Notes: generated by a model not told the origin, from the letters alone. Shown: positions 1-64,000, counted from the stretch's first letter. The stretch: 64,000 nt of DNA from Burkholderiaceae bacterium (GCA_014879655.1 JACSRS010000102.1:1617-65616), one strand, 5' to 3'. Program-made: numbers and translations.

Positions 1-819
1 CCCGAACAGCAACAGCAGGGTTCGCGCGGGCGTCGCCTGTTCCAGCAGCGGTGCGAACCGGATCAGGACAAAGCCGCCCAGGTTGATCACGCCTGCATGC
101 AGCAGGGCCGAGACGGGGGTCGGCGCTTCCATCACCTGGATCAGCCAGCCATGCACCGGCAGCAGGGCGGTTCGCAAGATCACGGCCAGTACAAGGCCCA
201 CGGCGCTCAGTTGCAGGGGGGTGGACATGCCTTCACGGGCCAGATGGACCCAGAGGTCCGACAACGAGCCGCTTCCCACCTCGACCCATGCCAGGGCCGC
301 TGCACCGATCAGCAAGCCATCGGCTGCCCGGTCAGCGATCTGCTTCTTGAGTGCGGCCAGCCGGGCAAAGGGCCGGTCAGGGTAGAAGCGCAGCAGATGC
401 TGCAGCGCCAAACCCACGAGAGCCCAGGAGATGATCAGGACCATCCAGTGATCGGCCATCAGCAGCAGTTGCACCGCCGCCAGCACCACTGCCAGTGCGG
501 CCACGTAGCGCCGTTGGCCGGATTCACCTTGCAGGTAGCGCGCCGAAAACCCGCCGATGACGGTGCCCAGCAGTTGCACCAGCACGGCCATGCCCAGGCC
601 CAGATGAGATGCCTGCAACCCCGCGGGCAGCTGCAACGCAGCAGGCCCCGCCAGCAAAGCGATCAATGCCAGGGCAAGCGCGCTGCCGGAAAGCCCGACG
701 AACGCCCGCCACAGCACGCAGACAGGTATCCGCGGAAAACGCGGCAGCAGAGCGGGGAGCAGCATCAAGGTGACCGGCGCCAGGGCGCTGACCGAAAACA
801 GGGCGGGGGAGACATCCAT
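1..819 (-). CDS. NuoL/ND5-family proton-conducting membrane subunit (DabB-like), N-terminal 273 codons; gene continues past window start
   Basis: Own minus-strand translation from ATG at 819-817: MDVSPALFSV...LLPVHGWLIQVMEAPTPVSALLHAGVINLGGFVLIRF, the conserved ND5/NuoL/MnhA core. Absent from the ORF track because it is open at the window edge. Divergent from a NhaR-like LysR gene. Confidence 0.6.
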   Translation of the reverse strand, partial: MDVSPALFSVSALAPVTLMLLPALLPRFPRIPVCVLWRAFVGLSGSALALALIALLAGPAALQLPAGLQASHLGLGMAVLVQLLGTVIGGFSARYLQGESGQRRYVAALAVVLAAVQLLLMADHWMVLIISWALVGLALQHLLRFYPDRPFARLAALKKQIADRAADGLLIGAAALAWVEVGSGSLSDLWVHLAREGMSTPLQLSAVGLVLAVILRTALLPVHGWLIQVMEAPTPVSALLHAGVINLGGFVLIRFAPLLEQATPARTLLLLFG

Positions 820-916
820 CGCAAGAACCTCTGAAAAGCAGTGGACGGATCATGCTTTTTACCTTTTGTTCTGTAAAATACATTGAGAAGAATAAAACAA
901 TCTGTTTTATAGAACG

Positions 917-1858
917 ATGAGGCTGGATCAGCTCAACTTTCATCACCTGTTCTACTTCTGGCGCGTCGCCCGGTTGGGACATCTGACGCGTGCGGCAGAG
1001 GAACTGCACACCTCGCAGTCGGCGGTCTCTGCCCAGATTCGGCAGTTGGAAGAGCGGCTCGGCGAAAACTTGTTCACTCGCGAAGGCCGCCGCCTTGCGC
1101 TGACCGACACCGGTCAACTGGTGCAGGCCTATGCCGAGAACATCTTTGGTCTCGGCCAGGAGATGCTGGGTCGACTGCAAGGGCGCACGGCGGGAATCAC
1201 GCGCCTGCGCGTCGGCAGCGTTGCCACGCTGTCGCGGAACTACCAGGAAAACTGGATTCGGCCGTTGCTCGCCGACCCTTCTGTGGTGCTGACGCTCGAG
1301 TCAGGCTTGCTCGAGGGGCTGGTCACGCGGCTGGTGCAACACCAGCTCGACGTGGTGCTGGCCAACGAAAGCGTACCGGCCGATCCGGACCGGCCGCTGC
1401 ATTGCCGGTTCCTTGGCAGCCAATCCATTTCGCTGGTCGGCCCGGCCGCTCGGTGGAAGTCGCAAAGCCTGCGACTGCCCGAAGACCTGGATGGACGGGA
1501 CATTGCGCTGCCCGGCCCCAGGCACGCACTGCGCGCGCAGTTCGACGCGCTGTGCGCCGCTGCCGGTGTGAGTCCCCGACTGCGGGCAGAAGTCGACGAC
1601 ATGGCCATGCTGCGCCTGATCGCCCGCGACAGTGGCTGGCTGGCCGTGTTGCCCGAGGTGGTGGTGCAGGATGAACTGCGCGCGGGGAGCCTGGTCATGG
1701 TCGGTCAATCGAGCCAATTGCAGGAGCGCTTTTATGCCATCACCACCCCGCATCGGCACCGCATCGAGGCACTGGAGCACTTGATGAAAGGTTCGGTGCC
1801 GCACGGCGCCGGCATGCGCCCGGCCGATCCCGATCACCCCGATTCCGCCAGTGACTGA
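917..1858 (+). CDS. LysR-family transcriptional regulator (NhaR-like)
   Basis: 313-aa ORF with N-terminal HTH MRLDQLNFHHLFYFWRVARLGHLTRAAEELHTSQSAVSAQIRQLE, then a LysR substrate-binding-type C-terminus. Confidence 0.9.
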   Translation: MRLDQLNFHHLFYFWRVARLGHLTRAAEELHTSQSAVSAQIRQLEERLGENLFTREGRRLALTDTGQLVQAYAENIFGLGQEMLGRLQGRTAGITRLRVGSVATLSRNYQENWIRPLLADPSVVLTLESGLLEGLVTRLVQHQLDVVLANESVPADPDRPLHCRFLGSQSISLVGPAARWKSQSLRLPEDLDGRDIALPGPRHALRAQFDALCAAAGVSPRLRAEVDDMAMLRLIARDSGWLAVLPEVVVQDELRAGSLVMVGQSSQLQERFYAITTPHRHRIEALEHLMKGSVPHGAGMRPADPDHPDSASD

Positions 1859-1918
1859 GCCCGATGCCCGCGATGGATCTCGGCCTGCTTTTCAGGTGCT
1901 TTCAGCCCAAAACCACGG

Positions 1919-2443
1919 TCAAAGGCCGCTATTGAGCGATCCGAACAGCATCATCAGGTTGTGCGGATTGAACACCCCCGGAAACACTTGCAGCAGCGCG
2001 GCGGTCATCGTCACATAGCGCAGGAACTTGCCGATGGCCATGTAGCCCAGACAGGGCCAGAACGGCAGCTTGAGCCAGCCGGCCACAGCGCACAGCGGGT
2101 CGCCGACGCCGGGCAACCAGGCCAGCAGGCAGGCCTTGGGCCCGAGCTTTTCCAGCCAGGCCAGCGCCTTGATGTGGGTGCGCGAGTCGCGGTATTTGTC
2201 GACCACCTTGTGCGCGCCATAGCCCATCCACCAGTCCACTGCGCCACCCAGCGTGTTGCCGACCGTGGCCACGGCAATGGCCGGCCAGAACAGGTGGGGG
2301 TTGAGCTTGACCAGACCGAACACCGCCGGCTCCGATCCCAGCGGCAGCAGCGTGGCCGAGACGAACGACACGACAAACACCGTGCTCAGCCCGTATTCGG
2401 GCAGTGCCAGCAGCGTCAGCAGGGAATTGAGCCAGGCTTCCAT
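1919..2443 (-). CDS. YqaA-family (DedA-related) inner membrane protein
   Basis: Track ORF 1919..2590 trimmed to the internal ATG at 2443 (MEAWLNSLLTLLALPEYGLSTVFVVSFVSATLLPLGSEP...). Strongly hydrophobic. The upstream 49 codons look non-coding. Confidence 0.7.
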   Translation of the reverse strand: MEAWLNSLLTLLALPEYGLSTVFVVSFVSATLLPLGSEPAVFGLVKLNPHLFWPAIAVATVGNTLGGAVDWWMGYGAHKVVDKYRDSRTHIKALAWLEKLGPKACLLAWLPGVGDPLCAVAGWLKLPFWPCLGYMAIGKFLRYVTMTAALLQVFPGVFNPHNLMMLFGSLNSGL

Positions 2444-2588
2444 GTCGGCGCGAGTGTAGCGGCCCGCGCACACCAGCAAGTGAATGCCGATTTCAATTGC
2501 TGAAATTATGGGCAGATACAATTTGCCTCCCGCCGCCCCCGATGGCAACGACGCTCTTGCGCCCGCTGCCGAAAGCCGCCACACCCAC

Positions 2589-3635
2589 ATGCAACTCGGA
2601 CCCTACGTCCTGCCCAACCACCTGTTCGTCGCGCCCATGGCCGGCGTGACCGACCGGCCGTTTCGCCAGCTGTGCCGTTCGTTTGGCGCCGGCTACGCTG
2701 TCAGCGAGATGGTGACGTCGCGGCGCGACCTGTGGCACACGCTGAAAACATCGCGCCGCGCCAATCACGATGGCGAGCCAGGCCCGATCGCGGTGCAGAT
2801 CGCCGGTACCGATGCGGCGATGATGGCCGAGGCGGCGGCCTACAACATCGACCACGGCGCGCAGATCATCGACATCAACATGGGCTGCCCGGCCAAGAAG
2901 GTCTGCAACAAGTGGGCCGGCTCGGCACTGATGCAGGACGAAGCGCTGGCGCTGCAGATCATCGAGGCGGTGGTTGCCGCCTGTGAGCCCCGCGGGGTGC
3001 CGGTCACGCTGAAGATGCGCACCGGCTGGTGCCAGGCGCAGAAGAACGCGGTGACGCTGGCGCGCGCTGCCGAAGCCGCCGGCGTGCGGATGGTGACCGT
3101 GCACGGCCGCACGCGCGAGCAGGGCTACAAGGGCGCGGCAGAGTACCAGACCATCGCCGCGGTGAAGGCCGCGCTGCACATCCCGGTGGTGGCCAATGGC
3201 GACATCGATTCACCGGCCAAGGCGCTGCAGGTGCTGGCGGCCACCGGCGCGGATGCGCTGATGGTGGGCCGAGCCGCGCAGGGCCGGCCGTGGATCTTTC
3301 GCGAGATTGCGCACTACCTGGCGACGGGCGAACTGCTTGCGCCGCCATTGGTGGCCGAGGTGCGCCGGGCCTTGCTGGCACATCTGGACGACCACTACGG
3401 CCTGTACGGTGAATTCACGGGCGTTCGCTCCGCGCGCAAGCACATCGGCTGGTATGTGCGCGACTTGCCAGGCGGCGATGTATTTCGCGCGCAAATGCTG
3501 ACGCTGGAGAGCAGCCAGGCGCAGCAGCGCGCCGTGGCCGATTATTTTGACGAACTGGGCACGGCGTCGGATCGCTTGCCCGAACGACGGGGGGCAGCCG
3601 CTGGCGAGCCCGCCCTGCTGGAAGACGAGGCATGA
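2589..3635 (+). CDS. dusB: tRNA-dihydrouridine synthase B
   Basis: VAPMAGVTDRPFRQLCRSFGAGYAVSEMV and following Dus-family sequence. Its stop overlaps the fis start (conserved dusB-fis pair). Start is ambiguous (2484, 2511 or 2589). Confidence 0.9.
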   Translation: MQLGPYVLPNHLFVAPMAGVTDRPFRQLCRSFGAGYAVSEMVTSRRDLWHTLKTSRRANHDGEPGPIAVQIAGTDAAMMAEAAAYNIDHGAQIIDINMGCPAKKVCNKWAGSALMQDEALALQIIEAVVAACEPRGVPVTLKMRTGWCQAQKNAVTLARAAEAAGVRMVTVHGRTREQGYKGAAEYQTIAAVKAALHIPVVANGDIDSPAKALQVLAATGADALMVGRAAQGRPWIFREIAHYLATGELLAPPLVAEVRRALLAHLDDHYGLYGEFTGVRSARKHIGWYVRDLPGGDVFRAQMLTLESSQAQQRAVADYFDELGTASDRLPERRGAAAGEPALLEDEA

Positions 3636-3868
3636 GCAACACCACCATCGAAGAGTGCATTCGCGCCACCCTGGAAACCTATTTCCGTGACCTCAACGGC
3701 ACGGAGCCTGCCGGCATGTACGAAATGCTGGTCAAGGCGGCCGAACGGCCGCTGCTGGACGTGGTGATGCAGAAGGCCGACCAGAACCAGTCGCGTGCGG
3801 CGGAATGGCTGGGCCTGAACCGCAACACCTTGCGCAAGAAGCTCGTTGAACACCAACTGATCAAGTGA
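3632..3868 (+). CDS. fis: DNA-binding protein Fis
   Basis: 78 aa with C-terminal [33 protein letters not shown] overlap with dusB. Confidence 0.9.
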
Positions 3869-3893
3869 CGCCCGCCGTCAACTCAAGAAATCC

Positions 3894-5462
3894 ATGAATG
3901 CACTGATCTCTGTCTCCGATAAAACCGGCATCGTCGAATTTGCCCGCGCACTGCACGCGCAGGGCGTGAGGCTGCTCTCCACCGGCGGCACTGCCGCGCT
4001 GCTGGCCGCAGAAGGCCTGCCGGTGACCGAGGTGGCCGATGTCACCGGTTTCCCGGAAATGCTGGACGGCCGCGTCAAGACGCTTCACCCCACGGTGCAC
4101 GGCGGCCTGCTGGCGCGGCGCGACCTGCCGGCGCACATGGCAGCGCTGGCCGAACACGGCATCGACACCATCGACCTGCTGGTGGTCAACCTGTACCCGT
4201 TTGAGGCCACGGTGGCCAAGGCTGGCTGCACGCTGGAAGATGCGATCGAAAACATCGACATCGGTGGCCCCGCGATGGTGCGCAGCGCCGCCAAGAACTG
4301 GAAAGACGTGGCGGTGCTGACCGACGCCGCGCAGTACGCGGGCGTGCTGGCCGAACTGAAGGCCGGCGGCATCAGCCAGCCGACACGGTTTGCGCTGGCC
4401 GTGGCGGCGTTCAACCGCATCAGCCAGTACGACGGTGCCATCAGCGACTACCTGTCGCGCATCCAGCCCGATGGCAGCCACGCGCTGTTTGCCGGCCAGG
4501 CCAACGGCCGTTTCATCAAGCTGCAGGACCTGCGTTACGGCGAAAACCCGCACCAGCAGGCGGCGTTTTACCGCGACCTGTATCCCGCGCCCGGGTCGCT
4601 GGTGACCGCGCAGCAGTTTCAGGGCAAGGAGCTGAGCTACAACAACATCGCCGACGCCGATGCGGCGTGGGAATGCGTGAAGAGCTTTTCCGAACCGGCC
4701 TGCGTCATCGTCAAGCACGCCAACCCCTGTGGCGTGGCTGTTGCGGCCGATGCGTTGCAGGCCTACGCCAAGGCGTTCCAGACCGATCCGACTTCCGCCT
4801 TCGGCGGCATCATCGCGTTCAACCGCGAAGTCGACGGCGCTGCCGCGCAGCAGGTCAGCAAGCAGTTTGTCGAGGTGCTGATGGCGCCGGCCTATACGCC
4901 CGAAGCGCTGGCGATCTTCAGTGCCAAGGCCAATGTGCGGGTGTTGCAGATCGCGCTGCCGCCCGGCGGTGCTTCTGACTGGGACAACGGCCGCAACGCG
5001 ATGGACGTCAAGCGCGTCGGCTCCGGCATGCTGATGCAGACGGCCGACAACCACGAACTGGCGCTGTCCGATCTGAAGGTCGTCACCCGGGTGCAACCAA
5101 CGGCACAACAGCTGCAGGATCTGCTGTTTGCCTGGAAGGTGGCAAAGTTCGTCAAGAGCAATGCCATCGTCTTTTGCAAAGACGGCATGACGATGGGTGT
5201 GGGCGCGGGCCAGATGAGCCGGCTCGATTCAGCCCGCATTGCCAGCATCAAGGCCGGTCACGCCGGCCTGTCGCTCAGCGGCACCGTGGTGGCCAGCGAC
5301 GCCTTCTTCCCGTTCCGCGACGGTCTGGACGTGGTGGTCGACGCCGGCGCCAGCTGCGTGATCCAGCCGGGCGGCTCGATGCGCGACGCTGAAGTGATCG
5401 CCGCCGCCGACGAGCGCGGCGTTGCGATGGTGTTCAGCGGCGTGCGGCACTTCAGGCACTGA
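3894..5462 (+). CDS. purH: Bifunctional AICAR formyltransferase / IMP cyclohydrolase
   Basis: 522 aa. [40 protein letters not shown], and C-terminal [10 protein letters not shown]...[11 protein letters not shown] are all PurH hallmarks. Confidence 0.97.
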
Positions 5463-5494
5463 CGCTCCCGGGCCGGCTCGTGCGGGCTGCGGCA

Positions 5495-5590
5495 CCACCC
5501 CTGGGGAGCAGGGGGGTGCAAGGTCAAAAAGGCCGATTTTTCAGTCTTTTTGGCATCAACCCAGTGTCGAATGGTGCTTTGACGCTATCG
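5495..5590 (+). repeat. Copy A of a dispersed ~90-nt gene-3'-end repeat (GC hairpin, T-rich tract, conserved 24-nt box, GCTA)
   Basis: Hairpin ACCCCTGGGGAGCAGGGGGGTG, then GATTTTTCAGTCTTTTT, then GGCATCAACCCAGTGTCGAATGGTGC...GCTATC. Homologous copies at 32974-33045 (+), 24201-24292 (-) and 49872-49962 (-). Confidence 0.8.
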
Positions 5591-6910
5591 TCAGGATAGC
5601 GTCCTGAAGACTTCCCGGGCCGCCTGAACGGTGGTTTCGATGTCAGCATCCGTGTGAGCGGCGCTGACAAAGCCAGCCTCGTACAGCGCCGGCGCGATGT
5701 AGACGCCGCGATCGAGCAGGCCGTGGAACAGCGCATTGAAGCGTGCACCATCGGTCTTCATCACCTGGGCATAGTTCTGCGGCAGCGCGTCGAACAGGAA
5801 GAAGCCGAACATGCCGCCTTCGCAGTCGGCGCTGAACGGCACGCCCTCGGCCCTGGCGGCAGCGACCAGGCCATCGACGAGCTTGCGCGTCTTGCGGGAC
5901 AGGTCGTCGAAGAAGCCGTTCTGGCTGATGAGTTGCAGCGTGGCCAGGCCGCAGGCAGTGGCCACCGGATTGCCCGACAGCGTGCCCGCCTGATACACGG
6001 GGCCCAGTGGCGCCATTTGCTGCATCAGCTTGCGGGGGCCGCCGAAGGCCGCCAGCGGCATGCCGCCGCCGATCACCTTGCCCAGCACGGTCAGGTCAGG
6101 CTGAAAGTCCGGAATCTCGCGGGCGTAAACGCTTTGTGCACCGCCCAGCGCGACGCGAAAGCCGGTCATCACCTCGTCGAACACCAGCAGTGCGCCGTGT
6201 TCGTTGCACAGCTCGCGGCAGCGGCGCATGAAGGGCACGCTGGCGCGCACGAAGTTCATGTTGCCGGCGATCGGTTCGATCATCACGCATGCCAGTTCCG
6301 GCCCGTGCAGCGCGAACGCCTCTTCCAGCTGTTCAATGTTGTTGTATTCGAGCACCAGCGTGTGCTGCACCACCTCTGGCGGCACGCCGGCACTGGTCGG
6401 GTTGCCGAAGGTGGCCAGGCCCGAACCGGCCTTCACCAGCAGGGCATCGGCATGGCCGTGGTAGCAGCCTTCGAACTTGATGAACTTGCTGCGGCCGGTG
6501 GCGCCGCGCGCCAGGCGGATCGCGCTCATCGCCGCTTCGGTGCCGGAGCTGACCAGGCGCACCATCTCCAGCGAAGGCACCTGCGCAATGATGGCTTCGG
6601 CCAGTTCGATCTCTCGCTCGGTCGGCGCACCGAACGAAAAACCGTCCGTCGCGGCCTTCTGCACCGCTTCGAGCACGGCCGGATGGCCGTGGCCCAGGAT
6701 CATCGGTCCCCAGGAGCCGATGTAGTCGAGGTAGCGGCGGCCGTCGGCGTCCCAGAACGCCGGTCCCTGCGCGCGGGTGATGAAGCGCGGCGTGCCACCG
6801 ACCGCGCGGAAGGCCCGCACGGGCGAATTGACCCCCCCGGGTATCACGCGCTGGGCGCGTTCGAACAGTTCGGCATTGCGGGTGGAAGTGTGTTCAGTGT
6901 CGGGTTTCAT
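5591..6910 (-). CDS. hemL: Glutamate-1-semialdehyde 2,1-aminomutase
   Basis: 439 aa. [51 protein letters not shown] are typical HemL class-III aminotransferase motifs. Confidence 0.95.
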
Positions 6911-7832
6911 TGAAGGGAGGTTCCATCAGGGGGTGGAGGCTGTCGTCGCCGGCATCGCCATCCGGGTTTTCATCGTCGTCGACCTGCGCCCAGAACAGGC
7001 GGTCGGGAACGGCTTGCCCCATGCCGGGCCGAAAACCGGCGTCCAGGCAGCGGTCCAGGTATTGCAGCGCCTCGGTGAACGCTGCCGGCAGTACGCTGCC
7101 ATCGGCCAGCAGCGCCGCCAGCGCGGCCGACAAGGTGTCACAGGCACCGCCGAAAGCGGCATCGATGCGCTCGAACTTCTGGTGGCACAGCACGCTTTGC
7201 GGCGTGGCCAGCGCGTTGTCGATGAACGGCTCGGCCAGTGCGATGCCGGTCACCAGCGTGTAGGCCACGCCTTTGTCCGCAGCGGCGCGTGCGATGTCGC
7301 GCGGCCCCGGGCTTTTGCTGCCCGACCAGTCCGGCAGCAGCCATCGCCATAGGGTGTTGTGGCTTCCCACCAACACCGTGGTCTGGGGCAGCAAAAGTTC
7401 CAGAAACGCGTCCTGGTACGGGTCGAGGCGGGCATCGTCCCACCAGGAGAGATTGGGCATGAAGGCCACCACCGGCACGTCCGGGTAGTCGCAGGCCAGT
7501 TCCGCGATGGCGCTGAGGGTCTCGGGGCTGCCGGCAAAACCGACCTTGATGACCTGCACCGGAACGTCTTCCAGAATGGCGCGTGCCTGCTCGGCCACGG
7601 CATCTTCGTCCAGAGGGAAAAAGTCGTAAATCTCTGTGGTGTCGCGCACATAGGCGCCCGTCAGCACCGGCAGGGCATGGGCGCCCACCGACGCGATCGC
7701 CGTGACGTCACCGGCCAGACCGCCGGCACCGCTGGGGTCGTTGGCATTGAAAGCCAGCACGCAGGGGAGAACGCCATCAACGCCGTCCTCGGACGCCCTG
7801 GCGTCAACGGGTGGCGTATTCGGGTTTGTCAT
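6894..7832 (-). CDS. ThiD-like hydroxymethylpyrimidine/phosphomethylpyrimidine kinase family protein
   Basis: Track ORF 6894..8306 trimmed to ATG at 7832 (MTNPNTPP...). [13 protein letters not shown] resembles the ThiD DPSGGAGIQADL motif and the protein has a ribokinase-like C-terminus. Divergent from canonical ThiD. Overlaps the hemL start by 17 nt. Confidence 0.65.
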
Positions 7833-7928
7833 AGGCCCGAGACAAGTGAAAGAGGGAACCAGTGGCAGGGACAGCCGGATGGCGTCGATACAATGATTGC
7901 ATTCTATGTGAAGGCCTTTTAAGCTGTG

Positions 7929-8099
7929 ATGAATTCGAAGACGTGGATGTGTCTGATTTGCGGATGGATGTACGACGAGACGGCCGGAGCTCCGGACCAT
8001 GGATTGGCCCCCGGCACCCCTTGGGATGATGTGCCGATGAACTGGACCTGTCCCGAATGCGGCGCCCGCAAGGAAGATTTCGAAATGGTCGAAATTTGA
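7929..8099 (+). CDS. Rubredoxin
   Basis: 56-codon ORF missed by the track (<60 aa): MNSKTWMCLICGWMYDETAGAPDHGLAPGTPWDDVPMNWTCPECGARKEDFEMVEI, with both CxxCG iron knuckles. Confidence 0.9.
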   Translation: MNSKTWMCLICGWMYDETAGAPDHGLAPGTPWDDVPMNWTCPECGARKEDFEMVEI

Positions 8100-8163
8100 A
8101 TCTCGAACAATTCCCGGCTGTGCCGACAGCCGTCGCCGGGATACAAGCCAGGAGCAAGTCGAA

Positions 8164-8562
8164 GTGAGTTCCACCGGATCGGGGTACAAGGTGCTCGTCA
8201 TTGATGACAGCAACACCATTCGTCGCAGTGCCGAAATCTTTCTCAAGCAGGGAGGGCATGAAGTGGTGCTGGCGGAAGACGGATTTGATGCCTTGTCCAA
8301 GATCAACGACTATCACCCCGACGTGATCTTCTGCGACATCCTGATGCCCCGGCTCGATGGTTACCAGACTTGCGCCATCATCAAGAAGAATGCCCGTTTC
8401 GCCGCAGTGCCGGTCGTCATGCTGTCGTCCAAGGATGGTGTGTTCGACAAGGCCCGCGGCCGCATGGTGGGGTCGCAGGAGTACCTCACCAAACCCTTTA
8501 CCAAAGACCAGCTGCTGGAAGCGGTCAAACACTTCGGTTCTGCCAATCAAGGAGTAGCGTGA
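8164..8562 (+). CDS. pilG: CheY-like response regulator, PilG-type
   Basis: GTG start. Single receiver domain (KVLVIDDSNTIRR...DILMPRLDGY...SSKD...KP). First gene of a pilGHIJ-chpA ordered cluster. Confidence 0.8.
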   Translation: MSSTGSGYKVLVIDDSNTIRRSAEIFLKQGGHEVVLAEDGFDALSKINDYHPDVIFCDILMPRLDGYQTCAIIKKNARFAAVPVVMLSSKDGVFDKARGRMVGSQEYLTKPFTKDQLLEAVKHFGSANQGVA

Positions 8563-8927
8563 TGTCGATCAAGAAAGTATTGGTTGTGGATGACTCGAAG
8601 ACCGAGTTGATGTTCATGACCGACCTGTTACAGAAAAACGGTTTTACCGTGCGCACCGCCGAAAATGCGGAAGATGCGTTCCGGAGACTGGAAGAAGAAA
8701 AGCCGGACCTGATCCTGATGGACGTGGTGATGCCGGGGCAGAACGGATTTCAGTTGACCCGCGCTATCACGCGAGACCCGAAGTTTGCGGACGTGCCGGT
8801 GATCATGTGCACCAGCAAGAATCAGGAAACCGACCGGGTCTGGGGCATGCGTCAGGGCGCCAAGGACTACATCACCAAGCCGGTCGAAGTCGATGAGTTG
8901 CTGGCGAAGATCAAGGCCCTGAACTGA
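8562..8927 (+). CDS. pilH: CheY-like response regulator, PilH-type
   Basis: ATG 8562 overlaps the pilG stop (GTGATG). 121-aa receiver: KKVLVVDDSKTELMFM...DVVMPGQNGF...TSKN...KP. Confidence 0.8.
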   Translation: MSIKKVLVVDDSKTELMFMTDLLQKNGFTVRTAENAEDAFRRLEEEKPDLILMDVVMPGQNGFQLTRAITRDPKFADVPVIMCTSKNQETDRVWGMRQGAKDYITKPVEVDELLAKIKALN

Positions 8928-8934
8928 GACGCGC

Positions 8935-9465
8935 ATGGCCAGTCGTGACGCACTGAGGGCTTTCCAGAGCCGCCTCGCCAACCGTCTCCAGGAAGCCCGG
9001 ATGACCGGCGGCGGCGCTGCATGGCTTGCCGTTGAGGTATCTGGGGCAGGCTTTCTGTTTCCACTCAACCATGCCGGGGAAATATTTCCCTGGACCAGCG
9101 TGCAGGCCGTGCCGCATGTGCAGGACTGGTTTCTGGGGGTTGCCAACCTGCGCGGCGGTGTCAGTGGCGTGGTTGATCTGGGGGCATTCGTGTTGCAAAA
9201 GCCATCTGCGCCACGAACCGAAATGGCCCAGAGTCAGTGCCGCCTGGTCGCTTTCAATGAAGCCCTTGGCATCAATTGCGCCGTTCTGATCGACAAACTG
9301 CTGGGGCTGAAAAGCCTGGAATCGTTTGTCGTTTCAGACCCGGCATCTGAAGGTTCTCCCGTATATTTTGGTCACAGATATACGGATTCGCAGGGCGCGT
9401 CCTGGCAGGAAATCAGCCTGCAGTCGTTGTCTCAACATCCGCAGTTTCTGAGCATCAGCGCTTAA
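8935..9465 (+). CDS. pilI: CheW-like coupling protein, PilI-type
   Basis: 176 aa. The CheW-like fold sequence ([14 protein letters not shown]...[24 protein letters not shown]) sits between the receivers and the MCP. Confidence 0.8.
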
Positions 9466-9485
9466 GTTTGAGGAAGGCCGTCACC

Positions 9486-11762
9486 ATGTCCGTCATTGAC
9501 CAGTTCAGCAATATCATGGGTAAGAAAAAGCCGGATGAGCAGCCGGATCCCCGACCCGAAAGTGCGGACGCTACCGCAGCGCCGGAAAGTCCGGAACCGA
9601 TCGAGACCGAGCAGTTGAGCTCGGCCGACTTTGCGGAAAGCAAGATGGCCGATGCGGTATTGCCCGACGATGCTGAAGCCAGCCCGCCGGAAGGTGAACT
9701 GTTGCATGTGCCGCTGCTGGGTTCGCGAACCGCGGCGCAGCACCAACGTGGTTTGCTGATGCTGCTGGGTGTTGCGCTGGCGGTACTGGCCGTTGTCACC
9801 TATTTCGCACTGAGCGGCGCCGACCGGGTTGCGCGCCAGGTGGCAGCCACCGGTCAGTCGCTGATGCAGTCGCAGCGACTGGCCAAATCCGTTTCGCAGG
9901 CGCTGGTGGGCAGTCCGCAGGCCTTCCCGGAGGTGCGGGAGAGCTCCACCGACCTGGTTGCCAACGTCAAGGGGCTGCAGGAAGGTAACCCTGAGCTTCG
10001 CATTGAGCCCGTCTCGGCGGCCGATATGGAAGACGTGAACAAGGCGGTGCCACTGGTCGAAAGTGCGCAGAAAAACGCCAGCGTTGTGCTGGCGCAGCAG
10101 AAGATCCTGACCCAGGTGGGCACCGCTCTGCGCACCATCAACCGGCAGTCCTCCGATCTGCTGGAGATTGCGGAGACCATCTCCTCACTGGGCCTGCAGC
10201 AGAACGTGCCGGCCACCAACATCTCCGCTGCTGGCCAACTGGTGATGTTGACCCAGCGCATCGGCAAGTCGGCGAACGAGTTCCTGACGATGGAGGGCGT
10301 GAGCCCCGAGGCCGTGTTTCTGCTGGGCAAGGACTTGAACTCGTTCAAGGAGATTGCACAGGGTCTGCTGGATGGCAGCCCGGAATTGCGGCTGACCGGT
10401 ACCAAGGACCCACAGACCCGCGAGCGTCTGGAGGGCCTGCTGAAGCTTTACGAAGACACGCGGACGCAGGCGGGAGCCATTCTGGGCAACCTGCAGGGTC
10501 TGGTTTCCGCGCGTGAAGCGCAGGCAAAGATCATTGCCGAGAGCGAGCCGCTGCGCCGCGCGCTGGAAGACATCCAGGGCAAGCTGTCGCAGCGCACCGG
10601 TCTGGGCGCCGGTTCCCTGCTGGTGCTGCTGCTGTCGGCGGGACTTGCGCTGACCTTCGCAGGTGGCCTGGCATACGTGCAGCTTCAGGACAGCCGGCAA
10701 CGTCAGACGATGGCTGAATCCCAGCGCCAGGACGCCGAGCGCCAGGAGCAGGAGGCCAAGCGCGTGAACGACGCAAACCAGGCCGCGATTTTGCGACTGA
10801 TGAACGAACTGCAGACAGTGGCCGAGGGCGATCTCACCCAGGAAGCCACCGTGACGGAAGACATCACAGGCGCCATCGCCGACTCGGTGAACTACACGGT
10901 TGAAGAACTGCGGATGCTGGTGGGCAACGTGCAGAATACGGCGACCCGGGTGGCACAGACGACCTCACAGGTGGAAAACACCTCGACCGAGCTGCTGGCG
11001 GCATCGACCGAGCAGCTGCGCGAGATTCGTGAAACCGGTCAATCGGTGCTCGACATGGCGGGTCGAATCAACGAAGTGTCCACGCAGGCGCAGGAATCGG
11101 CTTCCGTGGCCCGTCAGTCGCTGCAGGCTGCCGAGTCGGGCCTGCAGGCTGTGCAGAACGCCATCGGCGGTATGAACTCGATCCGCGACCAGATTCAGGA
11201 AACCTCCAAGCGGATCAAGCGGCTGGGTGAGTCGTCGCAGGAGATCGGTGAGATTACGGAACTGATTTCTGACATTACCGAACAGACGAACGTGCTGGCG
11301 CTCAATGCTGCCATCCAGGCCGCGTCGGCCGGTGAAGCCGGACGGGGCTTCTCGGTGGTGGCGGAGGAGGTGCAGCGGCTGGCTGAACGTTCCGCAGACG
11401 CGACGCGACAGATTTCCGCACTGGTGAAGGCCATTCAGACCGACACGCAGGACGCGGTGGCCGCCATGGAGCGTTCCACGCAGGGTGTGGTCGAAGGGGC
11501 CAAGCTGTCCGACAACGCCGGTACTGCGCTTTCCGAGATTGACCGCGTTTCCCGGCAGCTGGCCGAGCTGATCGAGCAGATTTCTGCATCGGCGTCCCGC
11601 GAAGCTGTATCAGCCAACGAGGTGGCGGGCAACATCCAGCACATTTTTGCCGTGACAGAGCAGACCGGCGAGGGTACGCGCGCCACGGCCAACCAGGTTC
11701 GGGAACTGTCCCGCATGGCCGAGGAACTGCGCCAGTCGGTTTCCCGGTTCAAGATCGCCTGA
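9486..11762 (+). CDS. pilJ: Methyl-accepting chemotaxis protein, PilJ-type
   Basis: Conserved MCP signalling hairpin [40 protein letters not shown]. Two TM segments flank a large periplasmic domain. ATG 9486 has an upstream GAGGAAGG RBS (track start 9468 is TTG). Confidence 0.9.
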
Positions 11763-11812
11763 CATCCGGCGGGGGCTGACCCCCGCCTACCTATTGCGGA
11801 GTTCGCCCGGTC

Positions 11813-14800
11813 ATGCAAACGTCTGAAACTGCCAGCGCCATCCATCCGGACTTGGTCGTCTCCGATCTGGGCCCGTTGGCCTGGGTGCTGGATGAACTTC
11901 GCAAGTCACTGGATACGGCCAACAAGTCGCTCAAACGCTTTGTGCGCGATGCCGAAGCGGCGCGGGGTACCGATCTGGCGTCGGTGGACGCCAGCCAGTT
12001 GCGGATGGCTCGCCAGCAGATGCATCAGGCCGTCGGCGCACTGGAGATGGTGGATCTGGTCGCCCCCGCTCAGATGCTGCGTGGCATGGAAGCGGCGGTG
12101 CAGCAGTTTGTGCAACATCCCGAGCGTTGCAACGAAGGCTCTGCAGCAGTGCTGGAGCGGGCCAGCTTTGCGCTGATTGAATACCTGAACCTGATCCTTG
12201 GCGGCGGTAGCCAGTCGGCGGTCGGGCTGTTTCCGCAGTATCGCGACGCGCAGTTGCTGGCGGGTGCGGAGCGCATCCATCCGGCGGATCTCTGGGCCTT
12301 TAGCTGGCGCTGGAACCGGCTTGTCATGCCCGATAGCGTGACTGCCGGGATTGACAACAGTGCCGTGGAGCGGTCACTGGTGGATCAGCTGGTGCTGAAG
12401 ATCATGCAGAAGGGGGATTCGACGGCAGCAGATGAACTGCGCGGCGCCTGTCTGGCGCTGGCCGTGCAGGCCGGTACCACCGGCCAGGGGCGCAGTGCAG
12501 TGTTCTGGAATGTCGCAGCCGCGATGTTCGAGGCGGTCGCGCAAGGTTTGCTGTCGGTCGATCTGTACGTCAAGCGTGCAGCTTCCCAGGTGCTGTTGCA
12601 ATACGCGATGCGCAGCCAGGTCGACAAGACGCCGCCGGAACGGCTGGCCAAGGATCTGCTGTTCTTCTGCGCGCAGGCGCTGCCCCGGCCGGATTGTCCA
12701 ACGCCGTGTCTCGTCGCCGTCCGCAGCGCCTTCGGGCTGGAAGGCTACGAGCCGGTCAGCTACGAAACGCGGCGCTACGGCAAGTTTGATCCTTCAGTTT
12801 TGCTTCAGGCGCGCAAGCGCATTGACGGCGTCAAGGATGCCTGGACCGCACTTTGCGGTGGCGATGTGGCCCGCCTCAAGAACGTCGGCGACCAGTTTGG
12901 TCTTGTGGCCGAATCCATCCTGAAGCTTCATCCTCAGGCTGATCGCCTGGCGCAAGGTCTGAAGCTGGCGGCCGACCAGACAGCTCGATCCGGCAAGCCG
13001 CCTGGGGCCGAGATTGCACTGGAGGTTGCGACGTCCGTACTCTATCTGGAAGCCGCGCTGGAAGAAGCCAAACCGGACGACGAGCAAGTCAGCGAGCGCA
13101 TGAGTCGACTTGCCGAGCGTCTGGAACTGGTGTGTGCCGGCGGCCAGGCCGAACCGCTCGAATCCTGGATGGAGGAACTGTACCGGCGTGTGAGCGACCG
13201 GCAGACCATGGGGACGGTCGTCAGCGAGTTGCGGGTCACGTTGTCCGAGGCAGAGAAGTCGCTCGATGAGTTCTTTCGCGATCCGCTCGAAAAAACGGTG
13301 CTGCACAACGTTCCGGGACTGCTGGCGCAGATGCGCGGTGTGCTGTCGGTGCTCGGGCTGGATCAGGCGGCGCAGGCGGTAATCCGCATGCGAGAAGTCG
13401 TCGAGCGGATACTCGACACCGAGGTCGACATGGACCTGGCCCGCACGGCGGGCACCTTCGACACGCTGGGCAACAACTTCGGCGCGCTTGGATTCCTGAT
13501 CGACATGCTGAACTACCAGCCGGCGCTCGCCAAGCGGCTGTTTGTGTTTGACACCGAGCAGGGTGAGTTGCGACCGGTGATGGGTCGAACCGTCGTTCCC
13601 GAGGTCCCTGACGAAGTCGACCAGCAGCCAACTGTTGATTCCTTGTCTGGCACGGCAATGCCGCCACAGGATTCGTCGCTGCCGGATGTACTTTCGCCCG
13701 GAGCGACCATGCCTATGCACGCGCCGTCGGCGCAGGAAGTGCCGGACGCGGTCAGGGCGCTCGCTCAGGACCCTGCGGGCGTTGTCGAGTCGACCCGCGT
13801 CGAGGAACCGGCACAATCGGCGGCGGCCCCCGCGGTGCCATCGATCGCTGGCGAACTGGTCGGAGTCGCCGAGTTCGACGAGGATGACCTGCAAGGGATA
13901 TTCCTCGAAGAAGCGGACGAGGTCATTCGAAATGGGCTGGAGGCGCTGCGGGTCCTGGGAGAAACTCCCGAAGATCTCACCCAGCAGACGACGTTGCGAC
14001 GGGCCTTCCACACGCTCAAGGGTAGTTCCCGCATGGTCGGGCTGAACACCTTCGGCGAAGCGGCGTGGTCGATGGAACAGGTGCTCAATGCCTGGCTGGC
14101 CGAGCAAAAGCCTGTGACAAACGATCTGTGCGCGCTGTGTGCCGAATCCTTGCACGCATTTGCCCAGTGGGCCCAGGATATAGCTGCCGGACAGGCCGAT
14201 CTCTGGCAGTCAGCGCCGTTCAGTCAGGCAGCGGACGCGATGCGCACTCAGGGTGTCTTCCGGTCACTGGTGCTGCCGACGGCGACACCCGAGGTGGAAT
14301 TGCCGGTTGAAAGCGATGAATTGCCATCGGTCGAACACGGGCCGGGTGAACTTGTTGAGCCACCGACGCCTGAATCGCAGGCTACGGGCATTGACTTGGC
14401 GCTGGACGCTGTCGATGCCGACACCGCTGAGATCTCGCAGTCCGGTGCCGAGCCTGCGCCTGTGGCGGAAACCGATGCCGATTTGCCGGCCGAGGCCGGT
14501 CTGGCAGACAGCACACCTGCAGAAGAAGAGCCGTCCCCGGCGGTTACGCCGGAGCCGGTCTTGTCTGACGCGGAAGCTTTGGCGTTGTTCGATGACATCG
14601 AGGCTGCGTCCACCGAGGTCATCGCGCTGGATCTGGATGCGCCAGTCGCCGATGTCCTGACCCTGCATCACGACGCGGACGATGCGCTGGATGTACTGGC
14701 AACGGCCGAGGGTGCCGACGAACTGGCGCGCGTTCGTCTGGATGCGTCAGACGCGCCGGAAATTGCAGACATCGACATGGACGCCCTTTCGGCTCTGACG

Positions 14801-17800
14801 CTGGCATCACAAGAGCCCGTCGATGCGCCGGATCAGCAGGTGCCGCCGGAAGCGGACGCAGCATCGGAGGGTTTTGACGACGAGCAGGTGAAGGTCATCG
14901 GTTCATTGCGCATCGGTATTCCGCTTTACAACGTCTACCTGAACGAAGCTGACGAGTGGTCGCGGCGGCTGGAATCCCAGCTGAACGAGTGGGAGTTCGA
15001 ACTGGACCAGCCGGTGCCTGCCGGCGCGGAAGCGCTCGCGCATTCTTTGGCGGGCAGTTCTGCGACAGTCGGATTCCTTTCGCTGTCGGAGACCGCACGT
15101 GCGCTTGAACATGCGCTTCAGCGCATGCGCGGCCAGCCCCGCGGAACGTCGGAACAGGGTCGGGCCTTCAGCGCGGCCGCACAGGAAATCCGGCGGTTGT
15201 TGCACCAGTTCGCAGCGGGTTTCCTGAAAGATGCCGACCCTCACGTGCTGGCGGGTATCAAGTCGCTGACATTCGCCCAGGATCTGCCATCCGCGCAATC
15301 GGCGGCTGAGGGAACCTTGGCCGACACCTGGCTGGAGCCGGCGGCGTTCGAGCCACCAGCGCGCGCCGAGACCGGGGATATGTCGCCAGACGCAGCCGAG
15401 GTCGTATCAGACGACGATCAGACTGGCGAGCCATTGGTCTCCATCGAGTTGACCGGCGACGACCAGACGGCGGCCCCGTTGCTCGATACCAATGCAGCGA
15501 TCGCCGGCCCGGAGGGTGTCGCTCAGCCGCCGGTGGGCGAATTGGCGCCGTCCGAGCCGGAGCCGTCCTTGCCGCCCGTTTCAGCGCCCGCTCAGGTAGC
15601 AGCGCCGTCGCAGGTCGTGCCGGTGACCCGCAGTTTTACCGGTGGCGATATCGGCAGCGACGACATCGATCTGGTTGACGTGCTCGATCCGGACCTGTTC
15701 CCGATTTTCGAAGAAGAAGCAGCCGAATTGCTGCCGCAACTCGGTGGCGCGTTGCGCCAATGGGTGGCCAGGCCGGAGAATCTGAGCGCGCGCGGTGAAG
15801 TTCTACGTGCCCTGCATACGCTCAAGGGTAGTTCAAGGCTGGCAGGTGCCCTGCGCCTCGGTGAGATGTCCCACCGCATGGAGTCGGAGATCGAGAGCAT
15901 TGGAACCGAGTCGATCCAGGACGGCGACGTTGCGCCGTTGCTGGCCAGTCTCGATGCGATGGAGGCCCGATTCGAGGCCCTGCGCAGGATCAGCGCACAA
16001 GGGTTCGAAGCCGAAGCCGTGCCGCCGCGAGTCGAAGAGCAACCCCAGCCCGCACCGGCAGTCGCCGCGGTCGAATTTGGCGACGTATCGTCGGCCGCTC
16101 GGGGACCGGTCGCCCTGCCAACACCGATGCTGGCTGCACCCGTTCGGGCAGCTGCAAACCAGGCGGTACGGGTGCGGTCACAGTTGCTGGACCGGCTGGT
16201 GAACCAGGCCGGCGAGGTGATGATCACGCGTTCCCGCCTCGAAGCCGAAATGGGCCAGTTGCGCGGATCGCTGCAGGATCTGACCGTCAACCTGGACCGC
16301 CTGCGCAGCCAGTTGCGCGACATCGAACTGCAGGCCGAGAGCCAGATGCAGTCGCGCATGGCGCAGGCGAAAGACTCGCAGCAGAACTTCGATCCGCTCG
16401 AGTTCGACCGGTTCACCCGGGTGCAGGAACTCACGCGCATGATGGCGGAGTCGGTCAACGATGTGGCCACCGTGCAGCGCAGCCTGCAACGCACGGTAGA
16501 AGCCACCGAAGATGACCTGGTCGCGCAGGCGCGGCAGACGCGTGCCCTGCAGCAGGATCTGCTCCGCACCCGCATGATGGAATTCGAAGGCATTTCCGAG
16601 CGCCTTTACCGCGTCGTGCGCCAGGCTTCCAAGGACACGGCCAAGCAGGTGAAGCTGGACATCACCGGCGGCAACATCGAAATGGACCGCGGTGTGCTCG
16701 ACCGCATGACGGCCGCTTTCGAACACCTGCTGCGCAACTGCGTCGTTCACGGTATCGAAGACCCGCAAACGCGGGAGGCGGCCGGCAAAGACCCGGTGGG
16801 AACGATTGCCATTGATCTGGCGCAGGCCGGCAACGATGTGTCGGTGGTCTTCCGCGACGATGGCGCCGGCCTCAACCTGCCGCGCATTCTCCAGAAGGGG
16901 CGCGAAGCCGGGCTGATCGAGCAGGGGCAGGAACTGTCTGACGCCGAGGCTTCTAACCTGATCTTCATGCCCGGCATTTCAACGGCTTCAGAGGTGACCG
17001 ACTTGGCGGGTCGCGGCATCGGCATGGACGTGGTCCGCTCGGAAATCCAGGCACTCGGTGGCCGCATCGAGACCGAAACGCGTGCGGGCCGAGGGACGAG
17101 CTTCAAGCTGGTGTTGCCACTGACCACTGCGGTGACGCAGGTGGTGCTGATGCGATCAGGCAACCTGACGGTCGGCATTCCGGCCAACCTGGTGGAACTG
17201 GTGCGTCGGGTCTCGGCAGACGAACTGAAGCAGGCCTATGCACTTGGCAGTCTGCAGTTTGGTGGGGAAACCATTCCGTTCTACTGGTCTGGCGCCTTGC
17301 TGCAGTCCTCCAGTCACACCACCGAAACAGCCGGTCGAACCACGCCGGTCGTGATCTTCCGCAGCGCCGCGCAGCGCGTCGCGCTTCACCTTGATGAAAT
17401 CCTGGGCAACCAGGAAGCGGTGGTCAAGAACCTCGGGCCGCAATTGTCACGCCTCCCGGGTCTGGCAGGCATGACGGTGCTGGCATCGGGCGCAGTGGTG
17501 CTGATCTACAACCCGGTTGCCCTCTCAGCGATCTACGGCGAACAGGCTCGAAGGATCAGCCAGGTCCATCAGCAGGCTCTGGACGAGCCAGCCACGACGC
17601 CCGACGAAAGCGGTAGCGCTGCCCAGGCGATGGTTCAGCCGGCTGTCGCACAGGTGCCGCTGGTGCTGGTGGTCGACGACTCGATCACGGTGCGTCGTGT
17701 TACCCAGCGTCTGCTGCAGCGCGAGGGGTACCGGGTGGCGTTGGCCATCGACGGACTGCAGGCGCTGGAGCGGCTGCAGGAGGAGCGGCCAGTGGTGGTG

Positions 17801-18031
17801 CTGTCGGACATCGAGATGCCGCGCATGGACGGTTTCGATCTGGCGCGCAACATCCGCGGAGACGCACGCCTGGGCGATCTGCCGATCGTGATGATCACGT
17901 CGCGCATCGCCGAGAAGCATCGCGAACACGCGCAGGCACTGGGCGTGAACCATTATCTGGGCAAGCCTTATTCGGAAGAAGAACTGCTGAGCCTGGTTCG
18001 CCGTTACGCAGAAGCGCCGGTCACCGCCTGA
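11813..18031 (+). CDS. chpA: Hybrid CheA-type histidine kinase ChpA/PilL (multi-Hpt, HATPase, CheW, receiver)
   Basis: 2072 aa. Three canonical Hpt motifs (HTLKGSSRMVGL, HSLAGSSATVGF, HTLKGSSRLAGA). CheA dimerisation/ATPase boxes (HLLRNCVVHGIE, DDGAGLN, GRGIGMDVV). CheW-like domain and C-terminal receiver (LVVDDSITVRR...DIEMPRMDGF). Confidence 0.9.
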   Translation: MQTSETASAIHPDLVVSDLGPLAWVLDELRKSLDTANKSLKRFVRDAEAARGTDLASVDASQLRMARQQMHQAVGALEMVDLVAPAQMLRGMEAAVQQFVQHPERCNEGSAAVLERASFALIEYLNLILGGGSQSAVGLFPQYRDAQLLAGAERIHPADLWAFSWRWNRLVMPDSVTAGIDNSAVERSLVDQLVLKIMQKGDSTAADELRGACLALAVQAGTTGQGRSAVFWNVAAAMFEAVAQGLLSVDLYVKRAASQVLLQYAMRSQVDKTPPERLAKDLLFFCAQALPRPDCPTPCLVAVRSAFGLEGYEPVSYETRRYGKFDPSVLLQARKRIDGVKDAWTALCGGDVARLKNVGDQFGLVAESILKLHPQADRLAQGLKLAADQTARSGKPPGAEIALEVATSVLYLEAALEEAKPDDEQVSERMSRLAERLELVCAGGQAEPLESWMEELYRRVSDRQTMGTVVSELRVTLSEAEKSLDEFFRDPLEKTVLHNVPGLLAQMRGVLSVLGLDQAAQAVIRMREVVERILDTEVDMDLARTAGTFDTLGNNFGALGFLIDMLNYQPALAKRLFVFDTEQGELRPVMGRTVVPEVPDEVDQQPTVDSLSGTAMPPQDSSLPDVLSPGATMPMHAPSAQEVPDAVRALAQDPAGVVESTRVEEPAQSAAAPAVPSIAGELVGVAEFDEDDLQGIFLEEADEVIRNGLEALRVLGETPEDLTQQTTLRRAFHTLKGSSRMVGLNTFGEAAWSMEQVLNAWLAEQKPVTNDLCALCAESLHAFAQWAQDIAAGQADLWQSAPFSQAADAMRTQGVFRSLVLPTATPEVELPVESDELPSVEHGPGELVEPPTPESQATGIDLALDAVDADTAEISQSGAEPAPVAETDADLPAEAGLADSTPAEEEPSPAVTPEPVLSDAEALALFDDIEAASTEVIALDLDAPVADVLTLHHDADDALDVLATAEGADELARVRLDASDAPEIADIDMDALSALTLASQEPVDAPDQQVPPEADAASEGFDDEQVKVIGSLRIGIPLYNVYLNEADEWSRRLESQLNEWEFELDQPVPAGAEALAHSLAGSSATVGFLSLSETARALEHALQRMRGQPRGTSEQGRAFSAAAQEIRRLLHQFAAGFLKDADPHVLAGIKSLTFAQDLPSAQSAAEGTLADTWLEPAAFEPPARAETGDMSPDAAEVVSDDDQTGEPLVSIELTGDDQTAAPLLDTNAAIAGPEGVAQPPVGELAPSEPEPSLPPVSAPAQVAAPSQVVPVTRSFTGGDIGSDDIDLVDVLDPDLFPIFEEEAAELLPQLGGALRQWVARPENLSARGEVLRALHTLKGSSRLAGALRLGEMSHRMESEIESIGTESIQDGDVAPLLASLDAMEARFEALRRISAQGFEAEAVPPRVEEQPQPAPAVAAVEFGDVSSAARGPVALPTPMLAAPVRAAANQAVRVRSQLLDRLVNQAGEVMITRSRLEAEMGQLRGSLQDLTVNLDRLRSQLRDIELQAESQMQSRMAQAKDSQQNFDPLEFDRFTRVQELTRMMAESVNDVATVQRSLQRTVEATEDDLVAQARQTRALQQDLLRTRMMEFEGISERLYRVVRQASKDTAKQVKLDITGGNIEMDRGVLDRMTAAFEHLLRNCVVHGIEDPQTREAAGKDPVGTIAIDLAQAGNDVSVVFRDDGAGLNLPRILQKGREAGLIEQGQELSDAEASNLIFMPGISTASEVTDLAGRGIGMDVVRSEIQALGGRIETETRAGRGTSFKLVLPLTTAVTQVVLMRSGNLTVGIPANLVELVRRVSADELKQAYALGSLQFGGETIPFYWSGALLQSSSHTTETAGRTTPVVIFRSAAQRVALHLDEILGNQEAVVKNLGPQLSRLPGLAGMTVLASGAVVLIYNPVALSAIYGEQARRISQVHQQALDEPATTPDESGSAAQAMVQPAVAQVPLVLVVDDSITVRRVTQRLLQREGYRVALAIDGLQALERLQEERPVVVLSDIEMPRMDGFDLARNIRGDARLGDLPIVMITSRIAEKHREHAQALGVNHYLGKPYSEEELLSLVRRYAEAPVTA

Positions 18032-18064
18032 CGGGGCGCAGCTCCGGGCTGCGCATCGGGCGTT

Positions 18065-19561
18065 TCACCCAGATCCCGGACCGGCCTTCTTTTTCACCAC
18101 CGCGTAGCGATCCAGCGTGGCTTGGCGGGCCTCGTCGTGCTTCACCAGCGGCTCCGGGTAGTCACGGCCAAGCACCACGCGGGCCGCCGCCAGTTCGATC
18201 TCGCTCGCCGTCCACGGTGCATGCAGGCAAGGGCCACCCAGACCGGCCAGCGCGGGCAGGTAGCGGCGAATGAACTTGCCGTCAGGGTCGAATTTTTCAC
18301 TCTGCGTGACGGGATTGAAGATGCGAAACCACGGTTGCGCGTCGCAGCCGCTGGAACTGCACCATTGCCAGCCGCCATTGTTGGAGGCCAGGTCAAAGTC
18401 ATTGAGTTTTTCGGCGAAGTAGCGCTCCCCCCATCGCCAGTCGACGCCCAGGTCCTTCGCCAGAAAACTGGCGGCGATCATGCGCAGCCGGTTGTGCATG
18501 TAGCCGGTCTGGTTCAGCTGCAGCATGGCTGCGTCGACGATCGGGTAGCCCGTGCGGGCTTCGCACCAGGCGGACAACAGTGACTGGGCGCGCTTGCCAT
18601 GTTCCCAGCGAATCGCGTCGTATTCAGGCCGGAAGCTGCCCGTCGCCACATGCGGGTGATTGGCCAGAATCTGCGCGTAGAAGTCGCGCCAGATCAGTTC
18701 GCTCAGCCACACAGACGCGCCCTGGCTGCCCGTTTGCGCCCTGACATGCGCCAGCGCCACCAGTCGGCGAATCGATACCGTGCCAAAGCGCAGATGCACG
18801 CCCAGGTAACTGGGCCCCTTGATCGCCGGGAAGTCACGTGTCTGGTGGTATTGGTCGAGCCTGCCGAGGAAATCTGCCAAATGGGCCTGCGCACCCGATT
18901 CGCCCATGCCGATCGCCAGCTTGGCGAGGTTGGTCGGCAGAAAATCGATCTCGCTCAGTGCCGGCACGGCGCGGTCGAGTTCGGCCGGGATCGGTGCCAG
19001 CGCTGCCGTCAGATCGTCAATCGCGCACGGTTGTAGGTCATCACCGTCGAGCTTGCGCAGCCAGGCGTTGCGATAGGGCGTGAACACGGAAAACGGCTTT
19101 CCGGTCTGGGTCAGCAGTTCCTGTCGCTCGAAGATCACGTGGTCCTTGCAGGTGTGCAGCGAAATGCCTGCGTCGGCCAGTGCGCCACGCACCGCAGCGT
19201 CGCGCGCACAGGCATCGGGCTCGTAGTCGTGACTGGCAAATACCGACTGCACACCCAGTCGCCGCGCCAGCGAAGGCAGTTCGCGGCGGGCGCTGCCGTG
19301 CAACACGATCAGCCCCCCGCCGCCTCCAGCGCAATGGCCCGCTTCGCGCAGCCGACCGTCCAGTTCGACCAGCGCTTCCCGAATGAACTCGACCCGGCGG
19401 TCTGCGCGGGGCAGTGGATCGAGGATGTCGCGGTCGAACACGAACACGGTATACACCTGGGCGCAATTCTTCAGCGCCAGCAGCAGGGCAGGGTTGTCGT
19501 CCAGCCGCAGATCGCGGCGAAACCACATCAGCCCGGCATGGAAAGGCTTGCCATTGTTCAC
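18065..19561 (-). CDS. phrB: Deoxyribodipyrimidine photolyase
   Basis: N-terminus LMWFRRDLRLDDNPAL. FAD-binding C-terminus WQWCSSSGCDAQPWFRIFNPVTQSEKFDPDGKFIRRYLPAL. Start set to GTG 19561; the track start 19684 would overlap yqgE. Confidence 0.9.
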   Translation of the reverse strand: MNNGKPFHAGLMWFRRDLRLDDNPALLLALKNCAQVYTVFVFDRDILDPLPRADRRVEFIREALVELDGRLREAGHCAGGGGGLIVLHGSARRELPSLARRLGVQSVFASHDYEPDACARDAAVRGALADAGISLHTCKDHVIFERQELLTQTGKPFSVFTPYRNAWLRKLDGDDLQPCAIDDLTAALAPIPAELDRAVPALSEIDFLPTNLAKLAIGMGESGAQAHLADFLGRLDQYHQTRDFPAIKGPSYLGVHLRFGTVSIRRLVALAHVRAQTGSQGASVWLSELIWRDFYAQILANHPHVATGSFRPEYDAIRWEHGKRAQSLLSAWCEARTGYPIVDAAMLQLNQTGYMHNRLRMIAASFLAKDLGVDWRWGERYFAEKLNDFDLASNNGGWQWCSSSGCDAQPWFRIFNPVTQSEKFDPDGKFIRRYLPALAGLGGPCLHAPWTASEIELAAARVVLGRDYPEPLVKHDEARQATLDRYAVVKKKAGPGSG

Positions 19562-19576
19562 CGCTAGAATTCCTTC

Positions 19577-20176
19577 ATGTCCGCTGATTCTGCCCCGATT
19601 GACCTGACGCATCACTTCCTGATTGCAATGCCGGGTCTGGAAGACGAGGCATTCGCGCGCAGCGTCGTGTATTTGTGCGAGCACAGCGCCCAGGGCGCAC
19701 TCGGCCTGATCATCAACAAACCCAGCGACATCAACCTCTCCAGCCTGTTCGACAAGGTGGACTTGTCGCTGCGCCGGGCCGATCTATCAAAGGCGCCGGT
19801 GTTCCATGGCGGGCCGATGCAGACCGAGCGGGGTTTCGTGCTGCACGAACCCATGACGGTGGACGGCAGCGAGCCGGGTGAATCGGCCTACGCCTCGACC
19901 ATGGTGATACCGGGCGGACTGGTCATGACCACCTCCCGCGATGTGCTGGAGGCCCTGTCCAGCGGCGCGGGTCCGCGCAGGGTGCTGGTCACGCTCGGCT
20001 ACGCCTCCTGGGGTGAGGGGCAGCTCGAATCCGAACTGGGCGAAAACAGCTGGCTGACGGTTCTGGCCGACCCGGCCGTGATCTTCGAGACGCCGGTCGA
20101 AGAGCGTTACGACCGGGCGCTGGCGCTGCTTGGGCTGCAGGCCTGGACGCTGTCGCCCGACGTGGGGCACGCGTGA
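19577..20176 (+). CDS. yqgE: YqgE/AlgH family protein (UPF0301)
   Basis: LTHHFLIAMPGLEDEAFARSVVYLCEHSAQGALGLIINKP is the family signature. Followed by ruvX as in many proteobacteria. Confidence 0.9.
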   Translation: MSADSAPIDLTHHFLIAMPGLEDEAFARSVVYLCEHSAQGALGLIINKPSDINLSSLFDKVDLSLRRADLSKAPVFHGGPMQTERGFVLHEPMTVDGSEPGESAYASTMVIPGGLVMTTSRDVLEALSSGAGPRRVLVTLGYASWGEGQLESELGENSWLTVLADPAVIFETPVEERYDRALALLGLQAWTLSPDVGHA

Positions 20177-20589
20177 ACGTCGCCGAGGCCCGGTCAGTGC
20201 CGGCCGGGTTGCAGACGTTTCTCGCCATCGATCTGGGTCAAAAGCGCACCGGCATCGCCATCGGCAACCGGTTGATCGGCAGTGCCACGCCACAGCCCAG
20301 CATTCATGCGCAAGGCAACGCCCGCTTTGATTGCATTGCGCAGCGCATCCACGAATGGCAGCCGGACGCGCTGGTGATCGGCATTCCGGTCCATCCGGAC
20401 GGCGCACCCCACGACATGACGCGCCAGGCGCAGCGCTTTTCGCGGCAGCTGCAAGGCCGTTTCGGGCTGCCGGTGTTCGAGGTCGACGAGCGCTACAGCA
20501 CGACCGAGGCACTTTCTTCGGGCGCCCGCGACGCCGATGCGGCTGCGGCGGCCATCATTCTGGAGCAGTTCATGAGGAGTCTTTCATGA
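20173..20589 (+). CDS. ruvX: Holliday junction resolvase-like RuvX (YqgF)
   Basis: 138 aa. FLAIDLGQKRTGIAIGN N-terminal RNase H-like motif. GTG start overlaps the yqgE stop. Confidence 0.9.
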   Translation: MNVAEARSVPAGLQTFLAIDLGQKRTGIAIGNRLIGSATPQPSIHAQGNARFDCIAQRIHEWQPDALVIGIPVHPDGAPHDMTRQAQRFSRQLQGRFGLPVFEVDERYSTTEALSSGARDADAAAAAIILEQFMRSLS

Positions 20590-21140
20590 GTTCAAGCAGC
20601 GACGACGCCGCCGCGACCGGTGTGGCGCGGGCTGCCGGCAGTGCCGGTGCCCTGTTTCTGGATGCAGAGGCGCTCTACGGCGAACTGCTGCGCGGCGTTC
20701 GCCCGATGTGCACGCCGACGACCTGCCTCGTCGGCATCCGCTCGGGTGGGGACTGGCTGGCCGAGCGCCTGCAACATGACCTGGGCCTGCCCGGCCAGCC
20801 CGGCGCCATCTCGTCGGCCATGCACCGCGACGATTTTGCCCAGCGCGGACTGGCGGCGGGCGGGCAGACGCTGTTGCCTTTTGATGTCAATGGCGCAGAC
20901 ATTCTGGTGCTTGACGACGTGCTCTACACCGGCCGCACGATCCGGGCGGTGCTCAACGAACTGTTCGACTACGGCCGGCCCGCGCAGGTCAGGCTGGCTG
21001 TGCTGGTCGATCGCGGGGGGCGGCAACTGCCGATCCGTGCCGACTTCGCCGCCGCGCGAGTGGTGCTGCCCGCCAGCCAGTCGCTGGAGCTGGTGCGGGA
21101 TGACGCCGGCCGGCTGAGTTTTCAGGTGGAGGCGCGCTGA
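20586..21140 (+). CDS. pyrR: Bifunctional pyr operon regulator / uracil phosphoribosyltransferase
   Basis: Track ORF 20331..21140 trimmed to ATG 20586 (MSSSSDD...). PRPP-binding motif [16 protein letters not shown]. Directly upstream of pyrB. Confidence 0.85.
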
Positions 21141-21142
21141 CC

Positions 21143-22105
21143 ATGCTCTACAAACGCAACCCCCAGCTCAACGCCAACGGTGAACTGATTCACCTGTTGT
21201 CGACCGAAGGGCTGTCGCGCGATGTGCTGACGCACATTCTGGACACCGCCGCCAACTTCGTCAGCGTCAGCGACCGCGAGGTCAAGAAGGTGCCGCTGCT
21301 ACGCGGCAAGAGCGTGTTCAACCTGTTCTTTGAAAACTCCACGCGCACCCGGACCACGTTTGAAATTGCGGCGACGCGGCTGTCGGCCGACGTCATCAAT
21401 CTGGACATTGCGCGCTCGTCGGCCAGCAAGGGCGAGTCGCTGCTGGACACCATTGCCAACCTGAGCGCGATGGCGGCCGACGTGTTTGTCGTGCGCCACA
21501 GCGAGTCGGGCGCGCCCTACCTGATTGCCCAGCACGTGGCGCCGCACGTGCACGTGATCAACGCCGGTGACGGCCGGCACGCCCACCCGACGCAGGGCCT
21601 GCTGGACATGTACACCATCCGGCACTACAAAAAGGATTTTTCCAATCTGACGGTGGCCATCGTCGGCGACGTGCTGCATTCGCGGGTGGCGCGCTCCGAC
21701 ATCCATGCGCTGACCACGCTGGGCTGCGCCGAGGTGCGCGTGGTGGGCCCGAAGACGCTGGTGCCGGCCGACATGGCGCCGATGGGCGTTCGCGTCTGCC
21801 ACACGCTGGAAGAGGGCATCAAGGATTGCGACGTGGTGATCATGCTGCGCTTGCAGAACGAGCGCATGAGCGGGGCGCTGCTGCCGTCGAGCCAGGAGTT
21901 TTTCAAGAGTTTTGGCCTGACGCCGCAAAAGCTGCGACTGGCCAGGCCGGACGCCATCGTGATGCACCCCGGGCCAATCAATCGGGGTGTGGAGATCGAT
22001 TCGGCCGTGGTCGATGGCCGTCAGAGCGTGATCCTGCCGCAGGTCACTTTTGGCATTGCGGTGCGCATGGCGGTGATGAGCATCGTCGCCGGGAACGAGG
22101 CCTGA
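21143..22105 (+). CDS. pyrB: Aspartate carbamoyltransferase catalytic subunit
   Basis: 320 aa. [21 protein letters not shown] and HPGPINRG motifs. Confidence 0.95.
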
Positions 22106-22118
22106 AGGAGCAGCCGCG

Positions 22119-23417
22119 ATGAAAATTCTGATTCAGGGTGGCCGCATCGTCGATCCCGCAGCCGGGCTCGATGCCCCGGGTGACATCGCCATTGCAGCAG
22201 GGCGGGTGCTCGCCGTCGGTCAGGCGCCGACCGATTTCACGCCCAGCCGGGTGATCGACGCCACCGGTTGCATCGTCGCACCGGGCCTGGTCGACCTGGC
22301 GGTACGGCTGCGCGAACCCGGCCACGAACACGAAGGCATGCTGGAGAGCGAAATGGCGGCGGCGGTTGCCGGGGGTGTCACCAGCGTGGTCTGTCCGCCC
22401 GACACCGACCCGGTGCTGGACGAGCCGGGGCTGGTGGAAATGCTCAAGTTCCGCTCCGAAAAGCTGCACCAGTCGCGCGTTTTCCCGCTCGGCGCACTGA
22501 CCCGCTCGCTGCAGGGCGAGGTGCTGACCGAGATGGTGCAGCTCACCGAAGCCGGCTGCGTAGGGTTCAGTCAGGCGGAGATTCCGCTGGGCAATACGCA
22601 GATCCTGCAGCGCGCGCTGCAGTACGCCAGCACTTTTGGCTACGGCGTCTGGCTGCGACCGCAGGAACTGTATCTGGGCCGTGGCGTGGCCGCCAGCGGT
22701 CCGCTGGCCACGCGAATGGGTCTGGCAGGCGTTCCCGTTGCCGCCGAAACCATTGCCTTGCACACCATCTTCGAGCTGATGAAGACGACGGGCGCACGGG
22801 TTCACCTGTGCCGCCTGAGCAGCGCCGCCGGGTTGGAACTGGTGCGCCAGGCGCGCCGGGACGGGCTGGCCGTGACTTGCGATGTCAGCATCAATTCGCT
22901 GCACCTGACGGAAACCGACATCGGCTACTTCGACAGCCGCGCCCGCCTGAACCCGCCCTTGCGCCAGCAGCGCGACCGCGACGCGCTGCGTGCAGGCCTG
23001 CTGGACGGCACCATCGATGCGCTGGTGTCCGACCACACGCCGGTCGACGAAGACGCCAAGACGCTGCCGTTTGCCGAGGCCGAGCCCGGTGCCACCGGGC
23101 TGGAGCTCCTGCTGAGCCTTGCACTGAAATGGGCGCAGGACGATGGCGCGCCGCTGGCGCGGGCACTCGCCGTACTGACCAGCCAGCCAGCGCAGGTGTT
23201 GGGCCGTTCGCTGGGTACGCTGCAGGCCAGTCTGGGCCGGCTGGCGGTGGGTGGCGTCGCCGACGTCTGCGTGTTCGACCCGAAAGCCGAATGGGTGGTG
23301 CAGCCCGAATCCCTGCGCAGCCAGGGTCGGCACACGCCGTTTTCAGGATATGCCCTGCCGGGGCGGGTGCGCTGCACGCTGGTCGGTGGCCATATCGCGC
23401 ATGAATCGGCGGCCTGA
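22119..23417 (+). CDS. Dihydroorotase-like protein, probably the non-catalytic PyrC' partner of ATCase
   Basis: 432 aa amidohydrolase fold. The metal-binding D-x-H-x-H-LREPG motif reads DLAVRLREPG, so both His are replaced (Ala61, Arg63). Confidence 0.8.
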   Translation: MKILIQGGRIVDPAAGLDAPGDIAIAAGRVLAVGQAPTDFTPSRVIDATGCIVAPGLVDLAVRLREPGHEHEGMLESEMAAAVAGGVTSVVCPPDTDPVLDEPGLVEMLKFRSEKLHQSRVFPLGALTRSLQGEVLTEMVQLTEAGCVGFSQAEIPLGNTQILQRALQYASTFGYGVWLRPQELYLGRGVAASGPLATRMGLAGVPVAAETIALHTIFELMKTTGARVHLCRLSSAAGLELVRQARRDGLAVTCDVSINSLHLTETDIGYFDSRARLNPPLRQQRDRDALRAGLLDGTIDALVSDHTPVDEDAKTLPFAEAEPGATGLELLLSLALKWAQDDGAPLARALAVLTSQPAQVLGRSLGTLQASLGRLAVGGVADVCVFDPKAEWVVQPESLRSQGRHTPFSGYALPGRVRCTLVGGHIAHESAA

Positions 23418-23432
23418 CGGGGTCTGTTGCCG

Positions 23433-24200
23433 ATGAAAGCCTTGCGCGCTGCTGGCAAGCTGCTGCGCGGTCTGCTGCATCTGCTGGCCGGATTCTGGAC
23501 CGTCAGCCTGCGTTTCCGGCGCATGCCGCCCTCGCACCGGGAAGCCTATGTGCAAGCCTGGTCGCAGCAGCTGCTGGCGCTCTGGGGCGTGCAACTGCAG
23601 GTGCGCGGCGCACCGCCGCACGCAGGGCCGGTGCTGCTGGTGGCCAATCACATTTCCTGGCTGGACATCCTGGTGATGCATGCGGCGCGCTATTGCCGTT
23701 TTGTCTCCAAGGCTGACGTGCGCCACTGGCCGGTGATCGGTGTGCTGGCGGCCGGTGCGGGCACGCTGTTCATCGAGCGGGCGTCGAGCAGAGATGCGCT
23801 GCGCGTGGTTCACCACATGGCCGAGGCGCTGCAGCAGGGCGAGGTGGTTGCGGTGTTTCCGGAAGGGACCACCGGCGACGGTGTGCACCTGCTGCCCTTT
23901 CACGCCAACCTGTTGCAGGCGGCCGTCACCACGGGCGCGCCGGTGGTGCCGGTGGCACTGAGTTTTGTGGATGCGGCGACGCGCCAGCGCAGCGCGGCTC
24001 CGTCGTTCGTCGGCGATGAAACCCTGCTCGGCTCGGTCTGGCGGACGCTGACCGCGCCCGGCATCATCGCCGTCGTCAGCTTCGGCGAACCGCAGTGGGC
24101 CGATGGCCGCAGCCGCCGCATCTGGTCGCGCGACCTGCGCGAAGCGGTGGAGCGGCTGCGTCAGGCGGACAGCGCGCTTTCCGCCGCAAAGAAACTATAA
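23433..24200 (+). CDS. plsC: 1-acyl-sn-glycerol-3-phosphate (lysophospholipid) acyltransferase
   Basis: Acyltransferase HX4D block NHISWLDI and FPEGTTG block. Start 23427 or 23433. Confidence 0.8.
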   Translation: MKALRAAGKLLRGLLHLLAGFWTVSLRFRRMPPSHREAYVQAWSQQLLALWGVQLQVRGAPPHAGPVLLVANHISWLDILVMHAARYCRFVSKADVRHWPVIGVLAAGAGTLFIERASSRDALRVVHHMAEALQQGEVVAVFPEGTTGDGVHLLPFHANLLQAAVTTGAPVVPVALSFVDAATRQRSAAPSFVGDETLLGSVWRTLTAPGIIAVVSFGEPQWADGRSRRIWSRDLREAVERLRQADSALSAAKKL

Positions 24201-24292
24201 AAAGCATAGCTGAAAACGTCCATTTGACGCTGGATTGAGTCGAAAAAAGATTGAAAAATGACCCGGAAGGTGCCAGGGGATCCCCGCTGGGC
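24201..24292 (-). repeat. Copy C of the dispersed gene-3'-end repeat
   Basis: Reverse complement reads CCAGCGGGGATCCCCTGG hairpin, T-rich tract, then CGACTCAATCCAGCGTCAAATGGACG...GCTATGC. Starts about 20 nt after the stop of the minus-strand ABC ATPase gene. Confidence 0.8.
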
Positions 24293-24311
24293 CGGGGCCT
24301 TCAGGCGACGT

Positions 24312-25535
<1,224 letters not shown>

Positions 25536-25573
25536 CGTCCGGCCATTGTAGATGCTTACAATTCTCATTTACA

Positions 25574-27211
25574 TTGGCGCGGACTCCGGTCCGAATCCCC
25601 TTGCACCGGCTTTCATCCGCATTTCTGCTGCTCGTGACCCTGGCGCTGAGCCTGCCAGCGCTGGCCGTGCTGGCCTCGTGGCTGCAATGGGATGCGGTCA
25701 CGGCCGACATTCTGCGGTCAATGGCCGAAACGGTGCTGCCCGACTATGCCTGGACCTCGCTGCGGCTGTGCCTGATGGTGGCCGTGGGCGTTGTCGTGGT
25801 CGGCACCGCCAGTGCGGCCGCGGTGACGCTGTTCGACTTTCCCGGCCGGCGCACGGCCGAGTGGGCGCTGCTGCTACCGCTGGCGATGCCGGCCTATGTT
25901 GTCGCCTACGCCTACACCGACTTCCTGCAGTTCAGCGGGCCGCTGCAGACCGGCATGCGCCAGGCGTTCGGACTGGAAGGGCGCTTGCTGCCCGAGGTCC
26001 GCAGCGTCGGCGGCGCGGCCTGGGTGTTCACGTTTTCGCTTTATCCCTACGTCTACCTGCTCGCGCGCACCGCGCTGGGCGAGCGTGCAAGCCAGCTGAT
26101 GGAAGCGGCCCGGCTGCTGGGCGCGCCGTTGCCGCGGCGAATCCGCGAAATCGCCTTGCCGCTGGCCCGGCCGGCCATTGCCGCCGGCGCGGCACTGGCA
26201 CTGATGGAGACGCTGGCCGACTATGGCGTGGTCAGTTATTTCGGCATCCAGACCTTCACCGCCGGCATCTACAAAGCCTGGCTGGCGATGGACAACCGCA
26301 TCGCGGCCGCCCAATTGGCGACCCTGCTGCTGCTGGTGGTGCTGGTTCTGCTGCAACTGGAGCAACGCGCGCAGCGTCAGATGCGTTTTGTCGCTTCGCG
26401 TGGCGGGCGCGGCAACTCGGCCGAAGCCCAGCCAGTGCGCCTGACCGGCGGCCGGCTGCTGGCGATCTGGGCTGTCTGCGGCGTGCCGGTGCTGCTGGGA
26501 TTTGTACTGCCGGTCGCCTTCATGCTGCGGCCGCTGGCGGCCGACTGGTCGGTGCTGCCGTGGGACCGGTTCATCGCCTGGTCATTCAACAGCGTGCGCC
26601 TGGGGCTGCTCACCGCCGCGCTGGCCGTGGCGCTGGCGCTGTGGCTCGCGTTTGCGCAGCGGCGGGGCGCGGGTCGCCTGACCCGCGGGGCGGTGCAGCT
26701 GGCCGGGCTCGGTTATGCGATCCCGGGCGCGGTGATTGTTGTCGGCCTGTTGCTGCCGGTCGGCTGGTTGCAGGCGGCATGGCCGCAATCCGGCGCCGGC
26801 TACCTGATGACCGCCACTGTCACTGGCCTGGTCTGGGCCTACCTCGTGCGTTTTTGCGCCGTCGCGCTGCAATCGGTGCAAAGTGGCTATTCACGCATCG
26901 CGCCCAGCCTGGACGAAAGCGCCCGCACGCTGGGTGTCGGCGGCTTCGGGCTGCTGCGCCGGGTGCACGGCCCGCTGCTGCGGCGCTCGGTGGTGGCGGC
27001 AGCCCTGCTGGTGTTTGTCGACGTGATGAAGGAGTTGCCCGCCACGCTGGTGCTACGGCCTTTCAATACCGACACGCTGGCGGTGGTGGCCTATCAGCTG
27101 GCGCGCGACGAGCGCCTGGGCGAGGCCGCGCTGCCCTCGCTGGCGCTGGTGCTGGTGGGGCTGATTCCGGTGGTGCTGCTCAGCCGCACGCTGCGCAGCC
27201 GCGCGGGGTGA
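25574..27211 (+). CDS. ABC transporter permease, two-module FbpB/ThiP-like
   Basis: 545 aa, about 12 hydrophobic segments. Two EAA-type loops (MEAARLLGAPLPRRIREIALPLARPA and DESARTLGVGGFGLLRRVHGPLLRRS). TTG start is uncertain. Confidence 0.8.
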   Translation: MARTPVRIPLHRLSSAFLLLVTLALSLPALAVLASWLQWDAVTADILRSMAETVLPDYAWTSLRLCLMVAVGVVVVGTASAAAVTLFDFPGRRTAEWALLLPLAMPAYVVAYAYTDFLQFSGPLQTGMRQAFGLEGRLLPEVRSVGGAAWVFTFSLYPYVYLLARTALGERASQLMEAARLLGAPLPRRIREIALPLARPAIAAGAALALMETLADYGVVSYFGIQTFTAGIYKAWLAMDNRIAAAQLATLLLLVVLVLLQLEQRAQRQMRFVASRGGRGNSAEAQPVRLTGGRLLAIWAVCGVPVLLGFVLPVAFMLRPLAADWSVLPWDRFIAWSFNSVRLGLLTAALAVALALWLAFAQRRGAGRLTRGAVQLAGLGYAIPGAVIVVGLLLPVGWLQAAWPQSGAGYLMTATVTGLVWAYLVRFCAVALQSVQSGYSRIAPSLDESARTLGVGGFGLLRRVHGPLLRRSVVAAALLVFVDVMKELPATLVLRPFNTDTLAVVAYQLARDERLGEAALPSLALVLVGLIPVVLLSRTLRSRAG

Positions 27212-27232
27212 CGTCAGTGGATTCCCGTAGCA

Positions 27233-27262
27233 GAATATGAGCTTATTCGAATCAACCGATTC
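27233..27262. promoter_or_regulatory. Nested palindromes upstream of the ArsR/SoxR-like gene (candidate operator)
   Basis: GAATAtgagctTATTCGAATCaaccGATTC contains GAATA/TATTC, the perfect palindrome ATTCGAAT, and GAATC/GATTC. It lies 28-57 nt upstream of ATG 27290. Confidence 0.4.
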
Positions 27263-27289
27263 AATGCCGTCAACTGGAAGCCACACAAA

Positions 27290-27634
27290 ATGGCCAGAAC
27301 CGAAGTGAATGTCGAGAGCCCACCCATCACCGAGTCCGACAAGGTGTTCGAGCTGGCGGCCGAGGTTTTTCGCGTGATGTCTGCGCCGATGCGCCTGAAG
27401 ATCATCAGCAGCCTTTGCAATGGTGAGAAGAACGTGGGCGAGCTGCTGCGCGAGATTGACACCACCCAGCCCAACATGTCGCAGCACCTCAATACGCTTT
27501 ACCAGGCGGGCGTGCTGGGCAAGCGGCGCGACGGTGTCCAGATCTACTACCGCATCATCAATGACCGCGTGGTCACGCTGTGTCGGGCGGTCTGCACCCA
27601 GATTGCCATCGAGGAAGACTACAGCGCCCGCTGA
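27290..27634 (+). CDS. ArsR/SmtB-family transcriptional regulator (SoxR-like, sulfur-oxidation linked)
   Basis: 114 aa. wHTH core FRVMSAPMRLKIISSLCNGEKNVGELLREIDTTQPNMSQHLNTLYQAGVL. Sits immediately upstream of fccAB-like genes. Confidence 0.85.
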   Translation: MARTEVNVESPPITESDKVFELAAEVFRVMSAPMRLKIISSLCNGEKNVGELLREIDTTQPNMSQHLNTLYQAGVLGKRRDGVQIYYRIINDRVVTLCRAVCTQIAIEEDYSAR

Positions 27635-27840
27635 AGCGACGGGGTCCAACTGGCCGCGTGCGGCCAACGCGCACCGGCAGTCGATGGCGGTGCGCGCTTC
27701 ATCATCGGTTCACGCACCCCGGGTTTTCACGTGCTTACAGGGCGGGCGTTTGCCCATACTATCCCCGGTAATATAAGAAGCGACGGATGAAACGGTCGAA
27801 TAGGGTCGTTTGCGTCCACCCCATTCAACAAGGAGATGAT

Positions 27841-28152
27841 ATGAAACTCTGGAGCAAGATCGCGGCGATGGCCGTCTTTGCCACGGCCTGCGGCTTGGCC
27901 AGCGCGCAGGCGCCGGACCCGCTGCAGGTCCGCAGCTGGGCAGCGGCCTGTGCCAACTGCCACGGTACCCAAGGTGTGGCGCAAAAAGGCATGGAGTCAC
28001 TGGCCGGCGTCAACAAGGACGAGCTGTACAAGAAGCTGATCGACTTCAAGACAGGCAAGAAGCCCGCCACGCTGATGCACCAGCTGTCAAAGGGTTACAC
28101 CGACGAGCAGCTCGCTGCGCTGGCCGCCTACTTTTCGGCCTTGAAGAAATAA
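27841..28152 (+). CDS. Monoheme cytochrome c, FccA/SoxE-like partner of sulfide dehydrogenase
   Basis: ATG 27841 preceded by AAGGAG. Signal peptide MKLWSKIAAMAVFATACGLASAQA. Single CANCHG heme motif. Directly upstream of the flavoprotein subunit. Confidence 0.75.
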   Translation: MKLWSKIAAMAVFATACGLASAQAPDPLQVRSWAAACANCHGTQGVAQKGMESLAGVNKDELYKKLIDFKTGKKPATLMHQLSKGYTDEQLAALAAYFSALKK

Positions 28153-28165
28153 GGGAGATACAGCC

Positions 28166-29449
28166 ATGAAAAGACGTCAATTTGTTCAGACCGCCGGTGC
28201 CGGCACGATGCTCGGCGCGCTGGGAATGGTCAGTGGCTGCGCCAGCGGCGGCGGTGCCAGCGCCGGGCATGTGGTGGTGATCGGCGGAGGTTACGGCGGC
28301 GCCACCGCCGCCAAGTACCTGCGCATGTGGTCCGACCAGAGCATCCAGGTCACGCTGATCGAACCCAACGCCAGTTTCGTGTCCTGCCCGATCTCCAACC
28401 TGGTGCTCGGTGGCACGATGACCATGGCCGACATCACCACGCCGTATGACAACCTGGAGCGCCGCCACGGCGTCAGGATGGTGCGCGACACGGTCACCCG
28501 CATCGATCCCGACAAGCGCACCGTCACGCTGGCCGGCGGTGCCAGCCTGAACTACGATCGGCTGATCGTGTCGCCGGGCATCGAATTCATGTGGGAAACC
28601 CTGCCCGGCATGGCCAAACCCGGCGCCAAGGAGAAAGTGCTGCACGCCTGGAAAGCCGGGCCGCAGACCGTGGCGCTGCGCGAGCAACTGGTGGCCATGC
28701 CCGACGGCGGCGTCTACGCGCTGTCGATCCCGCTGGCGCCCTACCGCTGCCCGCCCGGCCCTTACGAGCGTGCCTGCCAGGTTGCCAGCTATTTCTCCAA
28801 GGCCAAGCCCAAGAGCAAGGTGCTGATCCTCGACGCCAATGACGACGTCACCTCCAAAGGCGCGCTGTTCAAGAAGGCCTGGGCAGACCGCTACAAGGGC
28901 ATGATCGACTATCGGCCCAAGCACCGCCTGATCGATGTGGATGCCGCCACCAACACGCTGAAGTTCGACTTCAACGATGACATCAAGGCCAATGTGCTGA
29001 ACGTCATTCCGTCGATGCGCGCCGGCGACATCGCGGTCAGCACCGGACTGGCCACGGCCAACAAGCGCTGGTGCGAGGTGGACTTCCTGACGCACGAATC
29101 GAAAGCCGCGAAGAACATCCACGTGCTGGGTGACTCGACGCAGAGCGCCCCCACCATGCCCAAGTCCGGCCACATGGCCAACCAGCACGGCAAGACCTGC
29201 GCAGCGGCTGTGGTGGCGCTGTTGACCGGCAAGCAGGTGAACCCGCTGCCGATCTACAACAACACCTGTTACAGCTTCGTCAGTGACGAAGACGCTGTGC
29301 ACGTGGCCAGCGTGCACCGCTGGGACGACGCGCAGAAGACCATGCTGCCGGTGGCAGGCTCGGGGGGTGTTTCCACAGCCGCCAGTGAGATCGAAGGCCG
29401 CTATGCCATGGGCTGGGCGCGCAACATCTGGGCCGACACGCTGGCCTGA
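28166..29449 (+). CDS. fccB: Flavocytochrome c sulfide dehydrogenase flavoprotein subunit (FccB/SoxF)
   Basis: 427 aa. Tat signal MKRRQFVQTAGAG. FAD dinucleotide fold HVVVIGGGYGGATAAKYL. Overall FccB-like sequence including APYRCPPGPYERA. Confidence 0.9.
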   Translation: MKRRQFVQTAGAGTMLGALGMVSGCASGGGASAGHVVVIGGGYGGATAAKYLRMWSDQSIQVTLIEPNASFVSCPISNLVLGGTMTMADITTPYDNLERRHGVRMVRDTVTRIDPDKRTVTLAGGASLNYDRLIVSPGIEFMWETLPGMAKPGAKEKVLHAWKAGPQTVALREQLVAMPDGGVYALSIPLAPYRCPPGPYERACQVASYFSKAKPKSKVLILDANDDVTSKGALFKKAWADRYKGMIDYRPKHRLIDVDAATNTLKFDFNDDIKANVLNVIPSMRAGDIAVSTGLATANKRWCEVDFLTHESKAAKNIHVLGDSTQSAPTMPKSGHMANQHGKTCAAAVVALLTGKQVNPLPIYNNTCYSFVSDEDAVHVASVHRWDDAQKTMLPVAGSGGVSTAASEIEGRYAMGWARNIWADTLA

Positions 29450-29468
29450 AGGCGGCGGTCTGAATCAC

Positions 29469-29497
29469 GCCGCCAGTCGCGAGGCTGGCGGCTTTTT
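29469..29497 (+). terminator. Rho-independent terminator after fccB
   Basis: Perfect 8-bp stem GCCGCCAG / CTGGCGGC with an 8-nt loop, followed by TTTTT. Confidence 0.6.
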
Positions 29498-29511
29498 CTT
29501 GAGATGCATCC

Positions 29512-30150
29512 ATGAAAACCTGTTCAACACCGGACTTTTCCTCCGGCGCCGCTGTGCTCACGAGGGCGTCACTGGTGATCGCCCTGACCTTGGCAGCTGG
29601 CAGTGCTGCCGCCCAGGCCGACGAAGCCCGGGCGAAGAAGATCGTCAGCGGCGTTTGTTTTGTCTGCCATGGCATGGAGGGTGAATCGGCCAGCGAGGTG
29701 TTTCCGCGCCTGGCGGGCCAGCACTGGGAGTACATCGCCAAGCAGCTGGACAACTTCAAGTCCGGCAAGCGCAAGAGCACGGCGATGGCCGAAATGGTGG
29801 CCAAGCTGACGCCGGACGAAATGGCTGCGTTGGGCAAATATTTCGAAAAGCAGGCGGTACACCCTGAACCTGTCAAGGACAAGCCGCTGGCCGGGGTCGG
29901 GAGCTACATTTACCATCATGGCAACAAGTACAGCGCACTGCCCGCTTGCGTGAGCTGTCACGGGGAGGGCGCACTGGGCACCACCAGCCTGCCGCGCCTG
30001 GCCGGCCAGTACGCGGCCTACACCGAAAGCCAGCTCAAGCAGTTCAACCAGCGCGAGCGCACCAACGACAACGCGGTGATGCATTCGATCGCTGCCAAGA
30101 TGACGCCGCTGGAAATGGCAGCCGTGGCCGAATACCTCAGCGGCAAGTAA
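29512..30150 (+). CDS. Diheme cytochrome c4-type protein
   Basis: 212 aa. Signal peptide. Two heme motifs (CFVCHG, CVSCHG), each followed by a PRLAGQ box, as in cytochrome c4. Confidence 0.85.
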   Translation: MKTCSTPDFSSGAAVLTRASLVIALTLAAGSAAAQADEARAKKIVSGVCFVCHGMEGESASEVFPRLAGQHWEYIAKQLDNFKSGKRKSTAMAEMVAKLTPDEMAALGKYFEKQAVHPEPVKDKPLAGVGSYIYHHGNKYSALPACVSCHGEGALGTTSLPRLAGQYAAYTESQLKQFNQRERTNDNAVMHSIAAKMTPLEMAAVAEYLSGK

Positions 30151-30159
30151 CCGGCATGC

Positions 30160-30186
30160 GGCCATCGGGGCGCGGCCCCGATGGCC
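30160..30186. terminator. GC-rich hairpin between convergent genes (possible bidirectional terminator)
   Basis: GGCCATCGGGGC gcg GCCCCGATGGCC, a 12-bp perfect stem. No clear U-tract. Confidence 0.4.
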
Positions 30187-30204
30187 TTGGCAATGGCCTT
30201 GCGA

Positions 30205-31320
30205 TCAGGGTGCGCGCGTAGGGGCGGGTTGCAGCGAGGTATCGCCGGCGGGGGCAGCTGCGGGCTCGCGGTCGATCAGCCGATCGGTCAGGCCGGCGCC
30301 CAGCCACATGCCGAACAGCGACAACCAGGCGGTTAGCGCAAAGATGGCGCCACCGGTGACGCCGGCACCCACCGCGCAGCCACCGGCCAGCATGGCGCCA
30401 AAACCCATCAGCATCGCGCCGGCAATGTAGCGGCCCATGCTGTAGCCGTCTTTGAAGCCTTCGATCTTGAAGTCGCGGCCGATGAAGGCGCCGATCATCG
30501 AACCGAGAAACACGCCCGGCATCAGGCCGAAGTCGAAACCGATCGGCGGCGTCGGCGCATGCAGCACGCGCATCAGCCACTCGGCCGACGGTCCGCTGAA
30601 GGTCATGCCCTGGATTTTCACCACGCCAAACGACTCGCTGGCCACCGAATAAGAAAACCACCAGGCGGCAGCCACCGAAAGACCGGCGCCGATGCCGCCG
30701 AACCATTTCCAGGCGCCACCACCGCTGCGCAGGCCAAAAAACAGCGCCGCAGCCGCCCAGAGCAGGCCGAACAGCAGTGCGCCCTTGTGGCCGATACCGG
30801 TCAGCGCCAGCAGGTCGCGGGCCGAGCCGCCGTCGACGGTCCACCACAGGCTGATCGATTCGCGCAGCGGCGCCAACGCGCCGCCCAGTGCCGCCTGCGC
30901 GGTGACCGCAAACACCAGCCCTGACAGCAGCGCCCGCAGGTTGCCGTTGGCCGACAGCACCAGCAGGCGGCTGGCGCAGCCGCGGGTCAGGATCATGCCG
31001 ATGCCGAAAAGCAGCCCACCGACCAGTGCGCCCGACAGGCTGCCGCGACTGGCCAGTTGGCGGGCATCGCTGACGTCGAGCGCACCGGCCAGAATCAGCA
31101 ATTGCACGCCAACCACGGCTGAAGAGAAGGCCAGCAGCCAGACCGCCAGCTTGTCGCCGAAGCGACGGTGCCAGAATTCGATCACCGCCGCGCGCAGGCA
31201 GAAACGCGAGCGCTGTGCCGTGAAGCCAAACAGCGCACCGATCAGCGCACCGCCGGTGGCCAGCACGGCGGCGTCACCGTATCGTTCCATCAGGCTTGCC
31301 AGATTCACGCTGATCTCCAA
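30205..31320 (-). CDS. YeeE/YedE family membrane protein (sulfur compound / thiosulfate transport family)
   Basis: 371 aa polytopic protein. FGFTAQRSRFCLRAAV and TRGCASR motifs with conserved Cys, typical of YeeE/YedE. Confidence 0.8.
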   Translation of the reverse strand: MEISVNLASLMERYGDAAVLATGGALIGALFGFTAQRSRFCLRAAVIEFWHRRFGDKLAVWLLAFSSAVVGVQLLILAGALDVSDARQLASRGSLSGALVGGLLFGIGMILTRGCASRLLVLSANGNLRALLSGLVFAVTAQAALGGALAPLRESISLWWTVDGGSARDLLALTGIGHKGALLFGLLWAAAALFFGLRSGGGAWKWFGGIGAGLSVAAAWWFSYSVASESFGVVKIQGMTFSGPSAEWLMRVLHAPTPPIGFDFGLMPGVFLGSMIGAFIGRDFKIEGFKDGYSMGRYIAGAMLMGFGAMLAGGCAVGAGVTGGAIFALTAWLSLFGMWLGAGLTDRLIDREPAAAPAGDTSLQPAPTRAP

Positions 31321-31480
31321 TAATTCAGTAGTAACTTATATGAATGTTACGCCCAAGTGTGTGGCGGCGGTTGATCGTGGTCAAGAACTCGTGAGGGTTC
31401 TGACAGGAAAAATCAGGCGTCAGCCATCAGCACGCTGCATCCGGGTATCGCGGTTTCCTTCAGTCAATCAGGATCAAATC

Positions 31481-32470
31481 ATGTATTCATTGCCCGTTTC
31501 CCGATGCCAGGCTGGCGCCGCAACGCGGTATTTGCGCGCGCTACTGGCTGCGCTGTGCCTGAGTCTGATGGCCCTCGCGCCTGCTCTGGCGCAGACAGTG
31601 CCGGAGATGAAGCCGGTGCAGGTATCTCCCTCCGCCTGGTACGTACAAGGTGTCTCGGCGCTGGGTTCGCCGGAAAACCAGAACTTCATCTCCAACGCTG
31701 CCTTCATCGTCACGCCGGCCGGGGTGGTGGTGATCGACGCGCTGGGCTCGCCGGCACTTGCCGAGCGACTGCTGGCTGCCATCCGGCAGATCACACCGCT
31801 ACCGGTCAAGTACGTTATCGTCACCCATTACCACGCCGACCATATCTACGGCCTGCAGGTCTTCAAGGCGCAGGGCGCAACGATTCTTGCGCACAAGGAA
31901 GGGCGGGACTACCTGAACTCGGACACCGCGCGCCAGCGGCTGGCGGCCTCGCGCGAAGACCTGGCGCCCTGGATTGACGCCAACACCCGACTGGTGCCGG
32001 CTGACCGCTGGCTTGATGCGGATGAAATGCTTGAGATCGGTGGCGTGAAGCTCTACATCCGCCACGTCGGCCCGTCGCACACCCCGGAAGACCAGGTCGT
32101 CTGGATGCCGCATGAGAAAGTGCTATTTGCCGGTGACCTGGTGTTTCGCAGCCGCATTCCGTTTGTCGGGCAGGCCGACAGCGGCCACTGGATCAAGGCT
32201 CTGGACCAGCTGCTGGCTTTCGACGCGACCACCATCGTGCCCGGCCACGGCCCGATCTCCACCGAGGCGCGCAAGGACATGCAGCTGACGCGCGACTATC
32301 TGATCTACTTGCGCAAGACCATGCGTCAGGCGGCGCTCAATCTGGACCCGTTTGAAGACGCCTATAACGCGGCTGACTGGACGCCCTTTGAGCACCTGCC
32401 GCTGTTCCGTGCGGCCAACCGCATGAATGCCTACAACACCTACCTGCTGATGGAGCGCGAAGCCAAATGA
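31481..32470 (+). CDS. Periplasmic MBL-fold metallo-hydrolase (SoxH-like), paralogue 1
   Basis: Real gene is the last 330 codons of track ORF 30692..32470 (the upstream part is antisense to yeeE). Signal peptide ...LMALAPALAQ. Intact HxHxDH motif THYHADH. Later HTPED and PGHG. Confidence 0.8.
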   Translation: MYSLPVSRCQAGAATRYLRALLAALCLSLMALAPALAQTVPEMKPVQVSPSAWYVQGVSALGSPENQNFISNAAFIVTPAGVVVIDALGSPALAERLLAAIRQITPLPVKYVIVTHYHADHIYGLQVFKAQGATILAHKEGRDYLNSDTARQRLAASREDLAPWIDANTRLVPADRWLDADEMLEIGGVKLYIRHVGPSHTPEDQVVWMPHEKVLFAGDLVFRSRIPFVGQADSGHWIKALDQLLAFDATTIVPGHGPISTEARKDMQLTRDYLIYLRKTMRQAALNLDPFEDAYNAADWTPFEHLPLFRAANRMNAYNTYLLMEREAK

Positions 32471-32976
32471 CCACCTTCGAATCCCGGTGCGACACCAGCG
32501 GCCTGACCCGGCGCCAGCTGCTGTCTGCCGCTGCGTTCACCGCTGCTGTGCCCGCAGCAGGCGTTGCGCGGGCTGCCGGTGCGGTGCTGCCGGTGGCCGG
32601 ATCGCTGCCGGACGAGTTGAACCGGGCCCTGGCCAAAGGGCAACCGCTGGTGGTGATGGTCAGCCTGAAAGGTTGCCCGTTCTGCGAAGTGGCCCGCAGC
32701 AACTATCTGGCGCCGATGCTGCGCGAAGGGCAGATCGAGGTGGTGCAGGTGGACATGCGCACCAGCCTGCCCTTGACGGATTTCCAGGGCAAGGCGCTGA
32801 CCCATGAAGACATGGTGCGCCAGTGGAAGATCAGCATCGCCCCCACGGTGCTGTTCTTCGGCAAGGGCGGCGTGGAAGCGGCCGACCGGCTGGTCGGCGG
32901 TTATCTGCCCGACTTTTACGGTGCTTACCTCGACGCCCGGCTGGCACAGGCCCGGCAGCGGGTGGCTCGCGGCTGA
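32467..32976 (+). CDS. Periplasmic thioredoxin-fold protein (SoxS-like)
   Basis: 169 aa. Tat-type signal TRRQLLSAAAFTAAVPAAGVARA. CPFC redox motif in VMVSLKGCPFCEV. ATGA overlap with the MBL gene. Confidence 0.7.
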   Translation: MTTFESRCDTSGLTRRQLLSAAAFTAAVPAAGVARAAGAVLPVAGSLPDELNRALAKGQPLVVMVSLKGCPFCEVARSNYLAPMLREGQIEVVQVDMRTSLPLTDFQGKALTHEDMVRQWKISIAPTVLFFGKGGVEAADRLVGGYLPDFYGAYLDARLAQARQRVARG

Positions 32977-33045
32977 TTTTTGGATGGTTTTCAAGACATT
33001 TTGGCATCAACCCGGCGTCAAATGGTCGTTTTTTGCTACCAATCG
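32974..33045 (+). repeat. Copy B of the dispersed gene-3'-end repeat (shorter, lacks an obvious hairpin)
   Basis: TGATTTTTGGATGGTTTTCAAGACATTTTGGCATCAACCCGGCGTCAAATGGTCGTTTTTTGCTACC. Starts at the stop codon of the SoxS-like gene. Confidence 0.75.
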
Positions 33046-33120
33046 AGTAGTAAAAGCCTGTGGTGTCGCCAGCCGAAGCATGGCCGGGCGAGGACGGTTG
33101 ACCGAGGCGAACCCGCAGCC

Positions 33121-33290
33121 CATTCCCGCTCCGCTTCCAGATAGGTGCGACGGGCGTTGCCGCTCGCCAGGACGGTGGCGTTCAGCGGTAACGGCCGGCG
33201 GGCTCTACCGAAAGGTCGAAGTTGGCACGCAGGTAACTTTGCCACTTGGGAGAATTTCAAGTCAGCTTGCGGCTTGAATCGCGGACTTGC
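33121..33290 (-). pseudogene. Orphan C-terminal relic of an MBL-hydrolase paralogue
   Basis: Minus-strand translation ...DLKFSQVAKLP...PLNATVLASGNARRTYLEAERE matches the C-termini of the two intact MBL genes (...LLNAAELAPGNASRTYLEVERE*). The stop is lost and there is no upstream catalytic part. Confidence 0.5.
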
Positions 33291-33482
33291 TTTCGCGCGG
33301 GTTTGTTGCCGCCAGCGTCGTTCCCCGGGCATACTTGGGCGGAACTTTCTTCTCCGTCGCCACTCGCAACGGCAGCCCTGTTGCTCCGTTCTCGTGCTAT
33401 TTGAACTTTTCTCCGGTTTCAGCTGAGGAGAAGGCGCCAAACAGCGATATTTTTATCGGGCCGGATCAATCGCTCATATTTC

Positions 33483-34415
33483 ATGTCAATACCAATACTG
33501 ATGCCTTCACATTCGCAGGCTCGTCGAAAGTTCATGTCCCAGGCGGCCGCCATTTCTGGTGCGGCCGTGTTGCCAACGATCCTGATCGGCTGCGGATCGG
33601 CAGACAGCGCCGTCTTCCCCATGACATCCAGACAGCAGGTGCTGGCTGCCGGAACATTCGGCGAACTGCAAAAACCCTGGTACCGATCGGACACTTTGAC
33701 GCTGCGTCGCCCCGACGGGACGACCGCAAGCTATGGCGGCTCACACAAGGCACTGAATGTTCCAACCTCTGCCGCTGTGTCACCGGATGGATCATTCTGG
33801 GTGGCGGATACCGGCAATCGTCGAATCCTGCATCTGAGCCATTCGTTGCAACCCATTGGGGAAATCACGGAAGTTTCCGGCAAGCGGTTTTCGCGGCCAA
33901 CGGGTGTTGCGATTCTGGAGGACGGACGTCTCGCAGTCAGTGATCAACTCCTCGGAAAAGTCGCCGTTGCCAGCCCAGATAGTGGGCAAGGCATTTGGAC
34001 GGGTATCAGCGCAGACGACCATGTCGGAACGGGCTGGGTGCCCCATTGGGAGACTGAAACCGATCACCGTGTTCTTGAGGATCCAAGGTTTATCCATGCC
34101 GCCCCGGATGGCAAGCTCGTTGTTCTTGATATCTCGGTGGCTCGACTGGTCTTGTTCTCATCGTCTACCGGGCAGGCTTTAGACGCCATTCGACTCCCGG
34201 GTCGCCCGGCAGATATCGCCATCGGGCCGGACGGCGCCTGCTATGTGTTTGACAAGGTCAAAAAGTCAGTAAGCCAAGTCAGTTTGAAGACCCGCAGCGT
34301 TGATGCAGTCCTGAGTGCGGCGCAGATATCTCAATTTCCGGGTTCGCCCGATCGGATTGTCTGGAGCATCGGATCGGGCCCCGAAATCTCCAATCTCCTG
34401 ATTTCATATCGATAA
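33483..34415 (+). CDS. NHL-repeat beta-propeller protein, predicted Tat-exported lipoprotein
   Basis: 310 aa. Twin-arginine motif ARRKFMSQAAAISGAAVL followed by lipobox LIGC. Repeated NHL-like units (PTSAAVSPDGSFWVADTGNRRI, PTGVAILEDGRLAVSD, PRFIHAAPDGKLVVLD, PADIAIGPDGACYVFD). Confidence 0.7.
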   Translation: MSIPILMPSHSQARRKFMSQAAAISGAAVLPTILIGCGSADSAVFPMTSRQQVLAAGTFGELQKPWYRSDTLTLRRPDGTTASYGGSHKALNVPTSAAVSPDGSFWVADTGNRRILHLSHSLQPIGEITEVSGKRFSRPTGVAILEDGRLAVSDQLLGKVAVASPDSGQGIWTGISADDHVGTGWVPHWETETDHRVLEDPRFIHAAPDGKLVVLDISVARLVLFSSSTGQALDAIRLPGRPADIAIGPDGACYVFDKVKKSVSQVSLKTRSVDAVLSAAQISQFPGSPDRIVWSIGSGPEISNLLISYR

Positions 34416-34722
34416 CCAATAAGAATTGGTGGTTTTCCCTCGAATTGCGATAAAGCAATAAACTCTGGAGATTCGGGATTTGTTTTGGCGACGATTCTGA
34501 AAAGCCGATTACCAAAAATGAAACTTTATTCGATGTGGTTAAAAATAACCAGGGCGGCGGCGAGATTGAAAAATATGCATTTAGCAGACCGAATCTGCCG
34601 GTTGAATTTGATAACTATCGGTATTTGAGTGCTCCGGATTGAATTTATTCAGGACTCCTTTGATTTTTCATTCCGACTTTATCCGACTGAAATATAAAAC
34701 ATGTGATACTTTAAGGGTGTAA

Positions 34723-35580
34723 ATGGCGACCATCGGACAACTCGTAATATTGGCAAACGGAGCAAATGTGGATCCTTCCACCGGATTCATGCCTTGCGAT
34801 TGGCGAATCCTCAAAATCAGTGATTATCCTGCCTTGTTTGAAGTAATTGGCCATGCTTTCAGTCCGAGTTACAGTGACGAGCATTTTCATTTGCCAAACA
34901 CAATTCCGCTTCCTGCTGGTCTGCAATATCCAGCAAGCTATTGCATATGCACGAACGGAACCGCTCCCACTGCGCCAGCGCCGACTGGAGTTCTCGGACG
35001 AATCGAGAGATTTGCATTCCAGCCGGCATTACCATTGCCCATAGGGTGGAGTCGACCTGCAAACCAGCAAGCCATACCTGCTAACTATCATCCCTGCGAT
35101 GGCAGCATTTTTCAGATTGTCGATAATGAAGCGTTTTTCAGTATTATCGGCTTCAATTTCGGCGGTGATGGAATGAATACGTTCGCATTGCCCAACGTGC
35201 CAACTGATCCTGATTTCTATTGGTCGATGCCACACGGTGGTTATTGCATGGATACAGGAATAAATGGAGATGATTTATATCCCGATTCGGCAGGAGGAAT
35301 AACTTTGGATGACGATTATATTGGCCAGATCATGCTGAGCGGCTTTGGTTATGGCGGCTATGGTTTTGATCGTGGTAATCCGATTAATGTATTTCGATGC
35401 GATGGACAGGTGCTGAATGCAGCGGAGTGGCCGAATTTGTATTATGTCTTGACCGGTAATTCAGGCTTGATTGACAAAAGCACTACGTTCAAGATTCCTA
35501 AATTAAATCCGATTTCTTCATTGAGGGAGGCGGTATATTATATTGTGGCTGATGGACTATATCCAACGGAGATCTCTTAA
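34723..35580 (+). CDS. Protein of three tandem phage tail-collar (Collar, MdpB-like) domains
   Basis: 285 aa, low GC, no signal peptide. Three repeats of the Collar pattern: IGQLVIL...PCDWRILKISDYPALFEVIGHAF...FHLPN; GRIERFAF...PCDGSIFQIVDNEAFFSIIGFNFGGDGMNTFALPN; IGQIMLSGF...RCDGQVLNAAEWPNLYYVL...FKIPKL. Confidence 0.8.
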   Translation: MATIGQLVILANGANVDPSTGFMPCDWRILKISDYPALFEVIGHAFSPSYSDEHFHLPNTIPLPAGLQYPASYCICTNGTAPTAPAPTGVLGRIERFAFQPALPLPIGWSRPANQQAIPANYHPCDGSIFQIVDNEAFFSIIGFNFGGDGMNTFALPNVPTDPDFYWSMPHGGYCMDTGINGDDLYPDSAGGITLDDDYIGQIMLSGFGYGGYGFDRGNPINVFRCDGQVLNAAEWPNLYYVLTGNSGLIDKSTTFKIPKLNPISSLREAVYYIVADGLYPTEIS

Positions 35581-35709
35581 CGGGTCATCCCGGAAAATCG
35601 CACCGGCAGGCGGCTGAGAAAATAAATTTTGCAGGGGCGACTCCTCAAGTGCGCGTGATACTGAAAGGTCAGTCGCCACCTTTTTTTCGTTTTCAGAGGG
35701 ACCTGCGCT

Positions 35710-36681
35710 CTACTCCCGCTCCACTTCCAGATAGGTGCGACTGGCGTTGCCGGGCGCCAGCTCGGCAGCGTTGAGCAGCCCCATCCAGCGGGCGCCGTCG
35801 AACGAACGGACGGCGGCGCTGACGTCCACGCCGTCATCCACCGCCTTCTTCATGTGCGCGCGCAGCGCCAGCAGGTAGTCGCGCGTCTGCAGGCGCGCGA
35901 CAGCCAGCGTGGTGACCGAGCCATGGCCGGGCACGATGATGGCGGGCTGCAGCGATTCGACCCGCGCAAGACTGGCCAGCCAGGCGCGGGTGTTGCTGAC
36001 CGGGATCACGCCCAGCATGCGGTCGACGTAGATCACGTCGCCGGAAAACAGCACGCCGGCCTGCGGCAGCCAGACCAGGAGATCGCCGGGGGTATGACCG
36101 CCACCGGCGTGGTGCAGTTCGATCACGGTGCCGCCCAGGTTCAGACGCTCGACAGGCCCTTCGATCCAGCGCGCGGGCAGCACGGCGGTGGTGCCTTCGG
36201 CAGCTGGCCCCAGCAGTGTGCGCAGGCTGGCCAGCTGCTCACCGCCGCGCGACTGCATGTCGGTGCGGGCGTTGGTGTGGGCGATCAGCTGGGCACCCGT
36301 GCCCTTAAAGTAACTGTTGCCCAGCCAGCGGTGGTCTTGCCCGCCGGTGTTGATGACCCAGCGCAGCGGCTGCGAGGTGACGGCTTTCACCGCGTCGTGG
36401 ATCTTGCGGGCCGAAGCAAAGGTGGCCCCGCTGTCGATCAGCACTGCACCGGCCGGGGTGACGACCAGGCCGATGTTGGCGTTGAGCCCCTCGTTCTCGA
36501 CGCTGCGGCCACCCTTGTCTCCGATATGGGCATAGACGCCGGGTGCCACGGGCTCGAAACGCACCTCCAGCGCCCGCGCGGGCTGTGAGAAAAAGCCGAC
36601 GGTGGCCACCAGCATCAGCAAGAGCGTGCGAAGCGCTGAAGGAAGCAGGGGGGGTGTCATCGGGTTTTTCGGCTTTTTCAT
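35710..36681 (-). CDS. Periplasmic MBL-fold protein, paralogue 2 with degenerate HxHxDH motif
   Basis: Clear paralogue of 31481..32470 (VTPAGAVLIDSGA..., HHAGGGHTPGD, VPGHG). The zinc motif reads TGGQDH instead of THYHADH. Signal peptide ...FFSQPARA. Possible starts 36702, 36681, 36660. Confidence 0.8.
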   Translation of the reverse strand: MKKPKNPMTPPLLPSALRTLLLMLVATVGFFSQPARALEVRFEPVAPGVYAHIGDKGGRSVENEGLNANIGLVVTPAGAVLIDSGATFASARKIHDAVKAVTSQPLRWVINTGGQDHRWLGNSYFKGTGAQLIAHTNARTDMQSRGGEQLASLRTLLGPAAEGTTAVLPARWIEGPVERLNLGGTVIELHHAGGGHTPGDLLVWLPQAGVLFSGDVIYVDRMLGVIPVSNTRAWLASLARVESLQPAIIVPGHGSVTTLAVARLQTRDYLLALRAHMKKAVDDGVDVSAAVRSFDGARWMGLLNAAELAPGNASRTYLEVERE

Positions 36682-36925
36682 ATGTTTTTCGGCTTTATCC
36701 ATCGTCAGTTGGTGTTATTTTGCTATGATAAAAGGACTGTTCGGCGGCTCGCAACTGCCTTGCAACAGCCGTCCGGACTGACGCCCGCAACAGTTTGCTG
36801 CCGCTCAGATCCCGATTGTCGGCGAGCGCTACGGCCGTTTCAGATGAAGAGCGGGCCTTGGGCACAATCGGGGCCTGAGACTTTCCCCGATCCATCCCCT
36901 GTACCGCCTTTGAAGGAATTCTGTC

Positions 36926-37702
36926 ATGCCGCTCGTCGTTTTCAACCAGAAGGGAGGCGTCGGCAAGTCGACGATCACCTGCAACCTGGCCGCCATCAGT
37001 GCCAGCCAGGGCCATCGCACGCTGGTGATTGATCTGGACCCGCAAGGAAACTCCAGCGCCTACCTGCTGGGTGACAGCGCGCAGGACGACCAGCCGACGG
37101 TGGCCGATTTTTTTGAAAACACGCTGAGCTTCAGCCTGCGCGGCCCGGCGCCGGACGAATACACCGTGGCGACGCCGCACGACAACCTGCGTGTGATGGC
37201 GTCCAGCCCTGCGCTGGATGCGCTGCAGACCAAGCTCGAATCGCGCCACAAGATCTACAAGCTGCGCGAGGCCTTGCAAAAGCTCGCCGACAACTACGAC
37301 CGCATTTACATCGACACGCCGCCCGCGCTGAACTTTTACACCCGCTCAGCGCTGATCGCTGCACGCGGCTGCTTGATTCCGTTCGACTGCGACGAGTTTT
37401 CGCGCAAGGCGTTGTACACGCTGATGGAAAACGTCGAGGAAATCCGCGCGGACCACAACCCCGAACTGCAGATCGACGGCATCGTCGTCAACCAGTTCCA
37501 GCCGCGCGCCAACCTGCCGCAGCGCGTCGTACAGGAGCTGATCGACGAAGGCCTGCCGGTGCTGGAGCCCTACCTGCCGTCATCGGTGCGCATCCGCGAA
37601 TCGCATGAACAGTCGTTGCCGATGATCTGGCTGGACCCGGGCCACAAGCTGACGCTGGCGCTGGTGGAACTGCACGAGGCGATTGAGGCCGGGCGGGGGT
37701 GA
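36926..37702 (+). CDS. ParA/Soj-family P-loop ATPase (orphan, no parB seen)
   Basis: 258 aa. Deviant Walker A FNQKGGVGKSTI, then LVIDLDPQGN and IYIDTPPAL. Confidence 0.9.
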   Translation: MPLVVFNQKGGVGKSTITCNLAAISASQGHRTLVIDLDPQGNSSAYLLGDSAQDDQPTVADFFENTLSFSLRGPAPDEYTVATPHDNLRVMASSPALDALQTKLESRHKIYKLREALQKLADNYDRIYIDTPPALNFYTRSALIAARGCLIPFDCDEFSRKALYTLMENVEEIRADHNPELQIDGIVVNQFQPRANLPQRVVQELIDEGLPVLEPYLPSSVRIRESHEQSLPMIWLDPGHKLTLALVELHEAIEAGRG

Positions 37703-37788
37703 GCGGCCGGGATCGCTGGCGGATCGCACGGGTTTGACGCCAGCGGTTGCCAGAAGCATCCCGGGATGCCATGCTAGGGGCTCCAGCC

Positions 37789-39633
37789 ATGAAGGACGAA
37801 CGCCCGACCCCTGCCACCCGTACCGAGTCCGCCGCAGACCGGGCCCGCTGCGTTGACGCGGTGCTGGCGCGCCATGCCGGCCGGCGTGACCGGCTGGTGC
37901 AGATCCTGCGGGAGTTGCAGATCGAGACGCGCTGGCTGCCCCGCGAGGCGTTGGCACGTGTGGCGGCCGGCGTCGGGTTGACACCGGCCATCGTCGAGGG
38001 CGTCGCCAGCTTCTACCGCTTTTTTCACCTGCGACCGGTCGGTCGCTACCACCTGCTGTTCAGCGACAACATCACCGACCAGATGGCCGGCAGCCGCATG
38101 CTCGCGCAGGAGCTTTGCCGCCGGCTGGGCGTGACGGCGGGCGGCGCGCCGTCCGCTGATGGGCTGGTCAGCGTCGGTTATGCCTCGTGCATCGGCCTGG
38201 GCGACCACGCGCCGGCCGTGCTGGTGAACCAGCAGCAGGTGCTGACCCGGCTCGACAGCCCGCGCATTGCCGAACTGGCCGACCTGCTGCTCGCGCGGGT
38301 GCCGGTGTCGCAGTGGCCGCCGTCGTGGCAGCAGGTCGATGCGACGGTGCACCGCGCCGGGCCCTTGCTGGGCAGCGCGCCGCTGCAAGGCAGCGCCTTG
38401 CGGGCCGTGCTGGCGCGCGGGGTGGACGCGACACTCGACGAAATCGGGCATTCGCGCCTGCGCGGCCGCGGCGGCGCGGGTTTTTCCACGTCGGCCAAGT
38501 GGCGCCTGTGCCGCTCCGCAGCGGTCGCGCCGACACAAACCCGGGTGGTCGTCTGCAACGCGGACGAGGGCGAGCCCGGCACGTTCAAGGACCGCGTGCT
38601 GCTGGCGCGGCAGGCCGACACGGTGTTCGAGGGCATGACCGTCGCGGCGCGGCTGCTCGATGCGCGCCTGGGTTTCGTCTACCTGCGCGGGGAGTACGCG
38701 CATCTGCATGCGGCCCTGCTGGACGTGCTGGCGCGCCGGCGCGCGGCCGCCCTGCTGGGGCGTTCCATCCTTGGCGTCGAGGGTTTTGACTTCGACATCG
38801 AGATTCACCTGGGCGCCGGTGCCTACGTCTGCGGCGAAGAGAGCTCACTGATCGAATCGCTGGAGGGCAAGCGCGGCACACCGCGCATCCGGCCGCCGTT
38901 TCCGGTGGAGCGGGGCTATATGGGCCAGCCGACCGTTGTGAACAACGTCGAAACCTTCTGCGCCGCCGCCCACATCGCCGAACAGGGCGGGGCCTGGTGG
39001 GCCGGCATGGGCACCGCGGCCAGCAGCGGCAGCAAACTGCATTCGGTCAGCGGCGACTGCGCACGCCCCGGCGTCTATGAATACCCGTTCGGCGTCAGCG
39101 TGGCCGACATCCTGCACGACTGCGGTGCCGAGCGTACGCAGGGGGTGCAGGTGGGCGGGCCCTCGGGTCTGTGTCTGGCCGCGCACGAGTTTGGCCGCCA
39201 CATCGGATTCGACGATGTGCCCACCGCCGGCGCCTTCATGGTTTTTGATGAATCGCGCGACATGTTTGAAGTGACGCGCAACTTCGCCCACTTTTTTGCG
39301 CATGAGAGCTGTGGCTTCTGTACTCCCTGCCGGGTGGGGACCGAACTGGTGGTGCGGCGGCTTGACAAGCTTGCGGCCGGTTACGGTTCGCTGTTCGACG
39401 AGAACGAGCTGCGCGAGCTGGAAGCCCTGCTGCATGGCAGCACGCATTGCGGGCTCGGCGCCACCGCCACCAACCCGTTGCGTGACACCTTGTTGCGCTT
39501 TCGTCCGGCCTACGAGCGGCGATTGCTCTCGCCCCGGTTCACGCCGGCTTTCGACCTGGACGCTGAGTTGGAAGTGGCGCGCCGCGTCACGGGCCGCACC
39601 GATGCCGGTGCCCACCTGGATCGACGCGGATGA
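37789..39633 (+). CDS. hoxF: NAD-reducing [NiFe] hydrogenase diaphorase large subunit HoxF (NuoE+NuoF-like)
   Basis: GRGGAGFSTSAKW (NADH site), GAGAYVCGEESSLIESLEG (FMN site), ESCGFCTPCRVG (4Fe-4S). NuoE-like N-terminal part. ATG 37789 has an AGGGG RBS; the track TTG start is 37747. Confidence 0.9.
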   Translation: MKDERPTPATRTESAADRARCVDAVLARHAGRRDRLVQILRELQIETRWLPREALARVAAGVGLTPAIVEGVASFYRFFHLRPVGRYHLLFSDNITDQMAGSRMLAQELCRRLGVTAGGAPSADGLVSVGYASCIGLGDHAPAVLVNQQQVLTRLDSPRIAELADLLLARVPVSQWPPSWQQVDATVHRAGPLLGSAPLQGSALRAVLARGVDATLDEIGHSRLRGRGGAGFSTSAKWRLCRSAAVAPTQTRVVVCNADEGEPGTFKDRVLLARQADTVFEGMTVAARLLDARLGFVYLRGEYAHLHAALLDVLARRRAAALLGRSILGVEGFDFDIEIHLGAGAYVCGEESSLIESLEGKRGTPRIRPPFPVERGYMGQPTVVNNVETFCAAAHIAEQGGAWWAGMGTAASSGSKLHSVSGDCARPGVYEYPFGVSVADILHDCGAERTQGVQVGGPSGLCLAAHEFGRHIGFDDVPTAGAFMVFDESRDMFEVTRNFAHFFAHESCGFCTPCRVGTELVVRRLDKLAAGYGSLFDENELRELEALLHGSTHCGLGATATNPLRDTLLRFRPAYERRLLSPRFTPAFDLDAELEVARRVTGRTDAGAHLDRRG

Positions 39634-40364
39634 GCCCGCCGGCCGGCAATCATTTCAGTCTGGACGGGCTGGCCGTGCCCTTCGAGGGCGGTGAGACCCT
39701 GATGGCGGCCGCTACCCGCGCCGGGCAGTATGTGCCGCACCTGTGCTGGCACCCGACGCTGGGGCAGAGCGGCGCCTGCCGACTGTGCATCGTCAGCGTC
39801 GACGGGCGGATGGCGGCGGCCTGCACCACGCCCGCGGCAGCCGGGCAGGTGGTGGAAAACCGACGTCCCGACATCGATGCCCGGCGCAGGATGCTGTTGC
39901 AGATGCTGTTTGTGGAAGGCAATCATTTCTGCCCCAGCTGCGAGAAGAGCGGCGACTGCCTGCTGCAGGCCACCGGCTACGAAATGGGCATGACGGGGCC
40001 GCAGTTCGAGGAGTTCTATCCGAAGCGCGCCGTCGATGCCAGCCATCCCGACACGTGGATCGATTTCAACCGTTGCATCCAGTGCAAGCTGTGCGTGCGC
40101 GCCAGTCACGAAATCGATCACAAGGACGTGTTCGCCATCGGTGGTCATGGCATCGATTCGCACCTGCTGGTCAATTCACCCAGCGGCCAGTTGGGCGACA
40201 GCGTGTTCAGCGCCGACGACTTTGCTGCCACGGTGTGCCCGGTGGGCGCCATCCTGCCCAAACGCAGGGGATTTGTGGTCCCGATCGGCGAGCGGCGCTT
40301 TGACCGCGCTGCGATCAGCGAGATGCCTGCCACCCGAAAGGAGGCTGATGATGGACCGCGATGA
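39630..40364 (+). CDS. hoxU: Hydrogenase diaphorase small Fe-S subunit HoxU (NuoG N-terminal-like)
   Basis: 244 aa. 2Fe-2S and 4Fe-4S cysteine clusters (CRLCIVSVDG, CPSCEKSGDCLLQ, CIQCKLCVRA). ATGA overlap with hoxF. Confidence 0.9.
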   Translation: MSPPAGNHFSLDGLAVPFEGGETLMAAATRAGQYVPHLCWHPTLGQSGACRLCIVSVDGRMAAACTTPAAAGQVVENRRPDIDARRRMLLQMLFVEGNHFCPSCEKSGDCLLQATGYEMGMTGPQFEEFYPKRAVDASHPDTWIDFNRCIQCKLCVRASHEIDHKDVFAIGGHGIDSHLLVNSPSGQLGDSVFSADDFAATVCPVGAILPKRRGFVVPIGERRFDRAAISEMPATRKEADDGPR

Positions 40365-40959
40365 TGCTGCGCTTACGGTAGCCGGTTCTGCCGGTGAATC
40401 CGGCGGTGAGCCGGGCCCTCAGCGCAAGCTGCGGGTGGCCACGGTGTCGCTGGCCGGTTGTTTCGGCTGCCACATGTCGCTGCTCGACATCGACGAGCGC
40501 CTGTTTGCGCTGGCCGAGCGCGTCGAGTTCGACCGCTCGCCGCTGACCGACATCAAGCATTGCGGCCCTTGCGACATCGGGCTGGTCGAGGGCGGCCTGT
40601 GCAATGCCGAAAACGTCCATGTCCTGCGCGAGTTTCGCGCCCGCTGCAAGGTGCTGGTGGCGGTGGGCGCCTGCGCCATCAATGGAGGTCTGCCGGCGCA
40701 GCGCAATGCGCTGGACATCGGCCAGATTCTGGTCGATGTGTACCAGAACCGGCGCGGACTTGGTGCCAGTTCGGCGGTGCCCGACGATCCCGAACTGCCG
40801 CTGCCGCTGGCGCGCGTTCACCCGATCCACGAGGTGGTGCATATCGATCATTTCCTGCCCGGCTGCCCGCCCGGCGCAGATGCCATCTGGGCTTTTCTGA
40901 CTGCCTTGCTCGATGGCCGCGAGCCGCATCTCGGGCGGGGCCTGATTCACTATGACTGA
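40348..40959 (+). CDS. hoxY: [NiFe] hydrogenase small subunit HoxY (group 3d)
   Basis: Track ORF 40036..40959 trimmed to MMDRDD (40348). VATVSLAGCFGCHMSLLDI, GACAINGG and PGCPP cluster ligands. Confidence 0.9.
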   Translation: MMDRDDAALTVAGSAGESGGEPGPQRKLRVATVSLAGCFGCHMSLLDIDERLFALAERVEFDRSPLTDIKHCGPCDIGLVEGGLCNAENVHVLREFRARCKVLVAVGACAINGGLPAQRNALDIGQILVDVYQNRRGLGASSAVPDDPELPLPLARVHPIHEVVHIDHFLPGCPPGADAIWAFLTALLDGREPHLGRGLIHYD

Positions 40960-42457
40960 GAACACGCCGCCGCAGACGCCGACGACCGAAACCCTGCGCC
41001 GGGTGGCGATCGACCCGGTCTCGCGTGTGGAAGGCCATGGCAAGGTGACGCTGCTGCTGGATGATGACAACCGCGTCGTGCAGGCCCGGCTGCACATCGT
41101 CGAGTTCCGCGGCTTCGAGAGCTTCATCGTCGGCCGCCCGTACTGGGAAGTGCCGGTGATGGTGCAGCGACTTTGCGGCATCTGCCCGGTCTCGCACCAC
41201 CTGGCGGCGAGCAAGGCGCTGGATGCGGCGCTCGGGGTGGCTGCCATTCCGGCGTCGGCGCGGGCCATGCGCGAGCTGATGCACTACGGCCAGATCATGC
41301 AGTCGCATGCGCTGCATTTTTTCCACCTGTCGTCGCCCGACCTGCTGTTCGGCTTTGACAGCGACGTCAACCGCCGCAACATCATCGGCGTCGCCGCTGC
41401 CCACCCCGATATCGCACGCCAGGGGGTGCTGCTGCGCAAGTACGGCCAGGAAGTGATTCGCCTGACGGCCGGCAAGCGGGTGCACGGCACCGGCTCGGTC
41501 CCGGGCGGTATCAACCGCCACCTGACCCGCGTCGAGCGCGACGAACTGGCGGCCCAGGTGCCGCAGATGCTGGCCTGGTGCGAGCAGGCGGTTGACCTCG
41601 CGGCGGCGCTGCAGGCGCAGAACCCGGCGCTGTATCAGAACTTCGGCAGCTTTGAATCGAGCTGGATGTCGCTGGTGCGCGGCGATGGCGCGATGGCGCT
41701 GTACGACGGCCGGCTGCGCGTGCGCAGCGCCGACGGCCGCGTGCTGGTGGATGACGTCGATCCGCAAACCTATGCCGACCTGATCATCGAGGAGACGGCG
41801 CCGTGGACTTACATGAAGTTCCCGCACCTGGTCGCACTCGGCGCCGAAGCCGGCTGGTACCGGGTCGGCCCGCTGGCGCGGGTGCAGAACTGCGATTTCA
41901 TTGCCACGCCGCGGGCCGAGGCGCAGCGCCAGCGATTCCTGGCCCACGGGCCGGTGCATGCCACGCTGGCCTATCACTGGGCGCGCATGATCGAAATGTT
42001 GCACGCGATGGAGGTCATCGCCGAACTGCTGCAGGACGACGCACTGATCGACGGCGAGCGCATTGCGCCCCTGCCCGCACAGCGGCCGGCGCGGCGCGAA
42101 GGGGTGGGGGTGCTCGAAGCGCCCCGGGGCACGCTGATCCATCACTACGAGATCGGCGACGACGACCTGATCACCTGGTGCAACCTGATCGTCAGCACCA
42201 CCCACAACAACCGCGCCATGAACGAGTCGGTGCGCGCGGTGGCGGCCGAGTATTTTGATGGCCGGGAAGTCACGCCCGGCCTGCTCAATCACATCGAGGT
42301 CGCGATTCGCGCCTACGACCCCTGCCTCAGCTGCGCCACCCATGCGCTGGGGCAGATGCCGCTGGAACTGCGGCTGTTGGGTGCCGACGGCCGCATGCGC
42401 AGCGGACTGCGACGCAATGGCGACGGCCGCATCGAGCAGCTGGAGACTGCACCATGA
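40952..42457 (+). CDS. hoxH: [NiFe] hydrogenase large subunit HoxH (group 3d)
   Basis: 501 aa. RVEGHG, N-terminal RLCGICPVSHH and C-terminal DPCLSCATH Ni-Fe ligand motifs, followed by a cleavable C-terminal extension. Confidence 0.95.
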   Translation: MTENTPPQTPTTETLRRVAIDPVSRVEGHGKVTLLLDDDNRVVQARLHIVEFRGFESFIVGRPYWEVPVMVQRLCGICPVSHHLAASKALDAALGVAAIPASARAMRELMHYGQIMQSHALHFFHLSSPDLLFGFDSDVNRRNIIGVAAAHPDIARQGVLLRKYGQEVIRLTAGKRVHGTGSVPGGINRHLTRVERDELAAQVPQMLAWCEQAVDLAAALQAQNPALYQNFGSFESSWMSLVRGDGAMALYDGRLRVRSADGRVLVDDVDPQTYADLIIEETAPWTYMKFPHLVALGAEAGWYRVGPLARVQNCDFIATPRAEAQRQRFLAHGPVHATLAYHWARMIEMLHAMEVIAELLQDDALIDGERIAPLPAQRPARREGVGVLEAPRGTLIHHYEIGDDDLITWCNLIVSTTHNNRAMNESVRAVAAEYFDGREVTPGLLNHIEVAIRAYDPCLSCATHALGQMPLELRLLGADGRMRSGLRRNGDGRIEQLETAP

Positions 42458-42939
42458 GCGTGGCACCGCTGCTGGTCCTGGCGGTGGGCAACCCGAGCCG
42501 CGGCGACGATGCGCTGGGGCCGATGCTGCTGGACCGGCTGCGCGAAGCTGCGCACAGCGATGTCGAGTACCTCGAAGATTTTCAGTTGCAGGTCGAGCAT
42601 GCGCTCGATCTGGCTGGGCGTCAGGCGGTGCTGTTCGTCGACGCGGCGCTGCCCGGCTCGGCAGTGGGTGCGGACCTGACACCGCTGAGCGCCGACGCCC
42701 AGGTGCCGCCGGCCAGCCACGCGCTGCGCCCCCAGGCCGTGCTGTGCGTCGCCCAGCAATTGCCGGTCCCGGTGCCGCCCGCCTGGCAGCTGGCGATCCA
42801 AGGCGAGCGCTTTGCACTCGGTGAAGGCCTGAGTCTCTTTGCGCAGCAGAACCTGGAAGCCGCGGTGGAACTGGCAAGAAACTGGGTAGCTGCGCGGCGG
42901 GCCGAGCGGCCCGAGACGGGCGAGGTCGCCCATGCATGA
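42454..42939 (+). CDS. hoxW: Hydrogenase maturation endopeptidase HoxW
   Basis: 161 aa. LLVLAVGNPSRGDDALGPML typical of HycI/HoxW proteases. ATGA overlap with hoxH. Confidence 0.85.
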   Translation: MSVAPLLVLAVGNPSRGDDALGPMLLDRLREAAHSDVEYLEDFQLQVEHALDLAGRQAVLFVDAALPGSAVGADLTPLSADAQVPPASHALRPQAVLCVAQQLPVPVPPAWQLAIQGERFALGEGLSLFAQQNLEAAVELARNWVAARRAERPETGEVAHA

Positions 42940-43273
42940 ACTGAGTCTGGCTGGCGGCATTCTGGGCATCGTCGAGGCGGCGGCGCAGCGAGAGTCGTTT
43001 GCCCGCGTGCGGCAGCTGCATCTGTGCGTGCCGGCGCTGGCGGGCGTCGAGGTCGAGGCCCTGCGTTTTGCGCTGCAGGCGGTTGCGCCGGGTACCGTGA
43101 TCGAAGGGGCCGAACTGGTGATTGATGAGCCGGCGGCGCGGGCTCGCTGCGCGGCCTGTGGCGGCATGACCGCGGTGCGCGAGCAAGCCCGGCCGTGCCC
43201 GCATTGCGGCGCCTACCGGCTGCAGGTCCTGCCCGATGGCGGGCTGCGGGTGGTCGACCTGCTGGTGGCCTGA
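42932..43273 (+). CDS. hypA: Hydrogenase nickel incorporation protein HypA
   Basis: 113 aa. N-terminal MHELSL Ni-binding motif and CxxC...CPHC zinc site (CAACGG...CPHCG). Confidence 0.9.
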   Translation: MHELSLAGGILGIVEAAAQRESFARVRQLHLCVPALAGVEVEALRFALQAVAPGTVIEGAELVIDEPAARARCAACGGMTAVREQARPCPHCGAYRLQVLPDGGLRVVDLLVA

Positions 43274-43308
43274 ACGGGTAGCAGGCGTTTGACAAGGAGG
43301 AAGCAGCG

Positions 43309-44214
43309 ATGTGCGTGATTTGTGGTTGTGGGCAGGCGTCGGGGCATCCGGGTAGCGGGCACGCGGCTGATCGCGCGCCGGCTGCGGCTGCGGCGGCTGG
43401 TCTGGTCGATGCCACGGCTTCGGTCCCGGGCCTGAGCCCGCAGCGGGCGGTGCAACTCGAAGCCGATGTGCTCGGCGCCAACCAGCGCATTGCCGACCAC
43501 AACCGGGCGCACTTTGCGGTGCACGGGGTGGCGGCGTTCAACCTGTTGTCGAGCCCTGGCGCGGGCAAGACCACGTTGTTGTGCGCCACCGTCGCCGCGC
43601 TGCGCCAGCGCCGGCCCGACCTGCCGCTGGCGGTGATCGAAGGTGATCAGCAGACGCAACTGGACGCCGACCGCATTCGGGCCACCGGTACACCGGCCAT
43701 TCAGGTCAACACCGGTCGGGGCTGCCACCTCGACGCGCAGATGGTGGCCCAGGCCTTCGCCCGCCTGCCGCTTCACGCGGGGCCTCATCAGCATCAGCAT
43801 CACGACCACGACCACGACCACGACCACGACTGCGGCAGTCAGCCGCACGCTCACGTGGATGGCCGGTCGCTGCTGTTCATCGAGAACGTCGGCAACCTGG
43901 TCTGCCCGGCGCTGTGGGACCTCGGTGAGGCGGCCAAGGTGGTGATCCTGTCGGTCACCGAGGGCGAAGACAAGCCGTCCAAGTACCCCGACATGTTTGC
44001 CGCCGCCGACCTGCTGCTGATCAACAAGATCGACCTGCTGCCCTACGTGGACTTCGACGTCGGGCGCTGCATCGAGCTGGCCCGCCGGGTGCGGCCGGAC
44101 ATCCTGGTGCTCCAGCTGTCTGCCCGTAACGGCGAAGGTTTGGAAGCCTGGGTCGACTGGCTGCTGCAGCCCCGGGCAAGCGCACCTGTGCAGCTTTCGG
44201 TGGTGCAAGCATGA
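43309..44214 (+). CDS. hypB: Hydrogenase nickel incorporation GTPase HypB
   Basis: N-terminal MCVICGCG high-affinity site, P-loop [34 protein letters not shown]. Carries an internal His/Asp-rich insertion. Confidence 0.9.
43786..43830 (+). repeat. In-frame hexanucleotide microsatellite (CATCAG)x2-CAT-(CACGAC)x5 encoding [15 protein letters not shown] inside hypB
   Basis: Read directly: catcagcatcagcat cacgaccacgaccacgaccacgaccacgac, in the hypB frame (codon 160 onward). Confidence 0.9.
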
Positions 44215-45425
44215 ACGTACCGGGCGGGCTCGCGCCGTTGTCTATGCAGACGCTGCCCCAGCGAGCGGCGGCCCCGGTGCTGGCTGTTGGCGCTTTCCTG
44301 AAAAATCGCGCCTGTCTGGTGGACGGCAACCGACTGCTTTGGTCGACGTCGCATGGTGACCTCGGTGGGGTTGACGCCTGCCGCGCGCTGGCAGCCTCAA
44401 TCGAGCAACTGCTGGCACAAGCCGGCCGGCCGCCGCTGGCGGTGGCCCATGACCTGCACCCCGACTTTCCCAGCACGCACCAGGCCATCGCGCTGGCGGA
44501 GAAGCTGGGCGTGCCTGCGATGGCGGTGCAGCACCACCATGCGCACATCGCCGCCGTGCAGGCGGAGCACGGTCTGACCGGGCCGGTGGTCGGCATCGCC
44601 CTCGATGGCTTTGGTCTGGGCAGTGACGGCCAGGCCTGGGGAGGCGAACTGCTCTGGGTTGATGGCGCCCGCTGGCACCGGCTGGCCCATCTGCCGCAGC
44701 TGGCGCTGCCGGGTGGCGACCGCGCGGCGCGTGAGCCCTGGCGTCTGGTGGCGGCGCTGCTGCACGCTTCGGGCCGTGGGGAAGAGATCGCGTTGCGTCT
44801 GGGGCCGGTGGTGGGCGAGCAGGCCGCGCGCGTCGTGCAGCAGATGCTGTCGCGAGGCCTGCACTGTCCGCCCACCAGCAGCGTCGGGCGCTGGTTCGAT
44901 GCCGCCGCCGCTGCCCTGGGCCTGTGTGTGACGCAGCAGGGTGAGGCCGAAGCCGCGATGACCCTGGAGGCGCTGGCCGCCGACTGGCTGCAGCGCAACC
45001 CGGGGTTTGATACGGCGTGGAACAGCTTGGATCTGTACGCACTGCTTGGTAGTCTGCTGGCGGTGGATCAGGCCGATACCGAAGCGGTGGCGCGGGGCGC
45101 AGCGGCCTTTCATCTGGGGCTGGCCGACGGTCTGGCAGCGGCAGCGATTGTGGCGGCAAAGCAGCGCAACTGCCGAAACGTCGTGTTGGGCGGCGGTTGC
45201 CTGGTCAACCGCGTGCTGCGTCAGCGCCTCGTGGCCGCCTTGCTTAGGGCGGGTCTGACGGTGCACAGCGCGGAACCAGCAGCCAGCGGCGACGCCCACC
45301 TGGCGCTTGGGCAGGCCTGGGTTGCCGGTCAGGCGCTGATGGAAGCCGGCCGAGCTTCGGTGATGCCGGCCATGCCGCCGCATACGGTTTCGCCGGCGGT
45401 GGCCGAATTGCAAGGTGCGAACTGA
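44211..45425 (+). CDS. hypF: Truncated HypF-type carbamoyltransferase (Kae1-like C-terminal domain only)
   Basis: 404 aa. Matches the C-terminal half of HypF ([12 protein letters not shown]..., [60 protein letters not shown]). No acylphosphatase, Zn-finger or YrdC-like part. Confidence 0.8.
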
Positions 45426-45426
45426 C

Positions 45427-45687
45427 ATGTGCCTGGCCCTGCCGGCCCTCGTGGTCGCCCTGCTCGAAGCACCGCACCAGGCGCTGGTTGAACTCGGAGG
45501 CGTTCGCAAAACGGTTTCGCTGGAACTGACGCCCGAGGCCAGGGTCGGCGACTACGTGATCGTGCATGTCGGCCATGCCATCGGGCTGCTCGATCCCGAA
45601 GAGGCCGCGCAGACGCTCGCGCTGTTCGGTGAACTGGCCGCGTCGCAGGCCGCCACCGGGTCGCCGCCGCTGGAGCCGCAGCCATGA
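45427..45687 (+). CDS. hypC: Hydrogenase assembly chaperone HypC
   Basis: Begins MCLALPA (essential Cys2). Track ORF 45415 trimmed by 4 codons. VGDYVIVHVGHAI. Confidence 0.9.
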   Translation: MCLALPALVVALLEAPHQALVELGGVRKTVSLELTPEARVGDYVIVHVGHAIGLLDPEEAAQTLALFGELAASQAATGSPPLEPQP

Positions 45688-46847
45688 AATACGTCACCGA
45701 GTTTCGCGATGGCGTGCTGGCGGCCAAGGTGGCTGGCCGCGTCGCGGCCGAGGTCGAGCCGGGGCGCGACTATGCGTTCATGGAGTTCTGCGGCGGTCAC
45801 ACCCATGCCATCGCTCGCCATGGCATTGCCGACCTGTTGCCGCCGAACGTGCGCATGGTGCACGGCCCCGGCTGCCCGGTGTGCGTGCTGCCGGTGGGGC
45901 GCATCGACATGGCGACCGAACTGGCGCTCAGGCGCGGCGTCGTGCTGGCAACTTACGGCGACGTGATGCGGGTGCCGGCCTCGGACACGCTGTCGTTGAT
46001 GGGTGCCAAGGCCCGTGGCGCCGATGTGCACATGGTCTATTCACCCGCCGATGCTCTGGCGCTGGCGCTTGCCCGGCCGCAGCGCGAGGTGGTCTTCCTG
46101 GCGGTGGGTTTCGAGACCACCGCGCCAGCCACGGCGGTGCTGATCCGCCAGGCGGCGGCAGAAGGCGTGCCCAACATCAGCGTTCTCTGCAACCACGTGC
46201 TGACACCCCCGGCCATCGCGCAGATGGTGGAGCCGGCGACTGCGCACGGGGAGTTGGCGAGCCTTTTACCTGATGCACCCAAAGCGCGCCTGGACGGCTT
46301 TGTCGGGCCGGCGCATGTCAGCATCGTGATCGGCTCGAAACCTTACGAGCCTTTTGCCCGCGATCACCACAAGCCGGTGGTGATTGCCGGTTTTGAACCC
46401 CTGGATGTGATGCAGGCGGTGCTGATGCTGGTGCGGCAGGTCAACCAGGGCCGCGCCGAGGTCGAAAACGAATTCACCCGGGCGGTCACCCGCGATGGCA
46501 ACCCGGTGGCCCAGCGGGTGATGGCCGAGGTGCTGGAGACGCGCAGCCGTTTCGAATGGCGCGGGCTTGGGGAGTTGCCCGCCAGCGGTCTGCAGATTCG
46601 CCCGGAATACGCCGCCTTCGATGCCGAGCGCCGGTACGGCCTGACGTACCGCGCGGTAGCCGATCATCCGCAATGTGATTGCGGGGCCATTCTGCGCGGC
46701 CTGAAGCAACCGGTGGACTGCAAGCTGTTCGCCAACGTTTGCACACCGCAGACACCGATGGGCTCGTGCATGGTGTCATCCGAAGGCGCCTGCGCGGCGC
46801 ACTACTCGTACGGGCGCTTTCGCGACATCGCCGTGGTGGCGGGTTGA
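45684..46847 (+). CDS. hypD: Hydrogenase formation protein HypD
   Basis: 387 aa. MEFCGGHTH, GPGCPVCV, GFETTAP and a C-terminal Cys cluster. Confidence 0.95.
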   Translation: MKYVTEFRDGVLAAKVAGRVAAEVEPGRDYAFMEFCGGHTHAIARHGIADLLPPNVRMVHGPGCPVCVLPVGRIDMATELALRRGVVLATYGDVMRVPASDTLSLMGAKARGADVHMVYSPADALALALARPQREVVFLAVGFETTAPATAVLIRQAAAEGVPNISVLCNHVLTPPAIAQMVEPATAHGELASLLPDAPKARLDGFVGPAHVSIVIGSKPYEPFARDHHKPVVIAGFEPLDVMQAVLMLVRQVNQGRAEVENEFTRAVTRDGNPVAQRVMAEVLETRSRFEWRGLGELPASGLQIRPEYAAFDAERRYGLTYRAVADHPQCDCGAILRGLKQPVDCKLFANVCTPQTPMGSCMVSSEGACAAHYSYGRFRDIAVVAG

Positions 46848-46851
46848 AGGC

Positions 46852-47919
46852 GTGGCCGTGAAGCGCCCCGACTACATTCGCCCGCTGGACTTCAGGCGCG
46901 GCGTGATCGACATGAACCATGGCGCGGGTGGCCGCGCTTCCGCGCAACTGATCGATGAGCTGTTTCTGCCGGCCTTCGACAACCCGGCCTTGCGCCAGGG
47001 CGACGATGGCGCGCGGCTGGACGACCTGGCGCTGGCGTCGGGCGAGCGCCTGGTCATGGCCACCGACGCGCATGTGGTGTCGCCGCTGTTTTTCCCCGGC
47101 GGCGACATCGGCTGCCTGGCGGTCTACGGCAGCGTCAACGACGTGGCCATGTTGGGTGCCCGCCCGTTGTACCTGAGCGCCAGTTTCATCCTCGAAGAAG
47201 GTCTGGCGCTGGCCGCGCTGCGCCGCGTCGTCGATTCGATGGCGGCGGCCGCGCGTGCCGCAGGTGTGCCGGTGGTCACGGGCGACACCAAGGTGGTGCA
47301 AAGCGGCAAGGGCGACGGTGTGTTCATCACCACGACCGCGATCGGCGTGCTGCCGCCGGGGCGGCACATCGGCGGCGCGCGGGCCCGGGCGGGCGATGCC
47401 GTGCTGGTCTCCGGCCCGGTGGGCGCGCATGGCGTGGCGGTGCTGTCGCAGCGCGAATCGCTGGAGTTCGAGACCACCATCGAGTCGGACTGCGCGCCGC
47501 TGCACGAATTGGTGGCGCATCTGCTTGCGACCTTGCCCGAAGGCGCGGTGCACGTGATGCGAGACCCCACCCGCGGCGGGCTGGCGACCACGCTGAACGA
47601 AATCGCCCGTCAGTCGGGTCTGGGCATGCTGCTGCAGGAGGCGGCGATTCCGGTGCTGCCGCAGGTGGCTGCGGCGTGCGAGTTGCTGGGGCTCGATCCG
47701 CTGTACATCGCCAATGAAGGCAAGTGCGTTGTGATCTGCGCGACCGAGCATGCGGACGCCGCGCTGGCGGCGCTGCGCGCGCACCCGTTGGGGCAGGGCG
47801 CTGCGCGCATCGGCGAATGCATTGCGGACCCGCAGCATTTTGTCCAGATGGCCACCGGATTCGGTGGCCGGCGTGTGGTCGACTGGCTGGCGGGCGATCC
47901 GCTGCCGCGCATCTGCTGA
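46852..47919 (+). CDS. hypE: Hydrogenase maturation carbamoyl dehydratase HypE
   Basis: 355 aa. PurM-like fold. HGAGG N-terminus and the invariant C-terminal PRIC. Confidence 0.95.
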   Translation: MAVKRPDYIRPLDFRRGVIDMNHGAGGRASAQLIDELFLPAFDNPALRQGDDGARLDDLALASGERLVMATDAHVVSPLFFPGGDIGCLAVYGSVNDVAMLGARPLYLSASFILEEGLALAALRRVVDSMAAAARAAGVPVVTGDTKVVQSGKGDGVFITTTAIGVLPPGRHIGGARARAGDAVLVSGPVGAHGVAVLSQRESLEFETTIESDCAPLHELVAHLLATLPEGAVHVMRDPTRGGLATTLNEIARQSGLGMLLQEAAIPVLPQVAAACELLGLDPLYIANEGKCVVICATEHADAALAALRAHPLGQGAARIGECIADPQHFVQMATGFGGRRVVDWLAGDPLPRIC

Positions 47920-48134
47920 GGCAGGCGGGGGGCAGAAAGCCCGCTACCTGACGACCGCCTCGCCATCGATCATCAAACGCCTGCGAGTGGCCAGAGGCGC
48001 GGGTGATCGCCCCAGGCAAGCCAGGATCGGCCGCACGAGCGGAAGCAGGCACCCGGCCGCAAGCGCCCGGTTTCAGCTGCCCGCACAATCGCTGCCTGGA
48101 GACTGCCGCTGCGGACACACAAGGAGACTTTTCG

Positions 48135-49154
48135 ATGACGGTGACCACCACCGAACGGTTTGAAACCGATGCGCCGGCGCTGCTTGCGCTGGACTGGGGC
48201 ACCAGCAGCCTGCGCGCGTATCTGCTCGATTCAAAGGGAGAAACCGCCGTGCGGCGGGAAGCGCCCTGGGGAATCCTGCACCTGCCTCGCCCGGCAGCCG
48301 AGGGCGGTTTCGACGATGCGCTTGAAGCCGTGGCGGGCGACTGGCTCACGCGCTGGCCTGGCCTGCCGGTGCTGGCCGGCGGCATGGTCGGCAGCGCGCA
48401 GGGATGGCGGGAGGCGCCCTACGTGCATTGCCCGGCCGACCTGTCGGCGCTGGCGGGTCAGCTGGCCTGCGTAACAGCGCGCTCGGGTGCGACGGTTCAC
48501 ATCGTGCCCGGCGTGCTGTTGCCCGGCCGCAGCGACAGCCATGGCAACCGCCTGCATCCGGACGTGATGCGCGGTGAAGAGGTGCAGATAGCCGGCGCCC
48601 TCTCGGCACACCCCGAGTGGGCGCGCGAGGTCTGCATGGTGCTGCCGGGCACGCATTCGAAATGGGCGTGGGTCGAGCGCGGCGTGCTCACGCACTTTGC
48701 AACCAGCATGGCCGGCGAGTTGTTTGCCGTGCTGCGCCAGCATTCGATTCTTGGGCGGCTGATGCCGGCCAGCGGCGCGGTCGAGCAGGACCCGTCTGCC
48801 TTTCTTCGCGGCGTGGACGCGGGTTATCACGCTGCGCCCGGCCAGCTGATCACCCGGCTGTTCGGTGTGCGTTCGCTCGGCCTGACCGGCGAACTGCAAC
48901 CGCAGGCGCTGCCCGACTATCTGTCGGGGCTGCTGATCGGGAGCGAACTGGCCGCGATGTTGCGCGGCAGCGAGGTCGCTGCCAACACGCCACTGGTGCT
49001 GGTGGGGACGCCCGAGCTGACGCAGCGCTACCAGCGCGCGATGCAGGTGGCGGGGCGCGAGCCGGAGGCCGTGCTCGACAACACCGCGCCGCAGGGTCTG
49101 TGGAAAATCGCCGGACTGGCCGGACTGGTCAACCTTCAAGGAGCAAAAGCATGA
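48135..49154 (+). CDS. dgoK: 2-dehydro-3-deoxygalactonokinase
   Basis: Track ORF trimmed to ATG 48135 (AAGGAGA RBS). LLALDWGTSSLRAYLL N-terminal motif. Followed by dgoA with an overlapping stop/start. Confidence 0.75.
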   Translation: MTVTTTERFETDAPALLALDWGTSSLRAYLLDSKGETAVRREAPWGILHLPRPAAEGGFDDALEAVAGDWLTRWPGLPVLAGGMVGSAQGWREAPYVHCPADLSALAGQLACVTARSGATVHIVPGVLLPGRSDSHGNRLHPDVMRGEEVQIAGALSAHPEWAREVCMVLPGTHSKWAWVERGVLTHFATSMAGELFAVLRQHSILGRLMPASGAVEQDPSAFLRGVDAGYHAAPGQLITRLFGVRSLGLTGELQPQALPDYLSGLLIGSELAAMLRGSEVAANTPLVLVGTPELTQRYQRAMQVAGREPEAVLDNTAPQGLWKIAGLAGLVNLQGAKA

Positions 49155-49792
49155 CGTTGAATGAACGGTTCGAAGCGCTCCTGCAGAACCTGCCACTGGT
49201 CGCGATCCTGCGGGGCGTAACGCCTGAAGAAGTGGTGGCGGTCGGCCAGGTGCTGTATCAGGCGGGCTTTCGCATCATCGAAGTGCCGCTCAATTCGCCC
49301 GAACCCATGTTGAGCATCCGCCGGCTGCGCGACAGCTTGCCGGACGATTGCATCGTCGGCGCAGGGACTGTGACCTCCGCAGCACAAGTCGGCGAGGTGC
49401 AAGCCGCCGGTGGCGAGATCATCGTGATGCCGCATGCAGATGCGGCGGTGATCGGGGCGGCCAAGGCGGCAGGGCTGCTGTGTGCGCCCGGTATTGCGAC
49501 GCCGACCGAAGCCTTCGCCGCGCTGGCAGCCGGTGCCGATGCGCTCAAGCTCTTTCCGGCCGAACTGCTCAGCCCCGCGGTGCTGGCTGCGCTGCGGTCC
49601 GTCGTGCCGCCGGAAACGGTGATGTTGCCGGTGGGCGGCATCACACCCGACAACATGACGCCCTACCTGAAGGCGGGCGCCAGGGGCTTCGGGCTGGGGT
49701 CGGCGCTTTACCGCGCGGGCCAGTCGCTGGCGCAGACCGAGGCCAACGCGCAGCGATTCGCGATGGCCTGGCAGGCGGTCAGGCGTGGGTGA
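49151..49792 (+). CDS. dgoA: 2-dehydro-3-deoxy-6-phosphogalactonate aldolase
   Basis: 213 aa. LVAILRGVTPEE, IEVPLNSP, LKLFPA. KDPG/KDPGal aldolase family. Confidence 0.8.
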   Translation: MTLNERFEALLQNLPLVAILRGVTPEEVVAVGQVLYQAGFRIIEVPLNSPEPMLSIRRLRDSLPDDCIVGAGTVTSAAQVGEVQAAGGEIIVMPHADAAVIGAAKAAGLLCAPGIATPTEAFAALAAGADALKLFPAELLSPAVLAALRSVVPPETVMLPVGGITPDNMTPYLKAGARGFGLGSALYRAGQSLAQTEANAQRFAMAWQAVRRG

Positions 49793-49871
49793 GTGCGGAA
49801 GGGGCGGCAGAGGGCGGAAGACGGCGGCACAAGGTCTCAAAGGTCTGAGGCCTTGGCCATGAAAATCCTGA

Positions 49872-49962
49872 AAAGGTAGCTTCAAATGACCATTCGACGC
49901 TGGGTTGAGTCGATTTTTTCTTGAAATTTTCCTGCAGAAACCCCAGGGGTCCCCCTCTGGGT
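49872..49962 (-). repeat. Copy D of the dispersed gene-3'-end repeat
   Basis: Reverse complement reads CCCAGAGGGGGACCCCTGGGG hairpin, T/A-rich tract, then CGACTCAACCCAGCGTCGAATGGTC...GCTACC. Lies 3' of the minus-strand DUF2917 gene. Confidence 0.8.
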
Positions 49963-50050
49963 AATCGCGATTTCCCGCAAGGCAGGATGGCGGCTCCCGG
50001 TGCTGCGCTTTCCCGGACAGAGGCTTTTCTGGTTGTCTGCCGGTGAATGG

Positions 50051-50401
50051 TCACGCCAGCGTGAACCTGCCGGCATCCAGCGCGTGGATCGCCAGGCGAG
50101 AAGCGCTGTCGCAGCGATGCGATTCACCCGCTTGCAGGATGATGTCCTTACCGACGCCGTCTTGTGTCAGCCAGAGGGTACCTTCCAGGCAGTGGATATC
50201 ACGCAACATCGGCTGCTCTACCCAGAAGGTACGTCCCTTGTCCAGAGTCCCGGTCAAGGCTGCTGCAGTGGCAGGCCGTGCCTCGGCATGCAAGCTGCTG
50301 CGCATTGCAGCCAGCCACCTGCCCAGATGGCGGGCCAAGGGCCGGATCAAGGAAGGGATGGTCAAGCTGCTGCTACGGGTCAGGTGAGTGGCTGTGTTCA
50401 T
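50051..50401 (-). CDS. DUF2917-like small protein
   Basis: 116 aa. LEGTLWLTQDGVGKDIILQAGES resembles the DUF2917 core as I remember it. Divergent from the STAND regulator. Confidence 0.5.
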   Translation of the reverse strand: MNTATHLTRSSSLTIPSLIRPLARHLGRWLAAMRSSLHAEARPATAAALTGTLDKGRTFWVEQPMLRDIHCLEGTLWLTQDGVGKDIILQAGESHRCDSASRLAIHALDAGRFTLA

Positions 50402-50481
50402 TTCAGGCTCCTGGGTGATGGTGTCCCGGCGAAATGTCAGGGCATGGCTGTAATGTCTTTCCGGCCGGGGGGAGTCGTCTT

Positions 50482-50518
50482 TAAGCCTTGCTAAGCCGGT
50501 GCTAAACGTTCCTAATCC
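50482..50518. promoter_or_regulatory. Four phased direct repeats TAA(G/A/T)C(C/G) at 10-11 bp spacing (candidate winged-helix binding array)
   Basis: TAAGCC 50482, TAAGCC 50492, TAAACG 50503, TAATCC 50513. They lie in the 167-bp divergent intergenic region, 50-90 nt upstream of the regulator start. Confidence 0.4.
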
Positions 50519-50568
50519 GAGGCACTCAGGGGCACAATGAGACTTCGCCGTCTTCCTGAAGGCCTTTC

Positions 50569-53166
50569 TTGCTCCCCTCCCACCGTTTCGGCCGCTTTGA
50601 AGTTCAGCCGGCGCAACGCCAGCTGCTGGTGGAAGGCCAACCCGCCGTGGTGGGTGCGCGTGCCTTCGACCTGCTGTTGTGCCTGCTGGAGCGCCGCGAC
50701 CGTGTGGTGGGCAAGGACGAATTGATGAACCAGGTCTGGCCTGGTGTGGTGGTGGAAGAGAACAACCTCACCGTGCAGGTCTCGGCACTGCGCAAGGTAC
50801 TGGGCGCCGATGCCATTGCCACGGTGGCCGGGCGCGGCTATCGCTTCACGTTGCCGGCACTCGACCAGGCTGCGGCGGACATCTCGCTCGGCGGTACTGC
50901 GCTTTCAACCGCGTCACCGGCGACACCCGCTGCGCCGCACAACCTGCCTGCCGAGCGATCCAGTTTTATCGGGCGCGAGAAAGAGATCGCCGCCGTGCGG
51001 CAGGCCTTGCGACAGCACCGTCTGGTGACACTCACTGGCATCGGCGGCTCGGGCAAGACGCGGCTGGCGTTGCGGCTGGGTGCGCTGGAGATGGCTGCGG
51101 CTCCCATCCGCTTTCCGGACGGCGTGTTCTTCGTCGATCTGGCACCGGTTGGTGACGAGGAACTGCTGACGGCGACGATGGCCGGCGCCTGCGGTGTGCT
51201 GCTTGGCGAGGGTGCAGGCCTGTCTGGCGCCTCGCCGGATCACCGATTGATCGCGGCCCTGAAGCGGCGCGCCTCGCTGCTGATCATCGACAACTGTGAA
51301 CACCTGCTCGAAGCGGTGGCCACGCTGGTTGATCGCATCCTGGCCGAATGCCCGGACATTCACGTGCTGGCGACCAGCCGCGAAGCGTTGGGTGTGGAGG
51401 GCGAGCAAGTCGTGCAGGTGCCTTCACTGGCCGTTCCCGATCCGTCCGCGCCTGACGCAGTGACCGACGCGATGCACCTGTTTGTCGACCGCGCGCAAGC
51501 TGCGCAATCCAGTTTTGTCCTTGACTTGCAGACGCTGCCCGCGGTGGCAGAGATCTGTCGCCGGCTCGACGGCATCCCGCTGGCCATCGAGTTCGCGGCG
51601 GCACGCGTGGCGCACTTGTCGGCGCAGCAGATTGCCGGGCGGTTGGAAGACCGCTTTCGCCTGCTGAGCGGCGGGCGCCGCCGCCTGCAACGCCAGCAGA
51701 CGCTGCAAGCGACGCTCGACTGGAGCCACGACTTGTTGAGCGAAGACGAGCGCGCCGTCTTCCGTCGCCTGGCGGTCTTTGCCGGCAGTTTTGCACTGGA
51801 TGCCGCAGAAGCCGTGTGCAGCGCGGGCGACACCGCCAAAGATCAGGTGCTGGACTTGCTGGGCTCGCTGGTGGCGAAGTCGCTGGTGGGTGCGGTCGAG
51901 GGAGCGGGCGGCCAGGTGCGTTATCGCCTGCTCGAAACCGTGCGCATGTACGCGTCCGAGAAGCTCGCCGCAGACGGCGAGGCTCAGGCACTGCGTACAC
52001 GGCATGGCGACTGGTACCTGGCTTGGCTGGAAGGCATCCCGATCAAAAGCCTGCTCCACGATCTGGCCACGGTGGCGGCCGTCGGGCAGGAGATCGACAA
52101 TCTGCGCGCGGCGGCCGACTGGTGCCAGGTGAACGAATGGCCCGAGCGCCTGGCCCGCATGACCGCCCGAATGTACGGTTACTGGTGGCTGGGTGGCGCG
52201 GGCCTGGAAGGCCTTCGATGGTCTCAGATTGCCCTTGCGGCCGGCGAACGGCTGGCCGTGGACGAACGCGTCGCCTGTCACGCGACCGTCGCCTTGATCA
52301 GCACCGTTCAGCTCGACAACGCTGTGGCCATGGAGCATGCGAATCGCGCGGTCACCCTGGCAGACGGGAAGAACAACACATTCGTGGAGACGGCGCTCAG
52401 CATGCGGGCGTTCGGTGCGTCGGTATTGGCGGCCGTGCCGGGCGCAGACCCAGGGCTGGCTTTGAATGCACGCGCTGACGCCGGGCGTGCCGTATCAATG
52501 GCGAGCGCTGACATGACAATGGCCAGGGTATCCGGGCCGATGTACACCTTTGGGCAGATTGAAATCAACCTGGGCGACATCAACGCCGCGACGCATTGGT
52601 ATGAAGGGATCGTCCATTCACGTCAGGAGCCCGAGGTAACCGGCGTGTACTTTCCCCTGGCACTGGCCGGGTTGGCGGTCACGCAGCATCTGCTGGGCCA
52701 CACCGAAGCCGCACTGCACGCCGCACTCGACTACCAGGCTCGCCGATCGTCGACCCTGAGCAATTTGCCGTGGTTTCAATCCGCCACCATCGAGATAGCG
52801 CCCGCCCTCGTTGAAGGCGGTCAGCGGGCGCACGCCATTGCGCTGCTGCGTGAAAGCGAGCGGTCTGTTCGCACGTTCGGATTTCCCATGGCCGAGAACC
52901 ACCTGCTGTGCGTTGCCGCCGTCGTGGAGTATTTGCTGGGCAACCCGCATCGCGCGAGCCGTTTGCTGGCGGCATCGCGCCGGCTGGCGGGGGCGGCCGA
53001 CCGGTCGATTCCTTTTCGCACGCCCTCCCATTGGGCCTATTACCGCCATTACCAGCCGCTGGTGCGCGCAGCGCTCGGCCCTGACGAAAGGCAGCGTACC
53101 CGCGATGAAGGTCAGGCCATGTCGATGGACGAGGCGATGGCCTGTGCGATGGCGGGACTGCGATGA
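50569..53166 (+). CDS. STAND-type regulator: OmpR/PhoB-type winged-helix DNA-binding domain + P-loop NTPase + helical-repeat C-terminus
   Basis: 865 aa, TTG start. N-terminal wHTH FGRFEVQPAQRQLLVEGQPAVVGARAFDLLLCLLERRDRVVGKDELMNQVWPGVVVEENNLTVQVSALRKVLG...GRGYRF. Walker A LTGIGGSGKTRLA, Walker B LLIIDNCEHL. Long helical C-terminus. Confidence 0.8.
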   Translation: MLPSHRFGRFEVQPAQRQLLVEGQPAVVGARAFDLLLCLLERRDRVVGKDELMNQVWPGVVVEENNLTVQVSALRKVLGADAIATVAGRGYRFTLPALDQAAADISLGGTALSTASPATPAAPHNLPAERSSFIGREKEIAAVRQALRQHRLVTLTGIGGSGKTRLALRLGALEMAAAPIRFPDGVFFVDLAPVGDEELLTATMAGACGVLLGEGAGLSGASPDHRLIAALKRRASLLIIDNCEHLLEAVATLVDRILAECPDIHVLATSREALGVEGEQVVQVPSLAVPDPSAPDAVTDAMHLFVDRAQAAQSSFVLDLQTLPAVAEICRRLDGIPLAIEFAAARVAHLSAQQIAGRLEDRFRLLSGGRRRLQRQQTLQATLDWSHDLLSEDERAVFRRLAVFAGSFALDAAEAVCSAGDTAKDQVLDLLGSLVAKSLVGAVEGAGGQVRYRLLETVRMYASEKLAADGEAQALRTRHGDWYLAWLEGIPIKSLLHDLATVAAVGQEIDNLRAAADWCQVNEWPERLARMTARMYGYWWLGGAGLEGLRWSQIALAAGERLAVDERVACHATVALISTVQLDNAVAMEHANRAVTLADGKNNTFVETALSMRAFGASVLAAVPGADPGLALNARADAGRAVSMASADMTMARVSGPMYTFGQIEINLGDINAATHWYEGIVHSRQEPEVTGVYFPLALAGLAVTQHLLGHTEAALHAALDYQARRSSTLSNLPWFQSATIEIAPALVEGGQRAHAIALLRESERSVRTFGFPMAENHLLCVAAVVEYLLGNPHRASRLLAASRRLAGAADRSIPFRTPSHWAYYRHYQPLVRAALGPDERQRTRDEGQAMSMDEAMACAMAGLR

Positions 53167-53425
53167 GTTCGGGTGGTAACCGTAGTGACGCGTTGCCTTT
53201 CCGGGCGCAAGTCGTGTCGGGCGGTCAGCGAATTCAGCCAACGCCCATCGGTGACCGACCGGTTCACAAGCCTGCAGCAACCAACACAGGCCACTGATGG
53301 TTTGTTCATCAGATTTTGCTGATGAGAATGTTTTAAATCATGATTTGAATTGATGAATTGGCTGATCTAAAGTCAAAGGTCCTCAGTTTCACCGTCCCTT
53401 TACTGCCTGAGGAAGAGGAGATCCC

Positions 53426-54178
53426 ATGACGCAATCCCGTACCCCGCCCGCCCTGCAATCCCTCGTGTTTGATGTCGACGGCACGCTCGCCGATTCCGAA
53501 AATGCCCACCGGCTGGCGTTCAATCATGCTTTTGCCGAACTGGGCATGGACTGGCAGTGGGATGAAGCCACGTATACCGAGCTGCTCACCGTCTCTGGCG
53601 GCAAGGAGCGCATTGCCCACTACTGGCACCAGCGCCACCCGGACGTCAAGGCGCTGGACGGCCGGGCTTTGGCCGACACCGTGGCGCGTATCCATGAATT
53701 GAAAACCGCTGCCTACGAGCAGTCAGTGCAGCAGGGCGCGGTGCAGTTGCGCCCCGGCGTGCTCAAGCTGATCGAGGCGGCCACCGATGCCGGGCTGCGT
53801 CTGGCCATTGCCACAACCACATCGCCGGTGAACATCGCCGCGCTGATGCGTGCGGCCATCGGACCGGACTGGACGCAGCGCTTCCAGGTGATCGAAGATG
53901 CATCGACGGCGCCTGTGAAAAAGCCCCACCCGCAGGTGTATCTCCAGACGCTTGCGCGGCTGCAATTGCCAGCGGCCGCCTGTCTGGCTTTTGAGGACTC
54001 CGCCAATGGCCTGGCGGCTGCCACCGGTGCCGGACTGGCGACCATCGTCACGCCCACGCGCTACACCGCGCACCAGGACTTCAGCGCAGCCTTGCGGGTG
54101 CTGCCGGATCTCTCCGGCGTCACAGTCGCGCAATTGCGTGAGTGGCATCGCGAGATGCCCGCTGCCGCATCCGCCTGA
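53426..54178 (+). CDS. cbbY: HAD-superfamily phosphatase, CbbY-like
   Basis: 250 aa. LVFDVDGTLADSENAHRLAFNHAFAELGMDWQWDEATYTELLTVSGGKERIAHYW is very CbbY-like. Later FEDSANG. Confidence 0.8.
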   Translation: MTQSRTPPALQSLVFDVDGTLADSENAHRLAFNHAFAELGMDWQWDEATYTELLTVSGGKERIAHYWHQRHPDVKALDGRALADTVARIHELKTAAYEQSVQQGAVQLRPGVLKLIEAATDAGLRLAIATTTSPVNIAALMRAAIGPDWTQRFQVIEDASTAPVKKPHPQVYLQTLARLQLPAAACLAFEDSANGLAAATGAGLATIVTPTRYTAHQDFSAALRVLPDLSGVTVAQLREWHREMPAAASA

Positions 54179-54411
54179 GCCGCGCAAGGCATGCCTTAGC
54201 GATGCCCCGCGGTAACAGCAAGGAGCAGCGATGGCACTTCAAAGTCTTGATCGCGCGCAATCGCCCGCCTTGCTTTCCTGTCGCGGCGCGTGGCGCGGCG
54301 ACGAGTGCATCGGACCATCGGGTTAAACCCGATTTTGTTCAGGGCCGACAGCGGTTTTCATTGACGCAGGGTCGCGCTGCGACCCGGTTTCGACGAAAAG
54401 GGGGGTCTCAT

Positions 54412-54735
54412 ATGAAGTTGCTCGCTGTTTCTGTACTGGCCGGCGCGTGGCTGCTAGGTGGTGCTGCGCTGGCTCAGCAGCCCGCGATCTATCAGGGCGC
54501 CGACCTGAAGCTGGGCGAAAAGCTGATCGCCGATAACAACTGCGTGGCCTGCCACCAGAAAAAGGTGGGTGGTGACGGCAGCGCCATCTACAAGCCGGCC
54601 GGCCGCATCAACAGTGCCAGCCTGCTGCGTGGCATGGTCGAGCAGTGCAACACGGAACTGAATCTGGGCCTGTTCCCAGAAGAGGTCACTTCGATTGCCG
54701 CAGTGCTCAACCGCGACCACTACAAGTTCCGCTGA
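54412..54735 (+). CDS. Monoheme c-type cytochrome
   Basis: Track ORF 54142..54735 trimmed to ATG 54412. Signal peptide MKLLAVSVLAGAWLLGGAALAQ. Single CVACH motif. Confidence 0.7.
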   Translation: MKLLAVSVLAGAWLLGGAALAQQPAIYQGADLKLGEKLIADNNCVACHQKKVGGDGSAIYKPAGRINSASLLRGMVEQCNTELNLGLFPEEVTSIAAVLNRDHYKFR

Positions 54736-54813
54736 AACCGGGGGGGGGCCGCCGACGCATGGCCGGCACCTGATCTGGGTGTAAACCCTGATTCGGTTGC
54801 ATATCCGTTGTTA

Positions 54814-54835
54814 TATATTCGCACTTAAGAATATA
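54814..54835. promoter_or_regulatory. Perfect 7-bp inverted repeat TATATTC-N8-GAATATA in the AT-rich leader of soxC (candidate operator)
   Basis: Read directly at 54814-54820 and 54829-54835, about 90 nt upstream of the soxC GTG. It is the most AT-rich patch of the sox region. Confidence 0.4.
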
Positions 54836-54924
54836 CTTACATATGACCGACGGAGCCCGACAGGGTTTCGCTCGCCGCGGGGCACGGTGCCTTTGTCGGC
54901 ATCCGGGTCGACCAAGGAGCAGAC

Positions 54925-56289
54925 GTGAATCAGCCAGACGTTCCATCGGGCCGCATCAAGAAGGCGCCCGAAAATTTCTTGACGCGTGAAGGCATCAAGA
55001 CTGTTTTTGCCGAAGGCCGTCAAGGCCGGCGCAATTTCATCCGCAGCGCATTTGCCGCTGCGGCAGCCGGTGCAACGGCGCCCCTGGCAATGGCCCAGGG
55101 CAATCCGGTACCGGCCGAAGGCGGTGACCCGAACATCCTGAACCTGCCTGAGCATGCCAAGGGTCTGGGGCAGGGTGTCGTCACTGACGGCTACGGCAAG
55201 CCGTCGAAATACGAAGCCAACGTGCAGCGCCGCCAGAGCCCGGGCCTGACGCAGACCACTCAGGCGTCGGTGTCGTTTGCGCCGCTGCAGTCGCTGTTCG
55301 GCATCATCACCCCCAGCGGCCTGCACTTCGAGCGCCACCACCAGGGTTGGTGGGACATCGATCCCTCCAAGCACCGTTTCATGATCAACGGCATGGTCAA
55401 ACGTCCGATGGTGTTCACCATGGACGAAATCATGCGGCTGCCGTCGGTGTCACGTTTCCACTTCATCGAGTGCGGCGCCAACACGGCCGCGGAATGGGGC
55501 AACGTGGCGGTGCCGACGGTGCAGTACACCCACGGCATGATTTCGTGCAGCGAGTTCACCGGTGTGCCGCTGATCACGCTGCTGGAACTGGCCGGCGCTG
55601 ACCTGAAGAACGGCAAATTCGTGCTGGCCGAGGGTGGCGAAGGTTCGGCGATGACGCGAACCATCCCCATGAGCCTGATCCGCTCGGGCGAGGTCATCGT
55701 CGCCTATGGCCAGAACGGCGAAATGCTGCGGCCCGAAAACGGCTACCCGTTGCGCCTGGTCGTGCCCGGCGTGCAGGGCGTCAGCTGGGTCAAGTACCTG
55801 CGGCGCGTTGAGGTGGGCGATAAGCCCTGGGCGACCAAGGACGAGGCGATCCACTACATCGACCTGATGCCCGACGGCACGCACCGCCAGTACAGCAACA
55901 TCCAGGAGTGCAAGAGCGTGGTTACCACGCCGTCGGGTGGCCAGGTTCTGTTGGACAAGGGCTTCTACAACGTTACGGGTCTGGCCTGGTCGGGCCGCGG
56001 AAAAATCCGCAAGGTCGACGTGTCGGTCGACGGTGGCCGCAACTGGCGCGAGGCGCGACTGGAAACGCCGGTGCTGTCCAAATGCATCACCCGCTTCAAT
56101 CTCGATTGGGTGTGGGATGGCAAGAGCGCCATCATCCAGAGCCGCGCGACTGACGACACCGGATTCGTGCAGCCGACCTATCGCCAGCTGCGCGATGCGC
56201 GTGGCACCCGTTCGATCTATCACAACAACGCAATCCAGTCCTGGTTGGTGCAGGAAAACGGAGAAATCAAGAATGTCCAGCTTTCGTAA
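54925..56289 (+). CDS. soxC: Sulfane dehydrogenase molybdopterin subunit SoxC
   Basis: 454 aa. Tat signal GRRNFIRSAFAAAAAGA. Sulfite-oxidase family core (SGLHFERHH, FIECGAN). Followed by overlapping soxD. Confidence 0.9.
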   Translation: MNQPDVPSGRIKKAPENFLTREGIKTVFAEGRQGRRNFIRSAFAAAAAGATAPLAMAQGNPVPAEGGDPNILNLPEHAKGLGQGVVTDGYGKPSKYEANVQRRQSPGLTQTTQASVSFAPLQSLFGIITPSGLHFERHHQGWWDIDPSKHRFMINGMVKRPMVFTMDEIMRLPSVSRFHFIECGANTAAEWGNVAVPTVQYTHGMISCSEFTGVPLITLLELAGADLKNGKFVLAEGGEGSAMTRTIPMSLIRSGEVIVAYGQNGEMLRPENGYPLRLVVPGVQGVSWVKYLRRVEVGDKPWATKDEAIHYIDLMPDGTHRQYSNIQECKSVVTTPSGGQVLLDKGFYNVTGLAWSGRGKIRKVDVSVDGGRNWREARLETPVLSKCITRFNLDWVWDGKSAIIQSRATDDTGFVQPTYRQLRDARGTRSIYHNNAIQSWLVQENGEIKNVQLS

Positions 56290-57370
56290 AGCCGCATCGG
56301 CGCTGGTCCTGATCGCGCTGGCCGGCAGTGCTGTCGCGCAAACGGGTGGCAGTTACCCAGGTATCGGGCGCACGGCAACGCCCAAGGAAGTCATAGCCTG
56401 GGACATTGACGTGCGTCCCGACTTCAAAGGCCTGCCGCCCGGCTCCGGTTCGGTGGCCAAAGGCCAGGACGTCTGGGAGACCAAATGCTCCAGTTGCCAT
56501 GGGGTATTTGGCGAGTCCAACGAAGTCTTCAATCCGCTGATCGGCGGTACATCAGCCGAAGATGTCAAGACCGGGCGCGTCGCCAAACTTAAAGATCCGG
56601 CCGGTGGACGCACCACTTTCATGAAGGTGGCGACCATTTCCACGGTCTGGGACTACATCAACCGTGCGATGCCCTGGACTGCGCCGAAGTCCCTGACACC
56701 TGATGAGGTGTATTCGGTGACCGCATTCCTGCTGAACCTGGCCGGTGTGGTGCCTGAGAATTTCACCTTGTCGAACCAGAACATCGCGGAAGTGCAGCAG
56801 CGCATGCCCAACCGCAACGGCATGCAGACCAACCACAACCTGTGGCCCGGCAGCGAGTTCGGCGGCACCAAACAAAGCGACACCCGCAACACCGCATGCA
56901 TGAAGAACTGCGTGACCGAAGTCGCAGTGGCGTCCTTCCTGCCTGACTTCGCCCGTGACGCGCACGGGAATCTGGCCGAGCAGAACCGCATTGTCGGCGC
57001 GCAGAAGGGTGCAGACACGAGCAGGCCTGAGGGCAAGTCTGGCGCGCCGGCAGCAGCAGCGCCAGCCGCTGCCGTGACCGCGCAAGCCGATGCAGCGGCC
57101 AAGCCTGCTGCTGGCGGCGGCAATCAGGCGGCCATCGCGTTGCTGGGCAAGAACAGTTGCACCGCCTGCCATGGCATGAACAACAAGATCGTCGGTCCGT
57201 CGTTTGCCGATATCGCCAAGAAGTACCCCGGCAAAGCCGACTACCTGGCGCAAAAGATCCGCAGCGGCGGCTCCGGCGTCTGGGGTGCCGTGCCGATGCC
57301 GCCGCAGACACTGAGTGAAGGCGATGCGAAAATCATCGCCAACTGGCTGGCCTCCGGAGCCGGCAAGTAG
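56273..57370 (+). CDS. soxD: Sulfane dehydrogenase diheme cytochrome subunit SoxD
   Basis: Track ORF 55937..57370 trimmed to ATG 56273 (overlaps soxC by 17 nt). Signal peptide. Heme motifs CSSCHG and CTACHG separated by an Ala/Pro-rich linker. Confidence 0.85.
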   Translation: MSSFRKAASALVLIALAGSAVAQTGGSYPGIGRTATPKEVIAWDIDVRPDFKGLPPGSGSVAKGQDVWETKCSSCHGVFGESNEVFNPLIGGTSAEDVKTGRVAKLKDPAGGRTTFMKVATISTVWDYINRAMPWTAPKSLTPDEVYSVTAFLLNLAGVVPENFTLSNQNIAEVQQRMPNRNGMQTNHNLWPGSEFGGTKQSDTRNTACMKNCVTEVAVASFLPDFARDAHGNLAEQNRIVGAQKGADTSRPEGKSGAPAAAAPAAAVTAQADAAAKPAAGGGNQAAIALLGKNSCTACHGMNNKIVGPSFADIAKKYPGKADYLAQKIRSGGSGVWGAVPMPPQTLSEGDAKIIANWLASGAGK

Positions 57371-57452
57371 GGCAGAGGCGCAAAGTACGGGATTTCACCG
57401 GTACACCCCGCAGCATTTTTCATTAGCATTGGCTTATTCAAGGAGATTCGAT

Positions 57453-57911
57453 ATGCAAACCCGTCGCGAGACTCTCAAGCACAGCGTGGCCGTTGCCGGC
57501 CTGCTGGCATCCACCGGGCTGTTCCCGCAGTATGCCCATGCGGCCTACAACAAGGCCGCTTTTGAGGCCAAGAGCCTGGCCGACGTGCTCAAGGCACTGG
57601 GTGCGGGTGCGCCGGTCGAAAGCAAAGACGTCACCATCACCGGCCCCGACATTGCCGAGAACGGCGCGGTCGTTCCGCTGGGTGCCGGCACCACGGTTGC
57701 CGGCGTCAAGCAGATCCTGTTGCTGGTTGAGAAGAACCCGGCAGCCTTGGCAGCCTTGTTCAACGTCACCGACGCCGTGGAGCCCAACTTCACCACCCGC
57801 GCGAAGATGGGTCAGTCGTCGGACGTCTACGCCGTCGCCATCACCGCAGACGGAAAGGCGCTTTTTGCCAAGAAGGAAGTCAAGGTCACGCTCGGCGGCT
57901 GCGGCGGCTGA
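57453..57911 (+). CDS. soxY: Sulfur carrier protein SoxY
   Basis: Tat signal MQTRRETLKHSVAVAGLLA. Invariant C-terminal GGCGG swinging arm. Confidence 0.93.
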   Translation: MQTRRETLKHSVAVAGLLASTGLFPQYAHAAYNKAAFEAKSLADVLKALGAGAPVESKDVTITGPDIAENGAVVPLGAGTTVAGVKQILLLVEKNPAALAALFNVTDAVEPNFTTRAKMGQSSDVYAVAITADGKALFAKKEVKVTLGGCGG

Positions 57912-57969
57912 TCGCCACCATACGCTTCGTTCACGATTCATTTTCAGATAGACAGTTCAGGAGAAACAC

Positions 57970-58281
57970 ATGGCAGATCCGATGCGCATACGAGCCCAGG
58001 CCGCTGGCGATAAAGTCACGGTGCGGGCATTGATGAGTCACGAGATGGAGACCGGCCAGCGCAAAGATTCAGCCGGCAAGGTCATTCCCGCCTGGTACAT
58101 CCAGGAGGTGGAAGCCAAGCTCAACGGCAAGTCGGTGCTGACGGCCGAGTGGGGACCGTCCATTTCCAAGAACCCGTTTCTGCAGTTTGTCATCAAGGGT
58201 GGCAAAGCAGGCGACAAGGTTTCGTTGACTTGGAAAGATAACAAGGGCGAATCCCGTACCGACGAAGCCACGGTGTCCTGA
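57970..58281 (+). CDS. soxZ: Sulfur carrier partner SoxZ
   Basis: 103 aa. MRIRAQAAGDKVTVRALMSHEMETGQRKD is a typical SoxZ N-terminus. Directly after soxY. Confidence 0.92.
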   Translation: MADPMRIRAQAAGDKVTVRALMSHEMETGQRKDSAGKVIPAWYIQEVEAKLNGKSVLTAEWGPSISKNPFLQFVIKGGKAGDKVSLTWKDNKGESRTDEATVS

Positions 58282-58300
58282 CCGCGTCAGGAGCCTCAAT

Positions 58301-58332
58301 AAAAAGGGTGGGTGTCGCTCACCCTTTTTTCT
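58301..58332 (+). terminator. Intrinsic terminator-like hairpin between soxZ and soxA
   Basis: AAAAAGGGTGGGTGTCGCTCACCCTTTTTTCTTT: a GC stem flanked by an A-run and a T-run. Confidence 0.55.
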
Positions 58333-58357
58333 TTCAACCAAACCATCAGAGGTGACC

Positions 58358-59161
58358 ATGAAACGAGGAAACGCATTGGTGCTGCTGGCGTTGGGCTGTC
58401 TGGCCGGCGGCACGGCGCTGGCCCAGAAGACGTCGATCCAGGCTATCGAGGAATATCGCGCCATGCTGCAGGACGGCAACCCTGCCGATCTTTATGAAGC
58501 CAAAGGCGAAGATCTCTGGAAGCAAAAACGCGGGCCGAAAAACGCCTCGCTGCAGCAATGCGATCTGGGCAAGGGCCCGGGTGTGGTCAAAGGTGCGTTT
58601 GTCGAATTGCCACGGTATTTTCCCGATACCCAGAAAGTGCAGGATCTGGAGTCCAGGCTGTTGACTTGCATGCAAACCCTGCAAGGTTTCAACGCGGCGG
58701 AAATCGCCAAGACCGGCTTCGGCCGAGGTGAAAAAGCCAACGTGACGGCGCTGGCCACCTGGATCGCCGCCGAATCGCGCGGCATGAAATTCAACCTGCC
58801 GCAAAACGACGTGCAGGAAAAGGACTTCTACGAGATCGGCAAACGGCTGTTTTTCCAGCGAGGTGGTCCGCACGATTTCTCATGCGCCTCGTGCCACGGT
58901 GAAGACGGCAAGCGCATCCGCCTGCAGGATCTTCCCAACCTCACGGTCAATCCTGGCGACGGTGTCGGTTTTGCGGCCTGGCCGGCCTATCGCGTGAGCA
59001 ACGGTCAGATGTGGAGCATGCAGCACCGCCTGAACGACTGCTACCGTCAGCAGCGTTTCCCTTATCCGGGTTTTGCCAGTGACGCCACGATTGCGCTGGG
59101 TGTGTACCTGGGCGTCAACAGCAAGGGCTCTGTGTCCATTGCCCCTGCTATCAAGCGCTGA
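58358..59161 (+). CDS. soxA: Monoheme SoxA subunit of the SoxAX cytochrome complex
   Basis: Signal peptide. Single CASCHG heme motif. Downstream LNDCYRQ contains the Cys expected as heme ligand. ATG 58358 after AGAGGTGA. Confidence 0.88.
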   Translation: MKRGNALVLLALGCLAGGTALAQKTSIQAIEEYRAMLQDGNPADLYEAKGEDLWKQKRGPKNASLQQCDLGKGPGVVKGAFVELPRYFPDTQKVQDLESRLLTCMQTLQGFNAAEIAKTGFGRGEKANVTALATWIAAESRGMKFNLPQNDVQEKDFYEIGKRLFFQRGGPHDFSCASCHGEDGKRIRLQDLPNLTVNPGDGVGFAAWPAYRVSNGQMWSMQHRLNDCYRQQRFPYPGFASDATIALGVYLGVNSKGSVSIAPAIKR

Positions 59162-59179
59162 TCAAACAGGAGAAACGAG

Positions 59180-59842
59180 ATGAAGAAGCAACACAAGATA
59201 TCGCTTTCCTTGCTTGCTGCGGCTGCAGTTGTCGCAGGTTGTGCCTCCACTGGCACGACGACCAGTTCGGCCGATCTGGACAAGAAGACGGCAGCTGTTG
59301 TCAAGTCGTCTTTCCGGGATCAGGGCATCGTCAAGACTTCTGTGCTGGATACGGACGAGACGCTCAAGGCCTGCAGCGCCGCCGATGTCGCCGGCAAGCC
59401 GCTGGACGAGAAAACCGCCAAGGCCATTGAGGCGACCAACCTCAAAACCATCAAGTGGCCCGCCGATGGCAAGTACCTGGGCAACTGGAAAGAAGGCGAA
59501 AAGCTCGCCCAGAGCGGTCGTGGCCTGACATGGACCGACAAGGCTGACACTCCCAACGGTGCCAATTGCTACAACTGCCACCAGATCAGCAAGGAAGAGA
59601 TCTCCTTCGGCACGATCGGCCCGAGCCTGTACAACTACGGCAAGATCCGCGGTGTGACCGACCCCAACAGCCCGGCATCGAAGGAAGTCGTGATGTACAC
59701 CTGGGGCAAGATCTGGAACTCCAAGGCCTACAACGCCTGCTCCAACATGCCGCGCGCCGGCCACATGGGCATCCTGACCGAAGCGCAGGTGGCTGACGTG
59801 GTGGCCCTGTTGCTCGATCCGAAGTCGCCGGTCAACCAGTAA
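59180..59842 (+). CDS. soxX: SoxX cytochrome subunit, long form with lipoprotein-type signal
   Basis: 220 aa. MKKQHKISLSLLAAAAVVAGC lipobox. CYNCHQ heme motif. C-terminal SoxX-like sequence NMPRAGHMGILT. Confidence 0.85.
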   Translation: MKKQHKISLSLLAAAAVVAGCASTGTTTSSADLDKKTAAVVKSSFRDQGIVKTSVLDTDETLKACSAADVAGKPLDEKTAKAIEATNLKTIKWPADGKYLGNWKEGEKLAQSGRGLTWTDKADTPNGANCYNCHQISKEEISFGTIGPSLYNYGKIRGVTDPNSPASKEVVMYTWGKIWNSKAYNACSNMPRAGHMGILTEAQVADVVALLLDPKSPVNQ

Positions 59843-59862
59843 GTTCGGAGCCCGCCTTGCTG

Positions 59863-59888
59863 AAAACCCGGCCGCGCCGGGTTTTCTT
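59863..59888 (+). terminator. Intrinsic terminator-like hairpin between soxX and soxB
   Basis: AAAACCCGGCCGCGCCGGGTTTTCTT: a 6-bp GC stem followed by a T-run. Confidence 0.5.
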
Positions 59889-59917
59889 CCGTTCAATAAA
59901 TCAGTGATTGCAGAATT

Positions 59918-61660
59918 ATGAATTTAACCAAACGCGAGTTCATGCAGGTGCTGGGTGCCGGCACGATGGCCGGCATGGGCCTGGGACGCTATGCCGAGGC
60001 CGAAGCCGCAGCAGCTGCCGGCGGCCTCTATGACATTGCCCGGTTCGGCAATGTGTCGTTTCTGCACATGACCGACTGCCATGCGCAACTGACGCCTATC
60101 TACTTCCGGGAGCCCAGCATCAATCTGGGACTCGGTTCGATGAAAGGCCAATTGCCACACCTGGTGGGCGAACATCTGCTGAAGTTCGCAAAGGTCCGGC
60201 CAGGCACGGCCGAAGCCCATGCCTTGACCTACCTGGACTACGAGAAGGCCGCCTTGCGTTATGGCAAGGTGGGCGGATTTGCGCACCTGTCCACGCTGGT
60301 CAAGCGGATGAAAGCCAGTCGCCCCGGCGCGCTGCTGCTCGATGGTGGCGACACCTGGCAGGGCTCCGGCACCTCGCTGTGGACCAACGGCCAGGACATG
60401 GTCGACGCCTGCAAGCTGCTGGGTGTGGACATCATGACCGGCCACTGGGAATTCACGCTGGGCATGGAACGGGTGAAAGAGATCATTGAAAAGGACTTCA
60501 AGGGAAAAATCGACTTTGTCGCCCAGAACGTCAAGACCAATGACTTCGGCGATCCCGTCTTTCCCCCCTATGTAATCCGCGAGATCAACGGTGTGCCCTG
60601 CGCCATCATCGGCCAGGCGTTCCCCTACACCCCTATTGCCAACCCGCGCTACATGGTGGCGGACTGGGCCTTTGGCATTCAGGACGAGAACATGCAGAAG
60701 ATGGTGGACGAGGCACGCGGCAAGGGCGCGCAGGTCGTCGTCGTCCTGAGTCATAACGGCATGGATGTGGATCTGAAGATGGCTTCGCGCGTCAGCGGCA
60801 TCGACGCCATCATGGGTGGTCACACACACGACGGCGTACCGGTGGCATCCATCGTGGTCAACAAGGGCGGCAAGACCATCGTCACGAACGCCGGTTCCAA
60901 CAGCAAGTTCCTGGGTGTGCTCGACTTCGAGGTCAAGGACAAGAAGGTCATGGATTTCCGCTACAAGCTGCTGCCGGTTTTTGCCAACATGCTGCCGGCT
61001 GATGCGGAAATGAATGCACTGATCACGAAGATCCGCGCGCCCTATGCGGCCAAGCTATCTGAAAAGCTGGCCGTCACCGAGGGCACGTTGTACCGACGCG
61101 GCAACTTCAACGGCACCGGCGACCAGTTGCTGCTGGACGCATTGATGGACGTGCAGGGCGCCGAAATCGCTTTCTCGCCGGGCTTTCGCTGGGGCACCAC
61201 ACTGCTGACCGGCCAGGCCATCACGCGCGAATGGCTGATGGACATGACCGCCACAACGTATTCCTATGCCACCGTGAGCGAAATGAGCGGCGAAACCATC
61301 AAGACCGTGCTGGAAGACGTCTGCGACAACCTGTTCAATCCCGACCCGTACTACCAGCAGGGCGGCGACATGGTGCGCGTGGGCGGTCTGCAGTACAGCT
61401 GCAACCCGATCGAGACCATGGGCAAGCGCATCACCGACATGCGGCTCAATGGCAAGCCCATCGAAGCGGGCAAGAAATACAAGGTGGCCGGATGGGCGCC
61501 GGTGGCCGAAGAAGCCAGGACTGCCGGCAATCCGCAGGTCTGGGATCTGGTCGAAACCTGGCTCAAGGCCAAGGGTGGCAAGGTGGGGCCGCGCAAGCTC
61601 AACACCCCGAAGATCACCGGTGGGCTGCCGAATCCTGGTTACGCCGCAACCGGGGGCTGA
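59918..61660 (+). CDS. soxB: Thiosulfohydrolase SoxB (dimanganese 5'-nucleotidase family)
   Basis: 580 aa. Tat signal TKREFMQVLGAGTMAG. FLHMTDCHAQL, LLDGGDTWQGS, GHWEF, LSHNGMDVD, MGGHTHD metallophosphoesterase motifs. Confidence 0.95.
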   Translation: MNLTKREFMQVLGAGTMAGMGLGRYAEAEAAAAAGGLYDIARFGNVSFLHMTDCHAQLTPIYFREPSINLGLGSMKGQLPHLVGEHLLKFAKVRPGTAEAHALTYLDYEKAALRYGKVGGFAHLSTLVKRMKASRPGALLLDGGDTWQGSGTSLWTNGQDMVDACKLLGVDIMTGHWEFTLGMERVKEIIEKDFKGKIDFVAQNVKTNDFGDPVFPPYVIREINGVPCAIIGQAFPYTPIANPRYMVADWAFGIQDENMQKMVDEARGKGAQVVVVLSHNGMDVDLKMASRVSGIDAIMGGHTHDGVPVASIVVNKGGKTIVTNAGSNSKFLGVLDFEVKDKKVMDFRYKLLPVFANMLPADAEMNALITKIRAPYAAKLSEKLAVTEGTLYRRGNFNGTGDQLLLDALMDVQGAEIAFSPGFRWGTTLLTGQAITREWLMDMTATTYSYATVSEMSGETIKTVLEDVCDNLFNPDPYYQQGGDMVRVGGLQYSCNPIETMGKRITDMRLNGKPIEAGKKYKVAGWAPVAEEARTAGNPQVWDLVETWLKAKGGKVGPRKLNTPKITGGLPNPGYAATGG

Positions 61661-61671
61661 GTCTCCGACAA

Positions 61672-61701
61672 GGTACCGGGTTTCGCCCCGGTGCCCTTTT
61701 C
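61672..61701 (+). terminator. Rho-independent terminator after soxB
   Basis: GGTACCGGG tttcgc CCCGGTGCC (9-bp stem with one G-U pair), followed by CTTTTCC. Confidence 0.6.
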
Positions 61702-61957
61702 CAGTGACCGGGTTGGCGGCGTACATCTTCAGCGCGGCCAGCACCGGTCTAGACCGGCAAGTGCGGTCTATTCACCCGTTTTTCAGCGACGGTGCAGTGA
61801 CCGAGAATGAGGGATCGCAACCCCAGGTACCGTCACAAGTGCCGCTGTTTCACGGACGCCGGACCTTCTGACGACACCCATGCAGGCGGAAAATTCCGCA
61901 ACATCAGCAGGCGGCTGGTTGTTGGAAGAAAACAGCGCGGGTTCCGTTTCGATTCCC

Positions 61958-62032
61958 TGGTACCACCGACAGGAATCGAACCTGTATCTGAGACTTAGGA
62001 GGTCCCCGTTCTATCCATTGAACTACGGCGGC
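61958..62032 (-). tRNA. tRNA-Arg (anticodon CCU)
   Basis: Reverse complement folds by hand into a cloverleaf: GCCGCCG-TA-GTTC-AATGGATA-GAAC-G-GGGAC-CTCCTAA-GTCTC-AGAT-ACAGG-TTCGATT-CCTGT-CGGTGGT-A-CCA. The acceptor stem has two G-U pairs. CCA is encoded. Confidence 0.85.
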
Positions 62033-62144
62033 AAGGGGCAAATTTTAGCCGCTAAATTTGCCGCTGCTATAGCGTATCTGTTCGCCGCTGTATCGCTGTA
62101 TCATTCAGCGAGTGATACCGAAAAGATACGGTATCACTTTCACA

Positions 62145-63209
62145 GTGGCATCCATCGTTCAAGTCAACGGCAAATGGCGGGCGCTGGTCCGGCGCAAGGG
62201 CCATCCATCATACTGTCAGACCTTCGCGGTCAAGGCGCAGGCGCAGGCATGGGCGCGGGGCATTGAGGCCGACATCGATCGTGGCCAGCCACTGGCGCCG
62301 CGCACGGTGATGGGCCGGGTGATACTGGTATCAGATCTGATCGACAAGTACCGCAAGCTGCGCGAGGCGTCGCGCCCGGTGCGCGATGTCACCAACGAGC
62401 ATTACATGCTCAAGGCCTTGGGGCGGCTGCTTGGGCCGCTGGACGTGACCAGGCTGCAACCAGCCGATCTGGTGGCCTACTGCGAGGCGCGCCGGTCCGA
62501 GGGCGCCGGGCCATACACCATCAACATGGACATTTCGAAGCTGGGCACCGTGCTGCGGCTGACCAGCGTTCACCTCAAGATCAATCTGCCTGACGTGGTG
62601 GGCCAGGCGCGGCCGCTGCTCAACCACATGGGCCTGATCGGTGGCGGCGGTCGGCGTGAGCGCCGGCCTACCGAGGATGAACTGGCGCGCCTGGTGCCGT
62701 GGCTGGCTGAAAACCGGGGGGCGATCTACGCCGACGTGGTGCGCTTTGCCGTGCTGACGGCGATGCGGCGCGGCGAGATCGTGCGGCTGCTGCGGGCCGA
62801 TCTGGACGCCTCAAAGCGCCTGGTGCTGGTGCGCGATCGCAAAGACCCCCGGCGCAAGGAAGGCAACGATCAGTGGGTGCCGCTGATCAACGGCGCGTGG
62901 GAGTTGGTGCAGGCGCAGCCCGCAGTTGATGAGCGCATCTTTCCGCTGCACGAGCAGACCACCAGCAAGTATTTCAGCGATGCGTGCAAGGCGCTGGACA
63001 TCCCGGATCTGCACTTTCACGATCTGCGGCACGATGGCATTTCGCGCCTGTTCGAGCAGGGCTTTGACATCCCCCGCGTGGCCATGGTGAGCGGCCACAA
63101 GTCGTGGACCCACCTCAAGCGCTACGTCAACCTGAAACCGGAAGACCTGCACCGTGGGCCTGGCGCGCCTGCTGACGCATCGCGTCCAGATACTCCGCCA
63201 CGTCCCTGA
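62145..63209 (+). CDS. int: Tyrosine-type site-specific integrase
   Basis: C-terminal catalytic residues: ...TAMRRGEI (Arg), HFHDLRHDGISRL (H-x-x-R), GHKSWTHLKRY (His...Tyr). Probable GTG start 62145 (MASIVQVNGKWRALVRRKG). Track start 62112 lies inside an inverted repeat. Confidence 0.88.
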   Translation: MASIVQVNGKWRALVRRKGHPSYCQTFAVKAQAQAWARGIEADIDRGQPLAPRTVMGRVILVSDLIDKYRKLREASRPVRDVTNEHYMLKALGRLLGPLDVTRLQPADLVAYCEARRSEGAGPYTINMDISKLGTVLRLTSVHLKINLPDVVGQARPLLNHMGLIGGGGRRERRPTEDELARLVPWLAENRGAIYADVVRFAVLTAMRRGEIVRLLRADLDASKRLVLVRDRKDPRRKEGNDQWVPLINGAWELVQAQPAVDERIFPLHEQTTSKYFSDACKALDIPDLHFHDLRHDGISRLFEQGFDIPRVAMVSGHKSWTHLKRYVNLKPEDLHRGPGAPADASRPDTPPRP

Positions 63210-63378
63210 CGTCGGCCCAGCGCTTTGCGCCGTCAATGTAGGTCGGGATCGGGAAGGTGCGCTCGCTGATCTTGCGCCGGATGTTGGGGGCCGTGGTGTC
63301 CAGGATGCCGGCCAGGTGGTCCAGGTCAACGCGCAGGCCGTGCTTTTCGATCAGCACCATTTGGGTCAGGATGCTCAT
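63127..63378 (-). CDS. PrtN-like / excisionase-like small DNA-binding protein
   Basis: MSILTQMVLIEKHGLRVDLDHLAGILDTTAPNIRRKISERTFPIPTYIDGAKRWADVRDVAEYLD resembles the pyocin-activator PrtN family as I remember it. Start at the internal ATG 63378, coupled (ATGA) to the upstream gene. Confidence 0.6.
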   Translation of the reverse strand: MSILTQMVLIEKHGLRVDLDHLAGILDTTAPNIRRKISERTFPIPTYIDGAKRWADVRDVAEYLDAMRQQARQAHGAGLPVSG

Positions 63379-63857
63379 GCCGCCTCCCTCACTTCCCCCG
63401 CCGCCCACACCCGCACGCGGCGCACCATCGCGGCGCTCTCTATGGCGGCTTGCTCGGCGATGCCGTGGCGGGCGATCTCGACCAGGGCGTCAAACACGTT
63501 GGCCGCCGCGCGTGCAATCAGCAGCTCGGGGCCGTTGAAGGCGACGCGGCCGGTGCGCACGTAGCGGTTGGCCACGCTCTCATAGATGCCGATCTGCTCG
63601 GCCACGGCTTCCAGGGCCTCGGGGGTGAATTCGGTGCCGTCTTGCGCCAGCAGCCGCATCATCTGGCTGTAGGTGGCGCCGGTCTCGACCCAGTCCCACA
63701 GGTCATCGGCAGTGGCGGTGCCGTTGACAAAGCGGTCGATCAAATCCCAGTGGATCAGCTTGCAGTCTATCTGCTGGTGCTGGCTGAGGCTGCCGCGCCA
63801 GAACTTGGGCAGCTGCTGGCGTTTGGCGCGGGCGGCGTTGCGGTGGGTGGTTTTCAT
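63375..63857 (-). CDS. Hypothetical phage/island protein
   Basis: 160 aa from ATG 63857 (MKTTHRNAARAKRQQLPKFW...). No recognisable motif. Translationally coupled on both sides. Confidence 0.45.
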   Translation of the reverse strand: MKTTHRNAARAKRQQLPKFWRGSLSQHQQIDCKLIHWDLIDRFVNGTATADDLWDWVETGATYSQMMRLLAQDGTEFTPEALEAVAEQIGIYESVANRYVRTGRVAFNGPELLIARAAANVFDALVEIARHGIAEQAAIESAAMVRRVRVWAAGEVREAA

Positions 63858-64000
63858 GCGGCCTCCATCATTCTGCGAATAAGCACGACAGCCGCCGCGC
63901 CAGCCTGCAGCGGTACAACGCCATTTCCGCAGCACTTGAGCCGGGCTGCTCGATTGGCGAAGTCCAGCCTGCCGGCCAGCCCATCAGGTGCTCCGTGAAG
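63854..64000 (-). CDS. C-terminal 48 codons of a possible DNA (cytosine-5) methyltransferase; gene starts beyond window end
   Basis: Own translation LHGAPDGLAGRLDFANRAARLKCCGNGVVPLQAGAAAVVLIRRMMEAA*. GNGVVP with a following hydrophobic helix resembles C5-MTase motif X (GNAVPP). Stop overlaps the next ATG. Confidence 0.4.
   Translation of the reverse strand, partial: LHGAPDGLAGRLDFANRAARLKCCGNGVVPLQAGAAAVVLIRRMMEAA

Follow-up and report, generated by a model that had tools for sequence, protein, structure and literature searches.

A 2.6-kb stretch of low-GC foreign DNA with two rare genes forms a strain-variable genomic islet in a sulfur-oxidation cluster of this Burkholderiaceae bacterium. 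Alignment to a near-identical allele without the insert (L179) placed the islet at positions 33083-35709 of the window (the whole 64,000-nt stretch that was analysed), where 2,627 nt take the place of 37 intergenic nt in the short spacer separating the convergent genes of a SoxS-like thioredoxin and a SoxH-like MBL-fold protein (MBL2). According to our preferred reading, to which we assign a probability of roughly 60%, a stump of an MBL2-type gene and the adjoining cargo would have been assembled as one block in an unsampled relative and imported by homology-guided recombination that left the resident MBL2 untouched, with the cargo pair perhaps serving an envelope role connected with sulfur.

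Gene content and composition of the islet

The features of the locus, in window coordinates, are as follows.

31481-32470: SoxH-like MBL1 gene, upstream of the SoxS-like gene, whose start overlaps its end
32467-32976, plus strand: SoxS-like periplasmic thioredoxin, 169 aa (PF13098 Thioredoxin_2, E 3e-6)
32977-33082, no strand: native intergenic DNA, 106 nt, identical to L179; its right edge is the left boundary of the islet
33083-33119, minus strand: a', a diverged copy of the 37 nt 3' of the MBL2 stop (23/37 vs L179)
33120-33212, minus strand: m', orphan relic, last 31 codons of an MBL2-type gene (71/93 vs the resident end)
33213-33482, no strand: non-coding leader from relic to NHL gene, 270 nt, 54% GC
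33483-34415, plus strand: NHL-repeat beta-propeller protein, 310 aa (PF01436 NHL, E 2.4e-12)
34416-34722, no strand: AT-rich spacer between the cargo genes, 38% GC
34723-35580, plus strand: protein with three phage-tail-collar-type repeats in a single chain, 285 aa (PF07484 Collar, E 2.6e-28)
35581-35709, no strand: b, islet tail of 129 nt adjoining the MBL2 stop codon, unrelated to the native spacer
35710-36702, minus strand: MBL2, intact resident SoxH-like MBL-fold gene, 330 aa (PF00753, E 1.7e-16)

The term 'SoxH-like' is used for resemblance only, and MBL2 scores below the NCBIfam cut-offs of TIGR04559 (161 vs 280 bits) and TIGR04558 (159 vs 300 bits), which represent the SoxH / quinoprotein-relay zinc metallohydrolase families. 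ParA-like and HoxF-like (hydrogenase) genes lie beyond MBL2 as seen from the islet. An earlier reading made from the sequence alone (the sequence-only reading) had put the insertion exactly between sulfur-oxidation and hydrogenase genes; this placement has to be corrected, the islet actually lying inside the sulfur cluster, between SoxS-like and SoxH-like MBL genes.

GC content was 64.4% for the whole window and 50.5% for the DNA between the repeat copies described below, and the lowest-GC 858-nt and 2,500-nt stretches found by a composition scan of the window correspond to the islet region. Third-position GC (GC3) was 43% in the collar gene and 59% in the NHL gene (57.1% GC overall), compared to 79-85% in the flanking genes (n = 6), and the cargo is therefore atypical in composition for its host. 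The drop against a background of about 65% had been noticed in the sequence-only reading and was confirmed, with the spacer between the cargo genes reaching 38.1%; the by-eye figure of 'low-40s' for the collar gene was right as to lowered GC and slightly low as to the value, computed here as 46.0%.

Gene calling combined with Pfam, NCBIfam and PHROGs scans returned two credible genes only in the islet and no mobility genes, in agreement with the previous remark that neither integrase nor transposase lies inside. No inverted repeats were detected in 32900-36000 by the repeat scan. A transposon or insertion sequence was rejected on the lack of transposase and inverted repeats and on a diverged repeat of ~100 nt, unlike a 2-14 bp duplication. 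A prophage remnant was also rejected: there was no phage-genome match, the neighbours of the homologues are not phage genes, and PHROGs matches were weak and partial.

Empty sites and junctions

A search for empty sites, proposed together with the original observation, identified loci without the islet in the near-identical L179 and in a sister lineage (L181 and L184, 92-95% identical). All three carry HoxF-ParA-MBL2, then 141-143 nt, then the SoxS-like gene, which also borders the empty site in relatives from Polaromonas and Rhodoferax. The gap between MBL2 and SoxS-like-MBL1 measures 143 nt in L179 and 141 nt each in L181 and L184, the latter coming from a sample shared with insert-bearing contigs. 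L179 is ~99.5-99.9% identical across both flanks, with 2 mismatches in 1,407 nt on the left (31676-33082) and 25 in 4,516 nt on the right, 19 of these 25 being clustered in 36040-36397. Contig ERZ22666135 shows the same gene order with a 141-nt gap and no islet, and in more distant relatives (L023, L029, L049, L057, L058 and L131) the matches to the convergent genes lie 62-119 nt apart. L180 represents a third mosaic at the locus, which together with the clustered right-flank SNPs speaks for recombination there. Empty sites in relatives and the alien composition of the cargo together bear out the original interpretation of the stretch as inserted foreign DNA.

Identity to L179 falls from 100% to 23/37 and 71/93 at 33082/33083 and is 100% again from 35710 (complete over 35710-36039). 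The left junction passes from identical to diverged but alignable sequence with no indel, which is the form of a homologous junction in homology-facilitated import; in 33083-33136, 17 of 54 positions carry a different base from that in the empty-site allele. The islet tail at the right junction (35709/35710) matches the native 37-nt downstream sequence at random level (7/37 for L179, 10/37 for L181), 37 nt of recipient DNA are lost, and the donor is not among the sampled sequences.

Contig ends mark assembly-graph branches at both boundaries. On the left, contig L178 stops at 33082 and L009-L011 begin at 33028/33034, giving a 55-nt overlap; around the stop codon of MBL2, contig ends fall at 35733-35764 in several cases and contig starts at 35710. 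Insert and flank coverage taken from record names in three samples (11.8/21.9, 5.9/8.9 and 16.2/16.6) suggests that two haplotypes coexist.

It is highly improbable that the islet is an ancestral segment deleted in other strains, or an assembly or binning artefact. The direct repeats could mediate a deletion, but after loss between them a' and the portion of m' nearest the stop would still be present, whereas L179, L181 and L184 carry the 'a/m' type, and a GC3 of 43-59% vs ~83% argues for recent foreign origin. An artefact might be suspected in a window taken from a metagenome-assembled genome; however, both junctions are crossed at 99-100% identity in at least four assemblies made independently by different pipelines (JGI, ENA, Logan), while others break at precisely those points.

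Repeat pair and orphan relic

The repeat scan found one direct-repeat pair of 102 nt (33111-33212 and 35701-35802, 75% identity, 2,590 nt apart). BLASTN within the window aligned 33124-33186 with 35714-35776 (63 nt, 85.7%, E 1.3e-14) and the core was identical at 37/39 nt with a longest exact run of 18 nt, so that the hand count of the sequence-only reading (37/39, and about 85% over 65 nt) proved accurate. Counted from the stop codon, the copies agree at 38/42 and then 71/93 nt (76%), in frame and with no indels, and similarity is gone beyond ~93-100 nt.

The right copy (35710-35802) is the 3' end of MBL2 itself, as had been read for an intact MBL gene, and its identity to the empty-site L179 makes it the native allele. 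The left copy, already recognised as an orphan that had lost its stop, reads ...ASGNARRTYLEAEREW, with TAG changed to TGG. Its type is MBL2 and not MBL1, and its GC content is 69.6%. The conserved PGN, ASR and EL are replaced by SGN, ARR and VL, changes at positions that hardly vary among 79 orthologues; m' is a pseudogene fragment. From the SoxS-like stop to the former stop of the relic the distance is 143 nt, as it is to the real stop in L179.

Identity of m' was 71/93 to the resident end and L179, 68/93 to L181/L184, and 67% at most to the 79 orthologue ends from other genera, while a' matched L179 and L181/L184 equally (23/37 each, no indels). The native ends of L179 and L181 agree at 30/37 in the a-type and 87/93 in the m-type stretch. 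Because the relic is farther from each of the two empty-site lineages than L179 is from L181, it is an outgroup to both; at 13 informative sites it agrees with L179 at five, with L181 at two and with neither at six. Between the relic and the NHL gene, the leader showed only random-level identity to MBL2 in register (5/23 and 31/140) and no BLASTN match to any locus compared.

Origin of the islet

The relic probably arrived with the cargo from a diverged, unsampled relative by homology-guided recombination. In a first step, set in an unsampled relative that possesses this locus, low-GC DNA with the NHL and collar genes would have become attached to the final 93 nt of its MBL2, either replacing the body of the donor MBL2 or displacing its 3' end, and the stump would then have decayed as a pseudogene in the donor lineage. 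In a second step, the homologous locus would have guided the recombination by which the block of stump and cargo entered the present species. A crossover inside the homologous spacer would account for the left junction. For the right one, at the MBL2 stop, homology-facilitated illegitimate recombination and a crossover within the strongly conserved terminal nucleotides of MBL2 are equally possible. The exact position of this junction at the stop is a difficulty for the reading, as it requires either coincidence together with selection, or a crossover that stayed within the first conserved nucleotides.

The two 'repeat' copies would then be the same gene end from two lineages placed side by side. 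Duplication in situ is contradicted by the relic and its adjoining 37 nt, which are 62-76% identical to native sequence next to identical neighbouring DNA, and by the outgroup position of the relic. The block itself combines a GC-rich relic with low-GC cargo; it is therefore a mosaic of at least two events. No donor lineage was found, and step 1 and the structure of the donor are what we infer, since no MBL2 homologue between 73% and 92% identity has been sampled. On this account the islet would represent an ordinary kind of gene transfer.

Imported gene ends of this sort have a counterpart in the orphaned gene 3' ends of T6SS, Rhs and CDI effector loci, for which homology-facilitated illegitimate recombination (de Vries & Wackernagel 2002, as cited in PMC5361080) has been proposed (Kirchberger et al. 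2017, PMC5361080). Like those orphans, the islet consists of foreign DNA beside a conserved gene with no mobility genes, has one junction in homologous sequence and another that may be non-homologous, bears a diverged, non-functional 3' fragment beside an intact copy, and is polymorphic among strains. Unlike them, it has neither toxin/immunity logic nor an array of successive orphans, its intact gene is wholly the recipient's own allele, and its orphan appears to have been carried in with the cargo rather than being the recipient's leftover.

The sequence-only reading had offered two other origins. One, in which foreign DNA replaced most of a tandem MBL paralogue, would require two ancestral same-orientation copies of MBL2, the proximal one being lost save for its last 93 nt. 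The relic is clearly of MBL2 type, none of the 79 orthologues comes as close to it as the resident MBL2 lineage does, and its divergence of ~24% is within the orthologue range (47-83% identity). However, none of the 10 relatives with convergent MBL2 and SoxS-like genes, the near-identical strain and the sister lineage included, has a tandem MBL2; the relic sits at the exact position of the single gene's end; and the downstream 37 nt are also diverged and give way abruptly to identical sequence, which speaks for import rather than decay in place. A tandem paralogue in this genome is thus improbable, although replacement of an MBL gene is plausible in the unsampled donor.

The other origin followed the logic of tRNA-3' islands, with an element integrating into the end of an MBL gene. 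In tRNA-gene 3'-end islands and integrase-less CIME-type remnants, direct repeats of a gene 3' end bracket compositionally foreign cargo, and in this respect the islet is alike. It differs in that its target is a protein-coding gene, its repeats are only 76-90% identical with no exact run above 18 nt, no recombinase is present, and past the distal repeat the flanking sequence is of non-host type. The order of an intact gene, foreign DNA and a same-orientation 3' orphan of that gene, with gene function preserved, also resembles icd-e14-icdC in E. coli, where e14 and phage 21 integrate into icd and leave the 3' pseudogene icdC (Hill et al. 1989, as reported in PMC13626634). The e14 element encodes an integrase and excises; it supplied the functional 3' end of icd, and icdC is the original host end of the gene, followed by host sequence. 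In the islet, by contrast, no integrase is found, the functional MBL2 end is native, and the orphan with its downstream 37 nt is not.

A decayed element of the e14/phage 21 or tRNA-island type, which would have carried a mimic of the MBL2 3' end, integrated site-specifically between att repeats and later lost its integrase, is on the whole an unlikely source. In its favour, same-orientation repeats bracket the foreign DNA, MBL2 is intact, and the 18-nt exact run lies within the 37/39 core at the end of the gene; together with 76% identity over 93 nt, these values fit an old, decayed att core and are not diagnostic of one. The higher identity of the relic near the stop (38/42 vs 33/51) could mark such an old crossover core; a recombination core of this kind, or gene conversion of one copy by the other, would also count against the preferred reading. 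Against it, no integrase or other recombinase occurs in the insert or among the genes called across ~6 kb on its left and 3.5 kb on its right. Conservative crossover also predicts host-native DNA distal to the core in the orphan copy, but 3 of 17 nt before the stop and 14 of 37 nt after it differ from the empty allele, followed by 100% identity. Since the intact MBL2 end matches the empty-site allele at 100%, an element neither supplied it nor took its place, and the orphan is no displaced native end, being 76% identical to it (62% over the downstream 37 nt) with identical DNA to its left. The 37 native nt missing beside MBL2 indicate replacement and not reciprocal exchange, and the empty-site alleles are not excision products, which would keep a'. 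Simple integration of the e14/icd or tRNA-island type was rejected on the native MBL2 end, the non-native distal flank and the missing recombinase; a site-specific conservative crossover into an L179-type site is ruled out because the diverged orphan abuts identical DNA. Only in the first event, inside the unsampled donor, could an integrative element have had a part.

Cargo genes

Read by eye, the N-terminus of the NHL protein (start at 33483) contains a twin-arginine motif, a hydrophobic region and a lipobox cysteine (ARRKFM...AVLPTILIGC), by which it is predicted to be a Tat-exported lipoprotein. Close homologues numbered only three among 5.8 billion proteins (67%, 51% and 52% identity), and the RR motif and lipobox cysteine are kept in the NHL homologues of L094, L182 and L183.

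The collar protein scored 98.2 bits against PF07484, above the gathering threshold (cut-off 24), in three stretches, and had no signal peptide. Two full-length close homologues only (53% and 48%) were retrieved, and a search of 1.84 billion representatives gave just four proteins below 1e-30. Weak, partial PHROGs matches, each covering one repeat, were to tail-fibre/collar and a few virion-structural families, and tblastn against 50,697 phage records gave no match. The AF2 model (pLDDT 75, pTM 0.78) had the T4 gp12 short tail fibre as its best, weak fold match; tail-fibre receptor-binding domains were the sole structural neighbours suggested by the model, all matches being weak. Likeness to PF07484 proteins, to the COG4675 MdpB-like 'microcystin-dependent proteins' and to the T4 gp12 receptor-binding domain resides in the three PF07484 stretches. 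Unlike usual PF07484 proteins, the cargo protein has three repeats fused in one 285-aa chain, its gene is paired with that of a Tat-signal NHL lipoprotein in a sulfur-oxidation neighbourhood, and it lacks phage neighbours as well as counterparts in the phage genomes searched.

The two genes are also adjacent in L094/L095 and in L182, and form a rare conserved pair. Their neighbours there include cytochromes c, an SQR-type flavoprotein and rhodaneses, and the collar homologue of L096 lies downstream of genes for a TsdA-like cytochrome and for a DsrE-like protein that bears an RR signal. These three or four gene contexts hint at a link to sulfur oxidation, and the pair would probably have a cell-envelope role tied to reduced-sulfur metabolism. 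The NHL lipoprotein and the signal-less collar protein may be co-exported; that the latter would 'hitchhike' on the Tat signal is a guess from motifs read by eye. A bolder proposal, which we consider quite unlikely, is that the pair constitutes an unrecognised, horizontally mobile accessory module of periplasmic sulfur oxidation, in which a phage receptor-binding fold would have been recruited to bind or handle sulfur species or an envelope component, perhaps by such hitchhiking, with gain and loss through homologous-locus-guided transfer between sulfur oxidisers.

A spacer of the 34416-34722 type is absent from the other pairs, in which the genes are 15 nt (L094) and 58 nt (L182) apart; in the islet it gave no Rfam match at gathering score, and its one open frame, ~60 codons long, lacks an ATG. 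On the plus strand, tail b has a short hairpin followed by a T-run (~35664-35694, read from the sequence), which was not called by the terminator scan and folds no better than shuffles, and which could be a terminator of the collar transcript.

Composition, repeat structure and gene order

The whole window has a GC content of 64.4%, against which the DNA between the two repeat copies stands at 50.5%, the lowest of any 2.5-kb stretch in the 64 kb. GC3 is 79–85% in the flanking genes (n = 6); values for the two cargo genes are listed with the features.

Features of the insert and its surroundings (window positions; strand where assigned)
29512–30150, cytochrome c gene
30205–31320, minus strand, YeeE-type sulfur transporter gene
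31481–32470, SoxH-like MBL-fold gene (MBL1)
32467–32976, SoxS-like thioredoxin gene
33083–35709, low-GC insert (2,627 nt)
33483–34415, plus strand, NHL gene, 57.1% GC, GC3 59%
34416–34722, spacer between the cargo genes, 38.1% GC
34723–35580, plus strand, collar gene, 46.0% GC, GC3 43%
35710–36702, minus strand, intact MBL-fold gene (MBL2), 330 aa, PF00753
36926–37702, ParA-like ATPase gene
37747–39633, HoxF-like hydrogenase diaphorase gene

A repeat search returned a direct pair at 33111–33212 and 35701–35802 (75% identity, spacing 2,590 nt), and BLASTN aligned the copies at 85.7% over 63 nt (E = 1.3e-14). Starting at the stop codon, the copies agree at 38/42 positions and, farther in, at 71/93, in frame and with zero indels; past ~100 nt the similarity is gone. 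The 3′ end of MBL2 forms the right copy, and the product of this gene resembles SoxH-related hydrolases yet falls below the NCBIfam cut-offs. In the left copy the stop codon is gone (TAG to TGG), and residues nearly invariant across 79 orthologues are altered (PGN to SGN, ASR to ARR, EL to VL). The sequence-only reading had described a low-GC stretch bracketed by two copies of an MBL 3′ end, with a stopless orphan relic on the left and neither integrase nor transposase inside, and all of this was borne out: a search of the insert for a recombinase, a transposase and inverted repeats found none, and only two credible genes are present.

From left to right, the gene order is cytochrome c, YeeE, MBL1, SoxS-like, insert, MBL2 (minus strand), ParA-like and HoxF-like, with a flavocytochrome c sulfide dehydrogenase gene farther left on contig L178. 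The insert therefore lies inside a sulfur cluster, in the spacer of two convergent genes. The earlier placement of the cargo exactly between sulfur-oxidation and hydrogenase genes calls for a correction, in that the hydrogenase gene lies beyond MBL2 and the ParA-like gene. The latter encodes a stand-alone ParA-family ATPase and occupies the same position in insert-bearing and empty-site strains; neither a ParB partner nor plasmid genes were seen near it. The sole tRNA gene in the window, tRNA-Arg(CCT), lies at 61958–62032 (minus strand) beside a modest GC dip (55% at ~61751). Two open reading frames used here are longer than in the NCBI annotation of the metagenome-assembled genome (MAG), which gives 301 aa for MBL2 and 151 aa for the SoxS-like protein.

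Empty sites and exact boundaries

Exact-protein look-ups with the cargo and MBL2 proteins returned only contigs of the insert haplotype. In species-representative genomes, MBL2 orthologues are only 54–70% identical, and a search of these genomes together with JGI metagenome contigs gave top matches of 66–71%, useful for synteny and too distant to fix the boundaries or to locate the donor. In these relatives, namely Polaromonas (L023, L029), Rhodoferax (L049, L057), L058 and the metagenome contig L131, MBL2 converges on a SoxS-like gene followed by MBL1, in most of them with a YeeE and/or cytochrome c gene beyond, and 62–119 nt separate the matches to the two convergent genes in distant relatives. 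A different single gene occupies the same convergent spacer in a Polaromonas MAG (457-aa ORF, L052 3648–5254) and in a Burkholderiaceae MAG (234-aa ORF, L092 10952–11660); the spacer may be a recurrent landing place.

Close empty sites were reached via 90%-identity cluster members of the flanking proteins. The near-identical strain L179 (JGI 3300014348) reads HoxF–ParA–MBL2, 143 nt, SoxS-like, MBL1, with no insert; a contig of ERZ22666135 has the same order with a gap of 141 nt, and a sister lineage 92–95% identical (L181, Logan; L184, ENA ERZ795035) is likewise empty, with gaps of 141 nt. The empty-site check proposed in the sequence-only reading was thereby answered. L184 and insert-bearing contigs come from one common sample.

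Alignment to L179 fixed the boundaries. The left flank (31676–33082) has 2 mismatches in 1,407 nt and the right flank (35710–40225) 25 in 4,516 nt; between them lie 2,627 nt in the window and 37 nt in L179. The 330 nt rightward of 35710 are identical to L179, and the right repeat copy is therefore the native gene end. At 33082/33083, full identity gives way to about 70% from one nucleotide to the next. The insert opens with 37 nt (33083–33119) that agree at 23/37 positions with those following the stop codon in L179; the next 93 nt (the relic, 33120–33212) agree at 71/93 with the 3′-terminal 93 nt of MBL2. Neither segment has indels, so that the distance from the SoxS-like stop to the former stop of the relic is 143 nt, equal to that of the real stop in L179. 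At the other end, the insert tail (35581–35709) is unrelated to the native spacer (7/37). The locus is thus polymorphic for presence and absence, 37 nt being replaced by 2,627 nt next to an intact, native gene; the left junction falls within homologous sequence, and the right junction falls at the stop codon, where the insert side has no homology.

Assembly support and strain variation

Both junctions are spanned by JGI, ENA and Logan assemblies at 99–100% identity, so the structure is not an assembly artefact. Other assemblies break right at the junctions, a signature of assembly-graph branches: on the left, L178 ends at 33082 and L009–L011 start at 33028/33034 (55-nt overlap); on the right, L003 and L180 end at 35710, and L007, L008, L010, L011 and L013 at 35733–35764. 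Insert and flank coverages taken from record names (11.8/21.9 in ERZ795037, 5.9/8.9 in ERZ795033 and 16.2/16.6 in ERZ795035) are suggestive of coexisting insert and empty haplotypes.

On the right flank, 19 of the 25 SNPs against L179 cluster in 36040–36397, within MBL2, where divergence over 358 nt is ~5% compared with ~0.1% elsewhere. Contig L180 is a third mosaic, window-like at 36040–36046, L179-like at 36174–36385 and unique at 36427–36607, and neither of the MBL2 alleles in 36040–36397 is closer to the L181 outgroup. These look like recombination tracts within the gene; the mosaic among strains therefore indicates that homologous recombination is active at the locus. A further contig of the same species (JGI 3300014349; L001/L004 comparison) has short unalignable blocks at 31699–31828 (MBL1 5′ end) and 30211–30324 (end of the YeeE-like gene), 46 scattered mismatches and an MBL1 called as just 212 aa; the sulfur cluster thus has further strain-level micro-variation.

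Origin of the relic

In the relic region, L179 and L181 differ from each other at 7/37 and 6/93 positions, while the relic differs from either at 14/37 and 22–25/93. Thirteen sites distinguish L179 from L181; of these, the relic agrees with L179 at five, with L181 at two and with neither at six. Being farther from both than they are from each other, it is an outgroup to both lineages. Those lineages are 5–8% apart, and the carrier of the relic is ~99.5% identical to L179. Duplication in place followed by decay, which would have to be accomplished while the flanks stayed 99.5–99.9% identical, is therefore impossible on that time scale. Reading the empty alleles as excision or deletion products was also rejected, as recombination between the copies would retain the diverged 37-nt segment. 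The relic is thus a non-native, decayed gene end joined to low-GC cargo.

Among all fetched loci, its top matches are the MBL2 ends of L179, L180 and L181 (80–86% over 63–85 nt); against other genera, identity is mostly about 74–80% over 60–70 nt, with higher values just over shorter stretches. Because the best matches are these three, its source would be a relative within this clade, beyond the sampled diversity. No candidate-donor MBL2 homologue at 73–92% identity was found in the protein collection.

The sequence-only reading had offered two origins. Replacement of most of a tandem MBL2 paralogue finds no support for this genome: a tandem MBL2 copy is absent from all ten relatives in which MBL2 and the SoxS-like gene converge. 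Integration into the 3′ end of the gene, by the logic of tRNA islands, and with it the e14/icd model (PMC13626634), fails in its simple form, given that the integrase is absent, the functional gene end is native, the orphan sequence past the putative core is not host-type and host DNA was lost; at most it may explain the initial event in the donor.

We propose instead a transfer in two steps. In an unsampled relative, low-GC cargo would have been joined, at the same locus, to the last 93 nt of that relative's MBL2, either replacing the gene body or displacing its end, and the stump would later have decayed. The block would then have been transferred to the present species with the homologous locus as guide, through a left-hand crossover in the spacer and, on the right, either an illegitimate join or a crossover in the very conserved last nucleotides of MBL2. 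The two repeat copies would be one gene end from two lineages, set side by side. The illegitimate join would be by homology-facilitated illegitimate recombination, a mechanism suggested for the orphaned gene 3′ ends of T6SS and Rhs loci (PMC5361080). This small, strain-variable islet, whose origin can largely be explained, represents an ordinary kind of event: its acquisition was horizontal, probably mediated by recombination.

The attachment-site-like repeat is false, being really a xenologous gene remnant. The bracketing gene-end duplicate mimics an attachment site but is the remnant of another lineage's copy, imported with the cargo, and the empty-site allele of a near-identical strain shows that origin directly. 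This is a caution for island-calling based on repeats and GC alone, and an instance of accessory genes moving between related sulfur oxidisers through recombination at a shared locus, without mobility genes.

The NHL–collar pair

In the NHL protein, a single NHL repeat scores above threshold, and the profile is of the beta-propeller type. Its N-terminus, read from 33483, shows by eye a twin-arginine signal followed by a lipobox (ARRKFM...LIGC). Only three close homologues were found among 5.8 billion proteins (67%, 51% and 52% identity), all of which retain both the RR motif and the cysteine of the lipobox. Public annotation differs in the segment 33483–33533: it gives this gene as 293 aa (264 aa in JGI), starting past the twin-arginine motif, whereas taking the ATG at 33483 as the start yields 310 aa and brings back an RR signal and lipobox conserved in the homologues.

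The collar protein carries three PF07484 stretches within a single chain and lacks a signal peptide. Close full-length homologues number only two (53% and 48% identity); among 1.84 billion representatives, only four proteins reach E < 1e-30, and about 2,400 have the domain. Phage and plasmid collections gave no match, and a PDB sequence search only E ~0.2, to gp12. With an alignment of 11 sequences, AF2 gave a fairly confident model (pLDDT 75, pTM 0.78; pLDDT 29 from three sequences). Structurally, this model has no neighbours other than two tail fibres, the short one of T4 (gp12) and one from a cyanophage, both with non-significant scores; Foldseek against the PDB gave no significant match (best E = 0.13, T4 gp12). 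The probable reason is that the reference collar fold is built as an intertwined trimer.

The two genes are also adjacent in L094/L095 (~55% GC) and L182 (65% GC), the collar gene having the lower GC in each pair. In L094/L095, the neighbours are cytochromes c, an SQR-type flavoprotein and two rhodaneses. In L096 (1463–4003) and L097, a collar homologue 53% identical and without an NHL partner follows a dihaem TsdA-like cytochrome and a weak DsrE-like protein of 193 aa with an N-terminal RR-type signal (ARRKML). In both arrangements, a gene with a Tat-type signal, NHL or DsrE-like, thus precedes a signal-less collar gene, and the collar protein would possibly be exported in complex with that partner. 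Three or four such contexts point to sulfur metabolism; together with the motifs read by eye, they suggest, with low confidence, a Tat-exported envelope complex linked to reduced-sulfur handling. A literature search found no papers joining the tail collar domain with sulfur oxidation. Current concepts are unchanged by the islet, and the cargo is no first-order surprise; the pair is nonetheless worth a note, as a very rare, conserved combination of a putative Tat-signal NHL lipoprotein and a triple tail-collar protein that recurs on unrelated contigs beside sulfur-oxidation genes and would be inexpensive to follow up functionally.

An Rfam scan of 32400–37000 gave sub-threshold snoRNA noise only, no structure in the folded spacers beat shuffles, and a promoter and terminator scan found nothing convincing in the spacer. 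The AT-rich 307-nt spacer between the cargo genes (34416–34722) is missing from the homologous pairs, which have gaps of 15 and 58 nt. It holds a ~60-codon open frame without an ATG start (ending …LWRFGICFGDDSEKPITKNETLFDVVKNNQGGGEIEKYAFSRPNLPVEFDNYRYLSAPD at its stop), and may be either a secondary insertion or what is left of a gene.
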